Shown: piece by piece, positions 1 to 64,000 of the stretch | How the letters are laid out: every line of letters begins with the position of its first letter | How positions within the stretch are numbered: the stretch's first letter is position 1 | DNA from: Methanoregulaceae archaeon | GTDB taxonomy: Archaea > Halobacteriota > Methanomicrobia > Methanomicrobiales > Methanospirillaceae | Direction of reading: 5' to 3' | Assembly (NCBI GenBank): GCA_050015095.1 | Contig: JBEKCC010000003.1 | Span: forward strand, 27,388-91,387 | Length of the DNA stretch: 64,000 nucleotides | The notes under the pieces: model-generated | The model's input: only the letters and a program-made list of their open reading frames with translations | Database searches by the model: none | What the model was told of the DNA's origin: nothing | Translations under genes and position numbers: made by a program

Positions 1-1452
1 CGTCGGGTTTTCCAAGGGATGAGCTGAGTTCGCATTGAAGAACCCGCCGCCGTTTGTGCCGAGATGCTTAATGGCGATCTGCGATGCGGCGGGCCCAAGC
101 GGGATAGTCTGCGTGGTCACAAGGTTGCCGGAAGAATCGTTGACTGGGTTGAGGAGCGGCACAGTCACGGGCCCCCCAAACGTTTGGACGGTTCCCTGCG
201 ATACAAGGACGAGCGCTATGATGAAACTGATAGGCAGGAGGATCATGACACTGCGGACGAGCAGCACCCAGAAGTTCCCGATGGTGGTTCCTGACCTGCG
301 TGAGAAGCCGTAGATGAACGCGATAAGAACTGCCATCCCCACCGCTGCAGACATAAAGTTCTGCACGGCGAGGCCGACCATCTGCGTCAGGTAACTGACC
401 CCGGTTTCACCTGCGTATGCCTGCCAGTTGGTGTTGGTTGCAAAACTGATCGCGGTGTTGAGCGAGAGATCCCAGGAGACAGATCCGATGGCGGCAGGGT
501 TGAGCGGGAGGAACTGCTGAACCTCCTGGAGGATGAACACGAAGGTGATCCCGATGAGAGAGAAGATCATTGTCGCGACAGCAAACATCTTCCAGTCCAT
601 CTCTTCATCAGCTGAAACGCCCGAAGTGGTGAGGAGCCACCGTTCAATGGGTTCTAGGACCGGTGAGAGGAACGTTCTCTCTCCCGTATACACCTTTACC
701 ATGAACCCCCCGACCGGGATGATGAGAGCCGCGATCACGACGGCAAAGAGGATCAGCTGGACCCAGTCCATAATCGGAATGCCAAAAAAGAGGGTAGTGT
801 ATTCCGGCGCCGGGGTAAAGGTGGACGCGAAGGGTGTGACAGTGATCCTGCCGGCGCTCAAGTCATCGATCGCGAGGTTGAGGGAGAGGACGTTTACGCG
901 GGGCTCACCGAAGATCCCGAACTGGCGGTGCACGATCTGCTGGGCGACGAGCGCATCGATTACCTGCTCGCTCATGTTCCGCTCCCGGGCAACCCGCGGG
1001 ACCTGATAATATGCGGCCGCGACACTGATATCCGGGTCAAGACCGCTTGCGGACGCAGTGACGAGATCCACCGGGATCGGCCGGGTATTAGTCGGATCGG
1101 CCGCATGGAGTGCCGTGACACGGGCCTTCACGGCATCTGCAAGCGCCGGGTTGGTCGGCCCGAGGTTCGAGCCGGTGGAACTGCCGGCGTTATCGGGAAA
1201 CGGCGTGGTGGCAGATGGCCGACCCCAGAAGTAGGCCGGTGAGGTAAACGGCTGGCCGATCAGCGCCGAGCCGGCGATTGCCCCGTCATGTACGATGAGG
1301 CTGCCGTTTGCCTGCGACGGGAAGACGAGCTGCGCGATACCGGTGATGAGAACGGGATAGAAAATCCCTGTAAGAAGTGTTATCAGGAAAAAGATCACCA
1401 ATGCAGGTTTTACCTGTTTCCGGATCATGGATCGGAGCGTCTCGGTGGTCAT
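1..1452 (-). CDS. kdpC-kdpA: KdpC-KdpA in-frame fusion (K+-transporting P-type ATPase subunits C and A); 3' end lies outside the window
   Basis: The minus-strand frame is open from the ATG at 1452 (GGAG 5 nt upstream) to the window edge, 484 codons. It is absent from the ORF track because no stop falls in the window. Residues 1-~198 match KdpC ([51 protein letters not shown]). From the in-frame ATG at 771 the sequence is KdpA ([45 protein letters not shown]). I re-derived the reverse complement of 721-960 and found no stop between the two parts. Confidence 0.8.
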
Positions 1453-1953
1453 GGGATCTCCGCGTGAATAGTTATCTGACTAGTCGTCGTGTACAGGTTC
1501 ACTATACCAGCGTAACAATTGTAGGTATATACACTCTCCGGTGCTGGGCAGGATCCGGACTGGGTGCACAACCTCCAGCCATTGAATCTGCAGGGCACCA
1601 CTTATATGCCGAAAGAAATCTTCCATGTGTTACTATTAAATCTGTGTGGTTTTGGGTTCTGTTAACTTGTTGTGGAATGGATTTTACTGTTAACTGGCGT
1701 GGGACAATGGAACTAAATAGGTTCTGTTGCATCTACGGTTGATGATCGAAAAGGCAATGGATATTGAATTGTGGTTGGTGGGGCGCAGATCGAAATGTGA
1801 GGATTTAATTTTGATATTGCTCAATGCTTCCCCAATAAGATGTGTTTTTTACAATTCTTTCCATAATATTCTCATCAAGATTATTGTCATTATTCCAGGA
1901 ATCCTGCTATTCCGGCAATTCAACCTAGTTCCCACGGGTATTGAAAATGCCCG

Positions 1954-2160
1954 TTATTTTCTGAGCGCAATGGCCGCATACCAGCGGTGATCGGCATCCT
2001 TGGCTGCCGCAAGTGTGAGAACCAGGGGTTTTACTGCCCGGTCACCATGCTCCGCCAGTGCACGAACCGCATGGTGGCGGTTTTCGTTCTGGGGATCATC
2101 CAGCCGGGCGATCAGCGACGCGATCGTGTCCTTCTCTTTCGTTGTTGTTTTCTGGGTCAT
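1954..2160 (-). CDS. small HEAT-repeat (PBS-lyase-like) protein
   Basis: 68 aa. Two HEAT-like units are visible: LIARLDDPQNENRHHAVRALAEHGD and AAAKDADHRWYAAIALRK. Confidence 0.5.
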   Translation of the reverse strand: MTQKTTTKEKDTIASLIARLDDPQNENRHHAVRALAEHGDRAVKPLVLTLAAAKDADHRWYAAIALRK

Positions 2161-2261
2161 GGAGAGCTCCGTTCTATTAACGTTTCACGTTATGACTGAT
2201 TGTTGTTGCCATCGCACATCTGTTCTGCGGACCGGGACGATCTTCCTGCCCTCACCACCGA

Positions 2262-3392
2262 TCAAGCCATGCCGAGAGAGCGGGGGATAAAGAGGACGCC
2301 AAAGAATACAATCATCAGGACAATTCCAAGGGGAATACCAACTTTTGCCCATTCGCGGCTTGAAATTTTCATTTTCCCTGCTGCAATAATATTGGGGATG
2401 TTACCCGGGATGAGCATCCCACCTGAGATGAGGAGGGCCACGAGAGCGCCGGTGATCTGTTGCGATGACAACGGGGGACTGATCTCTGCTGCTGCAAGCA
2501 TTGCATTGTCAAGAACTGCAGAGACCATGTTCGCCCAGTAAAGGGCTTCCGGAGGGATGCGGATAACATAGTCCAGGATCAGGGGCTTGACCCCTTCCCC
2601 GATAAACACGAGCGCCATGATGAAGAGATACACCTTTCCTGCCCGGACCACCACGTCGCTGATCGTCTCGCGCTCGATAACGCATTCCAGTCTCGTACTG
2701 CCGCTGTGCCGCCGCTTGAAGACAACCAGACCGACAAAGCCGAGAAGAAGAATCGCGGGGATGATATACAGCCCGAGTTTGTGGAGGAGAAACCAGAAAT
2801 CCGCATGGTACGGTACACCGGAGAGTCTTGTGACGACAATAGAGGAAAGCGGTCCTCCGAGAGGGGTAAGTCCGGATCCAAGGCCGATAGCGAAAGATGC
2901 GACAACAGTAATTTCAATTTTTGCCTCTTTGACGAGGGGGAGGGAATTGATGATCTCGATCAGAATGATCGCCGCAAGGATAACGGAGATAATGCTGGAA
3001 ATAAAACCAAGCGCGATGATCAGCGCCGGCACGATCACGGTGAGGGGGACCTTATCCACCAGATGGTTAATAGCCTGTTCGAGCTGGTGATGAAGATAGT
3101 ATATAAGGAGCCCAACAAGGAGAACCACCTGGACAATCCCGACGGGCACCCCACCAACCCTTACGATGTCCAGTGGACTTGTGAGCGCCTCTGCAATGAT
3201 CGCCCAGCTCCATCCCGTTGATTCATTAGGAAGAGCAATAAAACCGGAAATTGTTAGTGCAAGGACACCGCAAATGAAGAGGAAAAACTCTAAATTGCGT
3301 TCGATACTTTTTATTTTAAAAGGGAGCATTAGGACAGCTATGAATATGATGATGAGACCAAGATTCACATAGAATGGGTCCATTTTCTTCAC
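2262..3392 (-). CDS. polytopic membrane protein, putative cation transporter (DUF1646-like)
   Basis: 376 aa and hydrophobic throughout, with about 10 predicted TM helices. The family assignment is from memory only. The track start is GTG at 3392; an ATG lies at 3383. Confidence 0.5.
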   Translation of the reverse strand: MKKMDPFYVNLGLIIIFIAVLMLPFKIKSIERNLEFFLFICGVLALTISGFIALPNESTGWSWAIIAEALTSPLDIVRVGGVPVGIVQVVLLVGLLIYYLHHQLEQAINHLVDKVPLTVIVPALIIALGFISSIISVILAAIILIEIINSLPLVKEAKIEITVVASFAIGLGSGLTPLGGPLSSIVVTRLSGVPYHADFWFLLHKLGLYIIPAILLLGFVGLVVFKRRHSGSTRLECVIERETISDVVVRAGKVYLFIMALVFIGEGVKPLILDYVIRIPPEALYWANMVSAVLDNAMLAAAEISPPLSSQQITGALVALLISGGMLIPGNIPNIIAAGKMKISSREWAKVGIPLGIVLMIVFFGVLFIPRSLGMA

Positions 3393-3578
3393 CTTCGAAT
3401 GAGTAGAGTAACTATGATATATTATCTCTGTGTTAAACCCATAGCAACCTTAAACATTGCCTGAATATTCGTATAAAAAAAATTATTGAGTTATTTCAAA
3501 ATTAGGCCTACCTGTAGTGTAAAGTGACATCGTATCCTTATCCATCCCCTTCATACTTACTAATCTCAAAATCAGATT

Positions 3579-4245
3579 TTATTGTATAGCCAAAAAGAGG
3601 AAATAAACACCTATTATTATAATCATAACACCAATTATTCTGTCGAAAACTTCCCCACCCAATGTTGTAACGTTTTTTATTTTTTTACCAATAGTTCCGC
3701 CAATCGAACTTATTACGATTAGAGGGATGCTCAACCCAATAGCGTAGATCAGCATCGTAAAAACCCCCTGTACTGCAATCTGATAAAGGGCAATGTATGT
3801 CAACACAATAATTAGCATTGGTGCTCCTCGTCCCACTGTAATAGCACCGAATGAAAGTCCCAATAAAAATGCCCCTCACACGGTGTAGGAAGTAGGCACC
3901 TTGAAGAAATCGAATATACTACGTATTGGGGGTTTATACACTTGCAGGAGTTGCAAACCCATCAGGATCAATAGAACTCCGCCGATTGTCCATGCGATTG
4001 TGCTATTTAAAAAAAAGGAGATATTTTCCAACATATCCAGCAATCAAGCCTAGAGGCAATAATACAAGAACCGTGCCAATGCAGAAGGATATCGTGAGTT
4101 TTAAAATATTTGTCAGATTTAGTGAGGTGTCACCGCTCGTCAGATACCCTATCAAACCTAAGCACAATACACTGTTGCAAGGGCAGATACCCGCAATTAG
4201 CCCGAAGATAAAAATGCCAAGCAAAGAAGGGTCGAAAACCGCCAT
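3579..4245 (-). pseudogene. DsbD/CcdA-family thiol-disulfide membrane protein, disrupted by one frameshift and one in-frame TGA
   Basis: The N-terminal ORF (MAVFDPSLLGIFIFGLIAGICPCNSV...) ends just after a T8 run (A8 on the + strand, 4009-4016). Shifting one base there restores ...AWTIGGVLLILMGLQLLQVYKPPIRSIFDFFKVPTSYTV. A TGA at 3876-3878 follows, then the same frame continues as GAFLLGLSFGAITVGRGAPMLII... (ORF 3579..3863). The layout parallels B. subtilis CcdA as I recall it. Confidence 0.55.
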
Positions 4246-4323
4246 ATAATAACTATCCTTTCTCAAGTGGTATGTATGAAAGTAATGGTAGCAGATCGGA
4301 CCGTAACGTGTTGATGCCAATCT

Positions 4324-4614
4324 CTATTTTAGTTTTCTGAGTTCCCTTTCAGAACCATTGACACAGTAATAAGCGAACTTGAGCCCTATCATAGGTGTAA
4401 GAGGGCAAGTTGGGCAGATACATGCTTTTTTGGTGGTAGTACACGAGCTTTTTCCGGTTATACAGAAGAGAAACTCCGTCTTTCCCTTCATACAATCATT
4501 GTACGTTGGACATTTCCCACAGATGCACATACCCTTAGCCTTATTGATCATTTGTTTACGGTCTATATCGGTCATCTTCTGCATTTTCTGTAGCATTTCT
4601 TCAAATTTGTCCAT
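4324..4614 (-). CDS. Cys-rich small protein (DUF2769-like)
   Basis: 96 aa containing CICGKCPTYNDC, FCITGKSSC, CICPTCPL and YYC. The family name is from memory. Confidence 0.45.
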   Translation of the reverse strand: MDKFEEMLQKMQKMTDIDRKQMINKAKGMCICGKCPTYNDCMKGKTEFLFCITGKSSCTTTKKACICPTCPLTPMIGLKFAYYCVNGSERELRKLK

Positions 4615-4674
4615 TAGACACCTACATTCATTCGGGGGGATAATTCCTTATTTCTAATGTTTGTATTATAAGCT

Positions 4675-5388
4675 ATGCCAGCACCCATTGTAGGAAGAAA
4701 ATTTGGTGTCGGTGATATCGCTCTTCTCGACCCAGAAAAAATACGCGGTATAAAAGTTTTAGGGATCTCTGGATCAAGTCGTCAGGAACCAGGAATGTCA
4801 AAGTCAGAACGGCTCTTAATGCGTTCACTTGACAAATATAAAATACTGGGATGCGATACGACGTTTTTACGATTAAAAGATCTCAAAATCTATGATTGTG
4901 AGGGGAATTACTCAGAAAACCCAGCTTATTGCACCTATCCCTGCCAATCAACCCTCAAGTATCCGGATGATGAAATGCAGAAAGTCTATGACGCAGTTCT
5001 TGCATCAGATATCCTTATTTTAGCGACACCGATCCGGTGGAACAATCATTCTGCACTTGTGCAGAAGTTTGTTGAGAGAATGAACTGTATTGAGAACCAA
5101 TACTCATGGTTCGGAAACCGCATGATCAATAACAAGGTTGTCGGATTGATTATCATTGGACATGTGGATGGGATGCAGCATGTTGCCGGGAACCTCTTGA
5201 ACTTTTTTGCCTGGCTTGGTTTCCACAGCCCAGAAGTATCCATTGCGTCTTGGGTTGGTGAAAATGATGAGGACACAACCAAGGATTGGGGGCAGATAGA
5301 GAGGAATAAATATACACAAGAGGATCTCGAAAACCTCGTCTCAAGTTCCCTCGTACTCGCCTACGGTTTGAAACATGCAGTCTGCTAA
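4675..5388 (+). CDS. flavodoxin-fold NAD(P)H-dependent FMN reductase / iron-sulfur-flavoprotein-like
   Basis: Contains IKVLGISGSSR and ILILATPIRWNNHSALVQKFVERM, typical of the FMN_red/Isf family. Confidence 0.6.
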   Translation: MPAPIVGRKFGVGDIALLDPEKIRGIKVLGISGSSRQEPGMSKSERLLMRSLDKYKILGCDTTFLRLKDLKIYDCEGNYSENPAYCTYPCQSTLKYPDDEMQKVYDAVLASDILILATPIRWNNHSALVQKFVERMNCIENQYSWFGNRMINNKVVGLIIIGHVDGMQHVAGNLLNFFAWLGFHSPEVSIASWVGENDEDTTKDWGQIERNKYTQEDLENLVSSSLVLAYGLKHAVC

Positions 5389-5491
5389 TATAAGGACTAG
5401 GGGGAAAACTGAACATTTGAACATTTACTATTTTTTACATAGATCAAATCGCATTTTTTATAAACCCTTACAGATAATTCCATATACTGGT

Positions 5492-6082
5492 ATGGCGTCG
5501 TTTGACTGCAATTGGTGCGGCAAGTGTTGTATGAGTTTTGGGGAGTTCGTCGACATCGAAAGGCAACTGTCCGAACGCGATTATTATTGTCGATACGGTA
5601 TCACCAACGAACTGTTTCTTGTTCATATACAACCTGAATATGCCGATGAAATCGCAGAAGCGTTTGAAGACAAAGACCAAACAAAATCTGAAGAGCATAA
5701 GAATAGGTGCATCTTCATGCAGAAGAATAAAAACGGTAAGGGGGTCGTGTGTGCCATCTATCCCACCCGTCCAACCATATGTAAGGAGTTCCGGTGTTAT
5801 CGGATGCTAATCCATAATCCCAAAGGAGAACTAGTTGGGAAGGTTATTGGACATAACGAACTTAAAACTACTGATGAGGAATTGAAAGAAATCTGGAAAG
5901 ATCATATTGCACCGTTGCCTCACCCTATTCATTCTGAACATCATTTAGATCACCCCCATGCATTGCATCATGCAAACGAGTTACATGCTCCTGACTTTCA
6001 CATTCAGGATAATGAATGGATGGACACTGTCGTTAAGGTTCTCGCAGATCACGGATTCCATGGCGATCCCGTTCATGACTGA
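5492..6082 (+). CDS. YkgJ-family (UPF0153) cysteine-cluster protein with a His-rich C-terminal tail
   Basis: The likely start is MASFDCNWCGKCC at 5492, in frame with the track ORF that begins at 5375. A second cluster, CAIYPTRPTICKEFRC, follows. The tail reads HPIHSEHHLDHPHALHHANELH. Confidence 0.6.
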   Translation: MASFDCNWCGKCCMSFGEFVDIERQLSERDYYCRYGITNELFLVHIQPEYADEIAEAFEDKDQTKSEEHKNRCIFMQKNKNGKGVVCAIYPTRPTICKEFRCYRMLIHNPKGELVGKVIGHNELKTTDEELKEIWKDHIAPLPHPIHSEHHLDHPHALHHANELHAPDFHIQDNEWMDTVVKVLADHGFHGDPVHD

Positions 6083-6308
6083 AGACAAATAATTAAGAAT
6101 TTTTTTCGAATTCTTTGTATATAATAAAAAACCCCATAAGAATATTATTTCCACCGAATACCGTTTAACTTCATAATCATAACATTCATGGAACAATGTA
6201 ATATCTTATAAGAAATATTGATCTTTTGTTGAGAGAGCGATCAATCATCCAATTAAAAGTGGTATAATTTAATGCAGGTCTTCGATATTGAGTCTATTTC
6301 AGGTTAAT

Positions 6309-7121
6309 TTATCCTTTGATATCCTTGAGTAATCCTGTCGCTTTTTTCATGGTAGAGATATAACGTGAAACCTCGTCAATCATGATCTTTTTATTATCAA
6401 GATGTTGCTCGATGAGGTGCACAATAGCACTGCCAACAATGACCCCATTAGCTCCCTCTGAAATAAGTGGTTTTATGTGTTCTGGTTTTGATATACCGAA
6501 CCCAATGGAAAGAGGGAGATTGCTCTGTTTCCTAACAGAGTGGATGAGTTCAAACACACTATGTTCAAGTTCCTGACGAACCCCTGTAACTCCTGTGGTA
6601 GAGATAAGATATAAAAAACCACTTGCGAGGGAAACGATCTTTTTCAGTCGTTTTGTTGATGTTGTTATCGATACGAGAAAGATCTGATTCAAACCCACAG
6701 TTCTTGCGATCTCAACCACATCCTTGGATTCCTCATAAGGCATATCCACAATCAAGATGCCATCGATACCCGCATCACGTGCATGGCGGTAGAACTTCTC
6801 GATGCCACGCTTGAATACAATGTTATAGTATGTGAGGAGAACGATTGGAATATCAGTATCTTTTCTTAGCTCATGCACAATGTCGAATAGGATATCTGGA
6901 GTCATTCCAGATTTGAGAGCTCGCTCGTTCGCCTTTTGGATGGTAGGGCCATCTGCAACAGGGTCTGAAAACGGCATGCCAATTTCCAAGATATCGACTC
7001 CAGCCCGTATTACATGCTTTGCAAGTTGGATACTTGTCTCCAGATCGGGATCGCCAGCAACTAGAAACGCAATAAATGCCGGGGATTTTAAGTGTTGAAA
7101 GGTATCTGTAATCCGAGTCAT
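6309..7121 (-). CDS. trpA: tryptophan synthase alpha chain
   Basis: Contains [11 protein letters not shown] and [17 protein letters not shown]. It is the last gene of the trp operon and overlaps trpB by 4 nt. Confidence 0.95.
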
Positions 7122-8287
7122 ATGCTATCTCCAAGTTGAGCCACTTCCCCAACATCCTTGTCGCCACGTCCTGATAGGTTAATCACCACGATATCGTCCT
7201 TGTCAAATTTGTCGGCCATTTTGACTACTTGTGCAATAGCATGAGCAGATTCTAGTGCGGGAATAATTCCCTCCTTTCGTGAGAGTAAATGAAATGCCTC
7301 AAGTACCTCATGATCTGTTACTGCGAAATATTCAACCCGTCCGATATCTTTCAACATACTGTGTTCGGGACCAACCCCAGGATAATCGAGACCCGCTGAA
7401 ATACTATGTGTGTTCATGATTTGCCCGTAATCATCCTGCAACACATATGACATCGCCCCGTGTAACACACCTTGGGAACCAACACAAAGAGTTGCACCAT
7501 GTTCTCCTGTTTCCAGCCCTTTACCACCTGCCTCTACCCCGATGAGCCGCACTTTGTCGTTAAGGAACGGATAAAACATACCGATGGCGTTCGACCCTCC
7601 ACCAACACAGGCAAGGATGACGTCAGGCAATCGCCCAGATACCTTTTTGATCTGTTCCCGCGTCTCTGACCCAATAACCGATTGGAAGTCACGAACGATA
7701 CGCGGATATGGATGCGGCCCTACCACCGATCCGATGAGGTAATAAGTCGATTCAACATTCGTTACCCAGTCACGGAATGCTTCGTTTATTGCGTCTTTGA
7801 GAGTACGGGTACCAGTGCGAACCGGAATAACTCGAGCACCGAGGAGTTCCATCCGAAATACATTTAATTTCTGGCGCTCGATATCGACCTCCCCCATGTA
7901 CACATCAACCGGTATGCCTAGTACTGCGCCGGCAATAGCAGTAGCAACCCCATGCTGACCGGCTCCAGTTTCTGCAATCAACCTTTTTTTACCCATAAAT
8001 TTTGCCAGAAGAGCTTGACCGAGGGTATTATTGATCTTATGAGCACCGCCATGGAGGAGATCCTCTCTTTTCAGAAATACATTACACTTTAGCATTTCCG
8101 ACAAATTCTCACAATAGGTAAGCTTCGTTGGTCGACCAGCATAGTCAGTTAGGTACCGGTTGAGAGTATCCATTGAAGTATGGTCCTTACGGAACTGCCC
8201 GTAGGCATGTTCAAGCTCTTCAAGGGCACACATCAGTGTTTCCGGAACAAATTGTCCACCGTAGTCTCCATATCGACCCTTTTTCAT
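7118..8287 (-). CDS. trpB: tryptophan synthase beta chain
   Basis: Contains GGQFVPE, the PLP-lysine motif HGGAHKINN, and GGGSNAIG. Confidence 0.95.
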
Positions 8288-8850
8288 AAAACAGCCTCTT
8301 TACAATTATGTAAAAACAACCTGATCTTTTCTTTATCCTTGATTCCCGGTTCGACCTCGACACCTGAAGAGACGTCGACTGCATCAGGTTGAACAATTTC
8401 AATTGCTTCCTTGACGTTCTCAGGATTCAGTCCTCCGGCAAGTATTACCGGAACCTTCGACAGTTTTACCACTTCAGAGGCGAATGTCGAGTTATATAGT
8501 TTACCGCTCCCGTAACTTTCATCAACAACAAAAGCATCCGAATCGGGTAATAGGTGATCTCCTCGCTTTACCATCCGAAATACTTTCACATTCCGATTCG
8601 ATGGAAATGGAAATGGATGAGAAATCTGAACGGCGTCCGGCTTAAGTGCGAGGATTTCCTTAAGATCTTCTTCTGATTTAGTATGGGTCACAATAACTTT
8701 CATTGTAGACGAGGTGAGTGAAGAAAATATTTCTCGTACCCGGCTAGATTGAACCGAACGAGGAGAATCAGAGAACATAACTATCCCGATGGCGTCCGCT
8801 CCACATCCCTCAGCATAGAGAGCATCTTCAACTGTCGTAATTCCGCACAT
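8284..8850 (-). CDS. trpF: phosphoribosylanthranilate isomerase
   Basis: Contains [29 protein letters not shown] and [11 protein letters not shown]. Its position between trpC and trpB fits. Confidence 0.85.
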
Positions 8851-8852
8851 CT

Positions 8853-9608
8853 TTACGCGAATACAAATTCCTCCAGTTTTCTTTGAGGATACTCATGGGA
8901 CATGATTGAGGACCCTATTAAAAAGGCGTCGCAGTATGGTTTCATCTCACGTATATCGTCAGCTGATCTCATCCCGCTCTCGGATACGATTATTCTCCCT
9001 GCTAACCAAATACTTCCTGAAAGATTACGGGTTGTGGACCGATCTATGGTGAGTGTTGCTAGGTTGCGGTTATTGATCCCGATGAGAGTGGCATCTGTTG
9101 CAAGTGCCAACTCCACGTCTGCCTGATTGTGAACTTCAACGAGAGGTTCAAGCCCGTAATCACCGGAACGATCGACAAAATCCGAAAGCCTATCCTTGAG
9201 AATCGCAGCAATAAGGAGAACCGCGTCCGCCCCAAGTGCTCGGGATTCTGCAATCTGCCGTTCATCAATGATAAAATCTTTTCTTAGAACGGGTATACTA
9301 ACCGCTTTTTTTACCTGTTTGATATCCTGTGCTGTACCACCAAAGAAATATGGTTCGGTCAAAATGGAGAGTGCAATACACCCTGCCCTGACAAGCACTC
9401 CTGCCATCATCGCCATATCTACATTGCGGCGAAGGATGCCATGGCTCGGTGAGATGCATTTGATCTCGGCAATCACCGCGTTTTTACCGTTTTTGTTGCG
9501 GATTGCATCTGCAAGACTTACATGAGGATACAGGATATCATCTGGAAATGAAGTAGGTAGACGTTCGACTCGCTTTTGGGTTCGCCGTATAATCTCGTCG
9601 AGAATCAC
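8853..9608 (-). CDS. trpC: indole-3-glycerol-phosphate synthase
   Basis: Contains [26 protein letters not shown] and LIGINNRNL. Confidence 0.9.
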
Positions 9609-10621
9609 AGTACACCACGTGTCTCTCTAATAAGATGGTCCAGAACTGTACTTGCTCTGCCAGAGTCAATTGATTCAGCTCCCATTGAAATCCCTTCTTT
9701 GAGTGTATCGGCTTTACCACCAAGATACACCGCAGCACCAGCATTCAAGAGCACGATATCGCGTGCTGGACCTTTCTTACCAGAAAAGATACTCTGAAGA
9801 ATCCGTGCATTTGTTGCAGCATCTCCACCTTTTAAATCGTTCAGTGTCGCTGGGCTGAATCCAACATCTTGACAATTGAGTACGTATGTCCTGATCTTTC
9901 CCGCTTCCAATTCGGAAATTTTTGTGGGACCTGTAGTTGAAATTTCATCGAGTCCACCACCATGCACAACCATTGCCCGTTCCACGCCAACAGAAGAAAG
10001 CACACAGGCGATTTTTTCAGTGAGAACCGGGGTATAGACACCTAGAAGCTGCGCTTTAGCACCGGCAGGGTTCGCGAGTGGTCCAAGTAAGTTAAAGACA
10101 GTTCTGATACCGAGTTCTTTTCGCGGTCCTGCAACATATTTCATGGCCGGGTGGTAGAGAGGAGCAAAGAGGAATGCAATATGATACTTTTCAAGAATTT
10201 GAGAGACCCGGTCAGGTGAAATTCCAAAATTCACACCAAGTGCCTCTAAAACATCAGCAGATCCACACCTGCTGCTCACGCTCCTATTTCCATGTTTAAC
10301 GACAGGAACTCCACATCCAGCTGCAACAAAAGCAGCGGCCGTACTAATATTGAAAGTTGATGCACTATCTCCCCCAGTTCCGCAGGTATCGACAAGTATT
10401 CCATTCACTGTGGGATTGATCGTAAGGGCACATTTCCGCATCACATTGGTAAAGGCTGCAATCTCTTCGACTGTTTCACCTTTCAACCGGAGAGCGGTAA
10501 GAAAGCTCCCCACTTGAGCATCTGTGGCCTCACCTTTCATGATCTCCATCATGGCCGATTTTGCTTCCATTTGGGTGAGGTTGCGTCCTTCAATGAGCTG
10601 TCCAATTGCTTCCCGTATCAT
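9605..10621 (-). CDS. trpD: anthranilate phosphoribosyltransferase
   Basis: Contains [41 protein letters not shown]. Confidence 0.95.
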
Positions 10622-11193
10622 GCTCCTACTCCAAACAGAAAGTTACGAACAACCTTTTCTCCTTCCTGCGAAAGGATGCTCTCAGGGTGAAACTGAATCC
10701 CGTATATTGGATATGTGCGATGTCTCAATCCCATAACATACCCATCATCACAGCTCTCTGCAGACACAACTAGATCATCTGGAAGTGTATTGCGATCCGC
10801 GACGAGTGAGTGATAGCGTGTAGCGGTGAACGGGTTTGATATACCAGAAAAAATACTCGTACCGTCGTGCTGTATTTGGGAAACCTTACCATGCATTAAG
10901 TGGCCTGCTCTGACGACATCTCCCCCATATGCAACACATATCGCTTGGTGACCAAGACATACACCGAGAGTTGGTATCCGTTTGCTTAACGTTAAGAGAA
11001 CATCGTTGCAAACACCACAATCTTCTGGGCGACCTGGACCAGGAGAGAGAATTATCCGGTCACAGGGTATTTTCTGTACTTGGTCGAACGGCGTATCATT
11101 AGTAACAACGGTGGGTTCAGCCCCCAAGACTCCGACTTGCTGGACGAGATTATAGGTGAAGCTATCATAACAGTCAATAATGAGGACCTTCAT
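10618..11193 (-). CDS. trpG: anthranilate synthase component II (glutamine amidotransferase)
   Basis: Contains [10 protein letters not shown] (catalytic Cys) and [10 protein letters not shown]. Confidence 0.9.
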
Positions 11194-12689
11194 TGATATC
11201 TCCCTCCCAATTCGATTGCTTTCAACATTGCCTGAGCTTTGTTCTCTGTCTCATACCATTCCTTCTCAGGATCAGAGTCGGCAACAATCCCGGCCCCTAC
11301 TTGAATAGACGCCTTCGATCCATGAACAATGATTGTTCGAATAGTGATTGCAAACTCAAGATTTCGATCGAATCCAATGTATCCAACCGCTCCAGCATAC
11401 AATCCTCTCCGATCAGGCTCTACTTCATCGATAATCTGCATGGCACGAATTTTCGGTGCTCCAGAAACAGTTCCAGCGGGAAAACAAGATTTAAAAGCTT
11501 CATAACCGTCCAAGTTATCTTGTAATATTCCTTTTACCGTCGAAACGATATGCTGCACATGGGAGAACTTCTCAACACCCATGAAATCCTCCACCCGCAC
11601 AGAACCGAATTTGCAGATTCTCCCAATATCATTTCTGGCAAGATCGACAAGCATCGTATGTTCTGCTCTCTCTTTCTCATCAGCGAGAAGCTGTTCTGCA
11701 AGATACTTATCTTCCTCAGGTGTCGCACCTCGCAATCGGGTGCCGGCAATTGGGACTGTGGTCACTTTCCGTTTCTCGATCCGAACAAGCATTTCAGGAC
11801 TTGCTCCAATTACTTTCAGGTTACCGAAATCGAGATAGTACATATAGGGACTGGGATTGATCTCTCGGAGAGCTCGATAGATTAAGAATGGATCTGAATT
11901 GATATCGACCTCAATCCTTCGTGACAGTACGGCTTGGAAAATATCGCCTGCTTTAATGTACTCCTTTACGCGTGTGACTGACTGTTCAAAAGCGTCCTTT
12001 GAGAGATACTCGGTGTATTTGAGTGACCGTTCATCAGGCAAAGATTGGAGTGGTTTTTTATCTTTACTATATTCTAATCGCTCGATTTCTTCGGCACTTT
12101 CAAGTATCCTTTTCCTGCTCTTTTCGTATTCTTGAACTATGTCAGAGTCATATGTCAGTAGCGGGCTGCAAAAAATGTACAATTTTTTATCCAGGTGGTC
12201 GAAAACAATACAATCCTTTGTAAGCATGAACTGGGTTATCGGTAGATTGGAAGATGGTTTTGAGCTTTTTAAGATATTTTTATTCAAGGAATACACGAGA
12301 TCATACGCAAAATAACCTACCATACCGCCAAAAAACCGTGGTGCTTTGATGTTGACAAAGTTGAAACGCTGCAGGATTGATTTTATTTTATCAACAGGAT
12401 TCTGACCATCTGGATTTTTCGCAATTGAAGTATACGGTTCTTCACCTTTCAGTTCGATAGATTCGTCAATGGTCACCATCAATTCCGGATCTATGCCGAT
12501 ATAGGAATACCTCGCAATTTTTTCACTCCCTTCAATGGATTCGAGAAGATATCCATACGTTTTTCTTATGTTTGAAAACAACTCAAGTGGTGAGAGGTTT
12601 GGTACCGGAATCTCAGCACAAAGTGGTATAACAAGAGGTTTTGCTTGATGCTCAACAACAGCAAGATATTCTTCAATACCCAAGTTCAA
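11190..12689 (-). CDS. trpE: anthranilate synthase component I
   Basis: Contains [24 protein letters not shown] and [21 protein letters not shown]. The track start at 12689 is a TTG codon, and there is no upstream ATG in frame. Confidence 0.9.
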
Positions 12690-12781
12690 GGATAATCCCT
12701 TGATACTAGGGTTTCTTCCCAGTCCAACGGCATCTGCCCCTTGGTTTTCAATGGACTAATATTCATACACCTTGTGGGTTT

Positions 12782-12833
12782 TGTACACTTATATACATTG
12801 TTGTTCATTTTTGTGTATTAATGTATAAAAATA
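12782..12833. promoter_or_regulatory. divergent promoter region between trpE and proline dehydrogenase, with TGTACA/TGTATA boxes
   Basis: The sequence is tTGTACActTATATAcattgttgttcatttttGTGTAttaaTGTATAAAAata. A minus-strand TATATAAG (12790-12797) faces trpE. A plus-strand TATAAAA (about 12824-12830) faces the ProDH gene. Confidence 0.35.
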
Positions 12834-12895
12834 TCATGAATCGCGTATCCGCATCAAATTGATATCTTCTGCTAGGGTATCTTGGATAGGTTAAC

Positions 12896-13696
12896 GTGGA
12901 CAATCGATGGACACTTCGAGATCTAAACGAAGTGGTGCAATGGTGTTCTTTGCGGAACACTCAAGGAATTCGTTGCACGATAGCAACGCTGACAGAATAT
13001 GCAAAGACTCCCGATCAAGCCCTTCAATCATTTGAGTTGAATATAGATTGTATCAAAACAATCGCAGAACACTCACTCAACTCATCTTTATCGGTAAAAC
13101 CAACATCGATCGGAATCCTTTTTGACCGTAACGAATACTTCCGAAACTTAAATTTGCTGTTCCATGAGGCACAAGACCATCACGTAGGATTTGAGATCGA
13201 TATGGAAGGTCGGAATTTCGTGGCTGATACCCTTTATTCTGCTCTAGAATTGGCCAAAGAGAAACAACCGGTAACAGTTGCTTTGCAGGCATATTTAGAT
13301 CGCACATTCCAAGACATTGACTTATGCAAGATGAATGGAATTAGTGTGCGGTTAGTTAAAGGATCGTATTTTGGAGACCGCAATGATTTTGCAACGATCA
13401 AATCGAAAATGCAACAATACGTAGAGAAACTGTTGTCAAAACAGACACTGTTTTCAATTGGAACGCATGATCCAGAACTGATTGAATGGCTCAAAAACCA
13501 GATTACAAAACAAAAAAATCTCGTTGAATTTGGGTTTTTAAAGGGACTTGCAGATCGCACAAAAATTGAAATGGTGTCGCAAGGTTATCAGATTGCCGAG
13601 TATGTACCATTCGGTCCGAAAGGAGATGCTTATATCTTGAGACGCGAACGGTACCTTGAAACCCTCAAGCAACTCAACCGATCTCCAGTCCCATAA
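12896..13696 (+). CDS. proline dehydrogenase (monofunctional PutA-type ProDH family)
   Basis: Family motifs appear in the expected order: SVKPTSIG, EIDMEG, ALQAYLDR, VRLVKGSY, IGTHD, EFGFLKGL, EYVPFG, AYILRRERY. The start codon is GTG. Confidence 0.8.
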   Translation: MDNRWTLRDLNEVVQWCSLRNTQGIRCTIATLTEYAKTPDQALQSFELNIDCIKTIAEHSLNSSLSVKPTSIGILFDRNEYFRNLNLLFHEAQDHHVGFEIDMEGRNFVADTLYSALELAKEKQPVTVALQAYLDRTFQDIDLCKMNGISVRLVKGSYFGDRNDFATIKSKMQQYVEKLLSKQTLFSIGTHDPELIEWLKNQITKQKNLVEFGFLKGLADRTKIEMVSQGYQIAEYVPFGPKGDAYILRRERYLETLKQLNRSPVP

Positions 13697-13702
13697 AATT
13701 TA

Positions 13703-16700
13703 TTATATTCGGTTTTTCCACCACCCAAAGTAAGCAACAACGGGAATAATTGCAATCACAATTGCCATCGCTATTGGATTTTCCAATATAATTCCGAAGA
13801 GCCATGTGAACATCCCCACATCGGTGATAATGGCTGGCTTCTGGAAGGGTGTTATTGGTGTTGGTGAAGAAATGGGTACAGGGCGGGACTCTTTAATTTT
13901 CGCTGTCCCAGGCTCGGAAGATTTTTGTTCGGTGGCCTTTTGTTCTGGGAAGTTGACTTGTTGAGATTCGCCTTGAACCTGGCCACCAGATCGACTTCCC
14001 CCGGAGCCACCTCCCCCACCACTAACTCCGTAAGTACCGGCATTACTAGATTGAGCAGTCCCCGCACTTTCAGTATTAGTTCCCGCAGAACCCGTGGTAC
14101 CTCCTTGGTTACCCTGTGACGCAGCTTGCTGTGCAGCTAGTGAGACCAACCCAAAAATCGAAAGCCCATTCGGTGAGTCCGCTTCAAACACGTCATTTGC
14201 ACCATCACGCCCTAAGAATCGGGTAGTGAGCATCTCTATTGTTGCCCCGTCATCTGAATATCGAATAATCTTGATTGCATCTGTTGTTGGGCCATGGCTT
14301 TGAACCCAAGCATCGCTGATGCTCATTGTAATTTTTGCGGCAATATGGCCAGTAATGGTTGTGAGATTAGTGTCTATCAACTGTGCATTTTTCACTTCAA
14401 GTGAATAAGCGACATCCTTGACATCCTGTCCATTGGTATTAGCAACCAGCTGGAAACCGTTAAATACATCGCTACTTACTCCTTGGATGACGTTTGTTTC
14501 AACAGGGACATTTTCAACGTATTGTTTTAAGGATACATTTAAAGATGTTGAAACTGTCCCAACACTTGGGTCTAAAGCCACAGTCTGAGGTTGACTTTCG
14601 ACATTGACTTCCTGAACGTTATTCATAATAAGATTTCCAGATTGTGTAGCATCGACATTATTTGCAACAAATGTCATGGCTTTCCAGGCATTGTCGGGAT
14701 TTTGGATCGTTACGGTTTGGCCTGTATAGCTAACAACTCCACCAGCATTGGCGACATTTGCGACATTTAAATCCAATATTGGTGTTGTTTCTGCGGCTTC
14801 TGAAGTATTATATGTCAAACCACTAACTGAAGTGGACGTTGTTGTAGTATTTGCTAAAATAGAGATGTCATGTGTGATGTCGTTTACTTGCCCACCATAA
14901 TCTGTTACAGTAAGTTTCACATAATACACACCAGATTTTAAGAAACTATGATCGATACTAGCGGTAGTGCCTATAGTATTATCACCAAAATCCCATTCGT
15001 ATTCAGTAATTTGGCCTCCAGTACTTGTTGAAACGAAGTGAACTTGATTTTGTTGTCCTTCCATTTGTTCTGGTGGATCCCAAGTATATTGTGCTACAAG
15101 TTGGACTGGACTAACCGTGATGTAATTCATCTTGGATTCGGTATTGCTACCTCCGTCATTGGATACAGTCAGTTGCACAGTGTATGACCCAGTATTTGTA
15201 TACTGATGCGATGGATTCTGTTCAGTAGATGTAAGGCCATCTCCAAACGTCCATAACCTTGATGTCACGGATTCAGTCGATGTATCCGTGAACTGAACGG
15301 TTAGCGGACGCATTCCTGATGTGTAGTCACTAGTAAAACCTGCTACCGGTGGGACTATACTAACCGTAATATAATTGTTCTTGATTTTGGTATCATTGCC
15401 ACCGGCATTGGATACCATCAAATTTACTGTATACGTCCCGACACTTGTGTAAGTATGAGATGGGCTCGCGAAGGAAGAGTCTGTCGTGTTGACCCATATT
15501 CCATCACCAAAACTCCAGTTCCACATCGTGGGTGACCCCCCTGTGGATCTATCTGTGAACTGAACAGTTAATGGAACAATTCCTGATGCAGGTACTCTAG
15601 TAAACCCAGCCACAGGCGGCGGTGGAAGAACAGTGATGTAGTCTGTTTTCGTATCACTGCCACCAGCATTTGATACTATAAGTGTCACCGTATATGTCTG
15701 AGGATTCGTGTATTGATGGGTTGGTGGATTTCTATTCCCAATCTCTGTTGTATTGTACCAAGGTGTCCCATCACCAAAACTCCAGTTCCACATTGTCGGA
15801 GTTCCAGTCGATGCATCCATAAATGCAACAGTTAACGGAACAGTGCCTGATGTAGGTACGTCAGTGAAACCCGCTACCGGGGGCGGTGGATTTACTGTAA
15901 ACCCGCCACTTTTCGTCCCAGACTGTTCATCCGGGTTCGTGACCACTACGTCCCATGAACCAGCTGTTGCTCCAGACGGAATCTCTATCGTACATGTGAT
16001 CTTGTTCGATGAGACAACATTGACACCGGTTGCTGTGATATCAGTCTGACCCATATGCAGGTTGACGGTCGGAGTACCATAGAACCCAGTACCGGCAAGA
16101 TTTGTAATACTAACAGAAGTTCCACTGGTACCCGTGCTCGGATCAATACTGCCAACCGTCGGTGCTGGTACGCTTGTGATGTACCCGAGTTTGGTCTCTG
16201 AATTGCTGCTGCCACCCGCATTTGTTGCCGTGAGACGGATGTCATAAGTGCCTGCCGGGAACGCGTATGAGGGGTTCTGTGTAATAGCAAATTGCGTCCA
16301 GTCTACCGTTACATTCTTGTACTCCCAGTTCCACGATGTCGGAGTGTTTGTGGACTGGTCAGTGAACGATACCGAGAGCGGGGCAATACCAGAACGTGGC
16401 GTCGTGTTGGTGAACGCTGCTACCGGGGGTTGTGAAAGAACCGTGATGTAACCATCCTCGGATTTGGTATTACTCCCGCCGGCATTGGATACCGTCAGAT
16501 TCACCGTATATGTCTGCGGATTCGTGTATTGATGGAGTGGTGGATCTTTATTCAAAGATTCAGTCGTATTGTACCAAGTTCCATCACCAAAACTCCAGTT
16601 CCACATCGTGGGAGGTCCTCCTGTGGATCTATCCGTGAACTGAACACTAAGTGGAGTGATACCAGAACGTGGCGTCGTGTTGGTGAACGCTGCTACCGGG

Positions 16701-18472
16701 GGTTGTGGAAGTACCGTGATGTAATCTATTAACTTCGTAGTATTGGTAGCATACAGATTAGATGCTGTTTCGCTGATGGTATATGTTCCTTGCTTTGAAT
16801 AAATGTGGGAAGCGTTGAATGTGGGGAGTGATGATGTGTTGCTGAAAGTTCCATCCCCCCACGTCCAATTCACCCATGTAGCATTATTATTCATGTTCGT
16901 GAGGTTGAATTGGACTGTGAGTGGTGTCAAACCTGAAATCGGAGTTCCGGTAAAGCCGGTTGTTGTTATACCGTAAACGGTAATGTGGTTCTGGTTTGTT
17001 GCCGTTGAGGTATCATATTGATTTGACGCTGTTTCATTGACGGTATATGTTCCGGGAGTGATATAGATGTGGGTAGTGTTTGCTAACGTTACTGAAGAAA
17101 TATTTGCAACAGAACCATCACCGAAACTCCAGTTCCACCATGTCGCATTATCATAGGGAAGAGTTCGGTTGTATTGGATATTTAGGGGTGCTACTCCTGC
17201 GGTGGGCTTTCCATTGAAACCGCTTTGCGTGTGATTATTAACCTGAATATAATTGGTCAATGTCGTTGTGTTTCTTGCATATGGGTTAGCGGTGATTAAA
17301 GTGACCGAATAAAGCCCGCCACTTGAGTAGGTATACGAGGCATTGGCGTTGGCAACGCTTGTGGTATTAAACCAAGTACCTGTCCCAAATGTCCAGTTCC
17401 ACATCGTCGCATTATCATTTGGGATTGTCCTATAAAATTGGACTAATAATGGATAGAAACCTGGAGTCTGCGTTCCTCTAAATCCACTTGCCGTCTGGCT
17501 ATAAGCATTAATATAATTTGTCTGCGTTGTGGTATTTGTTGAATATCGATTCGCTGCGGTTTCTGATACAGTATATGTTCCTTGCTTTGTATAGATGTGG
17601 GAAGCGTTGAATGTGGGGACTGATGATGTGTTGCTGAAAGTTCCATCCCCCCACGTCCAATTCACCCATAAGGCATTATTATTCATGTTCGTGAGGTTGA
17701 ATTGGATTTTGAGTGGTGTTAAACCTGAAGTTGGGGTTCCAGTAAAGCCGGCTATTGGTAGTTGTGGAAGAACCGTTATCACCGACACGTTATCAAGAAG
17801 CACTCCAATGGAATTTGGAACTCCCTGATCAGAAAATTCAAGTCTAGTTTGAGTGGCAGTGGCATTAGCGAGAAGGGGTTGGGTGGTGTGTGTTTCCCAT
17901 TGTAGGATCTCATTAGTAACTGATGTGCTATTTAGAACAAAATGCCCGTCCCAAGAAAATGCAAGTTTGCAATCATTAACGTCACGGCAGGCTTGAGCAT
18001 ATGATACCACATAATAATTACCAGGAATTGTATCAATCATCTGCCAGATTCTCACATTTGCCGGCTCACCACTGAGGATACCATGAGGACCATCCCAATC
18101 AGTATCTAGTTCCGCCCATTGCGATCCATTTTTCGCAATAAAGCCATTGAATACCCCATTTTTCTGCAATTCTAGGTTTGCAACACTTGGACGAGTATGT
18201 CCGTTAAAAGATTCTGAACCACCAATCCATTCAACATTCCATCCGAGATTCTGATAACCGCTGGGGAAAATGTCCCAATTACTGGAATCTGTAACGTTCG
18301 GGGTTTCAAACCCGCCATTCACGACATTAGGAGGAGGTAATGGCGTCACGGATCCAACTCCTACACTCACAAGAATCATCACAAAGATTATTCCAATGAC
18401 CAGCGGTCGTTTCATATCATTCAGTCCTTGCAAAAATAGAGGTACCCGAAGGAATCGATGAAATACTAACAA
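13703..18472 (-). CDS. giant surface protein: N-terminal lectin/CBM-like domain, about 12 PKD modules, one IPT/TIG domain, Gly/Ser-rich stalk and a C-terminal TM anchor
   Basis: The WNWSFGDG / WTWGDGTFSNTS and YTV.L.VSN.GG PKD signatures recur. An IPT-like segment reads PTVGSIDPSTGTSGTSVSITNLAGTGFYG. The C-terminal hydrophobic helix is followed by WWKNRI. The more likely start is MKRPLVIGIIF at 18415. Confidence 0.85.
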   Translation of the reverse strand: MLVFHRFLRVPLFLQGLNDMKRPLVIGIIFVMILVSVGVGSVTPLPPPNVVNGGFETPNVTDSSNWDIFPSGYQNLGWNVEWIGGSESFNGHTRPSVANLELQKNGVFNGFIAKNGSQWAELDTDWDGPHGILSGEPANVRIWQMIDTIPGNYYVVSYAQACRDVNDCKLAFSWDGHFVLNSTSVTNEILQWETHTTQPLLANATATQTRLEFSDQGVPNSIGVLLDNVSVITVLPQLPIAGFTGTPTSGLTPLKIQFNLTNMNNNALWVNWTWGDGTFSNTSSVPTFNASHIYTKQGTYTVSETAANRYSTNTTTQTNYINAYSQTASGFRGTQTPGFYPLLVQFYRTIPNDNATMWNWTFGTGTWFNTTSVANANASYTYSSGGLYSVTLITANPYARNTTTLTNYIQVNNHTQSGFNGKPTAGVAPLNIQYNRTLPYDNATWWNWSFGDGSVANISSVTLANTTHIYITPGTYTVNETASNQYDTSTATNQNHITVYGITTTGFTGTPISGLTPLTVQFNLTNMNNNATWVNWTWGDGTFSNTSSLPTFNASHIYSKQGTYTISETASNLYATNTTKLIDYITVLPQPPVAAFTNTTPRSGITPLSVQFTDRSTGGPPTMWNWSFGDGTWYNTTESLNKDPPLHQYTNPQTYTVNLTVSNAGGSNTKSEDGYITVLSQPPVAAFTNTTPRSGIAPLSVSFTDQSTNTPTSWNWEYKNVTVDWTQFAITQNPSYAFPAGTYDIRLTATNAGGSSNSETKLGYITSVPAPTVGSIDPSTGTSGTSVSITNLAGTGFYGTPTVNLHMGQTDITATGVNVVSSNKITCTIEIPSGATAGSWDVVVTNPDEQSGTKSGGFTVNPPPPVAGFTDVPTSGTVPLTVAFMDASTGTPTMWNWSFGDGTPWYNTTEIGNRNPPTHQYTNPQTYTVTLIVSNAGGSDTKTDYITVLPPPPVAGFTRVPASGIVPLTVQFTDRSTGGSPTMWNWSFGDGIWVNTTDSSFASPSHTYTSVGTYTVNLMVSNAGGNDTKIKNNYITVSIVPPVAGFTSDYTSGMRPLTVQFTDTSTESVTSRLWTFGDGLTSTEQNPSHQYTNTGSYTVQLTVSNDGGSNTESKMNYITVSPVQLVAQYTWDPPEQMEGQQNQVHFVSTSTGGQITEYEWDFGDNTIGTTASIDHSFLKSGVYYVKLTVTDYGGQVNDITHDISILANTTTTSTSVSGLTYNTSEAAETTPILDLNVANVANAGGVVSYTGQTVTIQNPDNAWKAMTFVANNVDATQSGNLIMNNVQEVNVESQPQTVALDPSVGTVSTSLNVSLKQYVENVPVETNVIQGVSSDVFNGFQLVANTNGQDVKDVAYSLEVKNAQLIDTNLTTITGHIAAKITMSISDAWVQSHGPTTDAIKIIRYSDDGATIEMLTTRFLGRDGANDVFEADSPNGLSIFGLVSLAAQQAASQGNQGGTTGSAGTNTESAGTAQSSNAGTYGVSGGGGGSGGSRSGGQVQGESQQVNFPEQKATEQKSSEPGTAKIKESRPVPISSPTPITPFQKPAIITDVGMFTWLFGIILENPIAMAIVIAIIPVVAYFGWWKNRI
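16779..17751. repeat. near-identical 181-nt direct repeat pair inside the PKD gene (16779-16959 and 17571-17751)
   Basis: The two copies are exactly 792 nt apart. I counted about 13 mismatches in 181 nt by hand. A second 66-nt pair (16386-16451 and 16659-16724, offset 273 nt) has 2 mismatches. Confidence 0.8.
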
Positions 18473-18996
18473 ATGCAGTGTTTAGCAGCCTAAACTGTTG
18501 AACCATAAAACGAATTACAATAAGACGTAAAATTGAGTGTAAAATATTCGTTATTTTTCCTGGTTGCTGCTTCCTATCCATTAGTCAATTCCTCCTGCTT
18601 ATCAAACTCTTCCCTTGAATGATAGAGTGCGGAATGGCTGGAATTGCTGAGTGGCGGTAGTTTATAACGTAAATTGATAGTTTAGCAGATGATTGTTGAG
18701 TACTGGGTCTTCTGCTTAGATTTTTGGAAGAGAATACACTTTGTGTAGTTTTAGTTTAAAATCCTCCTATATGATACAAGATACAAATATAATTTTTCTA
18801 CTTTGCATTTTTATATAAATATCAACGTATGGAGATATTATTTTCAAATAAATAAATATACCGTATTAAATATGAGCTATATATGACTATATCAGAATAT
18901 ATACCACATAACGCTAGGGATTTTGATTTTCAGAAGAGAATATTATCGTTAGATTGTTAACAATTCAGTAGCGGGCATACTTTATGATTTCAAATA

Positions 18997-20565
18997 TTAT
19001 AATTTCGTCTGAGTTTGCTCTCTCATATACGAAAGTAAATAATAAGGTCCGCCAATTCCCTTACCGGACGAACTGCTACCTTTCCATCCAACAAATGATT
19101 GAGATCCAGGCCACGCCCCGGTTGTTGCACCACCACGCCTGTTTGCGTACGCGACACCAAACTGAATATTGTCAAAGAAATAGTCAACCTCGTCTCTATC
19201 TTCAGAGAAAATACCCGCCGTAAGTCCGTACTCAGTATTATTTGCTTCAATCATGGCTTCTTGAAGGGTTGAAACCGTTTCAACAATAACAAATGGTATG
19301 AATAGTTCCCTCTTTTGCAATGGGTGTCCTCTTGTAAGTTGGGTTACAACAGTAGGTTGAACATAATTCCCATAGAAAAAATTACCGTCGGCAATTACTT
19401 CTCCACCAATAACAATTTTTCCACCATCCTTTTTCACTTGATCGACAGCATCTCGGTACTTTTTCATTGCGTTTGCATCAATCAACGGGCCAATGGAAGT
19501 GTCCTTATTCCGAGGATCACCAATAACAAGGGTCTTTATCTGATTAACAAGTACCTTAACAAATTGATCTGCAATTGATATGTGAACATAGACTCGCGAT
19601 GTTGCACTACATTTTTGGCCACTATAGCCATACGAAGATTTTACCACACCAGATACAGCTTTCTTGAGATCAGCTCGTTCAGTTACAATAACCGGGTTTT
19701 TGCTTCCAGTTTCAGTTATAACTGGTTTTGGGTACGGTTGTTTTGTTGTAAAAGCACGATGCAAGAACAAACCAACTTCACGGGAACCCGTAAATGCAAT
19801 GCCATCAATATTTGGGTTTCCCGTGATAATATTGCCAAATATCTCACCGGGGCCGGTAATGTATTGAATACCCGCAGGAGGAAAGCCGGCGGTAATGAGT
19901 GCCTTGTAGAGTTTTAATGCGGAGTATGGTGCGAGACTGGTCGGTTTCAGGACAACCGAATTACCTGTGATAAGGGCTGCTCCAACCATCCCTGCAGCAA
20001 GACTAAGGGAGAAATTAAACGGTGATATAACCGCCCATGCACCGTAAGGTCGCATGACGCTTCGGCACTTTGCTTTCGGTTTTTCGGGTTTCATCGGAAC
20101 GATGAACCCCTTATTTTTCTTATAGATATCAACATGATATCGAAGCATATCGACTGCTTCACTCACTTCAGCGATCGCTTCGTATCGGTTCTTTCCGGTT
20201 TCATAGGTGATAAGTGCGGACAAGAGAAATTTTTGAGAGTCGATAATATCTGCAGATTTTTGTATGATTTTTACACGCTGATTCCAATTCAAATCTTTCC
20301 ATTCAAGAAATCCTTGTTTTGCGGTATTAATTGCCGTTCGGATTTGATTTGGTGTTGCGGTCTGGAATTTGCCGACAAGGATCCTTTTATCAAACGGTGA
20401 TCTCACCTCAAATTCTGGAGCAGAGTAAATTTCCTTTCCTCCTATAAAGAGTGGATGTGAGTTACCGAGTTCGGGTCCAATTTTCTCGAGAGCTCTTTCA
20501 TATTCCTTGTGTATGCTCTCATCAACGAGAAGATCGATATAGGTCACTTTTTTTCCTTTTTTCAT
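18997..20565 (-). CDS. pruA: L-glutamate gamma-semialdehyde (1-pyrroline-5-carboxylate) dehydrogenase, ALDH family
   Basis: It aligns along its length to RocA/PruA-type enzymes as I recall them: VISPFNFSLSLAAG, ITETGSKN, YGYSGQKCSATSR (catalytic Cys), ANNTEYGLTAGIFS. Confidence 0.75.
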   Translation of the reverse strand: MKKGKKVTYIDLLVDESIHKEYERALEKIGPELGNSHPLFIGGKEIYSAPEFEVRSPFDKRILVGKFQTATPNQIRTAINTAKQGFLEWKDLNWNQRVKIIQKSADIIDSQKFLLSALITYETGKNRYEAIAEVSEAVDMLRYHVDIYKKNKGFIVPMKPEKPKAKCRSVMRPYGAWAVISPFNFSLSLAAGMVGAALITGNSVVLKPTSLAPYSALKLYKALITAGFPPAGIQYITGPGEIFGNIITGNPNIDGIAFTGSREVGLFLHRAFTTKQPYPKPVITETGSKNPVIVTERADLKKAVSGVVKSSYGYSGQKCSATSRVYVHISIADQFVKVLVNQIKTLVIGDPRNKDTSIGPLIDANAMKKYRDAVDQVKKDGGKIVIGGEVIADGNFFYGNYVQPTVVTQLTRGHPLQKRELFIPFVIVETVSTLQEAMIEANNTEYGLTAGIFSEDRDEVDYFFDNIQFGVAYANRRGGATTGAWPGSQSFVGWKGSSSSGKGIGGPYYLLSYMREQTQTKL

Positions 20566-20612
20566 ATCAATAACCCTCTACTCTTTTTGGGTTCCCACAC
20601 ACCCTGAATTTT

Positions 20613-21326
20613 TCACTCTATTAGCGGTCGAACTTTAGCATTCCAAGAAGGAAAGCTCATCACGTAGTCAACACCACAGACCGTCTTAACAGGACGTTCA
20701 ATGAGGAGGGAGAGGAGTTTTTTCAGACCGGACCTAGTTTCATTCTCCGGACCATATGGATTGATACTCCATTTTCCGTGTTCCTTAATGACATAATCAC
20801 AGATGAACAGAACATCTCCAAAGAAATAACATGTAAACCCGGGGGTATGACCACCAAGATGAACTGCAGAAAGATCGTTTTCGGTGAAACTACCGGAAAA
20901 AAGTGTATCGAACGGGAAACCCCGACACATATCATGATTGGAATCATCTTTATGGATTACAACCCGTGCAGGATATAGAGAACGATACAGATTGCTTGCT
21001 CCAAGAAAATGGTGGTGAGTGAAAAAGATAGTATCGATCTGCGGTACTGATTGGTCATAGGTTGAAGGGCAATCGATCATGAAGACATTTTTTTCAGCCT
21101 CGACCCGGTATGCAGCGTGTTCATAGCCAAGTTCCGGAACCGAGTTCAATCTAGTTACTCGATCGTTTACTCGACTGCTATTAACGCGTCTACGGGCAGA
21201 GTTCTCATCACAGGAATAAAATTTCTGCTTCGACGCTCCACAGAAAGGACAATTGTCGGGAAGGTATCCGACCATGTTATACCCACAAACCTGGCAGACG
21301 TATTGTTCCTTGGTATCGGCGTCCAT
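20613..21326 (-). CDS. rubredoxin-type zinc ribbon fused to a metallo-beta-lactamase-fold domain
   Basis: The N-terminus is YVCQVCGYNMVGYLPDNCPFCGA. The MBL-like part reads IFFTHHHFLG (degenerate HxHxDH) and HLGGHTPG. Confidence 0.55.
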   Translation of the reverse strand: MDADTKEQYVCQVCGYNMVGYLPDNCPFCGASKQKFYSCDENSARRRVNSSRVNDRVTRLNSVPELGYEHAAYRVEAEKNVFMIDCPSTYDQSVPQIDTIFFTHHHFLGASNLYRSLYPARVVIHKDDSNHDMCRGFPFDTLFSGSFTENDLSAVHLGGHTPGFTCYFFGDVLFICDYVIKEHGKWSINPYGPENETRSGLKKLLSLLIERPVKTVCGVDYVMSFPSWNAKVRPLIE

Positions 21327-21384
21327 ACACGATCTTATGGTGCAATCGGGGGTTTGATGTGAAAAATCTATCCTATACTAATTT

Positions 21385-21921
21385 TCATTGGTCTGAAGAT
21401 CTTTCGAGCTCTTTTGCACGATTAATCAAGTCCCAGACTTGTGAATCCGTTGAATAACCCTTCCCAGCCCATTGTATAGTTCCATTAGTATCGAGAAGAA
21501 AAACATATCCTAAGGATCGGTCATCCATACTAAGGAAGTGCCGAATATCCAATGAGTTCCCATAGTATGTCAGAACAAACGGATGTTTCTCTTCAGGGAT
21601 GCTAAATCGCATACCTGAGTCGATGGTCGATAACATCAGCTCTCCCCATAGAGTATCAATCATCGAGACTTCATAGATCACATATCCACTATTTTTACCG
21701 AATGCTTGCCGAAACAGATTCGTCCATGAATCAAGCATCGCATGGGCAGAGCGTTCAAACGCAATCGATATAAGTGCAACTTTACCACGGGCAGCTGCTG
21801 GGAGAGTATCCTTAGAACCAACGAGTGAGTGGGCGTGGATTGTTGGAAATTCTTGTCCGATAATATTCAATCGTTCGGCTCCTAAGTTCGGTGCAGCCGT
21901 GTTGATCCATAACGCCTTCAT
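21385..21921 (-). CDS. hypothetical protein, possibly thioredoxin-like fold without CxxC
   Basis: 178 aa. The C-terminal FLLDTNGTIQWAGKGYSTDSQVWDLINRAKEL resembles redoxin-family ends. No active-site cysteines are present. Confidence 0.25.
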   Translation of the reverse strand: MKALWINTAAPNLGAERLNIIGQEFPTIHAHSLVGSKDTLPAAARGKVALISIAFERSAHAMLDSWTNLFRQAFGKNSGYVIYEVSMIDTLWGELMLSTIDSGMRFSIPEEKHPFVLTYYGNSLDIRHFLSMDDRSLGYVFLLDTNGTIQWAGKGYSTDSQVWDLINRAKELERSSDQ

Positions 21922-22046
21922 CTACTTAATATCGTTTCTGATATCGTTGGGTGAAAGCTATACCTCAACTCTGAAGGAAAAATGTGGTTTCCTAGGAGGA
22001 GGTACAATATGGAGATTCTTTAATCTTAAACATAGAATTACTGACT

Positions 22047-22352
22047 ATGTCACCAAGACGACTACCTGATTCTCATCGCAATACAAAACCGCCCCATGCC
22101 GAAATATGGAAAAGCCAGGATAAGGTACGTCACAAAGAAGAAGAGAAGCACCACCCGTTCGCAAAACCACATCCACACCCCCCACATAAAGCCCAAAAAA
22201 AGCCAAAGTTAGCTCCTAAACACCACCCGCACCCAGAACCGTTGGGCAAAAATGTTGATGTGGGTCCACTCGCAGATCGTCCCAGACCAGGTAAGCTTAC
22301 AAAAAAAGCGACTAAGCCCAGAAGTTCTCAACAAAAGAAAAAGTCACGCTAA
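22047..22352 (+). CDS. highly basic His/Pro/Lys-rich low-complexity protein
   Basis: 101 aa, including HHPFAKPHPHPPHKAQKKPKLAPKHHPHPEP. Coding status is uncertain. Confidence 0.35.
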   Translation: MSPRRLPDSHRNTKPPHAEIWKSQDKVRHKEEEKHHPFAKPHPHPPHKAQKKPKLAPKHHPHPEPLGKNVDVGPLADRPRPGKLTKKATKPRSSQQKKKSR

Positions 22353-22372
22353 ACGATCAAGAGGTTAAACAA

Positions 22373-22612
22373 ATGGCGAAAGTCGATGGATTCATGGGTA
22401 TGGTTTTATCATTTGTTGCTTCACCACAGGGTCAAGAAGCTGTTCACCAATATCTTTCTTCACCAGAAGGACAAGCTGCTCTCAATTCTTATCTTGCAAC
22501 CCCAAAAGGTCAACAGAACGCAAAAATACTCCTCGGTCGGATGCTCGATAAACTTGATCTACCTACTGAAGTAAAGGAATCAATTCGGAAAGCCCTCTCC
22601 CAAAAGAAGTAA
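22373..22612 (+). CDS. small protein with three [ST]PxGQ repeats (paralogue of 56066..56329)
   Basis: SPQGQEAVHQYLSSPEGQAALNSYLATPKGQQNAKILLGRMLD compares with TPEGQEMVKTFLTSPEGQNMMMNFISTPQGKQFLSNVLLSILD in the second copy. Confidence 0.55.
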   Translation: MAKVDGFMGMVLSFVASPQGQEAVHQYLSSPEGQAALNSYLATPKGQQNAKILLGRMLDKLDLPTEVKESIRKALSQKK

Positions 22613-22622
22613 AAGATTTAGG

Positions 22623-22994
22623 TTATTTTGATCTGAAATATCCTCTGAGGATAAACCATACTCCAAGTAATATCAAGAAAATTGCAGCAATGAATGGCCA
22701 TAGATTGGGGGGTGCCCATACTATACCAATACCGATAATAATCATGAATATACCGAGGATAGTGTAAGTCAATTGTGAGCGATGCATAAAATTTGGCGAA
22801 GTGGCGTCTTGAGATGTACTTTCTTCAGGTTTCTGAAATGCTGATCCAAGAAAACCAAGACCAAGACCAATTAATGCACCTGGCCCGGGATAGTTGAGAA
22901 GAATCCCTAGACCGAGACCGATGAGTACTCCGGCTGGTATCAGGAAATGTCGTCCTTTCCGTCTCCTATATTCTCTTCCTTCATCACTTACCAT
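22623..22994 (-). CDS. small integral membrane protein
   Basis: 123 aa with Gly-rich TM helices (LIGLGLGILL, LIGLGLGFLG) and two more C-terminal helices. Confidence 0.45.
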   Translation of the reverse strand: MVSDEGREYRRRKGRHFLIPAGVLIGLGLGILLNYPGPGALIGLGLGFLGSAFQKPEESTSQDATSPNFMHRSQLTYTILGIFMIIIGIGIVWAPPNLWPFIAAIFLILLGVWFILRGYFRSK

Positions 22995-23150
22995 ATACCG
23001 CTATTTCTCTACAAATTGTAATAAACTTATGACAGATTTTATCGTGTGACGAATTGCATTCCAATAAATTCGAGAATTCCTTATGCACATTCCTCACGTA
23101 ATATAAAAAGGAAAATTCATTAAGTTCGAGGCAATATTGATCCTCGTGGA

Positions 23151-24071
23151 TTGACCGTGAGTGGTAAGGCTGACATTTTTATCGCCGATGCATCGAATCG
23201 GATGGATGGAATGCAAAAGATCCTTTCTCAGTTCGATTTATCCATATTTTCCAGTGCGAAGGTTGCCCTAAAGGCAAACTATAACAGTGCTGATCCCTAT
23301 CCAGCATCCACACATATCGATACCCTTCAGGTACTTGTAAGAACGCTTCAATTACAAAAACCCGAAAAACTTACACTTGCTGAACGGAGTGGAATGGGTA
23401 GTACACGAACAGTTCTCGAAGATCAAGGCGTTATAGCGTTGTCACGGCAACTTGGTTTCTCTGTAATTGTACTTGACGAACTGGAACGCATTGGCTGGCA
23501 GGAAATCCAAGCACCAAACCTTCATTGGAAACGCGGTTTTTTCATAGCCAACTTATTCACCCGTTCGGATCGTATCGTCCAGACGTGCTGTCTCAAGACA
23601 CACCGATTCGGGGGTCACTTTACCTTATCGCTGAAAAATTCTATGGGCTGTATCGCCCGCCGGGTTCCCGGAGTTATCCATGATTTTATGGGCGAACTTC
23701 ATATGTCACATTTCCAGCGCTCGATGATTGCAGAGATTAACAAATTTTACCGAAATGATCTCATTGTTATGGACGCCAGTGAAGGATTTTCGACCGGTGG
23801 ACCGGATAAAGGAAAAATCATTAAACCCGGTGTAATTATTGCCGGTAATGACCGGATTGCAATCGATGCTGTTGGTGTGGCCCTGCTCCGTTCGTTTGGA
23901 ACTATCCATGACATCATGGAACGGAGTGTCTTTTCCCAAGAACAAATAGCACGAGCGGTAGAACTTGAGGTGGGTGTGGGGTCTACTGCCGAAATCAAAC
24001 TTGTACCACTTGACGCTCCCAGTGAAAAGGTAGCCGATACGGTTCAGACACAGTTTGATGCAGAAAAGTAG
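23151..24071 (+). CDS. DUF362 domain protein
   Basis: Contains KVALKANYNSADPYPASTHIDTL, CCLKTHRFGGHFTLSLKNSMGCI and DRIAIDAVGVALL. The track start is TTG, so the true start is uncertain. Confidence 0.55.
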   Translation: MTVSGKADIFIADASNRMDGMQKILSQFDLSIFSSAKVALKANYNSADPYPASTHIDTLQVLVRTLQLQKPEKLTLAERSGMGSTRTVLEDQGVIALSRQLGFSVIVLDELERIGWQEIQAPNLHWKRGFFIANLFTRSDRIVQTCCLKTHRFGGHFTLSLKNSMGCIARRVPGVIHDFMGELHMSHFQRSMIAEINKFYRNDLIVMDASEGFSTGGPDKGKIIKPGVIIAGNDRIAIDAVGVALLRSFGTIHDIMERSVFSQEQIARAVELEVGVGSTAEIKLVPLDAPSEKVADTVQTQFDAEK

Positions 24072-24091
24072 ATAACAGTCAATATTTTTTA

Positions 24092-24349
24092 TTAAAAGAC
24101 CTTCGGGATTACACCGCAGTACCCATTCACGCACCCGTAGTGTCCAGCACCACAATCGTCATCCGATGTGCAGCTTTGAAAGTTATGCGAGGGTCGTGAG
24201 AAATCCGGAGTGTCTGTCGGTTTCACAATTATTGGTGGTGTTGTCACCTTGCCACCTGAAGGAAGTTTAGTAGAACACCCGGCAACTATTACAAGACCAA
24301 TCACAAGGAACAGTAAAAGGAGAAGATACACAGGAATTCTTCGGAACAT
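24092..24349 (-). CDS. small secreted/lipoprotein-like Cys-rich protein
   Basis: A signal-like helix ends in VAGCS. The C-terminus reads CTSDDDCGAGHYGCVNGYCG. Confidence 0.45.
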   Translation of the reverse strand: MFRRIPVYLLLLLFLVIGLVIVAGCSTKLPSGGKVTTPPIIVKPTDTPDFSRPSHNFQSCTSDDDCGAGHYGCVNGYCGVIPKVF

Positions 24350-24453
24350 ATGTCCAAATATCCCTTACGACAAAATAAGGTTTATTTATCCATCGTACTG
24401 ACACGGTGTGTATTTGTAAGTAAACTTTTAATCGGAAAAATTGGTGGGTAAAA

Positions 24454-25998
24454 TTACCCAGTAGTATTCGTTCGTCCCGTTTGGTTTGCTGTTTGGTTTA
24501 CTATTGGAGTTGTTGTGGTCGGAATAACAATTGTGGGTTTTAAAGTAGGGGTCGGTGTTGGAGGTTGCAAAGCAACCTGGAAATAAACCTCACCATGTGG
24601 AGCTGTGGTTATATCCTGTTTGACGAGTGCCCCTTCCTTATAAACTGAGACGGTGAGAAGATCCCCTGATCCATCTTGCTTCGTGATCGATACCCCAACA
24701 GTACCGTTCACAGTCGGTATCTGATAGAACTGGTCACCGGTACCAGATACATCTTGGCTTTTCCCTACTTCACCAACGTCTCCTGCAAATTTTCCTGCAT
24801 ATTGCACCCTTGCCCAAACACCAGTCTGGGGAATAAGAACCTGGGGTGTTGGCGGGGGTGTTGATACGGTCACCGTTGGAACAGGGTGTGGGGGAGTTGT
24901 AGAAATGGTTGTTACAATAGTTGTAATTATAGGTGTAGGACTGGGTTCAGGAGGTGTAACGGGTTTCCCATGCATAACTTGTGTGTAATAAAACGCTCCT
25001 CCTATAACTGCAAGGACTATTAGGATTAATGCTACAAGACCGATCATTTTCTTCCGGCGGTTGGGAGCTGGATATCCAGGAAGCGGGGGGAGGTCAGGAT
25101 ATGAAAGGCCTGCCAACCTGCCATGTTTTGCCACAATTTCCCCGGGTGTCGCTGTTCCAGGTACTTTATTGACTGCCGATTCCGCCGCCGCCCAAGCAAC
25201 AGCAGAATCAGTTGGTTGATCGGCATTTTTGGGTGAGACAGCAGGTGCCGGTACTGTACGGGGCGTTGAGTCTGCGATCAGCGGTTCTATGGTTTGGATT
25301 TGTTTATCGATAGGTCGGTCCTTGGTCTCTGTAGGTGGAACATAAAGGGGGGACTCGGGAACTTGTACTGTTCCAAGAACGGGTTCCGGCACTGGAACCT
25401 CTTTTCCAAGTGGAACGATTGTTGCACCGCACTTGTTGCAAAATGTTGACTCTGGAGGAACGCGGTTCCCGCACCGCGTACAAAACGAACCTTCGGGTAA
25501 TGTTGTGGTCTCTACCGGTTTGGGCAGCGGTATGCTCACATCAATGCTCGGTTGGGTTGCTTTGACGATTTCGATCTTTGAAGGGGGTTCTACTTCAGCA
25601 CGTATGACTGGCTCCTGAGCATATGAAGGGATACCAGAGAGGATTCCCTCGTTCTTTGGCTGTAAGACCCGCTCTTTGAGTTTACTCACCCAGTCATCAC
25701 ATTCCCGTTTTCTTTTTTCTCCCTGCTTCTGGGAGAAGGTGAGTGTCACTTGTTTTATTTCACCGGTGTCAGTGACAAAGGAGAGTTTTAAGATCGGAGC
25801 TCGAATGGCATTCTCGTCCGCTTCGACATGCCGTATGTTTGAAAGTAGAATCTCGTCCGCTTGGAGTCGGTTTTCTTTTCCTTCCACGAGGAGGATACGT
25901 TTGTTAGTCAGTATCGCTGCGACCGTTACAGATCTAACAACAATATTCTGTGTTGCCAGAATTATTGATTCATCTTGTGATAGGTAAGGATTTGCCAT
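24454..25998 (-). CDS. PH/GRAM-like head, zinc ribbon, Pro-rich linker, TM and conserved ectodomain protein (paralogue 1)
   Basis: The likely start is MANPYLSQDESIILATQNIVV at 25998. The zinc ribbon is FCTRCGNRVPPESTFCNKCG. The TM helix is MIGLVALILIVLAVIGGAFYY. The ectodomain TGVWARVQYAGKFAGDVG..GTGDQFYQ..ITKQDGSGDLLTVSVYKEG is shared with 31614..32912 and 42754..43758. Confidence 0.7.
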   Translation of the reverse strand: MANPYLSQDESIILATQNIVVRSVTVAAILTNKRILLVEGKENRLQADEILLSNIRHVEADENAIRAPILKLSFVTDTGEIKQVTLTFSQKQGEKRKRECDDWVSKLKERVLQPKNEGILSGIPSYAQEPVIRAEVEPPSKIEIVKATQPSIDVSIPLPKPVETTTLPEGSFCTRCGNRVPPESTFCNKCGATIVPLGKEVPVPEPVLGTVQVPESPLYVPPTETKDRPIDKQIQTIEPLIADSTPRTVPAPAVSPKNADQPTDSAVAWAAAESAVNKVPGTATPGEIVAKHGRLAGLSYPDLPPLPGYPAPNRRKKMIGLVALILIVLAVIGGAFYYTQVMHGKPVTPPEPSPTPIITTIVTTISTTPPHPVPTVTVSTPPPTPQVLIPQTGVWARVQYAGKFAGDVGEVGKSQDVSGTGDQFYQIPTVNGTVGVSITKQDGSGDLLTVSVYKEGALVKQDITTAPHGEVYFQVALQPPTPTPTLKPTIVIPTTTTPIVNQTANQTGRTNTTG

Positions 25999-26153
25999 AT
26001 TACCGCATTCTTTTGTCACTATGTGCGTTGTTTGGAACGATAAACTTTCTACCGATAAAGGGCAAAATGTTCCATATAATTTCAAAAGGCACGTACATAT
26101 ATGTCATTTATTATCGGATGATTGTTCATTCAATCAACGAAAGGATAGATACT

Positions 26154-28754
26154 ATGTGGAGTCGAAAGAATCGGACTAGTAAGGAAAATGATGGAAGTGC
26201 GGATAAACCGTTCCATACCCTTACTACAGAAAATCTTTTTTCTGTTCTCGATTCATCTGCCCAAGGACTTAGTTCTGAGAAAGTAAAGACACATCAAGAA
26301 CTATTCGGTCTCAATGACATCTCACATATCAGGAAACGGCCAGTCATTATTCAGTTCCTAGAACATTTTAAAAATCTCCTTGTTATTATCCTGCTCATTG
26401 CTGCTAGCATTTCAATATTTGTCGGAGAAATTACGAGCGCAGCTATTATTTTCCTCATTATTGTTGCGAGTGTTACTCTGGATTTCTTTCAGGAATACAA
26501 AGCGGAAAATGCAGCGAATCTACTCAAACAAAAAATTATTACCCGGGCATCTGTGTTCAGGGATGGAAATCAACAGGAAATATCTATCATTGAGCTAGTG
26601 CCGGGGGACCGCATCTCGCTAGTTGCTGGAGATATTGTACCGGCCGATGCTCGGGTTTTATCTGCAAAGGATTTTTATGTGAATCAATCTGCACTGACTG
26701 GCGAACCGTATCCCATCGAAAAGAATGCAAATCTAGCAGATCCCACGAAACCGCTAACAGAAGCAAATAACTACATATTTCTCGGCACGTCGGTTGTGAG
26801 CGGTACCGCCACCGCAATTATTACAAAAACTGGACCGACAACCGAGTTTGGTAAAATTGCAAAAACTCTTGTTGAACGACCACCGGAAACGGAATTCGAA
26901 CGTGGTCTGAAACAGTTCAGCTACCTCATGTCAAAATTTGTTTTCTTCCTTGTCATATTCGTATTTTTTGTTAATGCGCTGTTCAAGCACGGCATTTTGG
27001 AATCGCTTCTCTTTTCCGTCGCTCTCGCAGTTGGCATGACACCCGAACTTCTCCCAATGATTCTGTCTCTCAACCTGTCAAAGGGTTCCATCGCCATGTC
27101 AAACAAGGGTGCGATTGTCAAGCATCCAGAATCAATCCAGAATTTCGGGAGCATGGATGTACTCTGTACCGATAAAACAGGTACACTGACAGAGAATAAG
27201 ATTGCGCTAGTTAAACACCTTGATACTGAAGGTAACGATAGCGATAAGGTTCTGTTATTCTCGTATATCAACAGCTACTTTGATACCGGGTTGAAAAGCC
27301 CCCTTGATGATGCAATTGTCAATTTTAAAAACATAGAAATCAATGAATACCGGAAAATTGACGAAATTCCGTTCGATTTTATCCGCAAACGAGTTTCGAT
27401 CGCTGTCTCTCGAGGATCCGAACGGATCCTGATATCAAAAGGTGCACCTGAGGAAATCCTTCGCATATGTTCATCCGTCGAAAGAGAAGGTATCGTTGTA
27501 CCGCTCACCAATGACATTATCGAGCTGATAAATAACCTCTATCAAGCACAGAGTGCAGACGGGTTCAGGACACTCGCGGTTTGCAACCGATTCGTTTCAA
27601 GTGAAAAAACACAGTTTTCCGTTAGTGACGAGCAGAACATGATCTTTGTTGGGTTTGTAACATTTATCGATCCACCAAAAGAGAGTGCCCGCGAATCCGT
27701 GCAATTGTTAGCCCAGTCTGGGATCGAACTGAAGATCCTTACCGGGGATAACGAGCTTGTCACCAGAAAGACGTGTGAGTTAATCGGCCAAGAGATAAAA
27801 GGTGTGCTTACCGGCAACGAGATCGAGAATATGGACGGTGAAACACTTTCACGAGTGGTTGAAGACGTTACGATCTTCTCTCGTATGACTCCGGTGCAAA
27901 AGAACCGTATCATGAACGCCCTGAGACGGAACGGTCATGTGGTTGGGTTCATGGGCGATGGCATCAATGATGCACCTTCCATCAGGGAAGCAGATGTCGG
28001 GATCTCTGTCGAGAATGCGGTGGATATTGCGAAAGAATCAGCAGATATTATTTTGCTGAAAAATGACCTGCGGATCCTGCATGATGGAGTGCTAGAAGGG
28101 AGAAAAACATTCGGAAATACGATGAAGTATATCCTGATGGGTACAAGCTCCAATTTTGGTAATATGTTCAGTGTTGCCGGTGCTTCGCTATTTCTCCCGT
28201 TCCTCCCGATGTTACCAATCCAGATCTTGCTCAACAACCTCCTCTATGATGTCTCGGAATCGACAATTCCGACCGATAGTGTGGATTCGTCTTACATCAG
28301 CACTCCTAAAAAATGGGACATTGAATTCATCAGGAAGTTTATTTTTGTATTCGGTCCGATCAGCTCGGTCTTTGACTTCATTACATTTTTTATCCTCTTG
28401 TTCATATTCAAAGCCGATGCGTCGTTCTTCCAGACTGCCTGGTTCATCGAATCGATCTGCACCCAGACATTGGTCATTTTCGTGATCAGAACACGGATCG
28501 TTCCGTTCTATAAGAGTAAACCGAGTAATCTCCTGGTGGCAAGCACGTTATTAATCATCGTGATTGCATGCATACTTCCATTTACAGTTATCGGCAGCAT
28601 ATTCGGGTTTGTTCATTTGCCCATTTCCTTCTATACCGTGTTAGCTGGACTTGTTATAGGGTATGTTGTCCTTGTCGAATTCGTAAAAAGAAGGTTTTAT
28701 CAGAAATATTCATCATTCATTGAAAGGAAAACTGCAAAACGCTCGATCGCATGA
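26154..28754 (+). CDS. mgtA: magnesium-translocating P-type ATPase
   Basis: Contains CTDKTGTLTENK (phosphorylation site), TGDN, GDGINDAPSIREADVGISV, and the MgtA-type PFLPMLPIQILLNNLLYD. The likely start is MWSRKNR at 26154. Confidence 0.9.
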   Translation: MWSRKNRTSKENDGSADKPFHTLTTENLFSVLDSSAQGLSSEKVKTHQELFGLNDISHIRKRPVIIQFLEHFKNLLVIILLIAASISIFVGEITSAAIIFLIIVASVTLDFFQEYKAENAANLLKQKIITRASVFRDGNQQEISIIELVPGDRISLVAGDIVPADARVLSAKDFYVNQSALTGEPYPIEKNANLADPTKPLTEANNYIFLGTSVVSGTATAIITKTGPTTEFGKIAKTLVERPPETEFERGLKQFSYLMSKFVFFLVIFVFFVNALFKHGILESLLFSVALAVGMTPELLPMILSLNLSKGSIAMSNKGAIVKHPESIQNFGSMDVLCTDKTGTLTENKIALVKHLDTEGNDSDKVLLFSYINSYFDTGLKSPLDDAIVNFKNIEINEYRKIDEIPFDFIRKRVSIAVSRGSERILISKGAPEEILRICSSVEREGIVVPLTNDIIELINNLYQAQSADGFRTLAVCNRFVSSEKTQFSVSDEQNMIFVGFVTFIDPPKESARESVQLLAQSGIELKILTGDNELVTRKTCELIGQEIKGVLTGNEIENMDGETLSRVVEDVTIFSRMTPVQKNRIMNALRRNGHVVGFMGDGINDAPSIREADVGISVENAVDIAKESADIILLKNDLRILHDGVLEGRKTFGNTMKYILMGTSSNFGNMFSVAGASLFLPFLPMLPIQILLNNLLYDVSESTIPTDSVDSSYISTPKKWDIEFIRKFIFVFGPISSVFDFITFFILLFIFKADASFFQTAWFIESICTQTLVIFVIRTRIVPFYKSKPSNLLVASTLLIIVIACILPFTVIGSIFGFVHLPISFYTVLAGLVIGYVVLVEFVKRRFYQKYSSFIERKTAKRSIA

Positions 28755-28757
28755 TTT

Positions 28758-29378
28758 TTATTGCGGTTTTCTCTGCATCGCGGTATGAATAATCGATGTC
28801 TCTGGTACCTTGATCTCATCAATAACACGAAAGCCAAAGTGTTCATAGAGACCGATATTTTTTTGATTCTGCGTATTCAGGTAGCACGGTTGTTTCCAGC
28901 GATCCAGCCAAGCAAGCATGGGTCTGAGTAACTTGCTTGTGAACCCTTTTTTCTGAGATACGGGATCAACACCAATAAAAAAGAGGTAGTAGTGAGGAGA
29001 GGGGGCGTGTTTTTTGTGGAGAGTATCAACAAAGGTTGAGAACGACATCAGACGTTTCATAATGTCTTTTCCTAGATGTTTTTGTAACGCTATCCCGCCA
29101 GCACGTGTCGCCCGCCAGAAGGTTATCTCGGATTTCGCAGATGATAACCAGACTGCTGCTCCTTCCAACGTAGGTGATGTCGCGTAGACATCACCATAAA
29201 TCATCCCATACCGAAGTTCAAATTCAAACAGAAACCGTGCACGCTCTTTTCTTATTTCTGCATCAGGAATAAGATACGTCAATTTCGGATCATCAAAAAA
29301 TGCACGAGTGAACATTTCACTCGTTGCACAGATCTGATCTTTTGAAAGCCGTATTAGATCTCCAGTAAGCTCGGGCAT
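28758..29378 (-). CDS. GNAT-family N-acetyltransferase
   Basis: Contains IGVDPVSQKKGFTSKLLRPML and GLYEHFGFRV. Confidence 0.7.
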   Translation of the reverse strand: MPELTGDLIRLSKDQICATSEMFTRAFFDDPKLTYLIPDAEIRKERARFLFEFELRYGMIYGDVYATSPTLEGAAVWLSSAKSEITFWRATRAGGIALQKHLGKDIMKRLMSFSTFVDTLHKKHAPSPHYYLFFIGVDPVSQKKGFTSKLLRPMLAWLDRWKQPCYLNTQNQKNIGLYEHFGFRVIDEIKVPETSIIHTAMQRKPQ

Positions 29379-29548
29379 TTCCAGTCCCTAACGAGCCTCT
29401 GGGCACTATTCTTTAATTAAAGTATGCTTATAACCGCGGTTTCCACGATGCAAAGTAAACGATTGTTGCCATTACACCACGTGCAATTGCGATGATGGTT
29501 GGGTTCTTTGCGATATAATCCCTGGTTACCCTTGCAAACATACCGATA

Positions 29549-30112
29549 TCAGGAATAAATATGCGATAATAAAATATTCAATCCAATTACAATCAGAATT
29601 AATCCTCCAATTATCTCAATTTTTTTCCCAAAGATTTTTACAAGTTGTCTACTTAAAAAAACCCCACCAAGAGAGAAAAAGAAAGAGATAACACCAATTA
29701 TCAGGCTAGGAATTAAGACCGCCACTCCAAGGAATGCAAAGCTTGTTCCTACAACGAAAGCATCTATGCTTGTTGCGATTGCAAGGAGAGCGATCGCAGT
29801 TATCTTATGTGTGTTTGATAGTTCACTCACGAATTTTTCATAACGGACTCCCTCAAAAATCATCTTCGCACCAACACCTGCAAGAAGTGCGAAGGCAATC
29901 CAATATGCGATAGAAGATACTTGCCGGCTAAATAATGACCCAAAACCCCACCCAACGAGTGTCATCCCGGTTTGAAATATACCGAAAAAGACTGCAAATG
30001 TTAGTGCCGTTTGTAAATAGTCAACATCCTGCGTTGAACCAGCTGCAATAGAGACTGCTAAACAATCCAATGATAGAACAATACCAATGAAAATCGGGGT
30101 AAAAATATCCAT
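29549..30112 (-). CDS. mntP: manganese efflux pump MntP (DUF204 family)
   Basis: Contains IVLSLDCLAVSIAAG and ATSIDAFVVGTSFAF, a duplicated DUF204 half-repeat. About 6 TM helices. Confidence 0.75.
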   Translation of the reverse strand: MDIFTPIFIGIVLSLDCLAVSIAAGSTQDVDYLQTALTFAVFFGIFQTGMTLVGWGFGSLFSRQVSSIAYWIAFALLAGVGAKMIFEGVRYEKFVSELSNTHKITAIALLAIATSIDAFVVGTSFAFLGVAVLIPSLIIGVISFFFSLGGVFLSRQLVKIFGKKIEIIGGLILIVIGLNILLSHIYS

Positions 30113-30255
30113 TATATATCCGGGGTGGCTTATCTATCTCAGATGTATTTAATTTTCAGATAAATAAGGATACGATGTAATTTGATCGGTCATTTAATTC
30201 TTTGAGAACGAAAAAGCGAGAGTTTGGTTAAAGATGATTCTACTCAGGACCCCGT

Positions 30256-30504
30256 TCATTCGACTTTGTATACGACATCTCCTGCATGAACGACTTGAGA
30301 CACCTTCATGCCGAGGTCCTGGCCTTTTGTAGCGGTTTGAATGGTTTGGTGCTCGATTTGCATTGAAGTCACCGTTTGGTAGAAATCCGATTGCGTTCCT
30401 TTGACATGAATCCTGTCACCGTTATTGATAGTGTCCTCTAGCATAACCACCGCAACACCGACCTTCGGGAAATAGTGCGTTATCTCTCCAACAACCTTTT
30501 CCAT
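30256..30504 (-). CDS. translation-elongation-factor-like beta-barrel protein (EF-Tu domain-2-like)
   Basis: MEKVVGEITHYFPKVGVAVVMLEDTINNGDRIHVKG..QIEHQTIQTATKGQDLGMKV. The start is taken at the internal ATG at 30504. Confidence 0.55.
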   Translation of the reverse strand: MEKVVGEITHYFPKVGVAVVMLEDTINNGDRIHVKGTQSDFYQTVTSMQIEHQTIQTATKGQDLGMKVSQVVHAGDVVYKVE

Positions 30505-30716
30505 TGTACTTCCCCAATTGAGAGTAATAACAACCGTGATATGAAAAATGTTATCATCAACAATGAACACATCACATCAACGGATGCGAGGAAAAGGTTG
30601 GGCATAACTCAATCACGAATCATTATAGAAATGACACCCATCCAATCGATCGCCAAATTATTAATTGAGAGAATTAAAAAACGTTTGAATACTATTAAAA
30701 AAAATCGGTAGTAAGT

Positions 30717-30884
30717 ATGAGTTTTGAGTTAATACCAAAGCCCAAGCTATTTGGAATAAGTATGGTAATTGCCGGGATCTTCTACCTTATTTTTGGTCAA
30801 TTATTTGAAGAATTTTTCAATTATTTGGGTTATACCTTCATCTGTGGAGGAGTTATCATCTTTCTAATAAATCGAAATCAATGA
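30717..30884 (+). CDS. 55-aa two-TM membrane peptide (shorter than the ORF-track entries)
   Basis: The sequence is MSFELIPKPKLFGISMVIAGIFYLIFGQLFEEFFNYLGYTFICGGVIIFLINRNQ. A T9 tract follows directly (30885-30893). Confidence 0.3.
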   Translation: MSFELIPKPKLFGISMVIAGIFYLIFGQLFEEFFNYLGYTFICGGVIIFLINRNQ

Positions 30885-30990
30885 TTTTTTTTTAAAAGGG
30901 GGTTTTTTCACATTTATCCAAATCACATGTTGGATACAATAACTGCCAATTAAGGCCCCCCAATCAATCAAAATTTTATTGTCTGTCTAT

Positions 30991-31501
30991 TTATCCACGT
31001 TTATACCCAAACTTCCGGAGCAGTCCCGTTCGCCACGCAATCCCATCCGGACCCTCAACCCCTTTTGGTTTTAAACCATCTATCACGCCCATTATTCCCC
31101 GGCCCTGCGAAGATTCAGCAATCACAACTTCTGCGGGATTTGCCGTTGCGCAATAGATAGTGCAAACCTCTTGGATGTTTTTTATCGCGTTCAAAACATT
31201 AATCGGAAAACAATCCCGTAAGATTACGATGAATGAGTGCCCAGCACCAATTGCAAGGGCATTTTCCCGTGCTATCGCTTTTAGTTCTTCATCGTTGCCA
31301 TCTATTCGTACAAGACAGTCACCAGACGACTCACAAAAGGCAAGCCCGAACTTTGCGTTCGGGAACCGATCCCGCAACAGCCTCATAAATATCCTCCACG
31401 GTTTTGATGAAATGGGACTGCCCTAAGATGACGTTCACGTTCTCTGGCTTTTGAATTTTTACAACCTTGAACTCTACCAATTTATCCATCATTTTTGCCA
31501 T
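30991..31501 (-). pseudogene. adenosine-specific kinase family gene interrupted by a 1-nt frameshift near 31360
   Basis: The N-terminal part MAKMMDKLVEFKVVKIQKPENVNVILGQSHFIKTVEDIYEAVAGSVP is in one frame. The remainder, NAKFGLAFCESSGDCLVRIDGNDEEL...GRGIMGVIDG...GYKRG, is in another. The junction is ...gtt ccc g aac gca aag.... Confidence 0.65.
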
Positions 31502-31613
31502 ATCAGTGAAATGGATACGTCCGAAGATAAATGGGTTATTGTGCAACAGAGCTAATCCATCTAAAAAGCATATCACTCCAGCCAACGTAGAGATGAGATG
31601 GGACTGTGGTAGC

Positions 31614-32912
31614 ATGGTCGACACCTACGTAACCAGCGGTGAATCATTTATCCTCACTACCCACAGGATTAGTATCAACTTTATCTTTTACGATATGATG
31701 CTCACCACCCAGCGCCTCATTTTTATTAACAGTTTATATACCCAGTTCGAACCCAAGGTGATCTTACTTTCGAACATACAGTCAGTAAAGGGAGGGAAAA
31801 TTGCAACCGGTGAATCGGTTATAACAATCTCTTTCATCGATACGAGCAGCACCGGCGATTTGCAACCGATAAACCTCATTTTCACCCAGCAATCCGGTGA
31901 ACAAAGAAAGCAGGAACGTGATGAATGGCTAAAAATACTCATGGAACATGTCGTATCGGTACGCGAGCAGGCAATTCTCAGCGACATACTACCCGCTGAA
32001 AAGAGGTTAGAAACACGACCTTCAGGGGCAACTCAGCGCCCGATTGAAATGGCTATCCCCCACAAAACAATTAGTGAGAGCCCTCCAGAACCGGATAAAT
32101 TTGTTGTACTTCCTGATGAACCTGAATTACCGGTTATTTCTGAGGAGAAACTAGGATCTCGAGCCATAGAGCCTCTTGTAAAACCTGTTGTTGAAACGCC
32201 ACCGGATGCTCCTGAAAAAGATACAAAATTTCGGGATAAAAACACCGCCGTAACACCAGTAGTAGATGAGTCCCCCGTCGCTCTTGAACAAGAATCCCCG
32301 AATACAGTAACTATTCAAATACCGGAAATTGTAGGATCTGTAGAACCGTCTGCACCAGAGGCAGCGCCACAGGTCTCCGGGTCTCGTCCCCCACGTCGTG
32401 CACTCCGTTCTGGATTGCACACACTCGTTGCGGTCACTGCAATCATCATCGTTATTCTTGCAATAATTGGGGGGGTGTCGCTCTATTTGCATTACGTACC
32501 GGGAAAAAATGTAGAATCCCTTGCACCACCGGTCATCACCACACAACCCCTACCGTTGATACCCACACCTGCTCAAATTACAATTCCTAAAAATGGTGTT
32601 TGGGTACGAGTTGAGTATAACGGCACCTTTACCGGAAGGTACGGAAATCCCGGGTCGCTGTTGCCGGTAGGAGGTTCTGGTGATCAGTTTTATATGGTAC
32701 GGAATAGTGAAGGTTTGGTGCAGGCATCTTTCCAGAAGCAGGACAATTCAGGACAGACTCTCGCTGTTGGGATCTACAGAAACGGTGAGCTGATTTACCG
32801 TCGAACGATTAGAACCCCGATGGGTACCATTGAATTTCTTATTGATCCAAAAACGGGAAATCCACCCGGAATCCCATTCACATCACAAATGCGGGTAATT
32901 GAATATAATTAA
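31614..32912 (+). CDS. PH/GRAM-like head, Pro-rich linker, TM and conserved ectodomain protein (paralogue 2)
   Basis: The likely start is MVDTYVTSGESFILTTH at 31614. The head ends in TQQSGEQRKQERDEWLKILMEHV. The ectodomain reads NGVWVRVEYNGTFTGRYG..GSGDQFYM..FQKQDNSGQTLAVGIYRNG. Confidence 0.7.
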   Translation: MVDTYVTSGESFILTTHRISINFIFYDMMLTTQRLIFINSLYTQFEPKVILLSNIQSVKGGKIATGESVITISFIDTSSTGDLQPINLIFTQQSGEQRKQERDEWLKILMEHVVSVREQAILSDILPAEKRLETRPSGATQRPIEMAIPHKTISESPPEPDKFVVLPDEPELPVISEEKLGSRAIEPLVKPVVETPPDAPEKDTKFRDKNTAVTPVVDESPVALEQESPNTVTIQIPEIVGSVEPSAPEAAPQVSGSRPPRRALRSGLHTLVAVTAIIIVILAIIGGVSLYLHYVPGKNVESLAPPVITTQPLPLIPTPAQITIPKNGVWVRVEYNGTFTGRYGNPGSLLPVGGSGDQFYMVRNSEGLVQASFQKQDNSGQTLAVGIYRNGELIYRRTIRTPMGTIEFLIDPKTGNPPGIPFTSQMRVIEYN

Positions 32913-33258
32913 AGATTGCGCACGACCCGGCACTCCAGATACAATAACCCGACCGGTGGGTTTGCGTCAAAGCGAATACGAAGAAATTGAATTTTTAGGG
33001 ATGAATAGATTCATTCGGCAGTATCGGTGGGGGTTGTTGAAGATGGCGTATGCCGATTATAACAACAACTATAATTAATAAAATAACTATAACGGCTTCC
33101 AATATTTCAAGCCAATTAACTTTCATACACTCTGATTGCCGTCTTGGTTGATATAAGTTTAGAGTGTGTTATATAATTTTGTACTCCTAGTACCAACATT
33201 CGTGTACTGGATATGTGCGGTTCGAGACCAATATTGAGTATTTTATGTGAGTATTATA

Positions 33259-33399
33259 TTACCTGTTATCTCTCAATTGTACTTTTTTTCCACATGTTGG
33301 ACATTGATAAATCGAATTGCCACGACCATCTGTCCACACCCGTTCCATCGGTATCCCATCATGGTTGTTATCACAATACGGTGTTTGGAATTCCCCCAT
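33259..33399 (-). CDS. 46-aa zinc-ribbon-like peptide (shorter than the ORF-track entries)
   Basis: The sequence is MGEFQTPYCDNNHDGIPMERVWTDGRGNSIYQCPTCGKKVQLRDNR. A purine-rich GGGATGAAAAT stretch lies directly before the ATG. Confidence 0.3.
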   Translation of the reverse strand: MGEFQTPYCDNNHDGIPMERVWTDGRGNSIYQCPTCGKKVQLRDNR

Positions 33400-33827
33400 A
33401 TTTTCATCCCTTAACTGAAAAAGATGTGTTATCTAAAAGAATTTATCATTATTGAATAATTTCGTGTATCCCGCACTCCAAGTACTTTCTCGTCATAACT
33501 TACTATAGGAAAGGAAGATTCGTTATCTTAAAATGGATTCTGCATATGCCATCACAAAAGTTTTGTCCATTAAACTAAGGATTCCTCTTACAATCACTCA
33601 TCTTCGGGTATATCGGGTATTTTTAGACGTATGGATTTTGTAAGACGATTTAACATTTTATTGTCCCCATTGCGATCAGAAATACATCATGTATAATTTA
33701 CAAATTGTAATGTATAAGTGATTAATAGAAATGTTTATATTACAAAATGTAAAATAAACTGTACAAGGTGTGAGTACATTCTTCCCATGCTTACACCTAC
33801 AGGAACAACAACGAGGAGAATTTCAGT

Positions 33828-34499
33828 ATGAACACCCCGAATACACGTGCCGGAGTTCTATCAGTATTCTCTATAGCATTGTCTTCCTTGGGACGAGTTA
33901 GTAGCCCAGTTGATACAGCGATAATGACGTCCCCCCCTTTTAATAGCAGCGTTCACTCCGGCACAGGATCGGGTCATCATCCATCAATTGAAGCAGTTAT
34001 CAACTGCCTTGAACAAAAGGGAGTTAATGTCAGTCAAGTAAAAACAGCCCTTCAGAATGGCGATACCGTAGCAGTAAAAGCTTGGTTTGAGTCTTATCGT
34101 CAAGCACATCAAGGTGAGATTGTGGATTCTGCGAAGCAACAACAGAGACTTCAGACTTTCATCACACACCTTGAACAAAAGGGAGTCGATGTGAGTCAAT
34201 TGAAGACCGCACTCCAAAATAGTGATGCGGCAGCTATGAAAGCTTGGTTTGAAGCTTCCCGTCAGGAACATATGAAGAAGATAGTCAATCACCCCCAACA
34301 GTTAGATCCCCAGAAAATCATTACCCGACTTGAAGGGGAAGGCGTTGATGTGAGTCAAGTGAAAACTGCACTCCAATATGGAGATACTGCCACAGTAAAC
34401 GCTTGGCTCAAGTCTTACTTTGAATCTCACAAAGGTGAAACAGCTACTCATCGACCATGTGGGCACACTCAAGCAACAAAGATTAGCCAGCAATTATAA
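33828..34499 (+). CDS. secreted helical protein with three tandem 53-54-aa repeats
   Basis: GGAG lies upstream of the ATG and the N-terminus is signal-like. The repeats are LEQKGVNVSQVKTALQNGDTVAVKAWFESY, LEQKGVDVSQLKTALQNSDAAAMKAWFEAS and LEGEGVDVSQVKTALQYGDTATVNAWLKSY. Confidence 0.6.
   Translation: MNTPNTRAGVLSVFSIALSSLGRVSSPVDTAIMTSPPFNSSVHSGTGSGHHPSIEAVINCLEQKGVNVSQVKTALQNGDTVAVKAWFESYRQAHQGEIVDSAKQQQRLQTFITHLEQKGVDVSQLKTALQNSDAAAMKAWFEASRQEHMKKIVNHPQQLDPQKIITRLEGEGVDVSQVKTALQYGDTATVNAWLKSYFESHKGETATHRPCGHTQATKISQQL
34008..34490 (+). repeat. three in-frame tandem coding repeats (units begin at 34008, 34170 and 34329; periods 162 and 159 nt)
   Basis: The string cttgaacaaaagggagt[t/c]/cttgaaggggaaggcgt recurs at these positions. 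Confidence 0.7.
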
Positions 34500-34609
34500 A
34501 GGAAAAACACCTCATATACCACCTTATTTTTTTTGCAAAATGATGACGAAAAGTTGCATTGTCATAATGTAGACAAATCTTGCTTTTTAGATCTTTACAC
34601 TTAGAACAG

Positions 34610-35884
34610 TTAGGACTTTTTGGGGGGGTAATGGTCTTTGCAATACGTTTTGCCATCGCTCCCAACAAATGGGGGTAGCTCTTTTTTTCCGCAAACAGAA
34701 CAGGCATGTGACTCTGGGAAATCAGTATCGCTCAATCGGATTACACCAACCTCTTGCATTCTTGTAGATTTTTCTTCCATTGAATCTTTACTGACAGCAA
34801 TATCCCGTTTATCATCACTTATATGGCTTTTCGCTATATCAGACGGTGTTGGAGAAATGACGTCGGAACCGCTTACCATATTTCGACTCGCACTCATCTC
34901 GTAAATTTTTTTCAGGTAGGATAGCTGTTCCTCCTCAAGCTTTGCTGGTCGGGTTATAAATTGTTGAAAGAGAGATTGGGCATTCTTCGGGTTCGGTATT
35001 CCATAAAGACAATCAAGGGGGTATCGTGATGCTTCCTCGCGACCTCGTGCATACCCAATCATCGCTCCCATACTATCCTTCTGTCCTGTTGCCCCAACTC
35101 CCCTAATCGATGTTTCTGCCCCCCAACGAGCGATAGTCTGTGGAATTACCGTTCCGTAGTTAAACATGGATCCAAAAAAATCCTGCTCCATGACAATCCT
35201 GCCAATTTGGATGTGGGGGATCATATGCTCCTGTTTTTTCCAAACGCCACCTGACATCCACACGCCATCCTTTGTGATGGTGTATCGGATTGATCGCCGG
35301 AATTTTTCGGACCATGCGATAGCAATAATGGTTCCAATAACACTGAATGGCTGAACCAGGAACGCTATCCATTGGAGAAATAGTATCAAGTAATTGCTTG
35401 ACATTGCTGGAGGGTATCCCGTCACATTTGCCACCAATATTCCAATCACGGTGCTCATGCCCAAGGTTAGTGCTGTACCTGTCCACATTTCAGTGATTCG
35501 TAATACCCACCCGATACACGCGAAAAGAATGAATATTCCAATCGGGGCGACCATGAAGATCGTAATAGTCGTTGCATCAATCATACCTGCAGAATATTGA
35601 TTCATGAGGGATGTTGGATGAAGATTCATGAAACCCGGTACTCCAGAAGGAACTGACGGGATTGTCGTAGTTACTATCGAAGTAACTGTTGATGATGCTA
35701 AATGGAAGATACTATCCAGAAGCATTCTTGTAAAAAATGATACAATAACAAGGATTATCGGCGTGAAAGCCATCAGATATTTGTAAATAAAACTTTTGAA
35801 AACCGGACTGGTGGAAAGAAGAACCAGGTCATTACTCTCATCTGGATTGTGATTAGGATCGATATGTGTTACTTGACCTTCCAT
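34610..35884 (-). CDS. membrane protein with a bacterial-type PH (bPH_2/YdbT-like) domain and a C-terminal zinc-finger tail
   Basis: Several TM helices are present. The bPH-like part reads YTITKDGVWMSGGVWKKQEHMIPHIQIGRIVMEQDFFGSMFNYGTV. The C-terminus reads CSVCGKKELPPFVGSDGKTYCKDH. Confidence 0.55.
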   Translation of the reverse strand: MEGQVTHIDPNHNPDESNDLVLLSTSPVFKSFIYKYLMAFTPIILVIVSFFTRMLLDSIFHLASSTVTSIVTTTIPSVPSGVPGFMNLHPTSLMNQYSAGMIDATTITIFMVAPIGIFILFACIGWVLRITEMWTGTALTLGMSTVIGILVANVTGYPPAMSSNYLILFLQWIAFLVQPFSVIGTIIAIAWSEKFRRSIRYTITKDGVWMSGGVWKKQEHMIPHIQIGRIVMEQDFFGSMFNYGTVIPQTIARWGAETSIRGVGATGQKDSMGAMIGYARGREEASRYPLDCLYGIPNPKNAQSLFQQFITRPAKLEEEQLSYLKKIYEMSASRNMVSGSDVISPTPSDIAKSHISDDKRDIAVSKDSMEEKSTRMQEVGVIRLSDTDFPESHACSVCGKKELPPFVGSDGKTYCKDHYPPKKS

Positions 35885-36099
35885 TCTTCAACCCCAATGT
35901 GTAATTGAAAATATCTAATGAAATTTATTCCTATGTTGTTTTCAAAATATTGGACAATCTCTGGATCCATCAGCACTTCAAGTAATATTACCTGAACGCT
36001 TGTTACACTTCAATACCTCGCTGAAGGTAAGTTCAATTCGTGAATATTGTTATAACTGAGATAATAACCCAATGAGATCAACCAGTGTAGTTAGAAACA

Positions 36100-36915
36100 A
36101 TGAGAAAACATCGTTCCTTACAGAAAGCCCATTCATCTCCATTATTGGAATTCGGGAATGTCACGGTCATAAAAGGTGACAAAAAAGTTCTGGATTCTGT
36201 ATCGGTAACGATCTATGAGGGCGAGAATATCGCAATCCTCGGGCCCAATGGGTCGGGAAAATCATCGTTCATAAAAACAATTACAAGAGAATACTATCCG
36301 CTTGTGCAGGACAATGATGTTACCTTTCGGATCTGGGGGCGGGATCAGTGGGACGTCTTTGATCTCCGACCTCTGCTCGGTATTGTCTCAAATGAGTTAC
36401 AGTATCGGTTTACCCAAGACATGTCCGGTATGGATGTGATCATATCAGGATTTTTCAGTAGCATCGGTCTCTTCCGGCAAGAAGTAACTGAGGAAATGGC
36501 AAGAAAAGCAGACGAGATCCTTGCGTTTCTGGAAATCGATCACCTCAAAGACCGACCAATGAATGAGATGTCATCCGGGGAAGCTCGACGATTTTTGATC
36601 GGTAGGGCATTGATTCATGATCCTAAGGCACTCGTTCTTGATGAACCAACCAACAGCCTAGATTTGCATGCACGCCATACGTTCCAAAATATTCTCCGGA
36701 AAATAACACGGTCCGGGATAGGTCTCATCTTGGTAACGCATAACCTTCAAGATATCGTTCCTGAAATATCCCGCGTCATTTTGATGAAAGACGGCATGTT
36801 TTATAAAAATGGCCCGAAAACGGCAATCCTCACGGATGAAAACATAGGTTTACTTTTTAATGTCCCGGTCCACATAAAACAAGAAAACGGGTATTATTTC
36901 GCAACGGTAAACTGA
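36100..36915 (+). CDS. orphan ABC-transporter ATP-binding protein (ModF/YlmA-like)
   Basis: Walker A is GPNGSGKSS, the signature is MSSGEARR, and Walker B is LVLDEPTNSLD. No adjacent permease gene is present. Confidence 0.8.
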   Translation: MRKHRSLQKAHSSPLLEFGNVTVIKGDKKVLDSVSVTIYEGENIAILGPNGSGKSSFIKTITREYYPLVQDNDVTFRIWGRDQWDVFDLRPLLGIVSNELQYRFTQDMSGMDVIISGFFSSIGLFRQEVTEEMARKADEILAFLEIDHLKDRPMNEMSSGEARRFLIGRALIHDPKALVLDEPTNSLDLHARHTFQNILRKITRSGIGLILVTHNLQDIVPEISRVILMKDGMFYKNGPKTAILTDENIGLLFNVPVHIKQENGYYFATVN

Positions 36916-37022
36916 TGCGGTACATGGGTTGAATCAAAATGATATCGTTGAAATCAGTTGAATTATATATTAAAGAAACCCTCAAATCGATAATGTTCAT
37001 TCACCAAGTTTTTAGCACTATA

Positions 37023-38234
37023 TTACGCACGTGAACGATAAGGAATCAATTTATCCATGATCGTATATATGGCACCGGACTCTAATATAACGATCACTTG
37101 AAGACGATCCGTTCCTCTAGTGCCCTGCAACGTGATCTCAGACAGTTGTTGGTCGAAATTAAGTTTCCCTTGGGTAACCGTACCATCGGATCTTGTCAGG
37201 ATCACCTGGTTGTCCTTAACAAATCCTTGCCCTGGACCACCACCGAATTTAACATTGATTTCAGCAGTGATGGAATTCTTTTCAACCTCAAGGTAAAGCT
37301 CGTTTCCTTTTGGTAATACTTGGGTCGGGGCAGTCGTTAGCGTCGCAGTATTTATTCTTGTATTCTGGCTTCGATAATCTACAGTCATAGTATCTGAAGA
37401 ATTCGGAAAAAGTAATCCCCCACCTCGCTCGTTTTGTGAGCTAGTGGGACTCTGGGACGGTGAAGCAATCATCGGGATGATTAAATACAGTGCAATGAGC
37501 ACAACAATCAGCATGCCTGTACCAACAAGCACCCGCCTCTTTTGCGAGAAGATTGATCGTGGTGAAGGCTCCTTAGGTGGGACTGGCTTTGGTATTGAAA
37601 CTGGCTGAACCGTCTTTTGTACTACTGGAGAGGGCACCACTGGTGATGATTCAAGAGCTGATGTTGAAGATACAGGAGCACCGCATGCATCACAGAATTT
37701 TGCGTTTGGCGAAAACGGTGTCTTGCAGGCGGAGCAGACCGATGTTTCCCTGCTCTGTGCAAGAATATTCTCAATTGTTCCGGCAAGTTCATCAAAATGG
37801 TTTTCGAGAGGGGGTGTAACAGCATCAAGCCAATGACGGACACCGATGAGGTACTCCATTGACCGCGAGGGCTGGATATCTTCGATTCGGAATGGAACAA
37901 TATTACGTCCTTTGTTTACGGCATTCGTTAATTCCCTGATAACATGGGGAGAGTTATTCGCATGCGACGAAAATATCAAAACAACAATGCGACATTGTTC
38001 AATTGCTTTGACAATCGAATCCGGAAAATCGCTCCCAGGGGGTACATCTCGAGGAGCAATCCAGCACTTGATATTTCGGGATTCAAGTTTGGCGCATATC
38101 GCATCTGCAACCGGCTTGTCTTTCTGTGCATAGCTGATGAATACGTCATTGCGGGGGGGATTAGATCGATTCAATTCATCAGAGATCAACATACAAGACT
38201 CAATAGTGGTTTTAACGTACTCTACGATATTCAC
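37023..38234 (-). CDS. TIR domain, zinc ribbon, Pro-rich linker, TM and pilin-like ectodomain protein
   Basis: Residues 30-~125 are TIR_2-like: DVFISYAQKDKPVADAICAKLESRNIKCWIAPRDV...IVVLIFSSHANNSPHVIRELTNA, with candidate catalytic Glu101. The zinc ribbon is CSACKTPFSPNAKFCDACG (167-184). The TM helix spans 234-256. The ectodomain spans 257-403. Confidence 0.8.
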   Translation of the reverse strand: MNIVEYVKTTIESCMLISDELNRSNPPRNDVFISYAQKDKPVADAICAKLESRNIKCWIAPRDVPPGSDFPDSIVKAIEQCRIVVLIFSSHANNSPHVIRELTNAVNKGRNIVPFRIEDIQPSRSMEYLIGVRHWLDAVTPPLENHFDELAGTIENILAQSRETSVCSACKTPFSPNAKFCDACGAPVSSTSALESSPVVPSPVVQKTVQPVSIPKPVPPKEPSPRSIFSQKRRVLVGTGMLIVVLIALYLIIPMIASPSQSPTSSQNERGGGLLFPNSSDTMTVDYRSQNTRINTATLTTAPTQVLPKGNELYLEVEKNSITAEINVKFGGGPGQGFVKDNQVILTRSDGTVTQGKLNFDQQLSEITLQGTRGTDRLQVIVILESGAIYTIMDKLIPYRSRA

Positions 38235-38266
38235 TGTTTTGGTGATCTTTGGACGGATATTTGTTA

Positions 38267-39355
38267 CTACGATCCTAACCGTACAATTTTCAGGTTCACT
38301 TTTGCAAGGATACCAGGCAATGTACGTATGGTATTTCGATCTTTTTCTTTCTGTAGTTCAGAGAGTTGTTCCCATGGCACCAGACAATCATGTGTTTTTG
38401 TTGCATGGTTTACGTTAGACCCGTATTTCCAGCCTTTGGATACTCGTTCATTCATCCATCGTTCATGTTCGTATCGTGCAAGTACTTCAATTTCATCGTT
38501 TGAGAATTTAAAAGGGGGTTCATTTTTTTCGGAAGAAAACCCGATTGCGCATTGGATCAAGTGTAATTTTCTCCAGATACCATCGACCTGTTTGAGATTG
38601 GAGTCCTGTATGTTTCTGGGTAATTCGTTCCAGGGAAGCATCGAAGGATTTGTTTGAGGATTTATTCCCAACTTTTTCTGCTGTTCGAGATACTCTTCAT
38701 GAATTGCCCGTGCCACGAGCTCGTGTGTTCCCTTGAAACCAACATCGTAATACTTTTTGAGGACGTTTCTAACCTTTTCTGATTCGACCCACCCTTTATC
38801 GAGATTCGATATAAGATTGTCGATAAGTTTTGTTTGTTTAAGTATTTTTTCTTGATAGGACCCCTCTTCAAGAGTTACTAATCCTGTTATTATTTGAATG
38901 GGGTTGCGAATTTGATCATTTAAGATTTGAAACTGCTCCATATTTTTTTCAATTTGTTCATAGGCATCTCGTTTCAAGCGCTCCATTTCGACTTGTTCGG
39001 TGATATCCAACCCAAATACAATGGCTCGTTGTATGTCTCCTTTTGTCTGTTTGTATGGTATTATATCAAATTTCAGGGTTTTTTTACCAGAATTTTGGAT
39101 ATCAATAGTGCAAATTAATCCTGTTTTTATTTCACGGCTTGTTATAGTCGTATGAATATCTTGTAAAAATTCATCCTTTTCGTCAGGGAATAAACACACG
39201 ATGTTCTTTTCTCCGGTCTGAACGTTCGCTGATTTGAACAAATCCTCACACGCACGGTTTTCCCACACGATGGTTCCGTCGTCATTGACAAAAAAAAGGA
39301 GTGCTGGAAGCGTATTTAAGAGATTATTAAAATTTTCATCATTTTCTTCAATCAC
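38267..39355 (-). CDS. PAS domain, degenerate His-kinase DHp (no phospho-acceptor His) and two RyR-type repeats
   Basis: The PAS domain covers about aa 8-120. The H-box-like LNDQIRNPIQ lacks His. The RyR-like units are ELVARAIHEEY..LPWNELPRNIQDSNLKQVDGIWRKL and LARYEHERWMNERVSKGWKYG...HDCLVPWEQLSELQKEKDRNTIRTLPGIL. The gene ends 32 nt upstream of the TIR gene on the same strand. Confidence 0.75.
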   Translation of the reverse strand: MIEENDENFNNLLNTLPALLFFVNDDGTIVWENRACEDLFKSANVQTGEKNIVCLFPDEKDEFLQDIHTTITSREIKTGLICTIDIQNSGKKTLKFDIIPYKQTKGDIQRAIVFGLDITEQVEMERLKRDAYEQIEKNMEQFQILNDQIRNPIQIITGLVTLEEGSYQEKILKQTKLIDNLISNLDKGWVESEKVRNVLKKYYDVGFKGTHELVARAIHEEYLEQQKKLGINPQTNPSMLPWNELPRNIQDSNLKQVDGIWRKLHLIQCAIGFSSEKNEPPFKFSNDEIEVLARYEHERWMNERVSKGWKYGSNVNHATKTHDCLVPWEQLSELQKEKDRNTIRTLPGILAKVNLKIVRLGS

Positions 39356-39508
39356 ATTGATCCCTCAACTTTAGCAATTGATTGTTATACAGAAAACCCA
39401 CTATTTATGAAAATTTTATCTAAACAGCATTCGGTAACTCTGTATTTGTACTTATTGAATTACATAAGACCAAAAAGGATGCATTATGGGATTAATTTTG
39501 CAAAATTT

Positions 39509-39544
39509 AAAAAAAATCATAGTGAGAACTGGATCCTCACTATG
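39509..39544 (-). terminator. perfect 9-bp hairpin followed by a T8 tract (read on the minus strand), downstream of 39667..40128
   Basis: On the + strand: A8 (39509-39516), then catagtgag-aactggatc-ctcactatg (39518-39544). Confidence 0.45.
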
Positions 39545-39666
39545 GGAAGGAAACTAAAGGGGAATTACTCGTTGCTGGTATCCCCTTGCGAAAGAATTCA
39601 CACCGCTTAAGTTGCTGAGCCATCTGGTAGGATGGTGGCGGGGTTCACGATTGTGCTAGCTGTACT

Positions 39667-40128
39667 TTATGGACTTGTGCTTCCCGTTGTGCTCGGGTTG
39701 TTTGCCGCTTTTAGTTTCCCGTAGTGATCCTTGATGGAGTCCCGCATCTCTTGAAGATACTGCTTCCAGAGTTCCTTGAGATCGTTGTTGATTGTCTTTA
39801 ATGCATCTTTGTCCTTGTTGTTCAGAGCGGTCTGAAGTTCAGTGCCCTTTGCGCTGATAAAATTTAAAGTGTTCTGCATCTGTGTGGTGTCAATACCATA
39901 TTTGTTGAGGATTACGATGACATCGGTCGCATGCTGGATGTGTAAGTTAAATTCCTGCATCCGTTCTGTCACATGATTATTCCAGAGATCGTCTTTCAAT
40001 CCCTTATCAATTGCATTCGCATTGACATTGGTTCCTTGCCCGACTGGTGCTGCCGCTGCCGGAAGAACCAGCATGCCTACGAGGCAGAAAGCTAGGAATA
40101 CTCCTTTAACGATTGTTTGTCTATTCAT
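39667..40128 (-). CDS. secreted helical protein related to the 33828 repeat protein
   Basis: GGAGG lies 9 nt upstream of the ATG at 40128. The signal peptide is MNRQTIVKGVFLAFCLVGMLVLPAAAAP. The motif KYGIDTTQMQNTLNFISAKGTELQTALNNKDKDALK resembles the KGVDVSQ.KTALQN.D repeat. Confidence 0.55.
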   Translation of the reverse strand: MNRQTIVKGVFLAFCLVGMLVLPAAAAPVGQGTNVNANAIDKGLKDDLWNNHVTERMQEFNLHIQHATDVIVILNKYGIDTTQMQNTLNFISAKGTELQTALNNKDKDALKTINNDLKELWKQYLQEMRDSIKDHYGKLKAANNPSTTGSTSP

Positions 40129-40299
40129 GGTTTTTGTTCCTCCTTTGGGTTGGTGTGGGTGTTCCACGCACCCTGATCCTTGGTTCATTGCAGGAGCTTA
40201 TGTATTGATGAAATGGGTTTGATTCTAGGTTTGAACCAGAAAGGGGAATGGTTGAACTAAGTGGTTACATGCTGTCCAAGAGAGAGAAAAAAGCGATGG

Positions 40300-41178
40300 T
40301 TATGATAATATAATATCAGTTGTTTCGATTTCGTGACTTGTGATATCTTTAGCAGTGACATTATAGGATCCTGGTGTCGTGATGCTCAATACATGGAGAG
40401 AATGAATCCAATTATTATCGGAATTCACTGAACTGGTTCCGTGATACCATACAAAATTTCCTTTCACTGAATTGATAGTTACTTCAATAGTTTTTCCGGC
40501 AGTGTCGGTACCAGAGACCGTTATTATATCTCCTACATGGAAAAGCCGGTCGCCAGAAACTGTCATAGTAACGGATCCTTTCTCTGCTTTCACAGTTGTC
40601 CGATCATAGGAGTTCTTAGTAATATCCATAACCGTTATCGTATAGGAACCGGGTTGAAGTGTATAATCCGTTGACCATTGGTAATTCCACGTTTCTAAGG
40701 AACAAATTCCAGAAGAAAGTAGGGTTCCACTCATGTTTTGATTGAGATTTGATATCAATTGGATTGTATCCCCGGTAATACATGTTCCTGAAAATGAGAT
40801 GGGATTACCGATGAAAATAGAATTCTTATTCGTCTGAATCGTAACGTTTCCATCGCGTTGAGGTGGTAACTTCGTACTTGTTGGGACAGGTTGAGTAGTG
40901 ACAATGGGTGTCGGAACTGGCGTTATTACCGATTTACTTTGAGAAGACGATGTTGGCATTCCAATAATAACTGCAGCAATTCCGGCTACGATAATAATGA
41001 CTACAATGCCAATAATGATTTTTAATGCCGGGGTCCACTTTTTGTCCATTCCAACAGGTTTGATCTTGAATGTCCCAACTTTTGCCAGATCCGCTCCACA
41101 ATGATTACAGAATTCGGCATCATCTGGATTTTCTTTACCACACGCGTTGCAGTACATAACAATTGAACGATTATCCAT
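40300..41178 (-). CDS. zinc ribbon, TM and two-repeat ectodomain surface protein
   Basis: The zinc ribbon is YCNACGKENPDDAEFCNHCG. The TM helix is IIIGIVVIIIVAGIAAVIIG. A Thr/Pro-rich linker follows, then beta-rich repeats (GDTIQLISN / GDIITVSGTDTAGKTIEV). Confidence 0.6.
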   Translation of the reverse strand: MDNRSIVMYCNACGKENPDDAEFCNHCGADLAKVGTFKIKPVGMDKKWTPALKIIIGIVVIIIVAGIAAVIIGMPTSSSQSKSVITPVPTPIVTTQPVPTSTKLPPQRDGNVTIQTNKNSIFIGNPISFSGTCITGDTIQLISNLNQNMSGTLLSSGICSLETWNYQWSTDYTLQPGSYTITVMDITKNSYDRTTVKAEKGSVTMTVSGDRLFHVGDIITVSGTDTAGKTIEVTINSVKGNFVWYHGTSSVNSDNNWIHSLHVLSITTPGSYNVTAKDITSHEIETTDIILS

Positions 41179-41404
41179 CGCCTACTAATAAAAATATCTA
41201 TTATAATGTGTTAAAATCAAAAATTCGGTTCGTTATTTTTCTTTTATAGTTTACTTACACTTCAAACACTACAGGATGTTTAACCCCCCGGTTCAATCAA
41301 TGCCCTTGATAGGTATGAGAATAACTTCGCCTATTTTGCCAATATATATTGCATTCCCGCCAACCACCGTATCAGGAGAGTCGTTCAAAGGAGGAATATG
41401 AACA

Positions 41405-41701
41405 ATGACAAACGTTAGAGATATGATCAAACAGGTTGAGATTGTCTTTTATGACCATGAGTACCCCCTGACTAAAAAGGAACTGGAGGGTATGCTCAAA
41501 ATTCTCAAAACCATTTACATTCACAACAAGCTGAACAGAGCAATGCACCACACACCAACTGCAATTGCGTCAAAAAAAAGTGGAGTTTTCCGCAACACAA
41601 TCTCGAGTTATATATGCACCACATTGAAAAACGTCAACAGATACTCAGTACGGCACTCATTTGTCACTCATGAATTGTTTGCAGTTCAAAGCACATCCTA
41701 G
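41405..41701 (+). CDS. hypothetical protein
   Basis: 98-aa ORF with AGGAGG upstream. I recognise no motif. Confidence 0.3.
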   Translation: MTNVRDMIKQVEIVFYDHEYPLTKKELEGMLKILKTIYIHNKLNRAMHHTPTAIASKKSGVFRNTISSYICTTLKNVNRYSVRHSFVTHELFAVQSTS

Positions 41702-41830
41702 CCCTAGTTCAACTCTTTTCAAGCATTCGGCCTCAAGTCATCCCTTGTGGACCATAACCTGTCTGTATAGAAAAATAGACGATACTAAAATGCTATACGT
41801 ATGTACTTACCATAAAATGTGGAATATTTC

Positions 41831-42097
41831 ATGACAACAGTATACCCTTCCAAGGAGATAGCACTCGGCGCTGGGTGTATTTTAGTAGATCTTACGGTAG
41901 ACGCATGGAGAAAAATCAAGCCGAAAAAAAAGAAGCTAGCTTTTGTCCCTGACAAGACCGGGGAAGATGCTTGTGAAATCGAAGTCTATACCATAAAAAA
42001 CAGAAAGGGTGAAAATATAGAACTTGGCCTCACCCCAACCAAAAAAGGTTTTGAATTATGGATAATCATGCCAGATGGCTCTGTTAAAAAGACATAG
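41831..42097 (+). CDS. hypothetical protein
   Basis: ORF reading MTTVYPSKEIALGAGCILVDL.... The track start at 41819 is GTG. No motif recognised. Confidence 0.3.
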   Translation: MTTVYPSKEIALGAGCILVDLTVDAWRKIKPKKKKLAFVPDKTGEDACEIEVYTIKNRKGENIELGLTPTKKGFELWIIMPDGSVKKT

Positions 42098-42218
42098 TGT
42101 GAATACAAGATATCAGGCACTTTCAGCCAATCTAAAGTTCTTTTTCGTGTATATACACAAATGTAATAAAAGAAAAATGGAGAACCAAAAAGCTCTCCAT
42201 TGTTAGCTTCCAATTCTT

Positions 42219-42632
42219 CTATTTTGCAAAAAGCAACGGCGGTAATAATGTGAACAGAGTGACCAAAATCGTACCCCAATAGGGCTGATACCATGAAAAC
42301 ATCACAAATGGCCCGCCAAGCGTATAGACCCAGATTACAAACGCCGCCGTTGATATAACGATCTGGGTTGTTGCCATAGGTAGTAGGTCATGGGATGTCG
42401 TTTTCCAGGTATAGAGTGCGGTTAGAGCAATCAGAATTACGAATACAATCCATTGTGTTGTGAGAGTGGGGGGATGTTCCACGGACATGAAAATAGCGTT
42501 GATGCTGATAAACGCTGCAACAATTTCTGCGGGGATATAATTGAGGATCTTTTCTGTTATATCCTGATCGGGCAATGTTTGCACGATTTGTTTATCCGCT
42601 TTGGTAAATACTCTCCGAGAAATTTCTATCAC
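42219..42632 (-). CDS. four-TM membrane protein
   Basis: 137 aa with four hydrophobic helices. No family recognised. Confidence 0.4.
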   Translation of the reverse strand: MIEISRRVFTKADKQIVQTLPDQDITEKILNYIPAEIVAAFISINAIFMSVEHPPTLTTQWIVFVILIALTALYTWKTTSHDLLPMATTQIVISTAAFVIWVYTLGGPFVMFSWYQPYWGTILVTLFTLLPPLLFAK

Positions 42633-42753
42633 CGACGAAGAATATGTATACCTTGATAATTAAGATTATCGGTAAATTAAAAAAAGATCGGTGTGTCTGT
42701 AAAAGTATATTGCTCCGAATAACGCACGTACACAAAATAATGCAGAGGGTAAT

Positions 42754-43758
42754 ATGGCATATCCTTTTCTTTCAAAAGATGAGCCCATTATTCTGACAGC
42801 GCAGGATGTTGTTGTAAGTGGCGTCAAGATGGAGGCGATCCTTACAAACAAACGGTTCGTTCTTCTTGAGAGTAGGGAGAATCAAATTCTTCATGAGGAT
42901 ATTCCGCTTGCGACTATAAGTTCTGTAATGACTAGAGAGAACTCCCTGCGAGAAGCGTCCCTAACCCTCTTTACAACCATTCCCAACGGTGAGACAAAGC
43001 CAGTAGAGATTGTATTTATCCAGCGACCCGGTGTTTTAAAAAAACAGGATCGCGACCGGTTGGTGACAAAACTCAAAGAATACTGCCCTTCATTAGAGAC
43101 AGAGGAAATCAATCCCAAACAACCGTTTTTGAGCCAAGGTTCGGGAACAGGTCCTGCCGCTCAATCCCCAGAACAAAAACTTACTCCTACAAGCTTATCA
43201 AAACCACCCAAGCCCCCGAGTCCTGTTGAAGCTTTTCTCGACCGGATACCTCTCATGGCGATTCCTGCTCTATTAGTCATTATCGTTGCAGTTGTTGGAG
43301 GAGCTTTTACTTATATTCAAATATTGCACGAAAAACCAATTGATCATTCTGGTCTTGCACCCATTCACACGAACACTATACAAACAATAGCGATTCCCGC
43401 TCCAACCACTCCCCCACTAATCCAACAAAATTTCACATCACAGGTTATCCCAAGAACTATGTCACCGCTTCAGCTCACTATTCCCACAACTGGTGTCTGG
43501 GTAGCAGTGAAATATGTGGGGAATTTTACGGGATCGGTTGGTGCAGGTGGGATCCTGCAAGCGATTAATGCCACAGGTGACCAAGTATATCGCGTTCCTG
43601 CACATCACGATATTGTTGACGTATCGATCATGAAGGAAGACGGTTCAGGTACGATGCTTGCTGTCGAGATCTATAATAACGGAGTGATGGTTACACGTCG
43701 CAATATGACGGCCCCTTGGGGTTTAATTGACATCCATTTAGATTTGAAGAAAATATAA
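42754..43758 (+). CDS. PH/GRAM-like head, Pro-rich linker, TM and conserved ectodomain protein (paralogue 3)
   Basis: The head is MAYPFLSKDEPIILTAQDVVVSGVKMEAILTNKRFVLLE...KKQDRDRLVTKLKEY. The ectodomain reads TGVWVAVKYVGNFTGSVG..ATGDQVYR..IMKEDGSGTMLAVEIYNNG. Confidence 0.7.
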   Translation: MAYPFLSKDEPIILTAQDVVVSGVKMEAILTNKRFVLLESRENQILHEDIPLATISSVMTRENSLREASLTLFTTIPNGETKPVEIVFIQRPGVLKKQDRDRLVTKLKEYCPSLETEEINPKQPFLSQGSGTGPAAQSPEQKLTPTSLSKPPKPPSPVEAFLDRIPLMAIPALLVIIVAVVGGAFTYIQILHEKPIDHSGLAPIHTNTIQTIAIPAPTTPPLIQQNFTSQVIPRTMSPLQLTIPTTGVWVAVKYVGNFTGSVGAGGILQAINATGDQVYRVPAHHDIVDVSIMKEDGSGTMLAVEIYNNGVMVTRRNMTAPWGLIDIHLDLKKI

Positions 43759-43959
43759 CTCCCCAATTCGATTTCCTATAAAAAAAATTTGCCGCACCCG
43801 CACACACTTCGGACACAACCATCCCAAACGTTTTCTCTGTTTTTCGATTCTGATTAATTAACAAGACATTGTTTTTTATCATCTGCAAAAATATGTGGCG
43901 GGACTTATCGTTATTCCCCCCACCTGAAAAGGTATATCAACATAAAATCTAATTTAAAC

Positions 43960-44355
43960 GTGTTTATGGATGAAAATGCAGTGTCGGAAGTACTTGCAGA
44001 GATTTTGATTGTTGCACTTGTCGTGATTATTGCCGCAATTATTGGAGCAATGGTCTTTGGTCTAGTGCCTTATCTACAAAATACAAAAGTTGTTGGTATA
44101 ACTGCAACCCGGTTTAACCAAAGCAATATCACTGTTACATACAGTGGAGGTCAGAATCAAGGGGATTTATATTGGTTGAACATTTCAGTCAATGGTAATT
44201 ACATTCGGTCGATGGGTACCCTTGGAGGCACAACGCCCGTGATTGTAGGCAATTCGACACTGATTCCAGGTAGATTACCCGGTCGGGATCACGTCGTAAT
44301 TGTAGGTTCATTTTCTAATGGATATCAGCAAGTGCTTATTGATACATACGTATAA
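43960..44355 (+). CDS. archaeal type IV pilin-like protein (class III signal peptide, DUF1628-like)
   Basis: Contains ENAVSEVLAEILIVALVVIIAAIIGAMVF followed by a beta-rich domain (ITVTYSGGQNQGD...HVVIVGSFSNGYQQVLIDTYV). The ATG at 43966 may be the true start. Confidence 0.65.
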   Translation: MFMDENAVSEVLAEILIVALVVIIAAIIGAMVFGLVPYLQNTKVVGITATRFNQSNITVTYSGGQNQGDLYWLNISVNGNYIRSMGTLGGTTPVIVGNSTLIPGRLPGRDHVVIVGSFSNGYQQVLIDTYV

Positions 44356-44661
44356 TTTTTCACCCCACTTTGGGAGTTATGCGATTTGAGTAATGATACG
44401 AAGAATTCAAATAAAAATGCCTTAAAACAGAGAATTGAATTGGAAGATTTAGAGGACATTTCCGATTTAAAGTTAAAAGAGATTATATCGAAGATCGCCG
44501 AAGAAGAGTTAATCGATCAATTAGGAAAAAATCAATAATTTACATAGTAGGGCGTTAAAAGATACATAGTTCCTTTAAACTGTTGCTGGACCGGCCATCT
44601 AAAAATATCAACTTTCACTAGTTACCCAGTGCAATTGAATTGTGGAAAAGATCAGAGATAA

Positions 44662-45326
44662 TTACCTAGTTATTTTGAGTTTATGATCTGCATCCTGAAA
44701 TAGAATATCGGCTTTTGTTGTGTCAGCAGATATAACAACACCATTCGGAAAATCAAGGGATGTTACGATTTTTCCTAACCAACTGGATATGAGAGGAAAT
44801 ACCGCGATATCCTGAGTGACAATAATCAGCATATCCCCAGAACGAATGACCGAATAGTTTAGAACGGTCTTGAGTATTTTTTCAGCATACTGATCCGGAC
44901 CCCAAAGAATACCAAGAGAAATGTTCCCTTCCATCCAATTCTTCATCACTTGCGAATACCCCCGTTCTTCCCGAAGAGCGATGTACGTGTTCATATCAAT
45001 AATGGGGTTATAAACTCATGTGCATAACCGAGATCCGTTGAGAGAATTGCGGAAGAATACCCCCCTCGTATAGCTCGTGCGGTCATTTCGCATCTTTTGA
45101 CACTATTATAACTAAGGAAAATTCGTTTGTTTGGACTGATTTGTCGTAGGGATGCTCCGAATTCACGAGCCATTCTAATACCTTCCGGTGTAATTTCCAC
45201 CGCTTCTCGTAGATGGTCAGGAATTCCTTGAAATGATGGTCGTTTCGAATGCCGAATGAGAGCAACGATCCGAGCATTTTCCGAAACATCTTTTAACAGA
45301 TTTAAGATGTATTTGCAGAAGATCAT
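44662..45326 (-). pseudogene. histidine-phosphatase-superfamily gene split into two ORFs that overlap by 4 nt
   Basis: ORF1 contains VALIRHSKRP (RHG-type motif) and NSVKRCEMTA. ORF2 contains MLIIVTQDIAVFPLISSWLG, where the second catalytic His position is Gln. The ORF2 frame is open upstream to VYNPIID, overlapping the end of ORF1. Confidence 0.4.
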
Positions 45327-45576
45327 TCACAACCCCAATTATTGGTATCGGAACCCTATTACAAGTTTACGATTGTGGATAACCGTGCTTATACATCACT
45401 GTCATGCATACGGCTTTTAAACCTGGGTTATTTTTAAAAATTCACCTGTTTAATTATTAACAATCGATGTTATGATCTTAGACGTTCACTTTTTATTAAA
45501 TTCTTCAATTTATCCGTACTTTCAAATTAGAGATATGATCGTATGACGTGTCCCATTTTTTCATGTAAATACGATA

Positions 45577-46365
45577 TTATGAAACTAGTGCATTCATTTG
45601 AGCCAAAATATCAGATAGATTTCTATTTTCAGTTGAAAGCGCTGACGATAGCTGATTCACTTCTCCGAGCAAAATACCAACTTGAATCGCTTCAGCATCC
45701 ATTGACTTTTTATAATTCTGTCCGTCTTGGGTGATGGGTTTACCAACATAATTACTGTTGTAATAATTGACCATTTGTTGATAATTTGCTCTTTGAGAGT
45801 TGTATAGAGCAACTTTTTGGTTATATTCATCTTTTAAATTGTTAATTTTAACAACTTCGTCATTGTAATTTGTTTCAAGAGTTAAATAGGACTTAAATTG
45901 TTTTGGTGTGATGAAGCCCCACCCCTTATAATAGCGGGAATTATCTTGAACCGCGTAGCCACCGGTTGTTTCTAAAGCTAACCACGAATTTGAAGCCACT
46001 TCAGCAAGAATCCATGCATGATCTGCTTCACTTATGTTCGAAATGTCTTTGTTTACATTACCAACTTCAATTTTGGAGTTAATGCCTTTTGTCTTTAAAA
46101 TATCCCAGACATCACTTGCCATATCTCCGCAAACGTAAATATTATTGGCAAAATAGGTGTGGTCTTTGTGATAATCTGCGATGACTTCTTTAGCTATTCG
46201 AATATTTTGTTCTTTTTGAGTTTCGAATGATAATGGCGTAACATATGTTGGTGTCGCATAATTCTGTGATGGAGTGTTATACTGATCATTACTTGTATTG
46301 TTGACACAGCCTACAATGAGAATCAAGAATAATAATAAAAGTAAAAATGAAAGCGAATTTTTCAT
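45577..46365 (-). CDS. lipoprotein with a transglutaminase-like (Cys-His-Asp/Glu) peptidase core and a coiled-coil tail
   Basis: The signal peptide ends in IVGC. The core reads VCGDMASDVWDILKTKGINSKIEVG...ADHAWILAEV..NSWLALETT. Confidence 0.55.
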   Translation of the reverse strand: MKNSLSFLLLLLFLILIVGCVNNTSNDQYNTPSQNYATPTYVTPLSFETQKEQNIRIAKEVIADYHKDHTYFANNIYVCGDMASDVWDILKTKGINSKIEVGNVNKDISNISEADHAWILAEVASNSWLALETTGGYAVQDNSRYYKGWGFITPKQFKSYLTLETNYNDEVVKINNLKDEYNQKVALYNSQRANYQQMVNYYNSNYVGKPITQDGQNYKKSMDAEAIQVGILLGEVNQLSSALSTENRNLSDILAQMNALVS

Positions 46366-46399
46366 TGGATTGATCCTTATTGATTTGCATAATTATATT

Positions 46400-46588
46400 T
46401 TAAAGAATTAAAGTTGTTGATACCGTTTCCAGGATCGGCAATTTCAACCAGAAATGCAATTCTGCAAGTAACTTCTTTCCTAGTGTTGCGGTCACATGTT
46501 TTTCGAAATGGTAGATCTGTCCTGACCTTGTTCTTGCTATGGGAGTTTCTTCAGTAAGTAGAACCGACAGACGTTTCCGGTCATTCAC
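46400..46588 (-). CDS. short UPF0216/DUF61-like protein, possibly truncated
   Basis: RKRLSVLLTEETPIARTRSGQIYHFEKHV...LKLPIL resembles the C-terminal half of the family as I recall it. The upstream sequence is non-coding. Confidence 0.25.
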   Translation of the reverse strand: MNDRKRLSVLLTEETPIARTRSGQIYHFEKHVTATLGKKLLAELHFWLKLPILETVSTTLIL

Positions 46589-46671
46589 TATCCCCTACCA
46601 TAATAAATATCTTCAAAATTTTTTGAAGTTATAGGCATTTATTTAAAATTTAAAATGAAACCGTAAACTCT

Positions 46672-47163
46672 ATGAAATCACATCTTCACGTTCAACGACA
46701 CATTCTCCCAACAATCTGCCTTATAACAGCGTTAATAATGATGTTACTTGCGTGTGGCTGTACGCAGCAATCCGCAGGGTCTTCAACCTCAATATCTCCT
46801 GTAACGATGACAACTCAATCTCTTGATCAAGGAAAGCAGATGGTAACGTTCAATGAGGCAAACGACGGATCAACAGTCAATGTTAGCTGGACATCAAAGT
46901 TTGCTGTCACACTCGAAGAGAATCCAACAACGGGTTATTCATGGAATATGACGCTGTCTCCTGGACTTGAGCTTGTCTCAAACAATTACATTGAAAAAAC
47001 CCATGCCGCCGGAATGGTAGGTGTTGGAGGGACGCGTACTTGGATCATACAGGCAAACGACATCGGGAGCCAGAAAGTTACTGCAATCTATAAACGCCCG
47101 TGGGAAGCTACAACCGGCAACGAAAAGCCCTATTCGTTGACCGTGAATGTCATCAAACTCTGA
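46672..47163 (+). CDS. chagasin-family (MEROPS I42) cysteine-peptidase inhibitor, lipoprotein-like
   Basis: All three chagasin loops are present: NPTTGYSW, GMVGVGGT and YKRPWE. The signal peptide ends in LLACGC. Confidence 0.8.
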   Translation: MKSHLHVQRHILPTICLITALIMMLLACGCTQQSAGSSTSISPVTMTTQSLDQGKQMVTFNEANDGSTVNVSWTSKFAVTLEENPTTGYSWNMTLSPGLELVSNNYIEKTHAAGMVGVGGTRTWIIQANDIGSQKVTAIYKRPWEATTGNEKPYSLTVNVIKL

Positions 47164-47285
47164 AATTAAAGCGAACTGGTGATATTGACATTCATCATCA
47201 CTGATTTTCTTGTAGAGAATTCTCTTTCTCTTTATATCATGAAAAGAATCTTTATGATATTTTAAAAAAGTTGCCGGAAAATGAA

Positions 47286-47555
47286 TCAGGTTGTATCCTT
47301 TTTTCCAGAAAGAATTTTCTTGGTCATAGTCATTATCCATTGACGGTTCAGGAACAAATGAACAGCCACAAAAACGCCAAGAGCGAGACCAGACCAATCA
47401 TGAATGTCACTGATGAACGCCATCGGAAGTGGCAGTTCGTACAATCCCAGCATCCGCTGGAACAAACTGAATTTGAAAAGCCCGGTTACAAAACTGACGA
47501 GAAATGTGATACCCATTCCGAGATCAACACACCATTTGACGATTACTATCTGCAC
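47286..47555 (-). CDS. DUF4405-like small membrane protein
   Basis: Contains GMGITFLVSFVTGLFKF and HDWSGLALGVFVAVHLFLNRQW. Confidence 0.45.
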   Translation of the reverse strand: MQIVIVKWCVDLGMGITFLVSFVTGLFKFSLFQRMLGLYELPLPMAFISDIHDWSGLALGVFVAVHLFLNRQWIMTMTKKILSGKKDTT

Positions 47556-47668
47556 ACGACCACACTATATCCTATTACCTGAGATTGAGTTCCAGGATAA
47601 AGGATTTTTGGAAACGGCAATATACTAATATATAATTATTGAACGAGTATTTGGTGAGGAGGGAGGTC

Positions 47669-47884
47669 ATGAAATTCGGTGAAAATAATGTTGCTATGGC
47701 GGATCGAACTATTAGGATTGCCATTGCAGTGATCCTCTTTGCATTTATCGTTTTAAAAGACGTTAAAGGCTGGTTAGTATACCTTGTATTTATTATCGGG
47801 CTCATTTTCTTGATAACCGGTCTTGTAGGAACCTGTCCGCTGTATTCGATGTTCGGTATTGGCACAGCACCTAAGAAAAAGTAA
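47669..47884 (+). CDS. DUF2892 (YgaP-like) membrane protein
   Basis: GGAGGGAGG lies just upstream of the ATG at 47669. Contains ADRTIRIAIAVILF and LITGLVGTCPLYSMFGI. Confidence 0.6.
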   Translation: MKFGENNVAMADRTIRIAIAVILFAFIVLKDVKGWLVYLVFIIGLIFLITGLVGTCPLYSMFGIGTAPKKK

Positions 47885-47933
47885 TCGAAAAATTTTCCTT
47901 TTTTAGTCAATTGACATAAAACCAAAAGAGGGG

Positions 47934-49349
47934 TTATGCACACTTAACGTCCTTAATAATGGCACTGATAACCATCGCAACAATGCAGAATATGATGCCG
48001 AAAAGGAACGCAGCATGGAAACCTGCGGTAAGAATCTCCGGTGTATAATTGATTGTATGGAGTCGTGCAGCTTTACTAAGAATGACCTGAACGGCAACTG
48101 TACCGAAGATCGCAACGCCCACTACTGATCCGGTGTTGCGTATCGTCATCATCACGCTGGAAACTCCACCCTCACCTTCCTTTTCACAAGAACCAAGGAT
48201 TGCACTCATATTCGGTGGGAAGAACAACCCCATCGCAACCCCAAGAAGTGCAAGAGCACCAACAATGAATGCGAGGCTTGAGGTTTGGGAAAAGAGCGAT
48301 AAAAGATAGAGTGCTACTGCAGCAAGTACAGCGGCGGATGTTGTTAGAATACGCGATCCAATTCGATCTGAAAGAGCCCCAGAAATTGGGCCAATCACCA
48401 TCAATGCAATTGCAGGAATCGCGAGATAGAGACCGGCGATCTCAGTCGAGATCCCCTGCACCCTCTCAAAGAAGAACGGTAAAAGAAACTCTCCACCATT
48501 AAAGACCAGCATAAAAATCCCTCCGGCCATACTGCCGAGCACAAAGTTTCTGATTGTAAACAGACGCATATCGATGAGCGGAGATGTACATCGCCGCTCG
48601 TGGAAAATACCAAGGATCCAGAACACCGCAGAAGCCGCGAAAGAACCAAGGATAATCGGCGAAGTCCATCCATAGTCAATTCCCTTGTTAAGCGGGAAGA
48701 GAAGTGTTACGAGAGCAAGGAGGAAGAGGACTGCCCCAATAGCATCAAAATGTTCGGTTTTCTGGGATGGCTTATCAACTGGAAGGAACCGTGTTGCGAA
48801 AAAGACTGCCACAATCCCTACAGGTACATTGATAAAGAAAATCCAGTGCCAGCTTAGGTATTTAGTGATGATCCCACCAAGAATAGGTCCAGCAGCAATA
48901 CCGAGCGAAACGATGGTTGCAAGAACGCCGAGCGCTCTCCCTCTTTTTTCCGACGGTAGGTAAACTATAATCATTGCAGGAGCAAGTGCTTCAAGTGCTG
49001 CAGCCCCGATTCCCTGGAACACGCGGAAGGCGATCAAATGTTCAATGGACATAGAAAGACCACAGAGGAGGGATCCTAACGTGAAGACAACAAAACCAGC
49101 AACAAACACCCTTCGGAATCCTTTCATGTCACCTAATTTACCGAATAAAAGTAGACATCCTGCTAGGATAAGGAGATACGCCATGATAACCCAGGATACC
49201 ACCCCGATATCGATATCGAAATATTCAGCAATCGTTGGAAGGGAAATATTGACAATTGTCGAATCAAGTGATGCCATAAACACCGCAAACGCGATGATGG
49301 CAAGGATGGTACGATTGTCACGTACGGAAGATTCCAAACCCGGGGGCAT
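47934..49349 (-). CDS. MFS transporter, DHA2 (EmrB/QacA-like, 14-TM) family
   Basis: Contains FMASLDSTIVNISLPTI, GKLGDMKGFRRVF and 14 hydrophobic segments. The likely start is MPPGLESS at 49349. Confidence 0.8.
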   Translation of the reverse strand: MPPGLESSVRDNRTILAIIAFAVFMASLDSTIVNISLPTIAEYFDIDIGVVSWVIMAYLLILAGCLLLFGKLGDMKGFRRVFVAGFVVFTLGSLLCGLSMSIEHLIAFRVFQGIGAAALEALAPAMIIVYLPSEKRGRALGVLATIVSLGIAAGPILGGIITKYLSWHWIFFINVPVGIVAVFFATRFLPVDKPSQKTEHFDAIGAVLFLLALVTLLFPLNKGIDYGWTSPIILGSFAASAVFWILGIFHERRCTSPLIDMRLFTIRNFVLGSMAGGIFMLVFNGGEFLLPFFFERVQGISTEIAGLYLAIPAIALMVIGPISGALSDRIGSRILTTSAAVLAAVALYLLSLFSQTSSLAFIVGALALLGVAMGLFFPPNMSAILGSCEKEGEGGVSSVMMTIRNTGSVVGVAIFGTVAVQVILSKAARLHTINYTPEILTAGFHAAFLFGIIFCIVAMVISAIIKDVKCA

Positions 49350-49525
49350 GTCAATTGTGTTGATGTAAAACGGTATTATACATTTCTTGTTGTAATTCTG
49401 GTACAACAACAACAAATTTACACAATCTGCTTATCGCTAATGCGAATTGAGGCTAAAAAAAAGATACAATAGAGAGGAGAGGGGTGTTTGCGCATAATCA
49501 CTGTTCAAAGAACTTAGAAAAATAA

Positions 49526-49930
49526 TTAGAGGAGTTTCTTACCTGCAGTCGGACCAGGCTTGCATTCGAAAACCTCTGTAATCTTAACAATAACTAACGA
49601 TCGTGCGGGAAGCGCCGGGTTCTTCACATTGAGTTTCGCCTTCATCTCATCGAATTCCTTCCCACTTGTTTTGACGCTAGCGGTTCCCTTAATCTGATAG
49701 CACCCTTTAACTTCGGGTCCCCAAACATAGAATGCGATTTTTGGATTGGCCTTCAAATTGGCAAGAGTTTTGTTCATGAAATTATCTGTTATCCAGATCG
49801 TATCATCACTCACCAGCTCAATAACCCCAATTGGGATAACGTTCGGAGTTCCATCTTTTGCAGCTGTTGCAACAGGAAAAATTTTCATCTTTCCAAATGC
49901 TTCCTTAATCTCTTGGGTCAACTTCACCAT
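49526..49930 (-). CDS. pyridoxamine-5'-phosphate-oxidase-family FMN-binding protein
   Basis: Contains FPVATAAKDGTPNVIPIG, NLKANPKIAF and CYQIKGTA. Confidence 0.65.
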   Translation of the reverse strand: MVKLTQEIKEAFGKMKIFPVATAAKDGTPNVIPIGVIELVSDDTIWITDNFMNKTLANLKANPKIAFYVWGPEVKGCYQIKGTASVKTSGKEFDEMKAKLNVKNPALPARSLVIVKITEVFECKPGPTAGKKLL

Positions 49931-50001
49931 ACTAAATTCACCTAATTATCCTACCAAATTGTAGGTGTATATACTTTAGTCTATTATCCATTTTCCATTC
50001 T

Positions 50002-51510
50002 TTAATGGTCGGAAATTTCATGACAGACCATGAATATTACATCACGTTTTACTTGATGGATGATATGTGCATATATTTTAACTGGAATCTTCTTTTGAGA
50101 TTTGGTGTTAAATATTGTCTCAACTGAGAATTCAGCCCTTTTATCACAATTTTCTTTCATATTTGCAACAATGTTTTCCGTATCTGTAGCGAACATTGTA
50201 CCGAATAAACTCCGCAAGGGGAGGTTGAGTAAATCCTCTCGTGTGTAGCCCAATATTGTACAGGCTATATCATTAACTTCTATTATGGATTCTGGGTTGT
50301 CACCTTCAGGAAGAGAGAAGATAAAAATCATATCGATACTGTGCTTGAATAAAATTTTATATTGATCTTCACTTTGCATCATACATGTTTTTACTTCCGT
50401 CAAAGCCTTTTCCAGTTCATTTATCATCCAATTGATAGATCGACCCAAGTGCCCAATCTCGTCATCTCCACCTGGTGTCACTCTCATGGAAAAGTCACCA
50501 GCTACCGCCACACCACTTATCTCGCTACTCAAAAAAGCAATGCGAGAAAGTGTGGTGCTTTCTATCAATAAGAGAATTACAACACCATATGACAGGCAGG
50601 CAATAAACAGAATGGTAATAAAATAGTTTGTAGTCAATTTTCCTTGGTTGTAAATATCTCGTGGAACAATTATCCGCAGAATTAAAGCCGGGGAATTAAA
50701 AACATCGTTCACTCTTGCATAGGATGCAATTGATGTATCGTTTACAGGAATTATAAACTGAGGGGCGTTGTATTCAAAATTATCTTCGCTTACTGCTTTT
50801 AGAAAATACGGTTCCCCTTTTGGGATTTGATTTTTCGCATCAATAATGTCACTTGGATTATTGGGATCGTTGATTTCAAATTTTTCAACGGGTAGGTTTG
50901 TCAGTAAACTAAGGTGCTCTATTACTTGCCGGTCGAAATACCTGCCCATAAGAATGCTGCCAAGTACAGGTCCTTTATTTTCGTTTGCGTGAATCTGTCG
51001 CATCGTAATGAGCATTGGGCCATCAGAGAGAGATAAAATACCAGTTAAGCCATTGGTATCAGTACTTTCATACAATCTATTTTTCGGAGTGATGTATGTA
51101 AGCAGACTTTTTGGAAGTGGAATCTCTTGGTGAAGGTTAAGGTCATACATCTTTCCAGCGATAAGATTCCCTGAGGGATCAAAAAAAAGAATAGTGTTGA
51201 ACTGCATTCGTTCAAAATTACTGTTATCGAGTAATGCATTCGCTGTGGAATTATTTGGAGTGGGAAAAAAAGCGTGCACAGACTCCTTGTTCGTCCATTC
51301 ACTTGTCATTGTGTTCATAAGGAGCAAATCGTTGCTCAAAGCGGTTATGACTCGATTCATATTATTTTCTGCACCTTTCTTTTCAAGGTCATTAAACCCT
51401 CCAATAACAATGACCTCAGACACAACGATAAGAACGAGGAGTAACCCAATAAGTGTAACACCGACGATAATTGCAGTCTTCTTACGGATATCCATATTGA
51501 TCAATGCCAC
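50002..51510 (-). CDS. membrane sensor with TM, CHASE4-like ectodomain, TM, HAMP and PAS, but no output domain
   Basis: An N-terminal TM helix is followed by an ectodomain of about 260 aa (SEWTNKESVHAFF...GSILMGRYFD) and a second TM helix. The HAMP-like part is DDEIGHLGRSINWMINEL. A C-terminal PAS follows and the ORF ends straight after it. Confidence 0.6.
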   Translation of the reverse strand: MALINMDIRKKTAIIVGVTLIGLLLVLIVVSEVIVIGGFNDLEKKGAENNMNRVITALSNDLLLMNTMTSEWTNKESVHAFFPTPNNSTANALLDNSNFERMQFNTILFFDPSGNLIAGKMYDLNLHQEIPLPKSLLTYITPKNRLYESTDTNGLTGILSLSDGPMLITMRQIHANENKGPVLGSILMGRYFDRQVIEHLSLLTNLPVEKFEINDPNNPSDIIDAKNQIPKGEPYFLKAVSEDNFEYNAPQFIIPVNDTSIASYARVNDVFNSPALILRIIVPRDIYNQGKLTTNYFITILFIACLSYGVVILLLIESTTLSRIAFLSSEISGVAVAGDFSMRVTPGGDDEIGHLGRSINWMINELEKALTEVKTCMMQSEDQYKILFKHSIDMIFIFSLPEGDNPESIIEVNDIACTILGYTREDLLNLPLRSLFGTMFATDTENIVANMKENCDKRAEFSVETIFNTKSQKKIPVKIYAHIIHQVKRDVIFMVCHEISDH

Positions 51511-51652
51511 CCACTAACGCATCTTAGAATATTCTTGTAATTTTTTAACAAGCGATTAATAATTATAAATATATTGATCGCATCTTCAAACCGATTTTAC
51601 AACAGATTGGGCAAAAGAATAATTGAAGAATTCTATGTTCGTCCACTAAAAT

Positions 51653-52945
51653 TCACTTCGGTTTATAGTAACCCCATTTCTCGAGAGCCTCTTTCAATTC
51701 TTTTGACTTCTTTGCCTTCTCATCCAGGGAAATTCCTTCGTTCCATGCTTCGATCGCTTGCATGGTCGCCTTCGCCCCGGCACGGGTTCCCTTTGGATGA
51801 CCGTGGATGCCCCCGCTTACTAGTAACACTAATTCATTGCCATATATATCGAGAACATCGGGTACGAGACCGGGATGCAGTCCTCCAGATGAAACCGGGA
51901 AAGCAGTTTTTATTCTTCCCCACTCTTGCTCAAGAAGCATGGTATCCACGGCTTTTGTCTTTTTCTCTCGGAGTACATCGGCAAGAATCATAGATTCCTT
52001 TTTTGACCCGGTAAGTTTTCCGACTGCAGTGCCAGTATGGATCTGACTAACTCCAATAAGCCGCATAATTTTTGCAAGGAATTGCATGGTGATACCATGC
52101 TTTTTGTCTCGGTCAAACGTTGCATGCATCGCCCGGTGTGCATGGATAGCAAGACCGAGATCAGAACAGTAATCACGCATCGTCATAACACTTGCGGTCC
52201 CGCTAACCACCACATCAATCATCGCATAGTTCCATCCATAATCAGCGAGTATATCCGCCCGTTTCTTCATCAAATCCGTTTCAGCCGTGATGTTGATGAA
52301 AGCCGATTTCTTGTCACCGGTCTCGTGCTCAGCCCTGTCTCTCATCGGTGTAAGGAACTTTACGCGGTCTTCAAATCGGTTGAAAGATGTGGACGTCAGG
52401 TTCTCGTCGTCCTTGACAAAATCAAAACCACCCATCCACGTCTCATATCCAACCTTTGCATGTTCTCGTGCGGAAAACCCAATTTTGGGTTTTGGTACTG
52501 CACCAGTGAGTGGCCGATCAGAGACGTTCATCATCTTCCGAATTCCATCAATGCCGAAGTGCGGACCCTTGAAGTTGCGCAAATAGGATTGTGGTAAGGC
52601 TACATCGATTAACCGCAGGTTTTTGATTGCTTTCATGCCAAAGATGTTGCCGGCAATTCCACTGAGCAGCTGAACGGCATTACCTTCTTCCCAAAGAGAT
52701 AACGGGTATGCAATTTTTACGAAATTCCCCTCAATCGAAAATGCAGTAGCCTGGAGTTTTTTCATCCGCGGTGGCATGGTAAACAGGGTTGTCCACGTGC
52801 CAGTCGAACTTTCCGAAGCGATCCGCCCAACCGCTTCTTTTTTGCTTATCCCAGCTGCAGGTTCAAAATAAAAAAGACAAATGAGCTCGTCCTGTGCCGG
52901 CGTATAATTGAGATTGACGAATTCATTGTACCAATCAATAGCCAT
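51653..52945 (-). CDS. rbcL: ribulose-1,5-bisphosphate carboxylase/oxygenase large subunit, form III
   Basis: Contains GGFDFVKDDENL (carbamylated Lys), HAHRAMHA, SGGLHPG and GGIHGHPKG. It is 430 aa with no small-subunit gene nearby. Confidence 0.9.
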   Translation of the reverse strand: MAIDWYNEFVNLNYTPAQDELICLFYFEPAAGISKKEAVGRIASESSTGTWTTLFTMPPRMKKLQATAFSIEGNFVKIAYPLSLWEEGNAVQLLSGIAGNIFGMKAIKNLRLIDVALPQSYLRNFKGPHFGIDGIRKMMNVSDRPLTGAVPKPKIGFSAREHAKVGYETWMGGFDFVKDDENLTSTSFNRFEDRVKFLTPMRDRAEHETGDKKSAFINITAETDLMKKRADILADYGWNYAMIDVVVSGTASVMTMRDYCSDLGLAIHAHRAMHATFDRDKKHGITMQFLAKIMRLIGVSQIHTGTAVGKLTGSKKESMILADVLREKKTKAVDTMLLEQEWGRIKTAFPVSSGGLHPGLVPDVLDIYGNELVLLVSGGIHGHPKGTRAGAKATMQAIEAWNEGISLDEKAKKSKELKEALEKWGYYKPK

Positions 52946-52978
52946 AATTTTCCCTATATCATCAAAGGTATTGTCGAG

Positions 52979-52986
52979 TTATAAAT
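52979..52986 (-). promoter_or_regulatory. candidate TATA box for rbcL
   Basis: A minus-strand TTTATAA lies 34-41 nt upstream of the ATG at 52945, implying a very short leader. Confidence 0.35.
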
Positions 52987-53335
52987 GTGCAGAATGGATG
53001 ATTGACCATAAGAGTCGAACCTTTTTGGTTTACTGCATCAACCCGGATTCTAGCTCCTATACCCAGACCAGGGAAAATACCGCCAATCAATCCGATGCAT
53101 CGTCTTTTTTTTTATAAATCAAAAACTACCATTTTTTTCTTTTCTTTCTGAATTTACTTTCGGAAAAACTGAAGAATCATTTATAATCAACCTTTTGAAC
53201 TGAATTCTCCTATTATACATTAAAAGAGGGTAAGGTAATAATTTCTACAAATCCAAACTTCAAAAGAAAAAAAATTATAGACTTTTCATTTATTTGTTTC
53301 TAGTTATATCGCACCGCTATCTAACACCTACATAT

Positions 53336-53488
53336 CTATCTTTTTAGGGGGCATTTGCCTTTATCCCAATAAGGACACTCCTTTTCGATACAATGGCCAT
53401 AAGAACGTAATGTGTTGAGAGATTGTTCTGATAACACACTCCAATTTTCTAATGGTTTACTTGGTGTCGAACAAAACCACTTACCCAT
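53336..53488 (-). CDS. 50-aa Cys-rich peptide (shorter than the ORF-track entries)
   Basis: The sequence is MGKWFCSTPSKPLENWSVLSEQSLNTLRSYGHCIEKECPYWDKGKCPLKR (C6, C32, C37, C45). It lies between the P-loop kinase gene and rbcL on the same strand. There is no clear SD sequence. Confidence 0.25.
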   Translation of the reverse strand: MGKWFCSTPSKPLENWSVLSEQSLNTLRSYGHCIEKECPYWDKGKCPLKR

Positions 53489-53588
53489 GTGCAGTAATTG
53501 ATACAACCATAATCAAAGTGTTTTGGATAGCACAAAATACAAGGACTTTTTATCAATGTCCTAAGGAGGATTACCTTTGAAAATAACC

Positions 53589-54569
53589 TTAAAATGTATT
53601 GGGTAAACCAGCTAGGGACTGTATCAGCATCTGGGTTTCGCGAGGTGTTCCGGTCGTATTGACTAGATAACATTTCGTCCGCTTCAGAAGATGGGTGATA
53701 TACTTGTTTCGAATGGTTGTTTTATAGGAATTCTTTACAAGGAGATGTGGGTTGAAATAGTTGTTTTCTGTAAACAATTTCAATCCATCAATAGGACTGA
53801 TCGGTTGAAGCACCTGTGAATCGTTCTTATCTCGTTTGAGGATTATGACGATCTTTATCGTGGTCAGGGGGAGAAGCCTTCCTTTTCCAACAACCCATCG
53901 GATGTCTGCAACTGCCCGACCTTCGGTATCATACCCACCCTGTTGAACGAGTCCTCCAAATTCTTTCCAAATAGTTGTAAGATCCTCTCGGATGTAAAAA
54001 TTCTTTTCTGATCCATATGCAAGGATATCAGATCCAAATACTCTTGAGAAGAACCAGTCATCCGATACAATTCGTGAATGTGGATCTTGGAGTAACCCAT
54101 ACGTCTGTGTTGTTTTTCCTGCTCCAGATGTTCCGACTATACAAAGACCTTTCCCATCAACGTCCACACATGCACCATGTACGGAATAGACGTCATGCTC
54201 GTCTTCGAGAATATCCCCAGCAAGACTAAGTCCAATCGATTTTATCCAGCCGTAATAATCAAAATTAAAGAGGAATATGGTTTTTGAATAAGGATCAAAG
54301 AGAACGGTGTTGGGTTTATACGAAACGTCTTTGAACACAAAAAGTCTTCCATGTGAACGCACATTTTGTGACATCGAGTAAAAATTTTCCTGCCATGTTT
54401 CTTTTAGTACATGATCATCAGAGAGGAGCTTGATACAGCAACCATATATTTCGGATTTAATTTCATAACGTATTCTTGGAAGATATTGTTCAGTTAGACG
54501 CTCTTTTTCTTCCGTTGATATGAGGGATACTGTGTACATCATACGTCTCTCACGAAATTGCATCTTCAA
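53589..54569 (-). CDS. PEPCK/HprK-like P-loop kinase-fold protein
   Basis: There is a mid-protein Walker A: VHGACVDVDGKGLCIVGTSGAGKTTQTYGLLQDPHSRIVSDDWFF. It parallels HprK (HG..V.V.G.GVL..G.SG.GKS...L....L.ADD) and PEPCK-ATP (GLSGTGKTTLS....LIGDDEHGW) as I recall them. Confidence 0.55.
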   Translation of the reverse strand: MKMQFRERRMMYTVSLISTEEKERLTEQYLPRIRYEIKSEIYGCCIKLLSDDHVLKETWQENFYSMSQNVRSHGRLFVFKDVSYKPNTVLFDPYSKTIFLFNFDYYGWIKSIGLSLAGDILEDEHDVYSVHGACVDVDGKGLCIVGTSGAGKTTQTYGLLQDPHSRIVSDDWFFSRVFGSDILAYGSEKNFYIREDLTTIWKEFGGLVQQGGYDTEGRAVADIRWVVGKGRLLPLTTIKIVIILKRDKNDSQVLQPISPIDGLKLFTENNYFNPHLLVKNSYKTTIRNKYITHLLKRTKCYLVNTTGTPRETQMLIQSLAGLPNTF

Positions 54570-54795
54570 TTAAATATCCGATGTCTCTAATTAATAATAT
54601 CCCGGTTATTTTTTGCCACGACTTTGTAATCGTAGAAGCGACCTGCAGTAAATGTAGAGTGACCAAGTAAATTGTGTAAATGCAAGATGTGCTTAAAACT
54701 CGTCTAATTTGTAAATTACACAAAAATACATATCAATGGAAATTAAAAATGGAAATTAGAGGTTATTTGACTTTATAACCAGTTGGTTGAAGGAA

Positions 54796-54993
54796 ATGGA
54801 AAAAAAAGACAAAATTTTAGTGAGTTTTGGGTTTCTCCTGATCTTATTCCTAACGATCGTTCTCATTTTTTTCAGTGCATACAAGATTATTATGATATAT
54901 CATGATTTTACCTATGCGTTGTTGTCTGTTTTCGGTGCCTTAGGGGTATCAGTCGTTGCGTATTTGCTACTATTACGAGAATATATTGAATAA
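54796..54993 (+). CDS. small two-TM membrane protein
   Basis: The sequence begins MEKKDKILVSFGFLLILFLTIVLIFF and continues to ALLSVFGALGVSVVAYLLLL. It lies directly upstream of the SdpI-like gene. Confidence 0.35.
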   Translation: MEKKDKILVSFGFLLILFLTIVLIFFSAYKIIMIYHDFTYALLSVFGALGVSVVAYLLLLREYIE

Positions 54994-55037
54994 GTGTTCA
55001 GAAAAACAAATGTTGCGATGCAATTATAAGAGATATT

Positions 55038-55688
55038 ATGAGAAAAAGTGAGATTGTTTGTGCTGCTCTGATTTTAATTTCCTTTATCGCTGGTATCTAC
55101 CTCTACTCCCCGATGCCTTATCGAATGGCATCCCACTGGAACATTTCTGGTGATGTTGATGGGTATATGTCAAAATTCTGGGGGGTTTTTTTAGTACCAC
55201 TGATTGCTTTTGGATTGTTTTTATTGTTTCTTATCATTCCCCATATTGACCCGAAAAAGCATAATATCGAACAATTTAGAGTTTATTATGACCGATTTTT
55301 TATTGTAATCATCGTTTTCATTCTTTATATATACCTACTCACACTTCTGTGGAATCTTAACGTCAGGTTCAATTTAATTCAATTGATGACCCCTGCATTT
55401 GCTGTGTTGTTCTACTATTCCGGAGTAGTCATCTCACATGCAAAGATGAATTGGTTTGTTGGGATCAGAACACCGTGGACTCTCTCAAGCGAAAAAGTAT
55501 GGAACCAGACCCATGCTCTTGGTGGAAAACTGTTCAAGATTACTGGCATTATTGCATTGTTAGGAATTATTTTTATAAATTACGCTCTGTTTTTTATCTT
55601 AGTGCCGTTGATTGTTGTAGGAATCTACACGGTTGTATATTCTTACTTCGCATATAGAGAAGAGACAAAAATGGCGCAAAAATCTTAA
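55038..55688 (+). CDS. DUF1648 / SdpI-family membrane protein
   Basis: The DUF1648 part reads PYRMASHWNISGDVDGYMSKFWGVF. The SdpI-like part reads NWFVGIRTPWTLSSEKVWNQTH. Confidence 0.65.
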   Translation: MRKSEIVCAALILISFIAGIYLYSPMPYRMASHWNISGDVDGYMSKFWGVFLVPLIAFGLFLLFLIIPHIDPKKHNIEQFRVYYDRFFIVIIVFILYIYLLTLLWNLNVRFNLIQLMTPAFAVLFYYSGVVISHAKMNWFVGIRTPWTLSSEKVWNQTHALGGKLFKITGIIALLGIIFINYALFFILVPLIVVGIYTVVYSYFAYREETKMAQKS

Positions 55689-55884
55689 AATCAATAATAC
55701 AATTCGATACCGTAATATTTTTGAATTATCTATCCGTCAAAATTAGTATTTAGTGTTTCGAGAGTGAAAAGTGTACGACTCTAGACGTATCGTCAACCTA
55801 AAGAAAAGACTTGGCGTTTTAAATTACACGATATAAGTCAATAAATATATATTAAGTTAAAGCTTTGTTCCTTCTATCTCATCT

Positions 55885-56022
55885 ATGCCATATCCTAAGA
55901 AACCAAAAACAGAGAAGAAAATTTGTACTCTTTGTTATAACACGGGTATTGTTTACCATCCGAAGGGGGTAAAGGTCCCGTGTCCAAATGGCTGTTCAAG
56001 TTATTTTTCTAATAATCGATGA
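55885..56022 (+). CDS. 45-aa basic zinc-ribbon peptide (shorter than the ORF-track entries)
   Basis: The sequence is MPYPKKPKTEKKICTLCYNTGIVYHPKGVKVPCPNGCSSYFSNNR. Confidence 0.3.
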   Translation: MPYPKKPKTEKKICTLCYNTGIVYHPKGVKVPCPNGCSSYFSNNR

Positions 56023-56065
56023 TATTTACATTACATTATGAGTGATTCACCAGATGAGGTGTGGA

Positions 56066-56329
56066 ATGTCAGGAATGTTCCAGACCCCAGAAGGTCAGGA
56101 AATGGTAAAGACCTTCCTAACATCTCCTGAAGGACAGAATATGATGATGAATTTTATATCAACTCCGCAGGGGAAACAGTTTTTGAGCAATGTCCTCCTG
56201 AGTATTCTAGATACGGTTAATGTTCCCCACTTGAAGCGAAAGGCACAATCAGAAAGCTTGCAGAGCAATATCTGCAGGGAACTTCTCCATAATCACAATA
56301 ACATTTTATCTGACGGTTTCTTATATTGA
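56066..56329 (+). CDS. small protein with three [ST]PxGQ repeats (paralogue of 22373..22612)
   Basis: The sequence begins MSGMFQTPEGQEMVKTFLTSPEGQNMMMNFISTPQGKQFLSNVLLSILD. The track start at 56042 is GTG. In-frame ATGs lie at 56054, 56066 and 56075. Confidence 0.5.
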   Translation: MSGMFQTPEGQEMVKTFLTSPEGQNMMMNFISTPQGKQFLSNVLLSILDTVNVPHLKRKAQSESLQSNICRELLHNHNNILSDGFLY

Positions 56330-56345
56330 TGAAAAGTGAGAGTGG

Positions 56346-56849
56346 ATGGTAGAACATAAGCTTGTCAAACTTGCAATTTCTTTTGGGATTTGCCTCCTTG
56401 CCGGTTATTTTAATTCATTGTATGTTCTTCCCTTGATTCCAACGTGGTTCGCTTCTCTTATAAGACCAGACTTTCTCCCATCTGAATCGTATTTTGTCCC
56501 CATTGGACTGGTTGTGTATCTTCTACTAGGTTTTGCGCTATATTTTATCTGGCACTCTGATGCAAGAAATTATCATGAGAAACGATTCTGCCTTTTTCTC
56601 TTCATTTTTAGTCTTTTTCTGAATGTGTTGTGGGCCTACACTTTCTTCGGGCTCCATTCACCCTTCATAGCACTTATGATAATTCTCTTACTATTCGCGA
56701 TTCTCATGTCAACAATATACCAAACGCTGAGTGTATCGTTCGGAGCCACCCTTCTTTTATTGCCTTATTTGGTCATCGCATTCGTTGTTGCGTATACGAA
56801 TTACTACATCGTTACAATGAACCCAAATCTCCCCTTTATCGTGATATAA
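56346..56849 (+). CDS. tspO: TspO/MBR (tryptophan-rich sensory protein) family
   Basis: Five TM helices. Contains WFASLIRPDFLPSESYFVPIGLVVYLLLGFALY and FLNVLWAYTFFGL. Confidence 0.7.
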   Translation: MVEHKLVKLAISFGICLLAGYFNSLYVLPLIPTWFASLIRPDFLPSESYFVPIGLVVYLLLGFALYFIWHSDARNYHEKRFCLFLFIFSLFLNVLWAYTFFGLHSPFIALMIILLLFAILMSTIYQTLSVSFGATLLLLPYLVIAFVVAYTNYYIVTMNPNLPFIVI

Positions 56850-57195
56850 TAATAGAAATTGCCGAGCATTTAGTTCATTTTTCACAATTTTTAGTATATT
56901 TGGTAACCAATGTCATACACAATAATTATAGACTAACCAAGAATTGAAAAATTTAAAGTTTACCGCGTATTAGCTGTACTTTTTTGATACCTATTTTAAT
57001 TTACAACAATAACTAAAACACGACGCAATAACTGCGAAAATAAATGCCCATATTGGAGGTGTCCCCGTTAAAAAGAAACTTACTAACACAACACAATAAA
57101 TTGAGATGGCTGCAAGGTACTCTTGTACCATGTATAAAAATAGAATTCAAATTAATAAAACTATGTGAAACAGGTTTTTCGATAAAAAAAAATTA

Positions 57196-58392
57196 TTATT
57201 CGGCCCTAAGTGCATCAATCGGGTCCATATTAGATGCTTTCCATGCAGGATACAACCCAGATACAAGACAGACAACAATCCCGATGATCATTCCGTAGGG
57301 AACATAGAGGATGCTTTCGGGCATAAAGAAATAAGTCGTATTGCCTATCATGGCACTCACGACTGAATACCCGATCACAAGACTACCAAGTCCTCCAACA
57401 CCCGCCCCAATGACACCAAGGATAAACGCTTCGTAGAGGAACATGCGACGCACTTCACCTTTTTCTGTACCGATGGATAGTAGGATGCCGATCTCCTGCA
57501 CACGTTCGTTTACCGACATCATCATCACATTAAAGATGCTAACAGCAGCGACTACAAGCGATATGCTGCCAATCGCAAGGATAAACGTGGTGATGGTTCC
57601 TAGAGTAGAAGAGATGGAGGAAAGACGAGAACTAGCATCCTGAATCCGGACAGTCTGTGTATGTTGGTTGACTTTTTTATCAATTGCCGCTTCCGTTTCA
57701 TTTATTTTGCTAATATCTTGCACGATAACATTGACTTGATCATACACATCTTTCCCGCCATAATGATCGGTATACCAAGTATCAGGTACAATAATTGCAT
57801 TATCTGAATTGACACCATCAGGTGCAAATCCCCGTGTCGTTAGGATGCCCGCAACCCTGACTGTCGGACGAACTATTGTGGCGCAATTCTGTCCGATTTT
57901 TATCCTGCTTCCGATACCCATATTAAAGTTGGAGGCAATTGTGGGACCGACAAGCGCATCATTTGCTCCTTTGATATTTGATCCTTGGTCGATAGTAAGG
58001 AACTTGGTTATATCATTCGGATCCATTCCATACATTGATCCTCTCCCATCCGTGGATCCAATAGTGAACTGGGTATTTCCTCTATGGATAGGAATAACGT
58101 CGTTTTGTCCCACAGAAGTCTTGATATCATTGAGCGTGCTTTTATCTATTCCCTGAGCGGCGGCGGCTGTGACTCCGGCCGTCGAGGTTGTCCTCACCAC
58201 ATCTGAAGAAATCATAATCGTGTTGACGTTTGCTGAGAGTTGCTGTTTTACCGAAAGCTGCATGTTGGTCCCGAGCATCCCCATGGATGAGATAGCAACG
58301 ACACCGATCACAATCCCAATAGATGCCAGCAATGAACGTAGGAAATTCAGCTTAACACTTCGCACGGAGAGGTCAAAGAAGATATCTTTCAT
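57196..58392 (-). CDS. ABC transporter permease, FtsX/MacB type
   Basis: An N-terminal TM helix is followed by a large extracytoplasmic domain and a C-terminal FtsX 3-TM bundle (ERVQEIGILLSIGTEKGEVRRMFLYEA). Confidence 0.85.
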   Translation of the reverse strand: MKDIFFDLSVRSVKLNFLRSLLASIGIVIGVVAISSMGMLGTNMQLSVKQQLSANVNTIMISSDVVRTTSTAGVTAAAAQGIDKSTLNDIKTSVGQNDVIPIHRGNTQFTIGSTDGRGSMYGMDPNDITKFLTIDQGSNIKGANDALVGPTIASNFNMGIGSRIKIGQNCATIVRPTVRVAGILTTRGFAPDGVNSDNAIIVPDTWYTDHYGGKDVYDQVNVIVQDISKINETEAAIDKKVNQHTQTVRIQDASSRLSSISSTLGTITTFILAIGSISLVVAAVSIFNVMMMSVNERVQEIGILLSIGTEKGEVRRMFLYEAFILGVIGAGVGGLGSLVIGYSVVSAMIGNTTYFFMPESILYVPYGMIIGIVVCLVSGLYPAWKASNMDPIDALRAE

Positions 58393-59069
58393 GATGCGAC
58401 TATCCTTCCATCTTCAAGTTCTATTATCCGGTGTGCATACTCTGCTATCTTTGGATCGTGGGTTACCAGGATGACCGTTTTTCCTTCATTATGCAACCCA
58501 ACAAGGATATCCATGATCTGGAACCCCGTTTTTCTGTCAAGATTTCCAGTAGGTTCATCACACAACATAATCTTCGGATCATTGACAAGTGCACGTGCAA
58601 TTGCAACACGCTGCTGTTGACCACCAGAAAGCTGGTTGGGCCGGTGAGCACTCAGTTCCTCGTCAAATCCAACTGATTTGAGAACGGCTGCTGCTTTCCC
58701 AGTTGTATCGCGCTTTTTATATTTCAGGATGAGTGGATATTCAACATTTTCGTATGCCGATAAGAGAGGGATCAGGTAAAATTTTTGAAAAATATATCCA
58801 ACGGTATCCCTCCGGATGTGCGTCCGCTCCAAATTTGTCATATTGGAAACATTTTTTCCTTCAATATACAATTCCCCAGAAGTGGGTATATCTAGAATCC
58901 CCAGCTGGTTCATAATGGTAGATTTTCCTGAACCAGATGGCCCCATGATTGCCACAAACTCATTATCGTTAATATCAAGCGAGACATGATCGAGCGCTTT
59001 GAAATCACCGGATTCAAGATGGTATACCTTCGTAACATCAGCTAACCGGATGAGAGGGAATTCGCTCAT
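58389..59069 (-). CDS. ABC transporter ATP-binding protein (MacB/LolD-like)
   Basis: Contains GPSGSGKST, LSGGQQQRVAIARAL and MLCDEPTGNLD. The start is taken at MSEFPLIRL (59069) to avoid a 46-nt overlap with the upstream gene. Confidence 0.9.
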   Translation of the reverse strand: MSEFPLIRLADVTKVYHLESGDFKALDHVSLDINDNEFVAIMGPSGSGKSTIMNQLGILDIPTSGELYIEGKNVSNMTNLERTHIRRDTVGYIFQKFYLIPLLSAYENVEYPLILKYKKRDTTGKAAAVLKSVGFDEELSAHRPNQLSGGQQQRVAIARALVNDPKIMLCDEPTGNLDRKTGFQIMDILVGLHNEGKTVILVTHDPKIAEYAHRIIELEDGRIVAS

Positions 59070-59080
59070 ACTTAAACCTG

Positions 59081-60427
59081 TCAGCGCTTCTTCAACTTTG
59101 ATTTCAACCATTTCCTTTTCATCCACAGTACGATTGCGATAATGACAATAATACCACTGGCAATGACAGGATAGAACGAACTGAGACCGCCACCTCTGTT
59201 ACCGCTAAATCCAAAGATGCCTCCGCCACCAGGAGCACCACCGCCGGCTCTCGCTGCAGATGCAGATGTTCCTGTTTGCCCAGCAGTCGAACCAGAACTA
59301 CTAGTGCTGCCGGTACGGGTAACGGTAACGGTCGAACCTGAACCTGAGTTAGTCCTAAGATCAAGATTTTTTGTGACGTTGAATGTGTTGCCATTGGCAT
59401 TTTTCCACTGGATTTGTACTGGAACGGATGATAGATCATCAGTTACAAAAGTGAGTGTAAAACTCGAAAAGTCATCAGATGCCAATGTGCCGATCGGATA
59501 TTCCGAGTACGGTTCCACAGGTTTTGCAGGGGCAAGAACCGTGAGTACCATTCCTTGAGCACCAGTGATCCCTGCATTAGTTACATCACCAGTAAGTTGG
59601 TATGAGGACCCTTGAGAGACGACCGCAATGTCGTTGAGCACAGGTTTAGCAGCAGTCTTATCTTCCCCCAAATTAAGTGGAAGAACAACATCGGTTGTAT
59701 GTTTGTTTTGCCCGTTTTGGAAGCTGACATGGAAGGTGACATTCGTTTCCTGATATGGCGTAACATCGAATGGGATTTCGGCATCAGATCCAGCACTTAT
59801 AACACTGATAAACGATGTAGCCGGACTTATAATAACACCTTGTCCCTCTGGAGTGATGATAACATTCTTAATATCACCATCACGAGGATTGACAATGCTC
59901 AGGTTGACCGTGTTGGTTGTTGACAATGCAAAATTATCGGGCTTTTGGGAGATAGATGCCTTAATATCTGTCGAATCCACTTCTATTTTGATCGGATAGT
60001 TAATACTATTACCTTGCTTTGTTCCAACGCTAAATGTTGGATAATAAGTTCCATCAGGCCCATCTACGGATATAAGGAAAGGAAGGTCCATTGTGGACCC
60101 TGGAGCAATATTCAAGTTTGCGCTAAACGCGTTACTGTTTTGGATATGAACGTGTGTTTCGATAAGACCTGGAACATCCAGTGCGATTGACTGATTACCT
60201 ACATTTGTCAATTGCACATCAATATACCCAGTCTCGTGTGGATAATACACTTGAGGATCAATAGTAACCGATGAAACGTAGACAAGAGATGCTAAATTTT
60301 GACCACCGGTCGAACTTCCTGTAATAACTAGACTAGTTGTACCAGTGTTTGTATTGCTTGCTGCACTTGCTATTGTAACAAGAGACAATACAAATATGTA
60401 ACCGATTATGCGTAATGTCGTTGACAT
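59081..60427 (-). CDS. surface protein (COG1361 / CARDB-like S-layer-domain protein) with a C-terminal TM anchor
   Basis: It has a signal peptide, beta-rich repeats, a Gly/Ser-rich stalk, a TM helix and a KRKWLKSKLKKR tail. This is the usual partner of archaeal MacB-type ABC pairs. Confidence 0.6.
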   Translation of the reverse strand: MSTTLRIIGYIFVLSLVTIASAASNTNTGTTSLVITGSSTGGQNLASLVYVSSVTIDPQVYYPHETGYIDVQLTNVGNQSIALDVPGLIETHVHIQNSNAFSANLNIAPGSTMDLPFLISVDGPDGTYYPTFSVGTKQGNSINYPIKIEVDSTDIKASISQKPDNFALSTTNTVNLSIVNPRDGDIKNVIITPEGQGVIISPATSFISVISAGSDAEIPFDVTPYQETNVTFHVSFQNGQNKHTTDVVLPLNLGEDKTAAKPVLNDIAVVSQGSSYQLTGDVTNAGITGAQGMVLTVLAPAKPVEPYSEYPIGTLASDDFSSFTLTFVTDDLSSVPVQIQWKNANGNTFNVTKNLDLRTNSGSGSTVTVTRTGSTSSSGSTAGQTGTSASAARAGGGAPGGGGIFGFSGNRGGGLSSFYPVIASGIIVIIAIVLWMKRKWLKSKLKKR

Positions 60428-60429
60428 AA

Positions 60430-60666
60430 TTACTCCGTTTTGTTATGATCTTTCATCGCGATAGTTTGGATCGTATCATCGTAAGAAAAAATTTCCTCGA
60501 CCGTAACACCGAAATAGTGGGCTATTTTGAAGGCGAGGTCGAGAGAGGGGATATATTTTCCTTTCTCAATAGCAAGGATGGTCTGACGAGTAACTCCGAT
60601 TGCTAGGGCAAGGTCTTCCTGTGTAAGATCACGCATTGCCCTTTGAACTTTGATATTATTCTTCAT
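60430..60666 (-). CDS. XRE-family helix-turn-helix regulator (YozG-like)
   Basis: The sequence begins MKNNIKVQRAMRDLTQEDLALAIGVTRQTILAIEKGKYIPSLDLAFKIAHYFG. Confidence 0.85.
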   Translation of the reverse strand: MKNNIKVQRAMRDLTQEDLALAIGVTRQTILAIEKGKYIPSLDLAFKIAHYFGVTVEEIFSYDDTIQTIAMKDHNKTE

Positions 60667-61108
60667 CGGTCTCCCATTCTCCATATTTTCTGGCATAATA
60701 GATCCTGAACCCAACATACAGGAAAATCATGAGACAGAGCAAGCCGAGTTGAATATAACCCATTAGTCTCGGAGGTATGATTTCAGGAGGGCGCTCTGGG
60801 GGAAATGATCTAGGAAACGCTGGTATGTGAAGAATTTCCATAACTGCACCAATGGAGAACGCACAAAACACTATCCAGAATATCTGAAATGTTCGCATTC
60901 CTGCCATCTGAGTAATCTTAGCGCTGCGTTCATCTTCGATAAAATCCGTAACCTTCCGCCTTACTAAATAAATCAGAATTATTCCGATTATGAAGGCAAT
61001 TATAATAATAATTGGAAGGTGGACTTCTATCGAATACCAAAAGATTGCAAGCAGAGCAAGGGCTATACAGCCAATGAAAAGGTAGAACGTGTTTTTCTTC
61101 ATAGTCAC
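60656..61108 (-). CDS. DUF2178-like four-TM membrane protein
   Basis: It has four TM helices and overlaps the downstream HTH gene, the usual DUF2178/HTH pairing. Confidence 0.55.
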   Translation of the reverse strand: MTMKKNTFYLFIGCIALALLAIFWYSIEVHLPIIIIIAFIIGIILIYLVRRKVTDFIEDERSAKITQMAGMRTFQIFWIVFCAFSIGAVMEILHIPAFPRSFPPERPPEIIPPRLMGYIQLGLLCLMIFLYVGFRIYYARKYGEWETDEE

Positions 61109-61167
61109 TCTTTGTTAAGTAAATTAAACATTTAGTAATATAAACATAACTATTTGTACAAAATTGT

Positions 61168-61388
61168 TTACCTACTATAAATATCAGCAATTCTACCAAA
61201 CGGAACAAGAAATACTGCAGCTGCTAGACGGTTGCTGTTGCGACCCAGCTCATCATGACAGCATCCATCGCGAACTCTCCACCCATCGTTGGGATTGCAA
61301 TACTTACTGCAGAGAGGTCAAACGGAGTGAGAAAACCGGCAAGTATGGCTAAAAAAAGGGCGATTCGTTTTAGGTCAGGCCGGTCCAT
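61168..61388 (-). pseudogene. remnant of an MFS (DHA2) transporter gene: the first two TM helices only, with a frameshift and truncation
   Basis: MDRPDLKRIALFLAILAGFLTPFDLSAVSIAIPTMGGEF..MMSWVATA is followed by a stop. A shifted frame continues as LAAAVFLVPFGRIADIYSR, which matches the MFS GRxxDxxGR loop, then stops at 61168-61170. No further MFS sequence follows. Confidence 0.6.
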
Positions 61389-61427
61389 GATATCTTTATA
61401 ATTGAGGGGGAGCAATCGCTACTGAAT

Positions 61428-62147
61428 TTACGTTAGCCATTTTGTCACATCATTGACCGGAGGTCTGACAGATGGAGGAAGTGGTGTTTGAGCATACCCA
61501 ACCGCACACCCCATCAGTTCATATTTTCCTAAAGGGACCCCCAGAATATCACAGAATTTTTTGTCATCTGACATTTCACTTGTTACAGAGACCAGTTGGA
61601 AACCGAGCCCCAGTGCTGTCGCCTTCAACCACATATTCTCGAGACAGTGAGCAAGTGACTGTCTTTCGACAGATGGATAACCCCGAAGTTCGGCAACAAC
61701 AATATAGTATGGAGCGGTTCCAATACCAGGTACTTTGCCGCTTGATGTGATCATGTCGAGCCGCTTGGCGAACGTATCGACACTTTTCTTTAGTTCGGGA
61801 TTATTGTTCATATCCTCTTCAACTGACTCAACCATTCTATGGATTTTGCTCATCACAAGCTTTGACGCCTCCGCCATGCTATTTGACCCGTTTTTAATTA
61901 CGAAGAACTGCCTGAAGTACTCTTTTCCAGTTCCTCCAATTGCTGCTGCAGCAAAGGGGGCTAAGAGTCCGGCACGGATGATCCCGCGGATCATATCATC
62001 CGGTGGAACTTCTGGGTGAAACATGCGGTTTGACCGACGGCTGGTAAGAATCTCATCAAGGATTTCGTTTTTCTGAACTACAGTGATCGTGCACATATTC
62101 TCAACAGAAGAAGAAATTTGCCGAACGGGTTCATGAAGGTTGCCCAT
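61428..62147 (-). CDS. nitroreductase-family protein
   Basis: Contains ILTSRRSNRMF, IIRAGLLAPFAAA and LENMWLKATALGLG. Confidence 0.6.
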   Translation of the reverse strand: MGNLHEPVRQISSSVENMCTITVVQKNEILDEILTSRRSNRMFHPEVPPDDMIRGIIRAGLLAPFAAAAIGGTGKEYFRQFFVIKNGSNSMAEASKLVMSKIHRMVESVEEDMNNNPELKKSVDTFAKRLDMITSSGKVPGIGTAPYYIVVAELRGYPSVERQSLAHCLENMWLKATALGLGFQLVSVTSEMSDDKKFCDILGVPLGKYELMGCAVGYAQTPLPPSVRPPVNDVTKWLT

Positions 62148-62174
62148 GAGGCAGCCATATATTTTTGTTAATTA

Positions 62175-62540
62175 TTATTTTCCGAACGAGAAATCCATTC
62201 GGTAATGATCAAGACATTCACCATCAAGCGTTGTTTCATAATTTCTAGATTGTCCTTGTCCGAGTGCGCCAATGAAGATTGATTTGGAGTCTCGTATCGT
62301 TCCTGTTCTTGTATTGACGAGATTGAAAGTCAACCACACATTATCTGTGGATGCATTTCCAGAATTGTATACGTATCCGTTTATTCTTTCATAACACCCA
62401 AGCCCTATTGAAAAATCGTCTCCATATTTGTAATGATTATGTAGATCGCCGTGTGAACTTTCGCTTACGACTACACTTATACAACCTGATATAGACACAA
62501 TAGCGATTAAAAATACAATAATAAAAGCAATTTTTTTCAT
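62175..62540 (-). CDS. small lipoprotein (FxLYD-like beta-sandwich?)
   Basis: The signal peptide ends in ISGC. The body is beta-rich and 121 aa in total. Confidence 0.4.
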   Translation of the reverse strand: MKKIAFIIVFLIAIVSISGCISVVVSESSHGDLHNHYKYGDDFSIGLGCYERINGYVYNSGNASTDNVWLTFNLVNTRTGTIRDSKSIFIGALGQGQSRNYETTLDGECLDHYRMDFSFGK

Positions 62541-62773
62541 GATTTTTTACCCAGTCTATATTCAATAAAAAATTCTTGTTCAGATTTATAGGTTTCTCGA
62601 ATGATGAGATGATTGCTTTATGTAATAAAAAACCTCATATCTCATAAATGAGTCTCTTCTTTGTGGACCTTTTCATTCTCCGGCATGGAAAAGCGGGGAG
62701 GTCGTCCAGTTGTTCCACTGATTCAGGTGAACTTCAATGCTTGCTCAATCCCAAACTTGGTTTAAGTTATATT

Positions 62774-64000
62774 TTACGATGGTTCTGTAGAACCTTTGAA
62801 CCGGAACACACCTTTTGGAACCTCCATCTCAAACCTCGCTCCTTCTCCCGGTTCTCCTGTTTCGGTAATTGTAATAGCAGTAATAGCGAGAATTTCACGG
62901 ATTAAAAATAGTCCAAGGCCAGTGTCCTTTCCAAACCCTTTATTGAAAATATTTCGTTTATCTTTGAGGGGAATACCGATCCCATCGTCTTCATAAATTA
63001 GGGTCAAACCGTTCTCATCCTCTCGATGTGTAAAACGAATTCTAGTGATTTTTTCACCGTAACGTATGGAGTTGTCAATGAGGTGGTATAAAACCTCGTC
63101 AAACAACGGATCTGCATAAATTTCAATATTCTTATCGCAGGGTTCAATTGGAATTTTATTATTCTTGAACAATGCAGTAGTGTTCAGAATACGAACATAA
63201 ACATTTAGCCACGTCGGCTTTTTTACACCTATATCCTGATACTCCTGTGTAAACGATATTTGTCGGCCGATAGTTTCGGCTGCCTCTTTGGCTTTCTGAA
63301 GACTTAAAAGAGCATCTGGGTTATTAATTGCATTTTCTGCTAAGTTATGGTAGATGTTAATGACAGTTAGCTGATTGAGAATATCATGTCGTGTGATGCT
63401 ATTGAGTAACTGGAGCTTCCTATTCGCTCTTTCCAGCGCCACTTCCGCTCGTTTACGTTCAGTAATGTCATGTGCGATAACCGCAGCACCAATAATCTTT
63501 CCTGCATCATTTTTTATTGGTGAGACAGAGAGAGAGACCCAAATGCTCTTTCCATCTTTTGCCATCCGTTCAGTTTCATATCTTTCAACATCTACGCCTT
63601 GTTGAACTTTTTTAAGTATGAACGGGAGGTCATCTGCTCGAGTCGGCGGAAGTAATACATTGATTGATCTGCCAATAACCTCTTTTGCGGTATATCCGTA
63701 CAGGTGTTCAGCACCCTTGTTCCAATCGGTAATGATACCTTCAAGTGTTTTTCCTATGATTGCATCGCTTGAAGATTCTACGATTTCTGCAAGGCGTTTA
63801 TGAATCTCTTGTTCTTGATTGTAAGTACGAACAAGATACGATACCACAAACCCGATAATAATAAAAATTCCAGCATGCCCGATACTGGTGAGAATAATTC
63901 CTTGAGTGGTGACCAAAATTCCTTGCTGTGTATAAGGTACTGCCAAGACCATCGCAACGAATAAAGCTGAATATCCCGTGGCAGCAAAGACACCACGCTG
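62774..64000 (-). CDS. sensor histidine kinase (TM, PAS, H-box, HATPase_c); the 5' end probably lies outside the window
   Basis: The H-box is ITRHDILNQL. The N-box is HLIDNSIRYG. Also present are DDGIGIP and GLGLFLIREI. The frame stays open from 63952 to position 64000. Confidence 0.85.
   Translation of the reverse strand, partial: QRGVFAATGYSALFVAMVLAVPYTQQGILVTTQGIILTSIGHAGIFIIIGFVVSYLVRTYNQEQEIHKRLAEIVESSSDAIIGKTLEGIITDWNKGAEHLYGYTAKEVIGRSINVLLPPTRADDLPFILKKVQQGVDVERYETERMAKDGKSIWVSLSVSPIKNDAGKIIGAAVIAHDITERKRAEVALERANRKLQLLNSITRHDILNQLTVINIYHNLAENAINNPDALLSLQKAKEAAETIGRQISFTQEYQDIGVKKPTWLNVYVRILNTTALFKNNKIPIEPCDKNIEIYADPLFDEVLYHLIDNSIRYGEKITRIRFTHREDENGLTLIYEDDGIGIPLKDKRNIFNKGFGKDTGLGLFLIREILAITAITITETGEPGEGARFEMEVPKGVFRFKGSTEPS

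Follow-up and report, generated by a model that had tools for sequence, protein, structure and literature searches.

An in-frame KdpC-KdpA fusion in a kdpF-less potassium pump locus of a Methanoregulaceae archaeon

The genes of the Kdp potassium pump are canonically arranged in the operon kdpFABC and encode separate polypeptides. At the left end of the stretch of DNA analysed here (64,000 nucleotides, referred to as the window), a single minus-strand reading frame instead passes from kdpC into kdpA without a stop codon. The question raised by this locus is whether kdpC and kdpA are truly expressed as one protein, and, if so, whether the fusion is peculiar to this contig or belongs to a wider group of pumps.

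The frame, here designated kdpCA, begins with an ATG at 1452-1450 (minus strand) and is free of stops for 484 codons down to position 1, where it runs on past the left window edge; the closest in-frame stop upstream of the ATG is at 1482. The window holds the 5' portion of the gene (1..1452, minus strand, 1452 nt, 484 of 809 codons), and the full product of 809 aa is identical in three assemblies (JGI, ENA, Logan). Pfam identified KdpC at aa 15-196 (profile 2-181 of 182, E 1e-74) and, within the window part, KdpA at aa 235-484 (profile 2-243 of 548, E 5e-95). Against the NCBIfam models, the protein scored 688 bits for kdpA TIGR00680 (cut-off 388), 263 bits for KdpC NF001454 (cut-off 178) and 228 bits for TIGR00681 (cut-off 152.6). 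An earlier note on this DNA had described a single minus-strand frame from 1452 leading from KdpC via a linker to KdpA without a stop, and both the reading of the frame and the Pfam matches bear this out. The end of a full-length KdpC had been placed at about 859, in agreement with the position of Leu198 (codon 861-859); the count of 29 linker residues also stands, but the KdpA start given as 772 is one base off, since Met228 is encoded at 771-769.

The KdpC part (aa 1-198; 859..1452, minus strand) comprises a cytoplasmic N-tail with four K/R residues by charge count, one membrane helix and a complete extracytoplasmic KdpC domain, and in the alignment covers residues 4-188 of the 190 residues of E. 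coli KdpC. Its membrane anchor corresponds to the Kyte-Doolittle segment at approximately aa 13-45 (1318..1416, minus strand) and to a helix at aa 6-43 (pLDDT >94) in an AF2 model. The KdpA part is represented in the window by its N-terminal 257 residues (aa 228-484; 1..771, minus strand), i.e., TM1, pore repeats 1 and 2 and the third region as far as the window edge; in the full protein, aa 233-799 align to residues 9-556 of the 557 residues of E. coli KdpA (6hra_A, E 8e-167). The first selectivity-filter motifs lie inside the window, as the earlier note had stated. NTNWQ (aa 340-344; 421..435, minus strand) is invariant in 126 fused homologues and aligns with the NTNWQ of E. coli, which includes Q116, and GTNGGG (aa 465-470; 43..60, minus strand) aligns to the GTNGGG of E. 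coli, its columns being invariant or nearly so in the same 126 homologues. Both halves, KdpC and KdpA, are complete in the fused protein.

Extension of the contig to the left, the check proposed in the earlier note, yielded the remainder of kdpA and then kdpB, and the gene order is kdpCA-kdpB-kdpD' without kdpF. The kdpB gene (L001, 12423-14525), situated just left of the window, overlaps kdpCA by 8 nt; its product scored 1006 bits against TIGR01497 (cut-off 528) and shows the DKTGT and TGES motifs. The KdpD-like neighbour (661 aa) contains KdpD_N, Usp, DUF4118 and GAF only and no HisKA/HATPase kinase half, with scores of 643 for KdpD (cut-off 1123) and 372 for the KdpD-like non-kinase sensor (cut-off 550). 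No response regulator, and hence no kdpE, was detected within the 22-kb locus, which does not encode a KdpD/KdpE two-component system. Neither a suitable small ORF for kdpF nor a Pfam KdpF match was found in the 64-kb window and its flanks, and the KdpF motif scan, which picked up kdpF in four bacterial controls, gave no match in the window or at five archaeal loci. Of the constituents that define KdpFABC, KdpA, KdpC and KdpB are present at this locus, whereas KdpF and the division into separate F, A, B and C polypeptides are not.

Upstream of kdpCA, a region of 501 nt (1453..1953, minus strand) has no credible ORF in the ORF lists, no kdpF in the motif scan and no known RNA family in Rfam, and appears to be the leader and promoter region of the kdpCA-kdpB(-kdpD') unit; this accords with the earlier description of about 500 nt of non-coding DNA, of kdpC as the first gene of the unit and of the lack of a kdpF-like ORF in this region. 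A Shine-Dalgarno-like GGAG (1458..1461, minus strand) is located 6 nt 5' of the ATG and belongs to a GAGG/GGAG block conserved in an alignment of 23 archaeal upstream regions. Conserved columns of this alignment also delimit a proximal promoter-like module (1505..1532, minus strand), composed of a TATA-like GTATATACC (1532-1524) followed by a palindrome-type site, of which the window copy reads TTACGCTGGTA (1515-1505) and the family consensus ACCAGCACGCTGGTA. A distal promoter-like module (1611..1640, minus strand), found in most Methanoregulaceae upstream regions, combines a TATA-like TTTAATAGTA (1640-1631) with a degenerate copy of the inverted repeat TGGAA-N6-TTCCA (1625-1611). Both modules are candidate promoter elements. 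Some bacterial kdp operons are controlled by a c-di-AMP riboswitch (PMC6488665); for the 500-nt leader, a riboswitch or an RNA of another known family was rejected, because positions 1-4000 gave no Rfam hit at E<=1, and in the whole window no hit reached the gathering score.

The two parts are joined by the linker (aa 199-227; 772..858, minus strand), a stretch of 29 residues rich in Ser, Pro, Gly, Thr and Ala, which is in frame and not membrane-spanning (maximum 19-aa hydropathy 0.59). Its length varies from 22 to 33 aa across the fused family, and the corresponding DNA falls into six length classes (81-99 nt), each a multiple of three. Substitutions at codon positions 1, 2 and 3 number 666, 430 and 971 (56, 21 and 112 in close pairs). 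Because all lengths are multiples of three and the substitutions are of the codon type (position 3 > 1 > 2), the linker is best understood as translated sequence. The majority-residue conservation is 0.32 in the linker versus 0.72-0.74 in both domains, and its pLDDT in the AF2 model is 58-76. Conserved motifs border it on both sides (LS-x-x-R-I-T-V and F-G-L/M-R), suggesting that these flanks pack against the domains.

These properties can be set against the explanation that the fusion is an artefact, i.e., that a base-call or assembly error erased the kdpC stop, or shifted the frame, between two ordinary genes. The other two frames do have stops near the KdpC end (at 865 and 860, including an out-of-frame TGA), and kdpC and kdpA are adjacent in some bacteria, in one case (L086) in a shared frame interrupted by one stop. 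However, with the same protein in three assemblies, an in-frame, stop-free junction in more than 140 homologues of differing linker length and a coding-type substitution pattern, an error of this kind can for practical purposes be discounted. It is also unlikely, though less decidedly so, that the one frame yields KdpC and KdpA as two proteins, as in E. coli, either because KdpA has its own internal start at Met228 or because a protease cuts the linker. An exposed, flexible and poorly conserved linker would be a plausible protease target, and a Met is found within its last four residues in 101 of 123 homologues. Yet this Met is missing in the other 22, and no Shine-Dalgarno-like sequence precedes codon 228 in the sequence upstream of 771, whereas GGAG precedes the ATG at 1452; a separate start of KdpA is therefore not indicated. 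Moreover, an untranslated spacer would not be selected to remain in frame and stop-free in every length variant, and the conserved motifs on both sides of the linker point to packing on the domains. The protein would presumably stay uncleaved.

A real fusion could still belong to a decaying or non-functional locus, in which a foreign kdp module gained by transfer has fallen into disuse. The composition of kdpCA and kdpB is indeed foreign (GC3 of 0.73-0.77 vs 0.39 for the neighbouring kdpD'), kdpF is missing, KdpD' is without a kinase domain and there is no kdpE nearby. Nevertheless, we consider decay very unlikely, because every reading frame is intact, the filter motifs as well as DKTGT and TGES are present, the scores exceed the equivalog cut-offs and the same cassette has been kept across many genomes, where its composition is homogeneous. 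Judging from composition, the kdpCA-kdpB module of this genome looks like a recent replacement that came from a relative of higher GC content within the Methanoregulaceae. We regard it as highly probable that kdpCA is a real, translated fusion, which together with KdpB would form a two-polypeptide, KdpF-less high-affinity K+ pump. ATP-driven high-affinity K+ uptake by KdpCA-KdpB is suggested by the conservation of the catalytic and filter motifs, on which this assignment of activity is based.

In some bacteria, kdpF sits between kdpC and kdpA, an observation that prompted the idea that the linker might be a degenerate KdpF; its first residues, SAGRIT, presumably resemble the start of E. coli KdpF. 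This candidate was rejected, as the linker gave no Pfam KdpF match even at E<=10 and is not hydrophobic, and a membrane-spanning linker would flip the orientation of KdpA.

The AF2 model of the fused protein, computed with a 126-sequence alignment, attained a pLDDT of 87.3 and a pTM of 0.90 (a shallow 40-sequence alignment had given a pLDDT of 56.8). In Foldseek comparisons, the KdpA part matched E. coli KdpA with a TM score of 0.94 and the KdpC part matched 7bgy_C and 5mrw_C with a TM score of 0.92 and an rmsd of 1.6 A. Exactly two helices precede the first pore loop of KdpA, from which its N-terminus is predicted to lie outside. The KdpC domain is periplasmic and located at the entrance of the filter (PMC6255902; 10.1101/2021.01.09.426067; PMC10654040). 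Where KdpC lies was for a long time a matter of dispute, and what it does has yet to be clarified (PMC10654040, PMC6255902). The model fits a topology in which the joined ends of KdpC and KdpA are both outside the cell. The argument of the earlier note that a fusion is topologically possible if these ends share the outer side is supported by the non-membrane linker, the periplasmic KdpC and the helix count of KdpA.

According to the arrangement that we propose, the N-terminal helix of KdpC would insert with its N-terminus inside and export the KdpC domain, and the Ser/Pro/Gly/Thr-rich linker of 29 residues would remain outside as a short flexible tether. The first helix of KdpA would run from outside to inside and its other nine helices would fold as in E. 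coli. With the linker outside and this helix orientation, the KdpC domain would be tethered above the outer mouth of the KdpA selectivity filter, which is its place in the solved complex. As in E. coli, K+ would enter via KdpA and reach KdpB by way of the intramembrane tunnel. The tether would guarantee a 1:1 stoichiometry and co-assembly and may compensate for the absent stabiliser KdpF.

Far from being specific to this contig, the fusion is how KdpC and KdpA are normally encoded across a large archaeal (methanogen) Kdp clade. More than 200 protein clusters in the databases, of about 800 aa, carry KdpC and KdpA domains. Except for a few truncated entries, the best 120 homologues (69-91% identity) are all 780-832 aa long and contain both Pfam domains, and about 100 further fused homologues share 46-52% identity with P0121. 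The P0121-like set comes from metagenome-assembled genomes (MAGs) labelled Methanomassiliicoccales, Methanospirillum, Methanomicrobiales and Lokiarchaeia, and the fusion also occurs under the MAG label Methanofastidiosum; the labels 'Lokiarchaeia' and 'Methanofastidiosum' may be binning errors. The junction is in one frame in 22 of 24 species-representative Methanoregulaceae loci, the two exceptions being indel-ridden long-read MAGs. Fused homologues thus exist in related archaea, a point that the earlier note had proposed to check, and the open junction is conserved and not unique to this assembly, as the note had allowed it might be. The databases name these proteins only "KdpA", and the fusion is a modest variation on a well-known pump; the full-text literature searched, in which most subscription journals are missing, held no paper on a naturally fused KdpC-KdpA.

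In a neighbor-joining tree of KdpA, 145 fused sequences formed one clade (bootstrap 55), with 27 more when P0121 was included. The fusion may have arisen once or very few times in the ancestor of the large archaeal Kdp clade, a single origin being suggested by this distance tree with its moderate support. Its source could have been an operon of the bacterial type whose kdpC had moved upstream of kdpA, and the fusion would afterwards have spread among methanogens via gene transfer. The bacterial sister group of the archaeal clade, and with it the candidate donor, differed between trees, being Chloroflexi in one and Geobacter/Geomonas together with Thermodesulfobacteriota-labelled loci (L017, L037, L074) in the other.

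Compared with E. coli KdpFABC (P1A-type; PDB 5MRW, 6HRA/6HRB, 7BGY, 7NNP), the three core parts are common to both, with approximately 49-50% identity of the fused protein to KdpA over residues 9-556 and approximately 49% to KdpC over residues 4-188; the filter and catalytic motifs are conserved and tunnel-coupled K+ import is presumably the same. Unlike in E. coli, KdpC and KdpA form one polypeptide with an external linker of 22-33 residues, the gene order is CA-B or B-CA without KdpF instead of F-A-B-C, and the KdpD-like neighbour at the present locus lacks the histidine-kinase half and has no KdpE nearby. The archaeal operons read CA-B-D' or B-CA-D', the latter in Methanomassiliicoccus-type loci, whereas in a mostly bacterial sample of 243 loci the order A-B-C prevails (approximately 200). 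Both archaeal orders are mirrored by the orders C-A-B and B-C-A-D of bacterial operons with kdpC directly upstream of kdpA, encountered in MAGs labelled Planctomycetaceae (L086), Acidobacteriaceae (L087), Ignavibacteriota (L094), Elusimicrobia (L212/L222) and Leptospiraceae (L234). In these operons, however, kdpC and kdpA are separate (by one in-frame stop in L086), and four of the six loci keep kdpF and a second small membrane ORF between them. The same bacterial group holds a fused relative, P0128 (776 aa), whose fusion is probably an independent event. The haloarchaeal kdpFABC (Halobacterium salinarum) likewise encodes an archaeal pump of the bacterial type, but it is not fused and has separate F, A, B and C genes.

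The beta subunits of the Na,K- and H,K-ATPases have been considered functional analogues of KdpC (PMC6255902, PMC10654040). Like KdpC, they consist of a single helix and an extracellular domain and are thought to tune K+ affinity, but the two are not related in sequence. To our knowledge, no covalent fusion of such a beta subunit to the ion-binding subunit exists.

As a fusion without a membrane segment in the linker works only if the joined ends of KdpC and KdpA are on the same side, it provides natural, independent evidence for a position of KdpC on the outer face with KdpA. The locus indicates that a Kdp pump can apparently work without KdpF and with two polypeptides, and KdpCA-KdpB may offer a simpler natural system for structural and biochemical work and a template for single-chain constructs. 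Since hundreds of archaeal "KdpA" entries also contain KdpC, the genomes concerned may seem to lack kdpC. As a speculative extension, which we regard as rather doubtful, the always KdpF-less KdpCA-KdpB, paired with the kinase-less KdpD-like membrane protein, might constitute a distinct archaeal P1A subclass, in which the tether is needed in place of KdpF for assembly or stability, the KdpD-like sensor (possibly via Usp) regulates the pump directly and not through a two-component transcription switch, and kdpCA-kdpB moves between methanogens as a self-contained module of two genes. The mosaic composition points to an exchange of genes for high-affinity K+ uptake among their methanogen carriers. 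Bog, fen or peat appears in the sample labels of many related MAGs (e.g., SPRUCE, 'fen_34').

The minus-strand gene kdpCA starts with an ATG at 1452-1450 and is stop-free for 484 codons to position 1, while the remaining two frames of 1-1452 contain many stops. By Pfam, KdpC is complete (aa 15-196, profile 2-181 of 182) and KdpA is represented at aa 235-484 by its first 243 profile positions. On the minus strand of this frame, KdpC ends with L198 (codon 861-859), followed by a linker of 29 residues (858-772) and by Met228 of KdpA (771-769). The ORF listing gives a non-coding minus-strand leader of 501 nt (1453-1953) with no credible ORF. The earlier note had read a single open frame of KdpC, a 29-residue linker and the start of KdpA, preceded by about 500 nt of non-coding DNA, and its coordinates hold to within one base. 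The leftward extension it had called for was obtained from three assemblies (JGI 3300038427, 622-kb contig; ENA ERZ4200889, 728 kb; Logan SRR7027743) and revealed the remainder of kdpA, followed by kdpB (700 aa, 8-nt overlap) and a 661-aa KdpD-like gene (kdpD'). The order kdpCA-kdpB-kdpD' thus agrees with the claim that kdpC comes first, in a non-canonical arrangement.

The 809-aa KdpCA is identical in all three assemblies, and in a search of 5.8 billion proteins both Pfam domains were present in 120 of the 120 best matches (69-91% identity); full-length entries among the fused homologues measure 780-832 aa, and several carry the label Methanoregula. GTDB species representatives were gathered via the KdpD-like neighbor, which yielded 24 loci spanning the junction. 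The junction lies in one open frame in 22 of these and is therefore not unique to this assembly; the other two come from long-read MAGs in which every kdp gene is frameshifted. Against this comparative evidence, the explanation that an assembly error merely makes kdpC and kdpA look fused is untenable, and the C-A fusion proposed earlier is genuine. Public sources call the fused proteins just "KdpA" or "A chain", NCBIfam has no model dedicated to the fusion, and a full-text search of incomplete coverage found no description of a natural KdpC-KdpA fusion; a recent review of P-type ATPases treats Kdp as a heterotetramer and does not mention one. As a domain fusion in a complex that has been studied in great detail, KdpCA is of moderate interest.

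KdpC and KdpA are each complete and canonical. Regarding the PDB sequences of the E. coli subunits, aa 14-198 align to KdpC 4-188 of 190 and aa 233-799 to KdpA 9-556 of 557 (E 8e-167); all three NCBIfam equivalog models (kdpA, KdpC and kdpB) were exceeded. An AlphaFold2 model of the whole chain from a 126-sequence alignment reached a mean pLDDT of 87.3 and a pTM of 0.90, with lower pLDDT (58-76) in the linker; a poor model from a shallow alignment was discarded in its favor. Foldseek comparison with chains of solved KdpFABC gave a TM of 0.94 (rmsd 3.0 Å) for KdpA and 0.91-0.93 (rmsd 1.6 Å) for KdpC.

The linker DNA of 25 distinct archaeal loci comes in six length classes of 81, 84, 90, 93, 96 and 99 nt, each divisible by three. 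Pairwise differences at the three codon positions number 666/430/971 (56/21/112 in close pairs), the pattern that relaxed purifying selection leaves in coding DNA. The linkers of 126 fused proteins have 22-32 residues, with many Ser, Pro, Gly, Thr and Ala, and show poor conservation (majority fraction 0.32 vs 0.72-0.74 in the domains); their ends are conserved within Methanoregulaceae as LS-x-x-R-I-T-V and F-G-L/M-R-x-x-D-W. A GGAG stands 6 nt before the kdpCA ATG, in a stretch that is also conserved in relatives. Of 123 homologues, 22 lack the Met at the start of KdpA, and no Shine-Dalgarno-like sequence precedes Met228; independent initiation of KdpA is thus not conserved.

In solved complexes the KdpC domain is periplasmic, located at the entrance of the KdpA selectivity filter and anchored by one helix, and KdpF consists of one helix where KdpA meets KdpB (PMC6255902; 10.1101/2021.01.09.426067; PMC10654040). 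The N-tail of KdpCA carries four K/R, as expected for an inside location, and the AlphaFold2 model has exactly two helices (227-256 and 287-314) before the first pore helix and NTNWQ. Since the filter takes K+ from outside, the first KdpA helix must run from outside to inside, which puts the KdpA N-terminus on the outer side, together with the KdpC C-terminus. The topology is therefore compatible with a fusion, as had been anticipated, and would be incompatible if the KdpC domain were cytoplasmic; membrane-helix hydrophobicity was never reached in the linkers of the 126 fused proteins and the close family. The tether would fix a 1:1 stoichiometry and co-assembly, holding KdpC over the outer mouth of KdpA, and K+ transport would proceed via KdpA and KdpB as in E. 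coli. Pfam KdpF did not match the linker even at E<=10, and no small hydrophobic ORF occurs upstream of, between or after the kdp genes. A scan for the KdpF C-terminal motif was negative in the 64-kb window and five archaeal loci and detected kdpF in four bacterial control loci; together with the ORF listing it confirms that no kdpF-like ORF lies upstream. That the tether takes over the stabilizing role of KdpF is speculation.

About 200 of 243 loci sampled via KdpA, mostly bacterial, have the order A-B-C(-D); the arrangement with kdpC immediately before kdpA occurs in the archaeal loci and, as separate genes, in six bacterial MAGs. In four of the six, the C-A gap contains kdpF and another small membrane ORF (L094 5580-5775, L212 5574-5843, L222 916-1127 and L234 5568-5809). 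This second ORF is unannotated, hydrophobic and about 27-35 aa long (e.g., MPDLMYVGLTALLVGLSFALVRLFEKL). In L086, a Planctomycetaceae MAG (5520-5760), kdpC and kdpA share a frame, separated by a single stop and three codons. The archaeal orders, CA-B-D' in Methanomicrobiales-type loci and B-CA-D' in Methanomassiliicoccus- and Lokiarchaeia-labelled loci, have counterparts in the bacterial orders C-A-B and B-C-A-D.

When 15 billion proteins were clustered at 50%, only a small number of fused clusters appeared: P0121 (806 aa), P0128 (776 aa) and fragments. With P0121 as query, about 100 further fused proteins were found on contigs of up to 3.8 Mb, with MAG labels of Methanomassiliicoccales, Methanomicrobiales, Methanospirillum, Methanoregula and one Lokiarchaeia; one Methanofastidiosum-labelled MAG (GC 0.36) also has the fusion. 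In a neighbor-joining KdpA tree, 145 fused sequences form one clade (bootstrap 55/100, and 27/100 once P0121 joins), whose bacterial sister group is unstable between trees. The bacterial-like P0128, closest to L086 and L087 (62-65% identical), falls outside this clade among its unfused bacterial neighbors and may represent an independent bacterial fusion or a read-through or sequencing variant. Most simply, the archaeal fusion would have arisen once, in ancient times, and then spread within the archaea, with at least one separate event in bacteria. A predicted protein from the representative search, P0162 (763 aa), joins the N-terminal ~450 residues of KdpA to the C-terminal part of KdpB, probably through an assembly or deletion artefact.

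Upstream of kdpCA, two promoter-like modules are conserved in Methanoregulaceae, each made up of a TATA-like box with an inverted repeat downstream of it. The proximal one has its box at 1532-1524 and, just downstream, a palindrome-type site (consensus ACCAGCACGCTGGTA; window copy 1515-1505); the distal one combines a TATA-like box with a TGGAA-N6-TTCCA-type inverted repeat (1640-1611), all on the minus strand. Both window copies (1505-1532 and 1611-1640) are partly degenerate. The two types of repeat may be binding sites of a regulator. No Rfam family, tRNAs included, reached the gathering score in the whole 64-kb window.

The kdpD' product (661 aa; 14535-16520 in L001, this locus extended leftward) comprises KdpD_N, Usp, DUF4118 and GAF without the histidine-kinase half, scores below the NCBIfam cut-offs for KdpD and for 'KdpD-like non-kinase potassium sensor', and has no response regulator nearby. 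The gene follows the pump genes in every archaeal cassette examined except L273. Its GC3 is 0.39, whereas the adjoining module (L001 10001-14525) has 0.73 in kdpCA and 0.77 in kdpB; in 16 other loci the three genes lie within about 0.1 of each other. Nucleotide identity to the GC-rich relative L084 is 80-93%, mostly 85-88%, over kdpCA-kdpB (300-nt windows). Precisely where kdpB gives way to kdpD' it falls to 63-76%, and GC drops there from 0.59 to 0.42. Identity to L273, also GC-rich, is 87.8% overall and stops at the kdpB end. The closest relative, P0002 (91% aa), has kdpCA-kdpB in a different genomic setting again and with no kdpD', and DNA similarity to its locus ends with kdpB. The GC3 contrast and the identity break suggest a recent replacement of kdpCA-kdpB through transfer, with a GC-richer Methanoregulaceae lineage as donor; that the mosaic stems from a chimeric assembly is unlikely, given the agreement of three assemblies.

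Most other neighboring genes have a GC3 of 0.34-0.46. Just upstream of kdpCA on the same strand, the genes for a 68-aa HEAT-repeat protein (1954-2160, GC3 0.61) and a DUF1646 membrane protein (2262-3392, GC3 0.58) exceed the background of ~0.4 and may be part of the same or another transferred patch. A second GC3-rich patch, left of the window at L001 19251-21512, comprises part of a branched-chain amino-acid ABC system, namely the genes for a solute-binding protein (0.68) and one permease (0.57), whereas their partner genes have a GC3 of about 0.37-0.40.

Follow-up and report, generated by a model that had tools for sequence, protein, structure and literature searches.

Two adjacent genes of a Methanoregulaceae archaeon, here called A and B, may together form a nucleotide-signalling module, in which a receptor-type TIR protein (B) would make an NAD-derived nucleotide that is read by the RyR module of A; we give this reading a probability of about one half. 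The genes lie in a window of 64,000 nucleotides, the whole stretch of DNA that was analysed. The recurrence of TIR–RyR pairs in unrelated microbes points to an undescribed signalling pathway resembling animal cADPR–ryanodine-receptor biology, and no earlier account of cellular TIR–RyR operons came up in the literature. To our knowledge, prokaryotic TIR-made nucleotides have so far been recognised only as anti-phage alarm signals, and RyR domains only in the Ca2+ channel of animals and, from mid-2026, in phage tools that neutralise TIR signals. If the reading is true, the cellular RyR domain family, which counts thousands of clusters, gains a testable ligand and partner, and archaeal and bacterial TIRs are shown to act as outputs of transmembrane receptors. 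In addition, the long-debated link between a cADPR-type molecule and RyR Repeat12 would become tractable in small soluble proteins, and a possible source of the phage RyR-domain sponges would be explained.

Both genes are real and both ORFs lie where the initial annotation had placed them (Table 1). The TIR and RyR domains are strongly supported by Pfam, with TIR_2 at residues 31-149 of B (88.2 bits) and RyR PF02026 at residues 289-357 of A (60.3 bits, cutoff 27.4). A is 100% identical to P0001, named 'RyR domain-containing protein [Methanoregulaceae archaeon]'. The reported gap of 32 nt holds for the ORFs as they stand, but the orthologues of B begin at Met15 of the window protein, so the true gap may be 74 nt, in which case E101 of B becomes E87. 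The sequence upstream of A contains a TATA-like 'cATAAATAg' some 45-50 nt ahead of the start codon and, 6 nt before the GTG, a Shine-Dalgarno-like 'GAGGGA'; this region may serve as promoter and RBS for the bicistron.

Table 1. Features of the A-B gene pair (positions in the window; residues of the encoded protein)
Feature	Residues	Positions	Strand	Description	Basis
Gene A		38267-39355	-	362-aa cytoplasmic protein, PAS / DHp-like / two-lobed RyR	ORF
PAS domain of A	8-122	38990-39334	-		Pfam PAS_4, PAS, PAS_10 above cutoff
DHp-like helical hairpin of A	119-206	38738-39001	-		Alignment, AF2, sub-threshold HisKA
RyR lobe 1 of A	207-285	38501-38737	-	Degenerate	Foldseek, gp68 BLASTP cover
RyR lobe 2 of A	286-362	38270-38500	-	Complete predicted ligand pocket	Pfam RyR, PDB profile matches
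Gene B		37023-38234	-	403-aa (or 389-aa) type-II membrane protein, cytoplasmic TIR and extracellular beta-sandwich	ORF
TIR domain of B	28-160	37755-38153	-		Pfam TIR_2, Foldseek
Zinc ribbon of B	~165-188	37671-37742	-	CxxC-x10-CxxC	Sequence motif, DZR / Zn_ribbon sub-threshold
Linker and TM helix of B	189-232, ~233-257	37464-37670	-	Pro-rich linker, single TM helix	
Extracellular region of B	258-403	37026-37463	-		AF2, Foldseek
A-B spacer		38235-38266	-	32 nt; 74 nt if B starts at ATG 38192	
Upstream region of A		39356-39440	-	Candidate promoter and RBS of bicistron	Read from sequence

A profile of A matched the RyR1-3 Repeat12 and Bacteroides RyR structures with E down to 8e-28 (PDB profile search). 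In Foldseek, A aligned over 170-195 columns with the two-repeat human RyR3 Repeat12 and a Bt/human chimera (TMt 0.5-0.67), showing the two-lobed helical fold of the RyR/Repeat12 family. Of the two RyR repeats claimed at the outset, both are present, but only the second can be detected by HMM; lobe 1 gave no match to RyR models in sequence HMM searches. This degenerate lobe is supported by Foldseek and by gp68 of Pectobacterium phage CB1, which aligns collinearly over both lobes (BLASTP, E=1e-11) and covers lobe 1 with its residues 75-116. H219, Y222, N236 and N253 of lobe 1 occupy the positions equivalent to H, W, H and D of lobe 2.

According to two 2026 preprints, phage PF02026 RyR proteins bind or hydrolyse 2'/3'cADPR (PMC13232231; 10.64898/2026.06.04.730250). 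Nanomolar binding of 2'/3'cADPR, or its cleavage, was described for RyDEP, which is gp78 of mycobacteriophage DyoEdafos (PMC13232231), and RyR Tad, which is CB1 gp68 (10.64898/2026.06.04.730250). Both belong to the same Pfam family as A, and their ligand-binding and catalytic residues H, W, H, K and D are also found in A. By BLASTP, H129/W132/H154/K170/D171 of gp68 align with H297/W300/H322/K338/D339 of A, which thus keeps all but one of the six validated binding residues; the exception, K147, is V315 in the window protein and Arg in 17 of 26 orthologues. H297, W300, H322 and D339 are conserved in all 26 orthologues and K338 in 24, and by spacing the pocket also matches H75/W78/H100/D117 of RyDEP. 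The published phage work and the retained pocket residues agree with the early suggestion that a TIR product may be read by the RyR protein. Unlike the phage proteins, A is a cellular protein encoded at a fixed site on the chromosome, no relatives of it were found in viral contigs, and it is fused to a PAS domain and a DHp-like dimeriser beside a TIR gene instead of lying in a phage anti-defence hotspot. A presumably reads or regulates the signal of its own cell rather than subverting that of a host, and we found no sign of a phage-encoded anti-defence protein in it.

The same residues bear on a rather improbable alternative, in which A is an off-switch, either a PAS-regulated RyR glycosidase or a buffer or sponge for the nucleotide made by B, like the ring nucleases and phosphodiesterases of other messengers, and the true receptors are encoded elsewhere in the genome. 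The usual N-to-C order in signalling proteins is sensor, transmitter, output, and the order PAS, DHp, RyR fits it, with A having no other output domain. One bacterial locus moreover encodes two different RyR proteins together with a NUDIX hydrolase, a possible ADPR-processing enzyme. The catalytic dyad of RyDEP, H75/D117, corresponds to the invariant H297/D339 of A, but none of eight other tested RyDEP homologues cleaved the signals despite conserved residues, while six bound them, so residue conservation does not predict catalysis (PMC13232231). Likewise, gp68 is a pure sponge though it has the same H/D pair (10.64898/2026.06.04.730250). At most other TIR–RyR loci the RyR module carries an output-like TrkA_N, AAA or cyclase domain, which fits a sensor. 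As no output or effector domain can be recognised in A itself, its role as a receptor is inferred from its architecture.

The PAS domain of A, as annotated initially, was recovered above cutoff (PAS_4, residues 13-122, 31.5 bits), with the PAS domain of Rv1364c and LOV domains as Foldseek matches. The orthologues of A make up about 85 full-length clusters. The PAS domain is the fastest-evolving part of the protein (32% mean pairwise identity). A LOV/flavin PAS was rejected, as the consensus at the would-be LOV motif is NRAF, without a conserved Cys. The DHp-like hairpin is the most conserved part (69%); it comprises AF2 helices 119-160 and 166-191 and ends in GWxESEKV..KKYYDxG in the alignment. 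The H-box had been described as lacking His, which is true of the window protein (LNDQIRNP, Q at residue 148) but not of the family, where residue 148 is His in 19 of 26 orthologues and Q or N in the others. D147 and R150-N151-P152 are invariant (n=26). As in two-component sensor histidine kinases (PAS-HisKA-HATPase_c), a DHp-like hairpin follows the PAS domain in A, and Foldseek matched LOV-histidine-kinase chimeras. However, the HisKA score is 15.7 bits, under the cutoff of 26.9, the phospho-acceptor His is not conserved, and Pfam found no HATPase_c in A, in any listed orthologue or anywhere in the A family. We therefore rejected the reading of A as a histidine kinase. The same DHp-like module terminates kinase-less membrane-PAS-PAS paralogues; loci L019-L080 match A only over residues 116-206, and one such paralogue (L023) has two PAS domains and a HisKA-like part without HATPase_c.

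In B, the annotated TIR_2-type domain was recovered, and its Foldseek matches were the TIR domains of BtpA, PdTIR, SARM1, RPS4 and AbTir. It is the most conserved region of the protein (78% mean pairwise identity), for which there are about 118 full-length orthologue clusters. E101 in the SPHVIRE motif had been placed at the position of the catalytic Glu, which is borne out by its invariance in 26/26 orthologues and by its alignment with the Glu in 'SEWSKFEM' of the metazoan TIR-STING (chain 6wt6). The invariant Glu and the conservation of the domain argue that the TIR of B is an enzyme, as predicted. H97, four residues before the Glu, is invariant (Gln in locus L095); TIR-STING 6wt6 has Trp at this position, as do other NADase TIRs. 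The zinc ribbon is only partly upheld: CxxC-x10-CxxC is visible in the sequence, but all zinc-ribbon models (DZR, Zn_ribbon) were sub-threshold and the ribbon is kept in just 15 of 26 orthologues, and it is thus dispensable. The linker and TM region is weakly conserved (about 29-34%), with the TM segment at AF2 helix 235-256. Lys/Arg residues (QKRR) directly N-terminal to this helix are consistent with an N-in topology.

The ectodomain of B opens with a low-complexity juxtamembrane stretch and then, in the predicted model, is an FN3/Ig-like beta-sandwich (aa ~301-398; AF2 strands 314-397, pLDDT ~90), with FN3 and monobody matches in Foldseek (TMt 0.6-0.73). It carries the motifs LTRSDGT and LQGTRGTDR and is 65% identical among orthologues, and is therefore not diversifying. 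No relatives of the ectodomain occur elsewhere in the 64-kb window.

In the module that we propose, the extracellular beta-sandwich of B would sense a conserved cell-surface cue and bring the TIRs together at the cytoplasmic face, a step proposed because NADase and cyclase activity of TIRs depends on oligomerisation. The TIR would then convert NAD+ into an ADP-ribose-derived nucleotide, for example a cADPR isomer, as the invariant Glu at the catalytic position suggests. As its cytoplasmic partner, A may be dimerised via the DHp-like hairpin and bind the nucleotide in RyR lobe 2, where the experimentally defined pocket is conserved. More speculatively, A could relay its state through the conserved DHp-like/PAS part to further partners.

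The two genes are linked across genomes. Of the 18 genomic loci that encode an orthologue of A, 16 have a TIR gene immediately after it in the same direction; in the other two, L013 and L014, A has no nearby TIR. TIR–RyR adjacency occurs with other architectures in unrelated bacteria as well. A and B also co-diverge (Mantel r=0.84; 0/5000 permutations as high), which supports a genetic link between them. The initial annotation had named missing HMM support, unconserved adjacency and a missing genetic link as grounds for giving up the pair; we examined all three and observed none of them.

We also searched metagenomic loci that were seeded only on the RyR module, with a narrower RyR alignment (A4), as the broad one (A3) was too diverse for the pattern scan. 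A TIR gene was found next door in 22 of 80 such loci compared to 0 of 62 controls (Fisher p=8e-7), mostly co-directional and with gaps mostly between -57 and 150 nt, and most of these TIRs belong to the same subfamily as B (155-183 bits). For about 60-70% of the related RyR genes, no TIR could be detected next door. Across loci, the fusion partners of the RyR module are TrkA_N, AAA/nSTAND, Guanylate_cyc and PAS-DHp. After a TM helix, the TIRs are fused to Peripla_BP_4, SBP_bac_5 or beta-helix domains, and others are TIR-WD40 or TIR-AAA_16-TPR proteins. A membrane and ectodomain tether had been called unusual for an abortive-infection TIR, and indeed the TIR partners in RyR loci often have a TIR-TM-sensor layout, in some cases with periplasmic-binding-protein domains.

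A diffusible ligand accounts more easily than co-evolved protein contacts for such adjacency with many unrelated accessory domains. This speaks against an alternative that we regard as quite unlikely, namely that the genes share no nucleotide link: the TIR would be a protein-protein adaptor as in animal Toll-like receptors, or the RyR module would sense ATP/ADP metabolically, with adjacency reflecting co-regulation or direct TIR–RyR contact. Crystal structures of RyR3 Repeat12 do contain ATP, ADP or AMP-PCP, and RyR Repeat12 also binds ATP and ADP (PDB 6uhh and 9l9b, both among the Foldseek matches), so the ligand of A need not be a TIR product, and the His in place of the TIR-STING Trp near the catalytic Glu also suits an adaptor. 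Like a Toll-like receptor, B crosses the membrane once, with a sensing domain outside the cell and a TIR in the cytoplasm. Its topology is opposite, however (type II with an N-terminal TIR), its ectodomain is FN3/Ig-like and not LRR, and its TIR keeps the enzymatic Glu; the comparison gave no evidence of adaptor signalling by B. Moreover, the pocket residues of A are those shown by mutagenesis to bind gcADPR. Counting against the module reading itself are H97 at -4, the lack of a recognisable output in A, V315, the two TIR-less A loci, patchiness, the TIR-less RyR genes and ATP/ADP binding by Repeat12.

We lean towards a chromosomal role of A and B in physiological signal transduction rather than abortive-infection defence. 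The defence alternative, which is less probable but has to be weighed, takes the pair as a new Thoeris-like type: B would sense virus attachment or envelope damage via its ectodomain and make a TIR signal or deplete NAD+, and A would bind the signal and, as effector or regulator, halt growth. The pair is patchy among Methanoregulaceae genomes, as is also typical of defence genes, and four of five closed or near-closed chromosomes scanned have only the DHp paralogue. Some loci (L004/L006, L141) have duplicated or arrayed TIR genes. Some RyR loci contain RyR partners with nSTAND-like NTPases, TIR-WD40 or TIR-AAA_16-TPR, architectures typical of conflict systems. Phages carry RyR proteins specifically to neutralise TIR signals (PMC13232231), with RyR relatives in 179-250 phage records, and a TIR with a signal-binding partner is the logic of Thoeris (10.64898/2025.12.03.692087). 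As in Thoeris (types I-XI; ThsB TIR and signal-activated effector), A and B form a two-gene operon of a TIR gene beside a signal-binding-type gene, with the Glu at the catalytic position conserved.

In contrast to Thoeris, the binding domain of A is RyR/PF02026 and not SLOG, Macro, DUF2270, DUF6650, SLATT and so on, and the TIR of B is a membrane receptor with an ectodomain. Although the RyR pocket is conserved in A, there is only PAS and a DHp-like part besides, and no known toxic effector domain. B scored far below the cutoffs of curated Thoeris models, which do not place its TIR in the ThsB family (Pfam ThsB_TIR 16.5 versus 21.2; NCBIfam ThcB4 25.3 versus 220 bits). PADLOC gave nothing for A and only weak generic TIR matches for B (ThsB at most 24 bits). 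As first proposed, no named defence system matched: nothing exceeded family cutoffs in PADLOC or NCBIfam. In the accessible parts of the systematic Thoeris survey, text and tables contain no RyR domain and no B-type TIR motif, and the pair is not in its 29-type tables. We also rejected type X Thoeris (TIR and 'ion channel'), whose TIRs are ThsB-like and unrelated to B; the accessible parts of its description do not mention RyR or PF02026. The strongly conserved ectodomain and TIR, and the solute-binding-protein ectodomains of bacterial counterparts, which suggest small-molecule sensing, likewise speak against the defence reading.

The genomic context disfavours a defence island. Twelve other Methanoregula loci share one fixed, housekeeping-like syntenic chromosomal site; this synteny is among those loci and does not include the window's flanks (ABC ATPase, bPH_2 protein and others), which are not conserved around A and B elsewhere. 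Around the pair in the window lie ordinary genes for transport, metabolism and the cell surface; there is no tRNA, no PADLOC system, and no integrase among the ORFs scanned against Pfam. Neighbours, 12-genome synteny and viral contigs thus place the pair outside any defence island or mobile element, and a prophage or mobile-element origin was rejected. B matches viral contigs through its TIR domain alone (39% identical).

On a broader and more tentative view, which we think somewhat unlikely, TIR–RyR pairs would constitute a widespread, hitherto unrecognised and non-immune transmembrane second-messenger pathway of prokaryotes, antecedent to animal cADPR-to-ryanodine-receptor ion signalling. 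Receptor-type TIR enzymes with FN3-like, periplasmic-binding-protein or beta-helix ectodomains would turn extracellular cues into an ADPR-derived nucleotide. The outputs fused to the RyR modules that read it would be PAS-DHp in Methanoregulaceae and, elsewhere, TrkA_N/RCK membrane proteins beside K+ transporters, AAA/STAND NTPases and nucleotide cyclases. The likeness to animal cADPR signalling is conceptual, an NAD-derived cyclic nucleotide acting on an RyR-type module, and direct binding of cADPR to the animal Repeat12 is unproven (PMC13232231). RyR3 Repeat12 is nevertheless the best structural match of A, a two-lobed helical module with the same pocket residues, although the animal receptor is a 5000-aa Ca2+ channel and A is a soluble protein with a degenerate lobe 1.

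The best-supported reading of the gene pair is that the TIR protein, B, would make an NAD-derived nucleotide bound by the second lobe of the RyR module in its neighbour, A. Both minus-strand ORFs were confirmed as initially annotated, separated by a 32-nt gap (see the table). A is identical (100%) to an NCBI entry named 'RyR domain-containing protein [Methanoregulaceae archaeon]', encoded on a contig of 728 kb. In Pfam searches HisKA stayed below threshold in A (15.7 against a cutoff of 26.9), as did all zinc-ribbon matches in B. PADLOC matched B just weakly, through generic TIR models, and A not at all, and the NCBIfam Thoeris and retron TIR models scored far under their cutoffs.

Positions of the genes, domains, pocket residues and loci discussed in the text. 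Coordinates with a strand lie in the window; handles beginning with L are genomic loci (up to L018 with A relatives, L019-L080 with the DHp paralogue only, from L095 bacterial or metagenomic RyR-module loci).
Feature	Location	Details
A	38267-39355 (-)	362 aa
B	37023-38234 (-)	403 aa
A, PAS_4	residues 13-122	31.5 bits (Pfam)
A, RyR/PF02026, single stretch	residues 289-357	60.3 bits, cutoff 27.4 (Pfam)
B, TIR_2	residues 31-149	88.2 bits (Pfam)
gp68 H129	A H297	26/26 in A family
gp68 W132	A W300	26/26 in A family
gp68 K147	A V315	Arg in 17/26 of A family
gp68 H154	A H322	26/26 in A family
gp68 K170	A K338	24/26 in A family
gp68 D171	A D339	26/26 in A family
Membrane-PAS-PAS paralogue, example	L023 8978-10318	
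Soluble TIR-only paralogue between A and B	L004 11149-11574; L006 11143-11874; also L005, L008	L006: 243 aa, TIR_2 81.6 bits
Dehalococcoidia-type cluster	L095 1837-10545; also L096, L099, L107	TIR-TM-Flg_new_2-SBP_bac_5 ~925-930 aa, AAA-RyR 880 aa, TrkA_N-RyR 565-589 aa
Kup-associated cluster	L100 187-8523; also L101	TIR-WD40 (932 aa), TIR_2 (516 aa), TrkA_N-RyR (590 aa), Kup K+ transporter
TrkA_N-RyR proteins	L095 8001-9770; L100 4621-6393	
RyR gene end and TIR-TM genes	L141 1-4825	
Guanylate_cyc-RyR protein	L149 7787-10465	893 aa
CHASE4-HAMP-PAS sensor	50002-51510 (-)	
Three-repeat protein	33828-34499 (+)	223 aa
Genes with B-like layout	31467-32912 (+); 42754-43758 (+); 40300-41178 (-)	

The 26 aligned orthologues and an AlphaFold prediction (pLDDT 76.5) divide A into a PAS domain, a DHp-like hairpin of two helices (119-191) and, at the C-terminus, a helical module. 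The family 'H-box' reads LGD[H/Q/N]LRNP; D147, R150, N151 and P152 are invariant, and the window protein has Q at residue 148, where 19/26 orthologues have H. Because this residue varies and an ATPase domain is missing throughout the family, A is judged not to be a kinase. The DHp-like module is the most conserved part of A (69%, compared to 32% for the PAS domain and about 60% for each RyR lobe). Of the two RyR-type repeats initially described, both are borne out by structure, the C-terminal module matching the two-repeat Repeat12 of RyR3 from human (170-195 columns aligned, TMt <=0.67), but sequence models show the second alone. Lobe 1 carries H219, Y222, N236 and N253 at the sites equivalent to the lobe 2 pocket and is therefore probably not a second full site. 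Membrane-PAS-PAS paralogues in more than 60 Methanoregula/Methanomicrobiales genomes also end in a DHp-like module, 50-60% identical to A aa 116-206, and constitute a kinase-less 'HisKA-only' sensor family; that A heterodimerises with them is speculation. The CHASE4-HAMP-PAS sensor in the window stops right after its PAS domain without an output domain, and is a further output-less sensor in the genome region of A and B.

In B, the predicted model and Foldseek give the order TIR fold, helix, four-Cys ribbon (kept in only 15/26 orthologues), Pro-rich linker, TM helix (235-256) and FN3/Ig-like beta-sandwich (predicted with pLDDT ~90). KRR on the N-terminal side of the TM helix places the N-terminus inside. 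Across the family, identity is 78% in the TIR domain, 65% in the beta-sandwich and about 30% in the linker and TM helix. Both H97 and E101 of the motif S-P-H-V-I-R-E are invariant, and E101 lines up with the 'SEWSKFEM' Glu of a metazoan TIR-STING chain, the position at which NADase TIRs carry their catalytic Glu. Such enzymes usually have Trp four residues before this Glu. As the orthologues begin at window Met15, the true start of B is probably the ATG at 38192. A TIR domain with a CWIAPRD-type motif, 39% identical to that of B, is encoded on 14 IMG/VR viral contigs (L081-L094), the match to B being confined to this domain.

Two 2026 preprints on the phage PF02026 proteins RyDEP and gp68 change the meaning of the RyR domain. 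RyDEP of mycobacteriophage DyoEdafos is a homodimeric glycosidase with W78 stacked on the adenine and H100 touching the phosphates of its ligand; 6/8 other homologues tested bound the signals and 0/8 cleaved them (PMC13232231). For Pectobacterium phage CB1 gp68 ('RyR Tad'), the second preprint gives a Kd of 43 nM for 1''-3' gcADPR, which the protein sequesters by means of H129/W132, K147/H154 and K170/D171 (10.64898/2026.06.04.730250). Archaea, PAS fusions and cellular TIR-adjacent RyR genes are absent from both preprints (PMC13232231; 10.64898/2026.06.04.730250). BLASTP aligned gp68 with A collinearly over both lobes (E=1e-11), and the RyDEP pocket residues are spaced as in gp68 and A. In the proposed mechanism the TIR domain of B would generate an NAD-derived nucleotide and lobe 2 of A would bind it. 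Equally, A may hydrolyse or buffer the signal under PAS control rather than act as its receptor; according to both preprints, these roles are not told apart by the pocket residues.

The adjacency of A and B is conserved. When one genome per GTDB species was scanned with exact peptide patterns, a full-length A relative was found at 18 loci, all in Methanoregula, Methanoregulaceae or Methanomicrobiales MAGs, and 16 of these A genes are directly followed by a co-directional B orthologue; in L013 and L014, A has no B neighbour. An additional soluble TIR-only copy lies between the two orthologues in L004 and L006. Over 13 loci, the identities of A track those of B (Mantel r=0.84, 0/5000 permutations). 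Flanking genes are conserved on both sides at 12 loci, indicating a fixed chromosomal site in that clade; from their translations we take them to include a putative TFB/TFIIB-like ORF and a putative ThiL-like ORF. The pair stands in other contexts in the window, L003 and L018, and among the compared loci the window's own neighbours of the pair were not found conserved. In four closed or near-closed Methanoregulaceae chromosomes the match was to the paralogue only, and in OY970361.1 to an A relative plus paralogue, which suggests that, as far as exact peptide patterns detect it, presence of the pair is patchy.

Outside the orthologues, the RyR module of A matches TrkA_N-RyR and other proteins, and neighbourhood look-ups for five such proteins revealed a TIR_2 neighbour for three, extending the proposed pairing beyond archaeal A and B. 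The RyR module family comprises 7,577 representative clusters at E<=1e-3. In a metagenome scan seeded on the RyR module alone (80 loci), with TIR sought by a local HMM, a TIR was encoded at 22/80 RyR loci (617 kb) compared to 0/62 control loci (932 kb; Fisher p=8e-7). The rate was 14/37 for TrkA_N-RyR-sized ORFs and 6/16 for loci with at least 3 kb of flank on each side. In most cases the two genes are neighbours on one strand, in either order and separated by -57 to 150 nt. Pfam called TIR_2 above cutoff in 9/10 sampled TIR partners; for the tenth, L150, the matches listed are WD40 families. Accessory domains in these samples were Peripla_BP_4, beta-helix/NosD, WD40, AAA_16 with TPR and, just under cutoff, a 3-keto-disaccharide-hydrolase-like domain in the TIR partners, and TrkA_N, AAA/nSTAND-like NTPases and Guanylate_cyc in the RyR partners.

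At the Dehalococcoidia-type loci L095 and L099, a ~930-aa protein (TIR, TM helix, Flg_new_2, SBP_bac_5) is followed by AAA-RyR and then TrkA_N-RyR; its TIR belongs to the subfamily of B (CWIAPRD...SPQVIRE...PSKSMDFY...WLDAYTPPLEKH). A NUDIX hydrolase in the L095 and L096 clusters could process ADPR. In L100 the end of the TIR_2 gene overlaps the start of the TrkA_N-RyR gene by a single base, and KdpD, KdpC and KdpB lie nearby on the opposite strand. This single instance hints that a TIR-made nucleotide may regulate K+ transport via the RCK-RyR protein. In the TrkA_N-RyR proteins of L095 and L100, two N-terminal hydrophobic helices flank a pore-helix-like stretch (SFGDILYRTLQLFALESG) that lacks a TVGYG filter, and Pfam called no ion-channel domain; 'channel-like' is only a reading of them. 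L141 holds the end of a RyR gene and then three consecutive TIR-TM genes with differing C-terminal regions, one of them WD40, which reads as several alternative TIR receptors, arrayed side by side, that all signal to a single RyR protein. The L149 protein joins a Guanylate_cyc (adenylate/guanylate cyclase) domain to a C-terminal RyR module, and cross-talk between two nucleotide messengers is possible.

Second-messenger receptor domains (CARF, SAVED, SLOG, STING) are typically nucleotide-binding modules with many outputs, genetically coupled to a nucleotide-making enzyme. With its varied fusions and its coupling to TIR, the RyR module resembles such a domain. We lean towards physiological signal transduction as the role of A and B, because B is built like a receptor whose cytoplasmic end is the TIR and whose ectodomain is conserved and not diversifying, the bacterial counterparts have solute-binding-protein ectodomains, the archaeal pair occupies a fixed housekeeping locus and a toxic effector is absent. 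A role in defence, the less likely reading, would fit the patchy presence, the STAND, WD40 or TPR partners at some loci and the investment of phages in RyR sponges. The window surroundings are not a defence island: no recognisable defence or mobile-element genes were found among its annotated ORFs and no tRNAs in its 64 kb. It contains a TIR, a RyR module and a DHp-like module only once each, beside genes for a PKD surface protein, an aldehyde dehydrogenase, a P-type ATPase, an MFS transporter, the CHASE4-HAMP-PAS sensor, RuBisCO, an ABC ATPase and several membrane proteins.

We would place the pair with known TIR nucleotide signalling; that it stands for a categorically new use of this chemistry, outside immunity, is a realistic possibility. 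In full-text literature searches, neither cellular TIR-RyR operons nor archaeal TIR receptors nor TrkA_N-RyR/TIR pairs were found described. A systematic Thoeris survey distinguishes 29 putative types; in the accessible parts of its text and supplements RyR and PF02026 are unmentioned, and the B-type TIR motif is absent from the tables therein (10.64898/2025.12.03.692087).

Two further features of the window were noted. The three-repeat protein, for which no convincing Pfam family was found, is built of ~55-aa repeats (…EQKGV(D/N)VSQ(V/L)KTALQNGD…AWFES…). Three genes share the layout of B, with a small cytoplasmic domain, Pro-rich linker, TM helix and extracellular beta-rich domain; the two on the plus strand have a common C-terminal domain, a relative of which lies ~6 kb upstream of the pair in syntenic Methanoregula loci.
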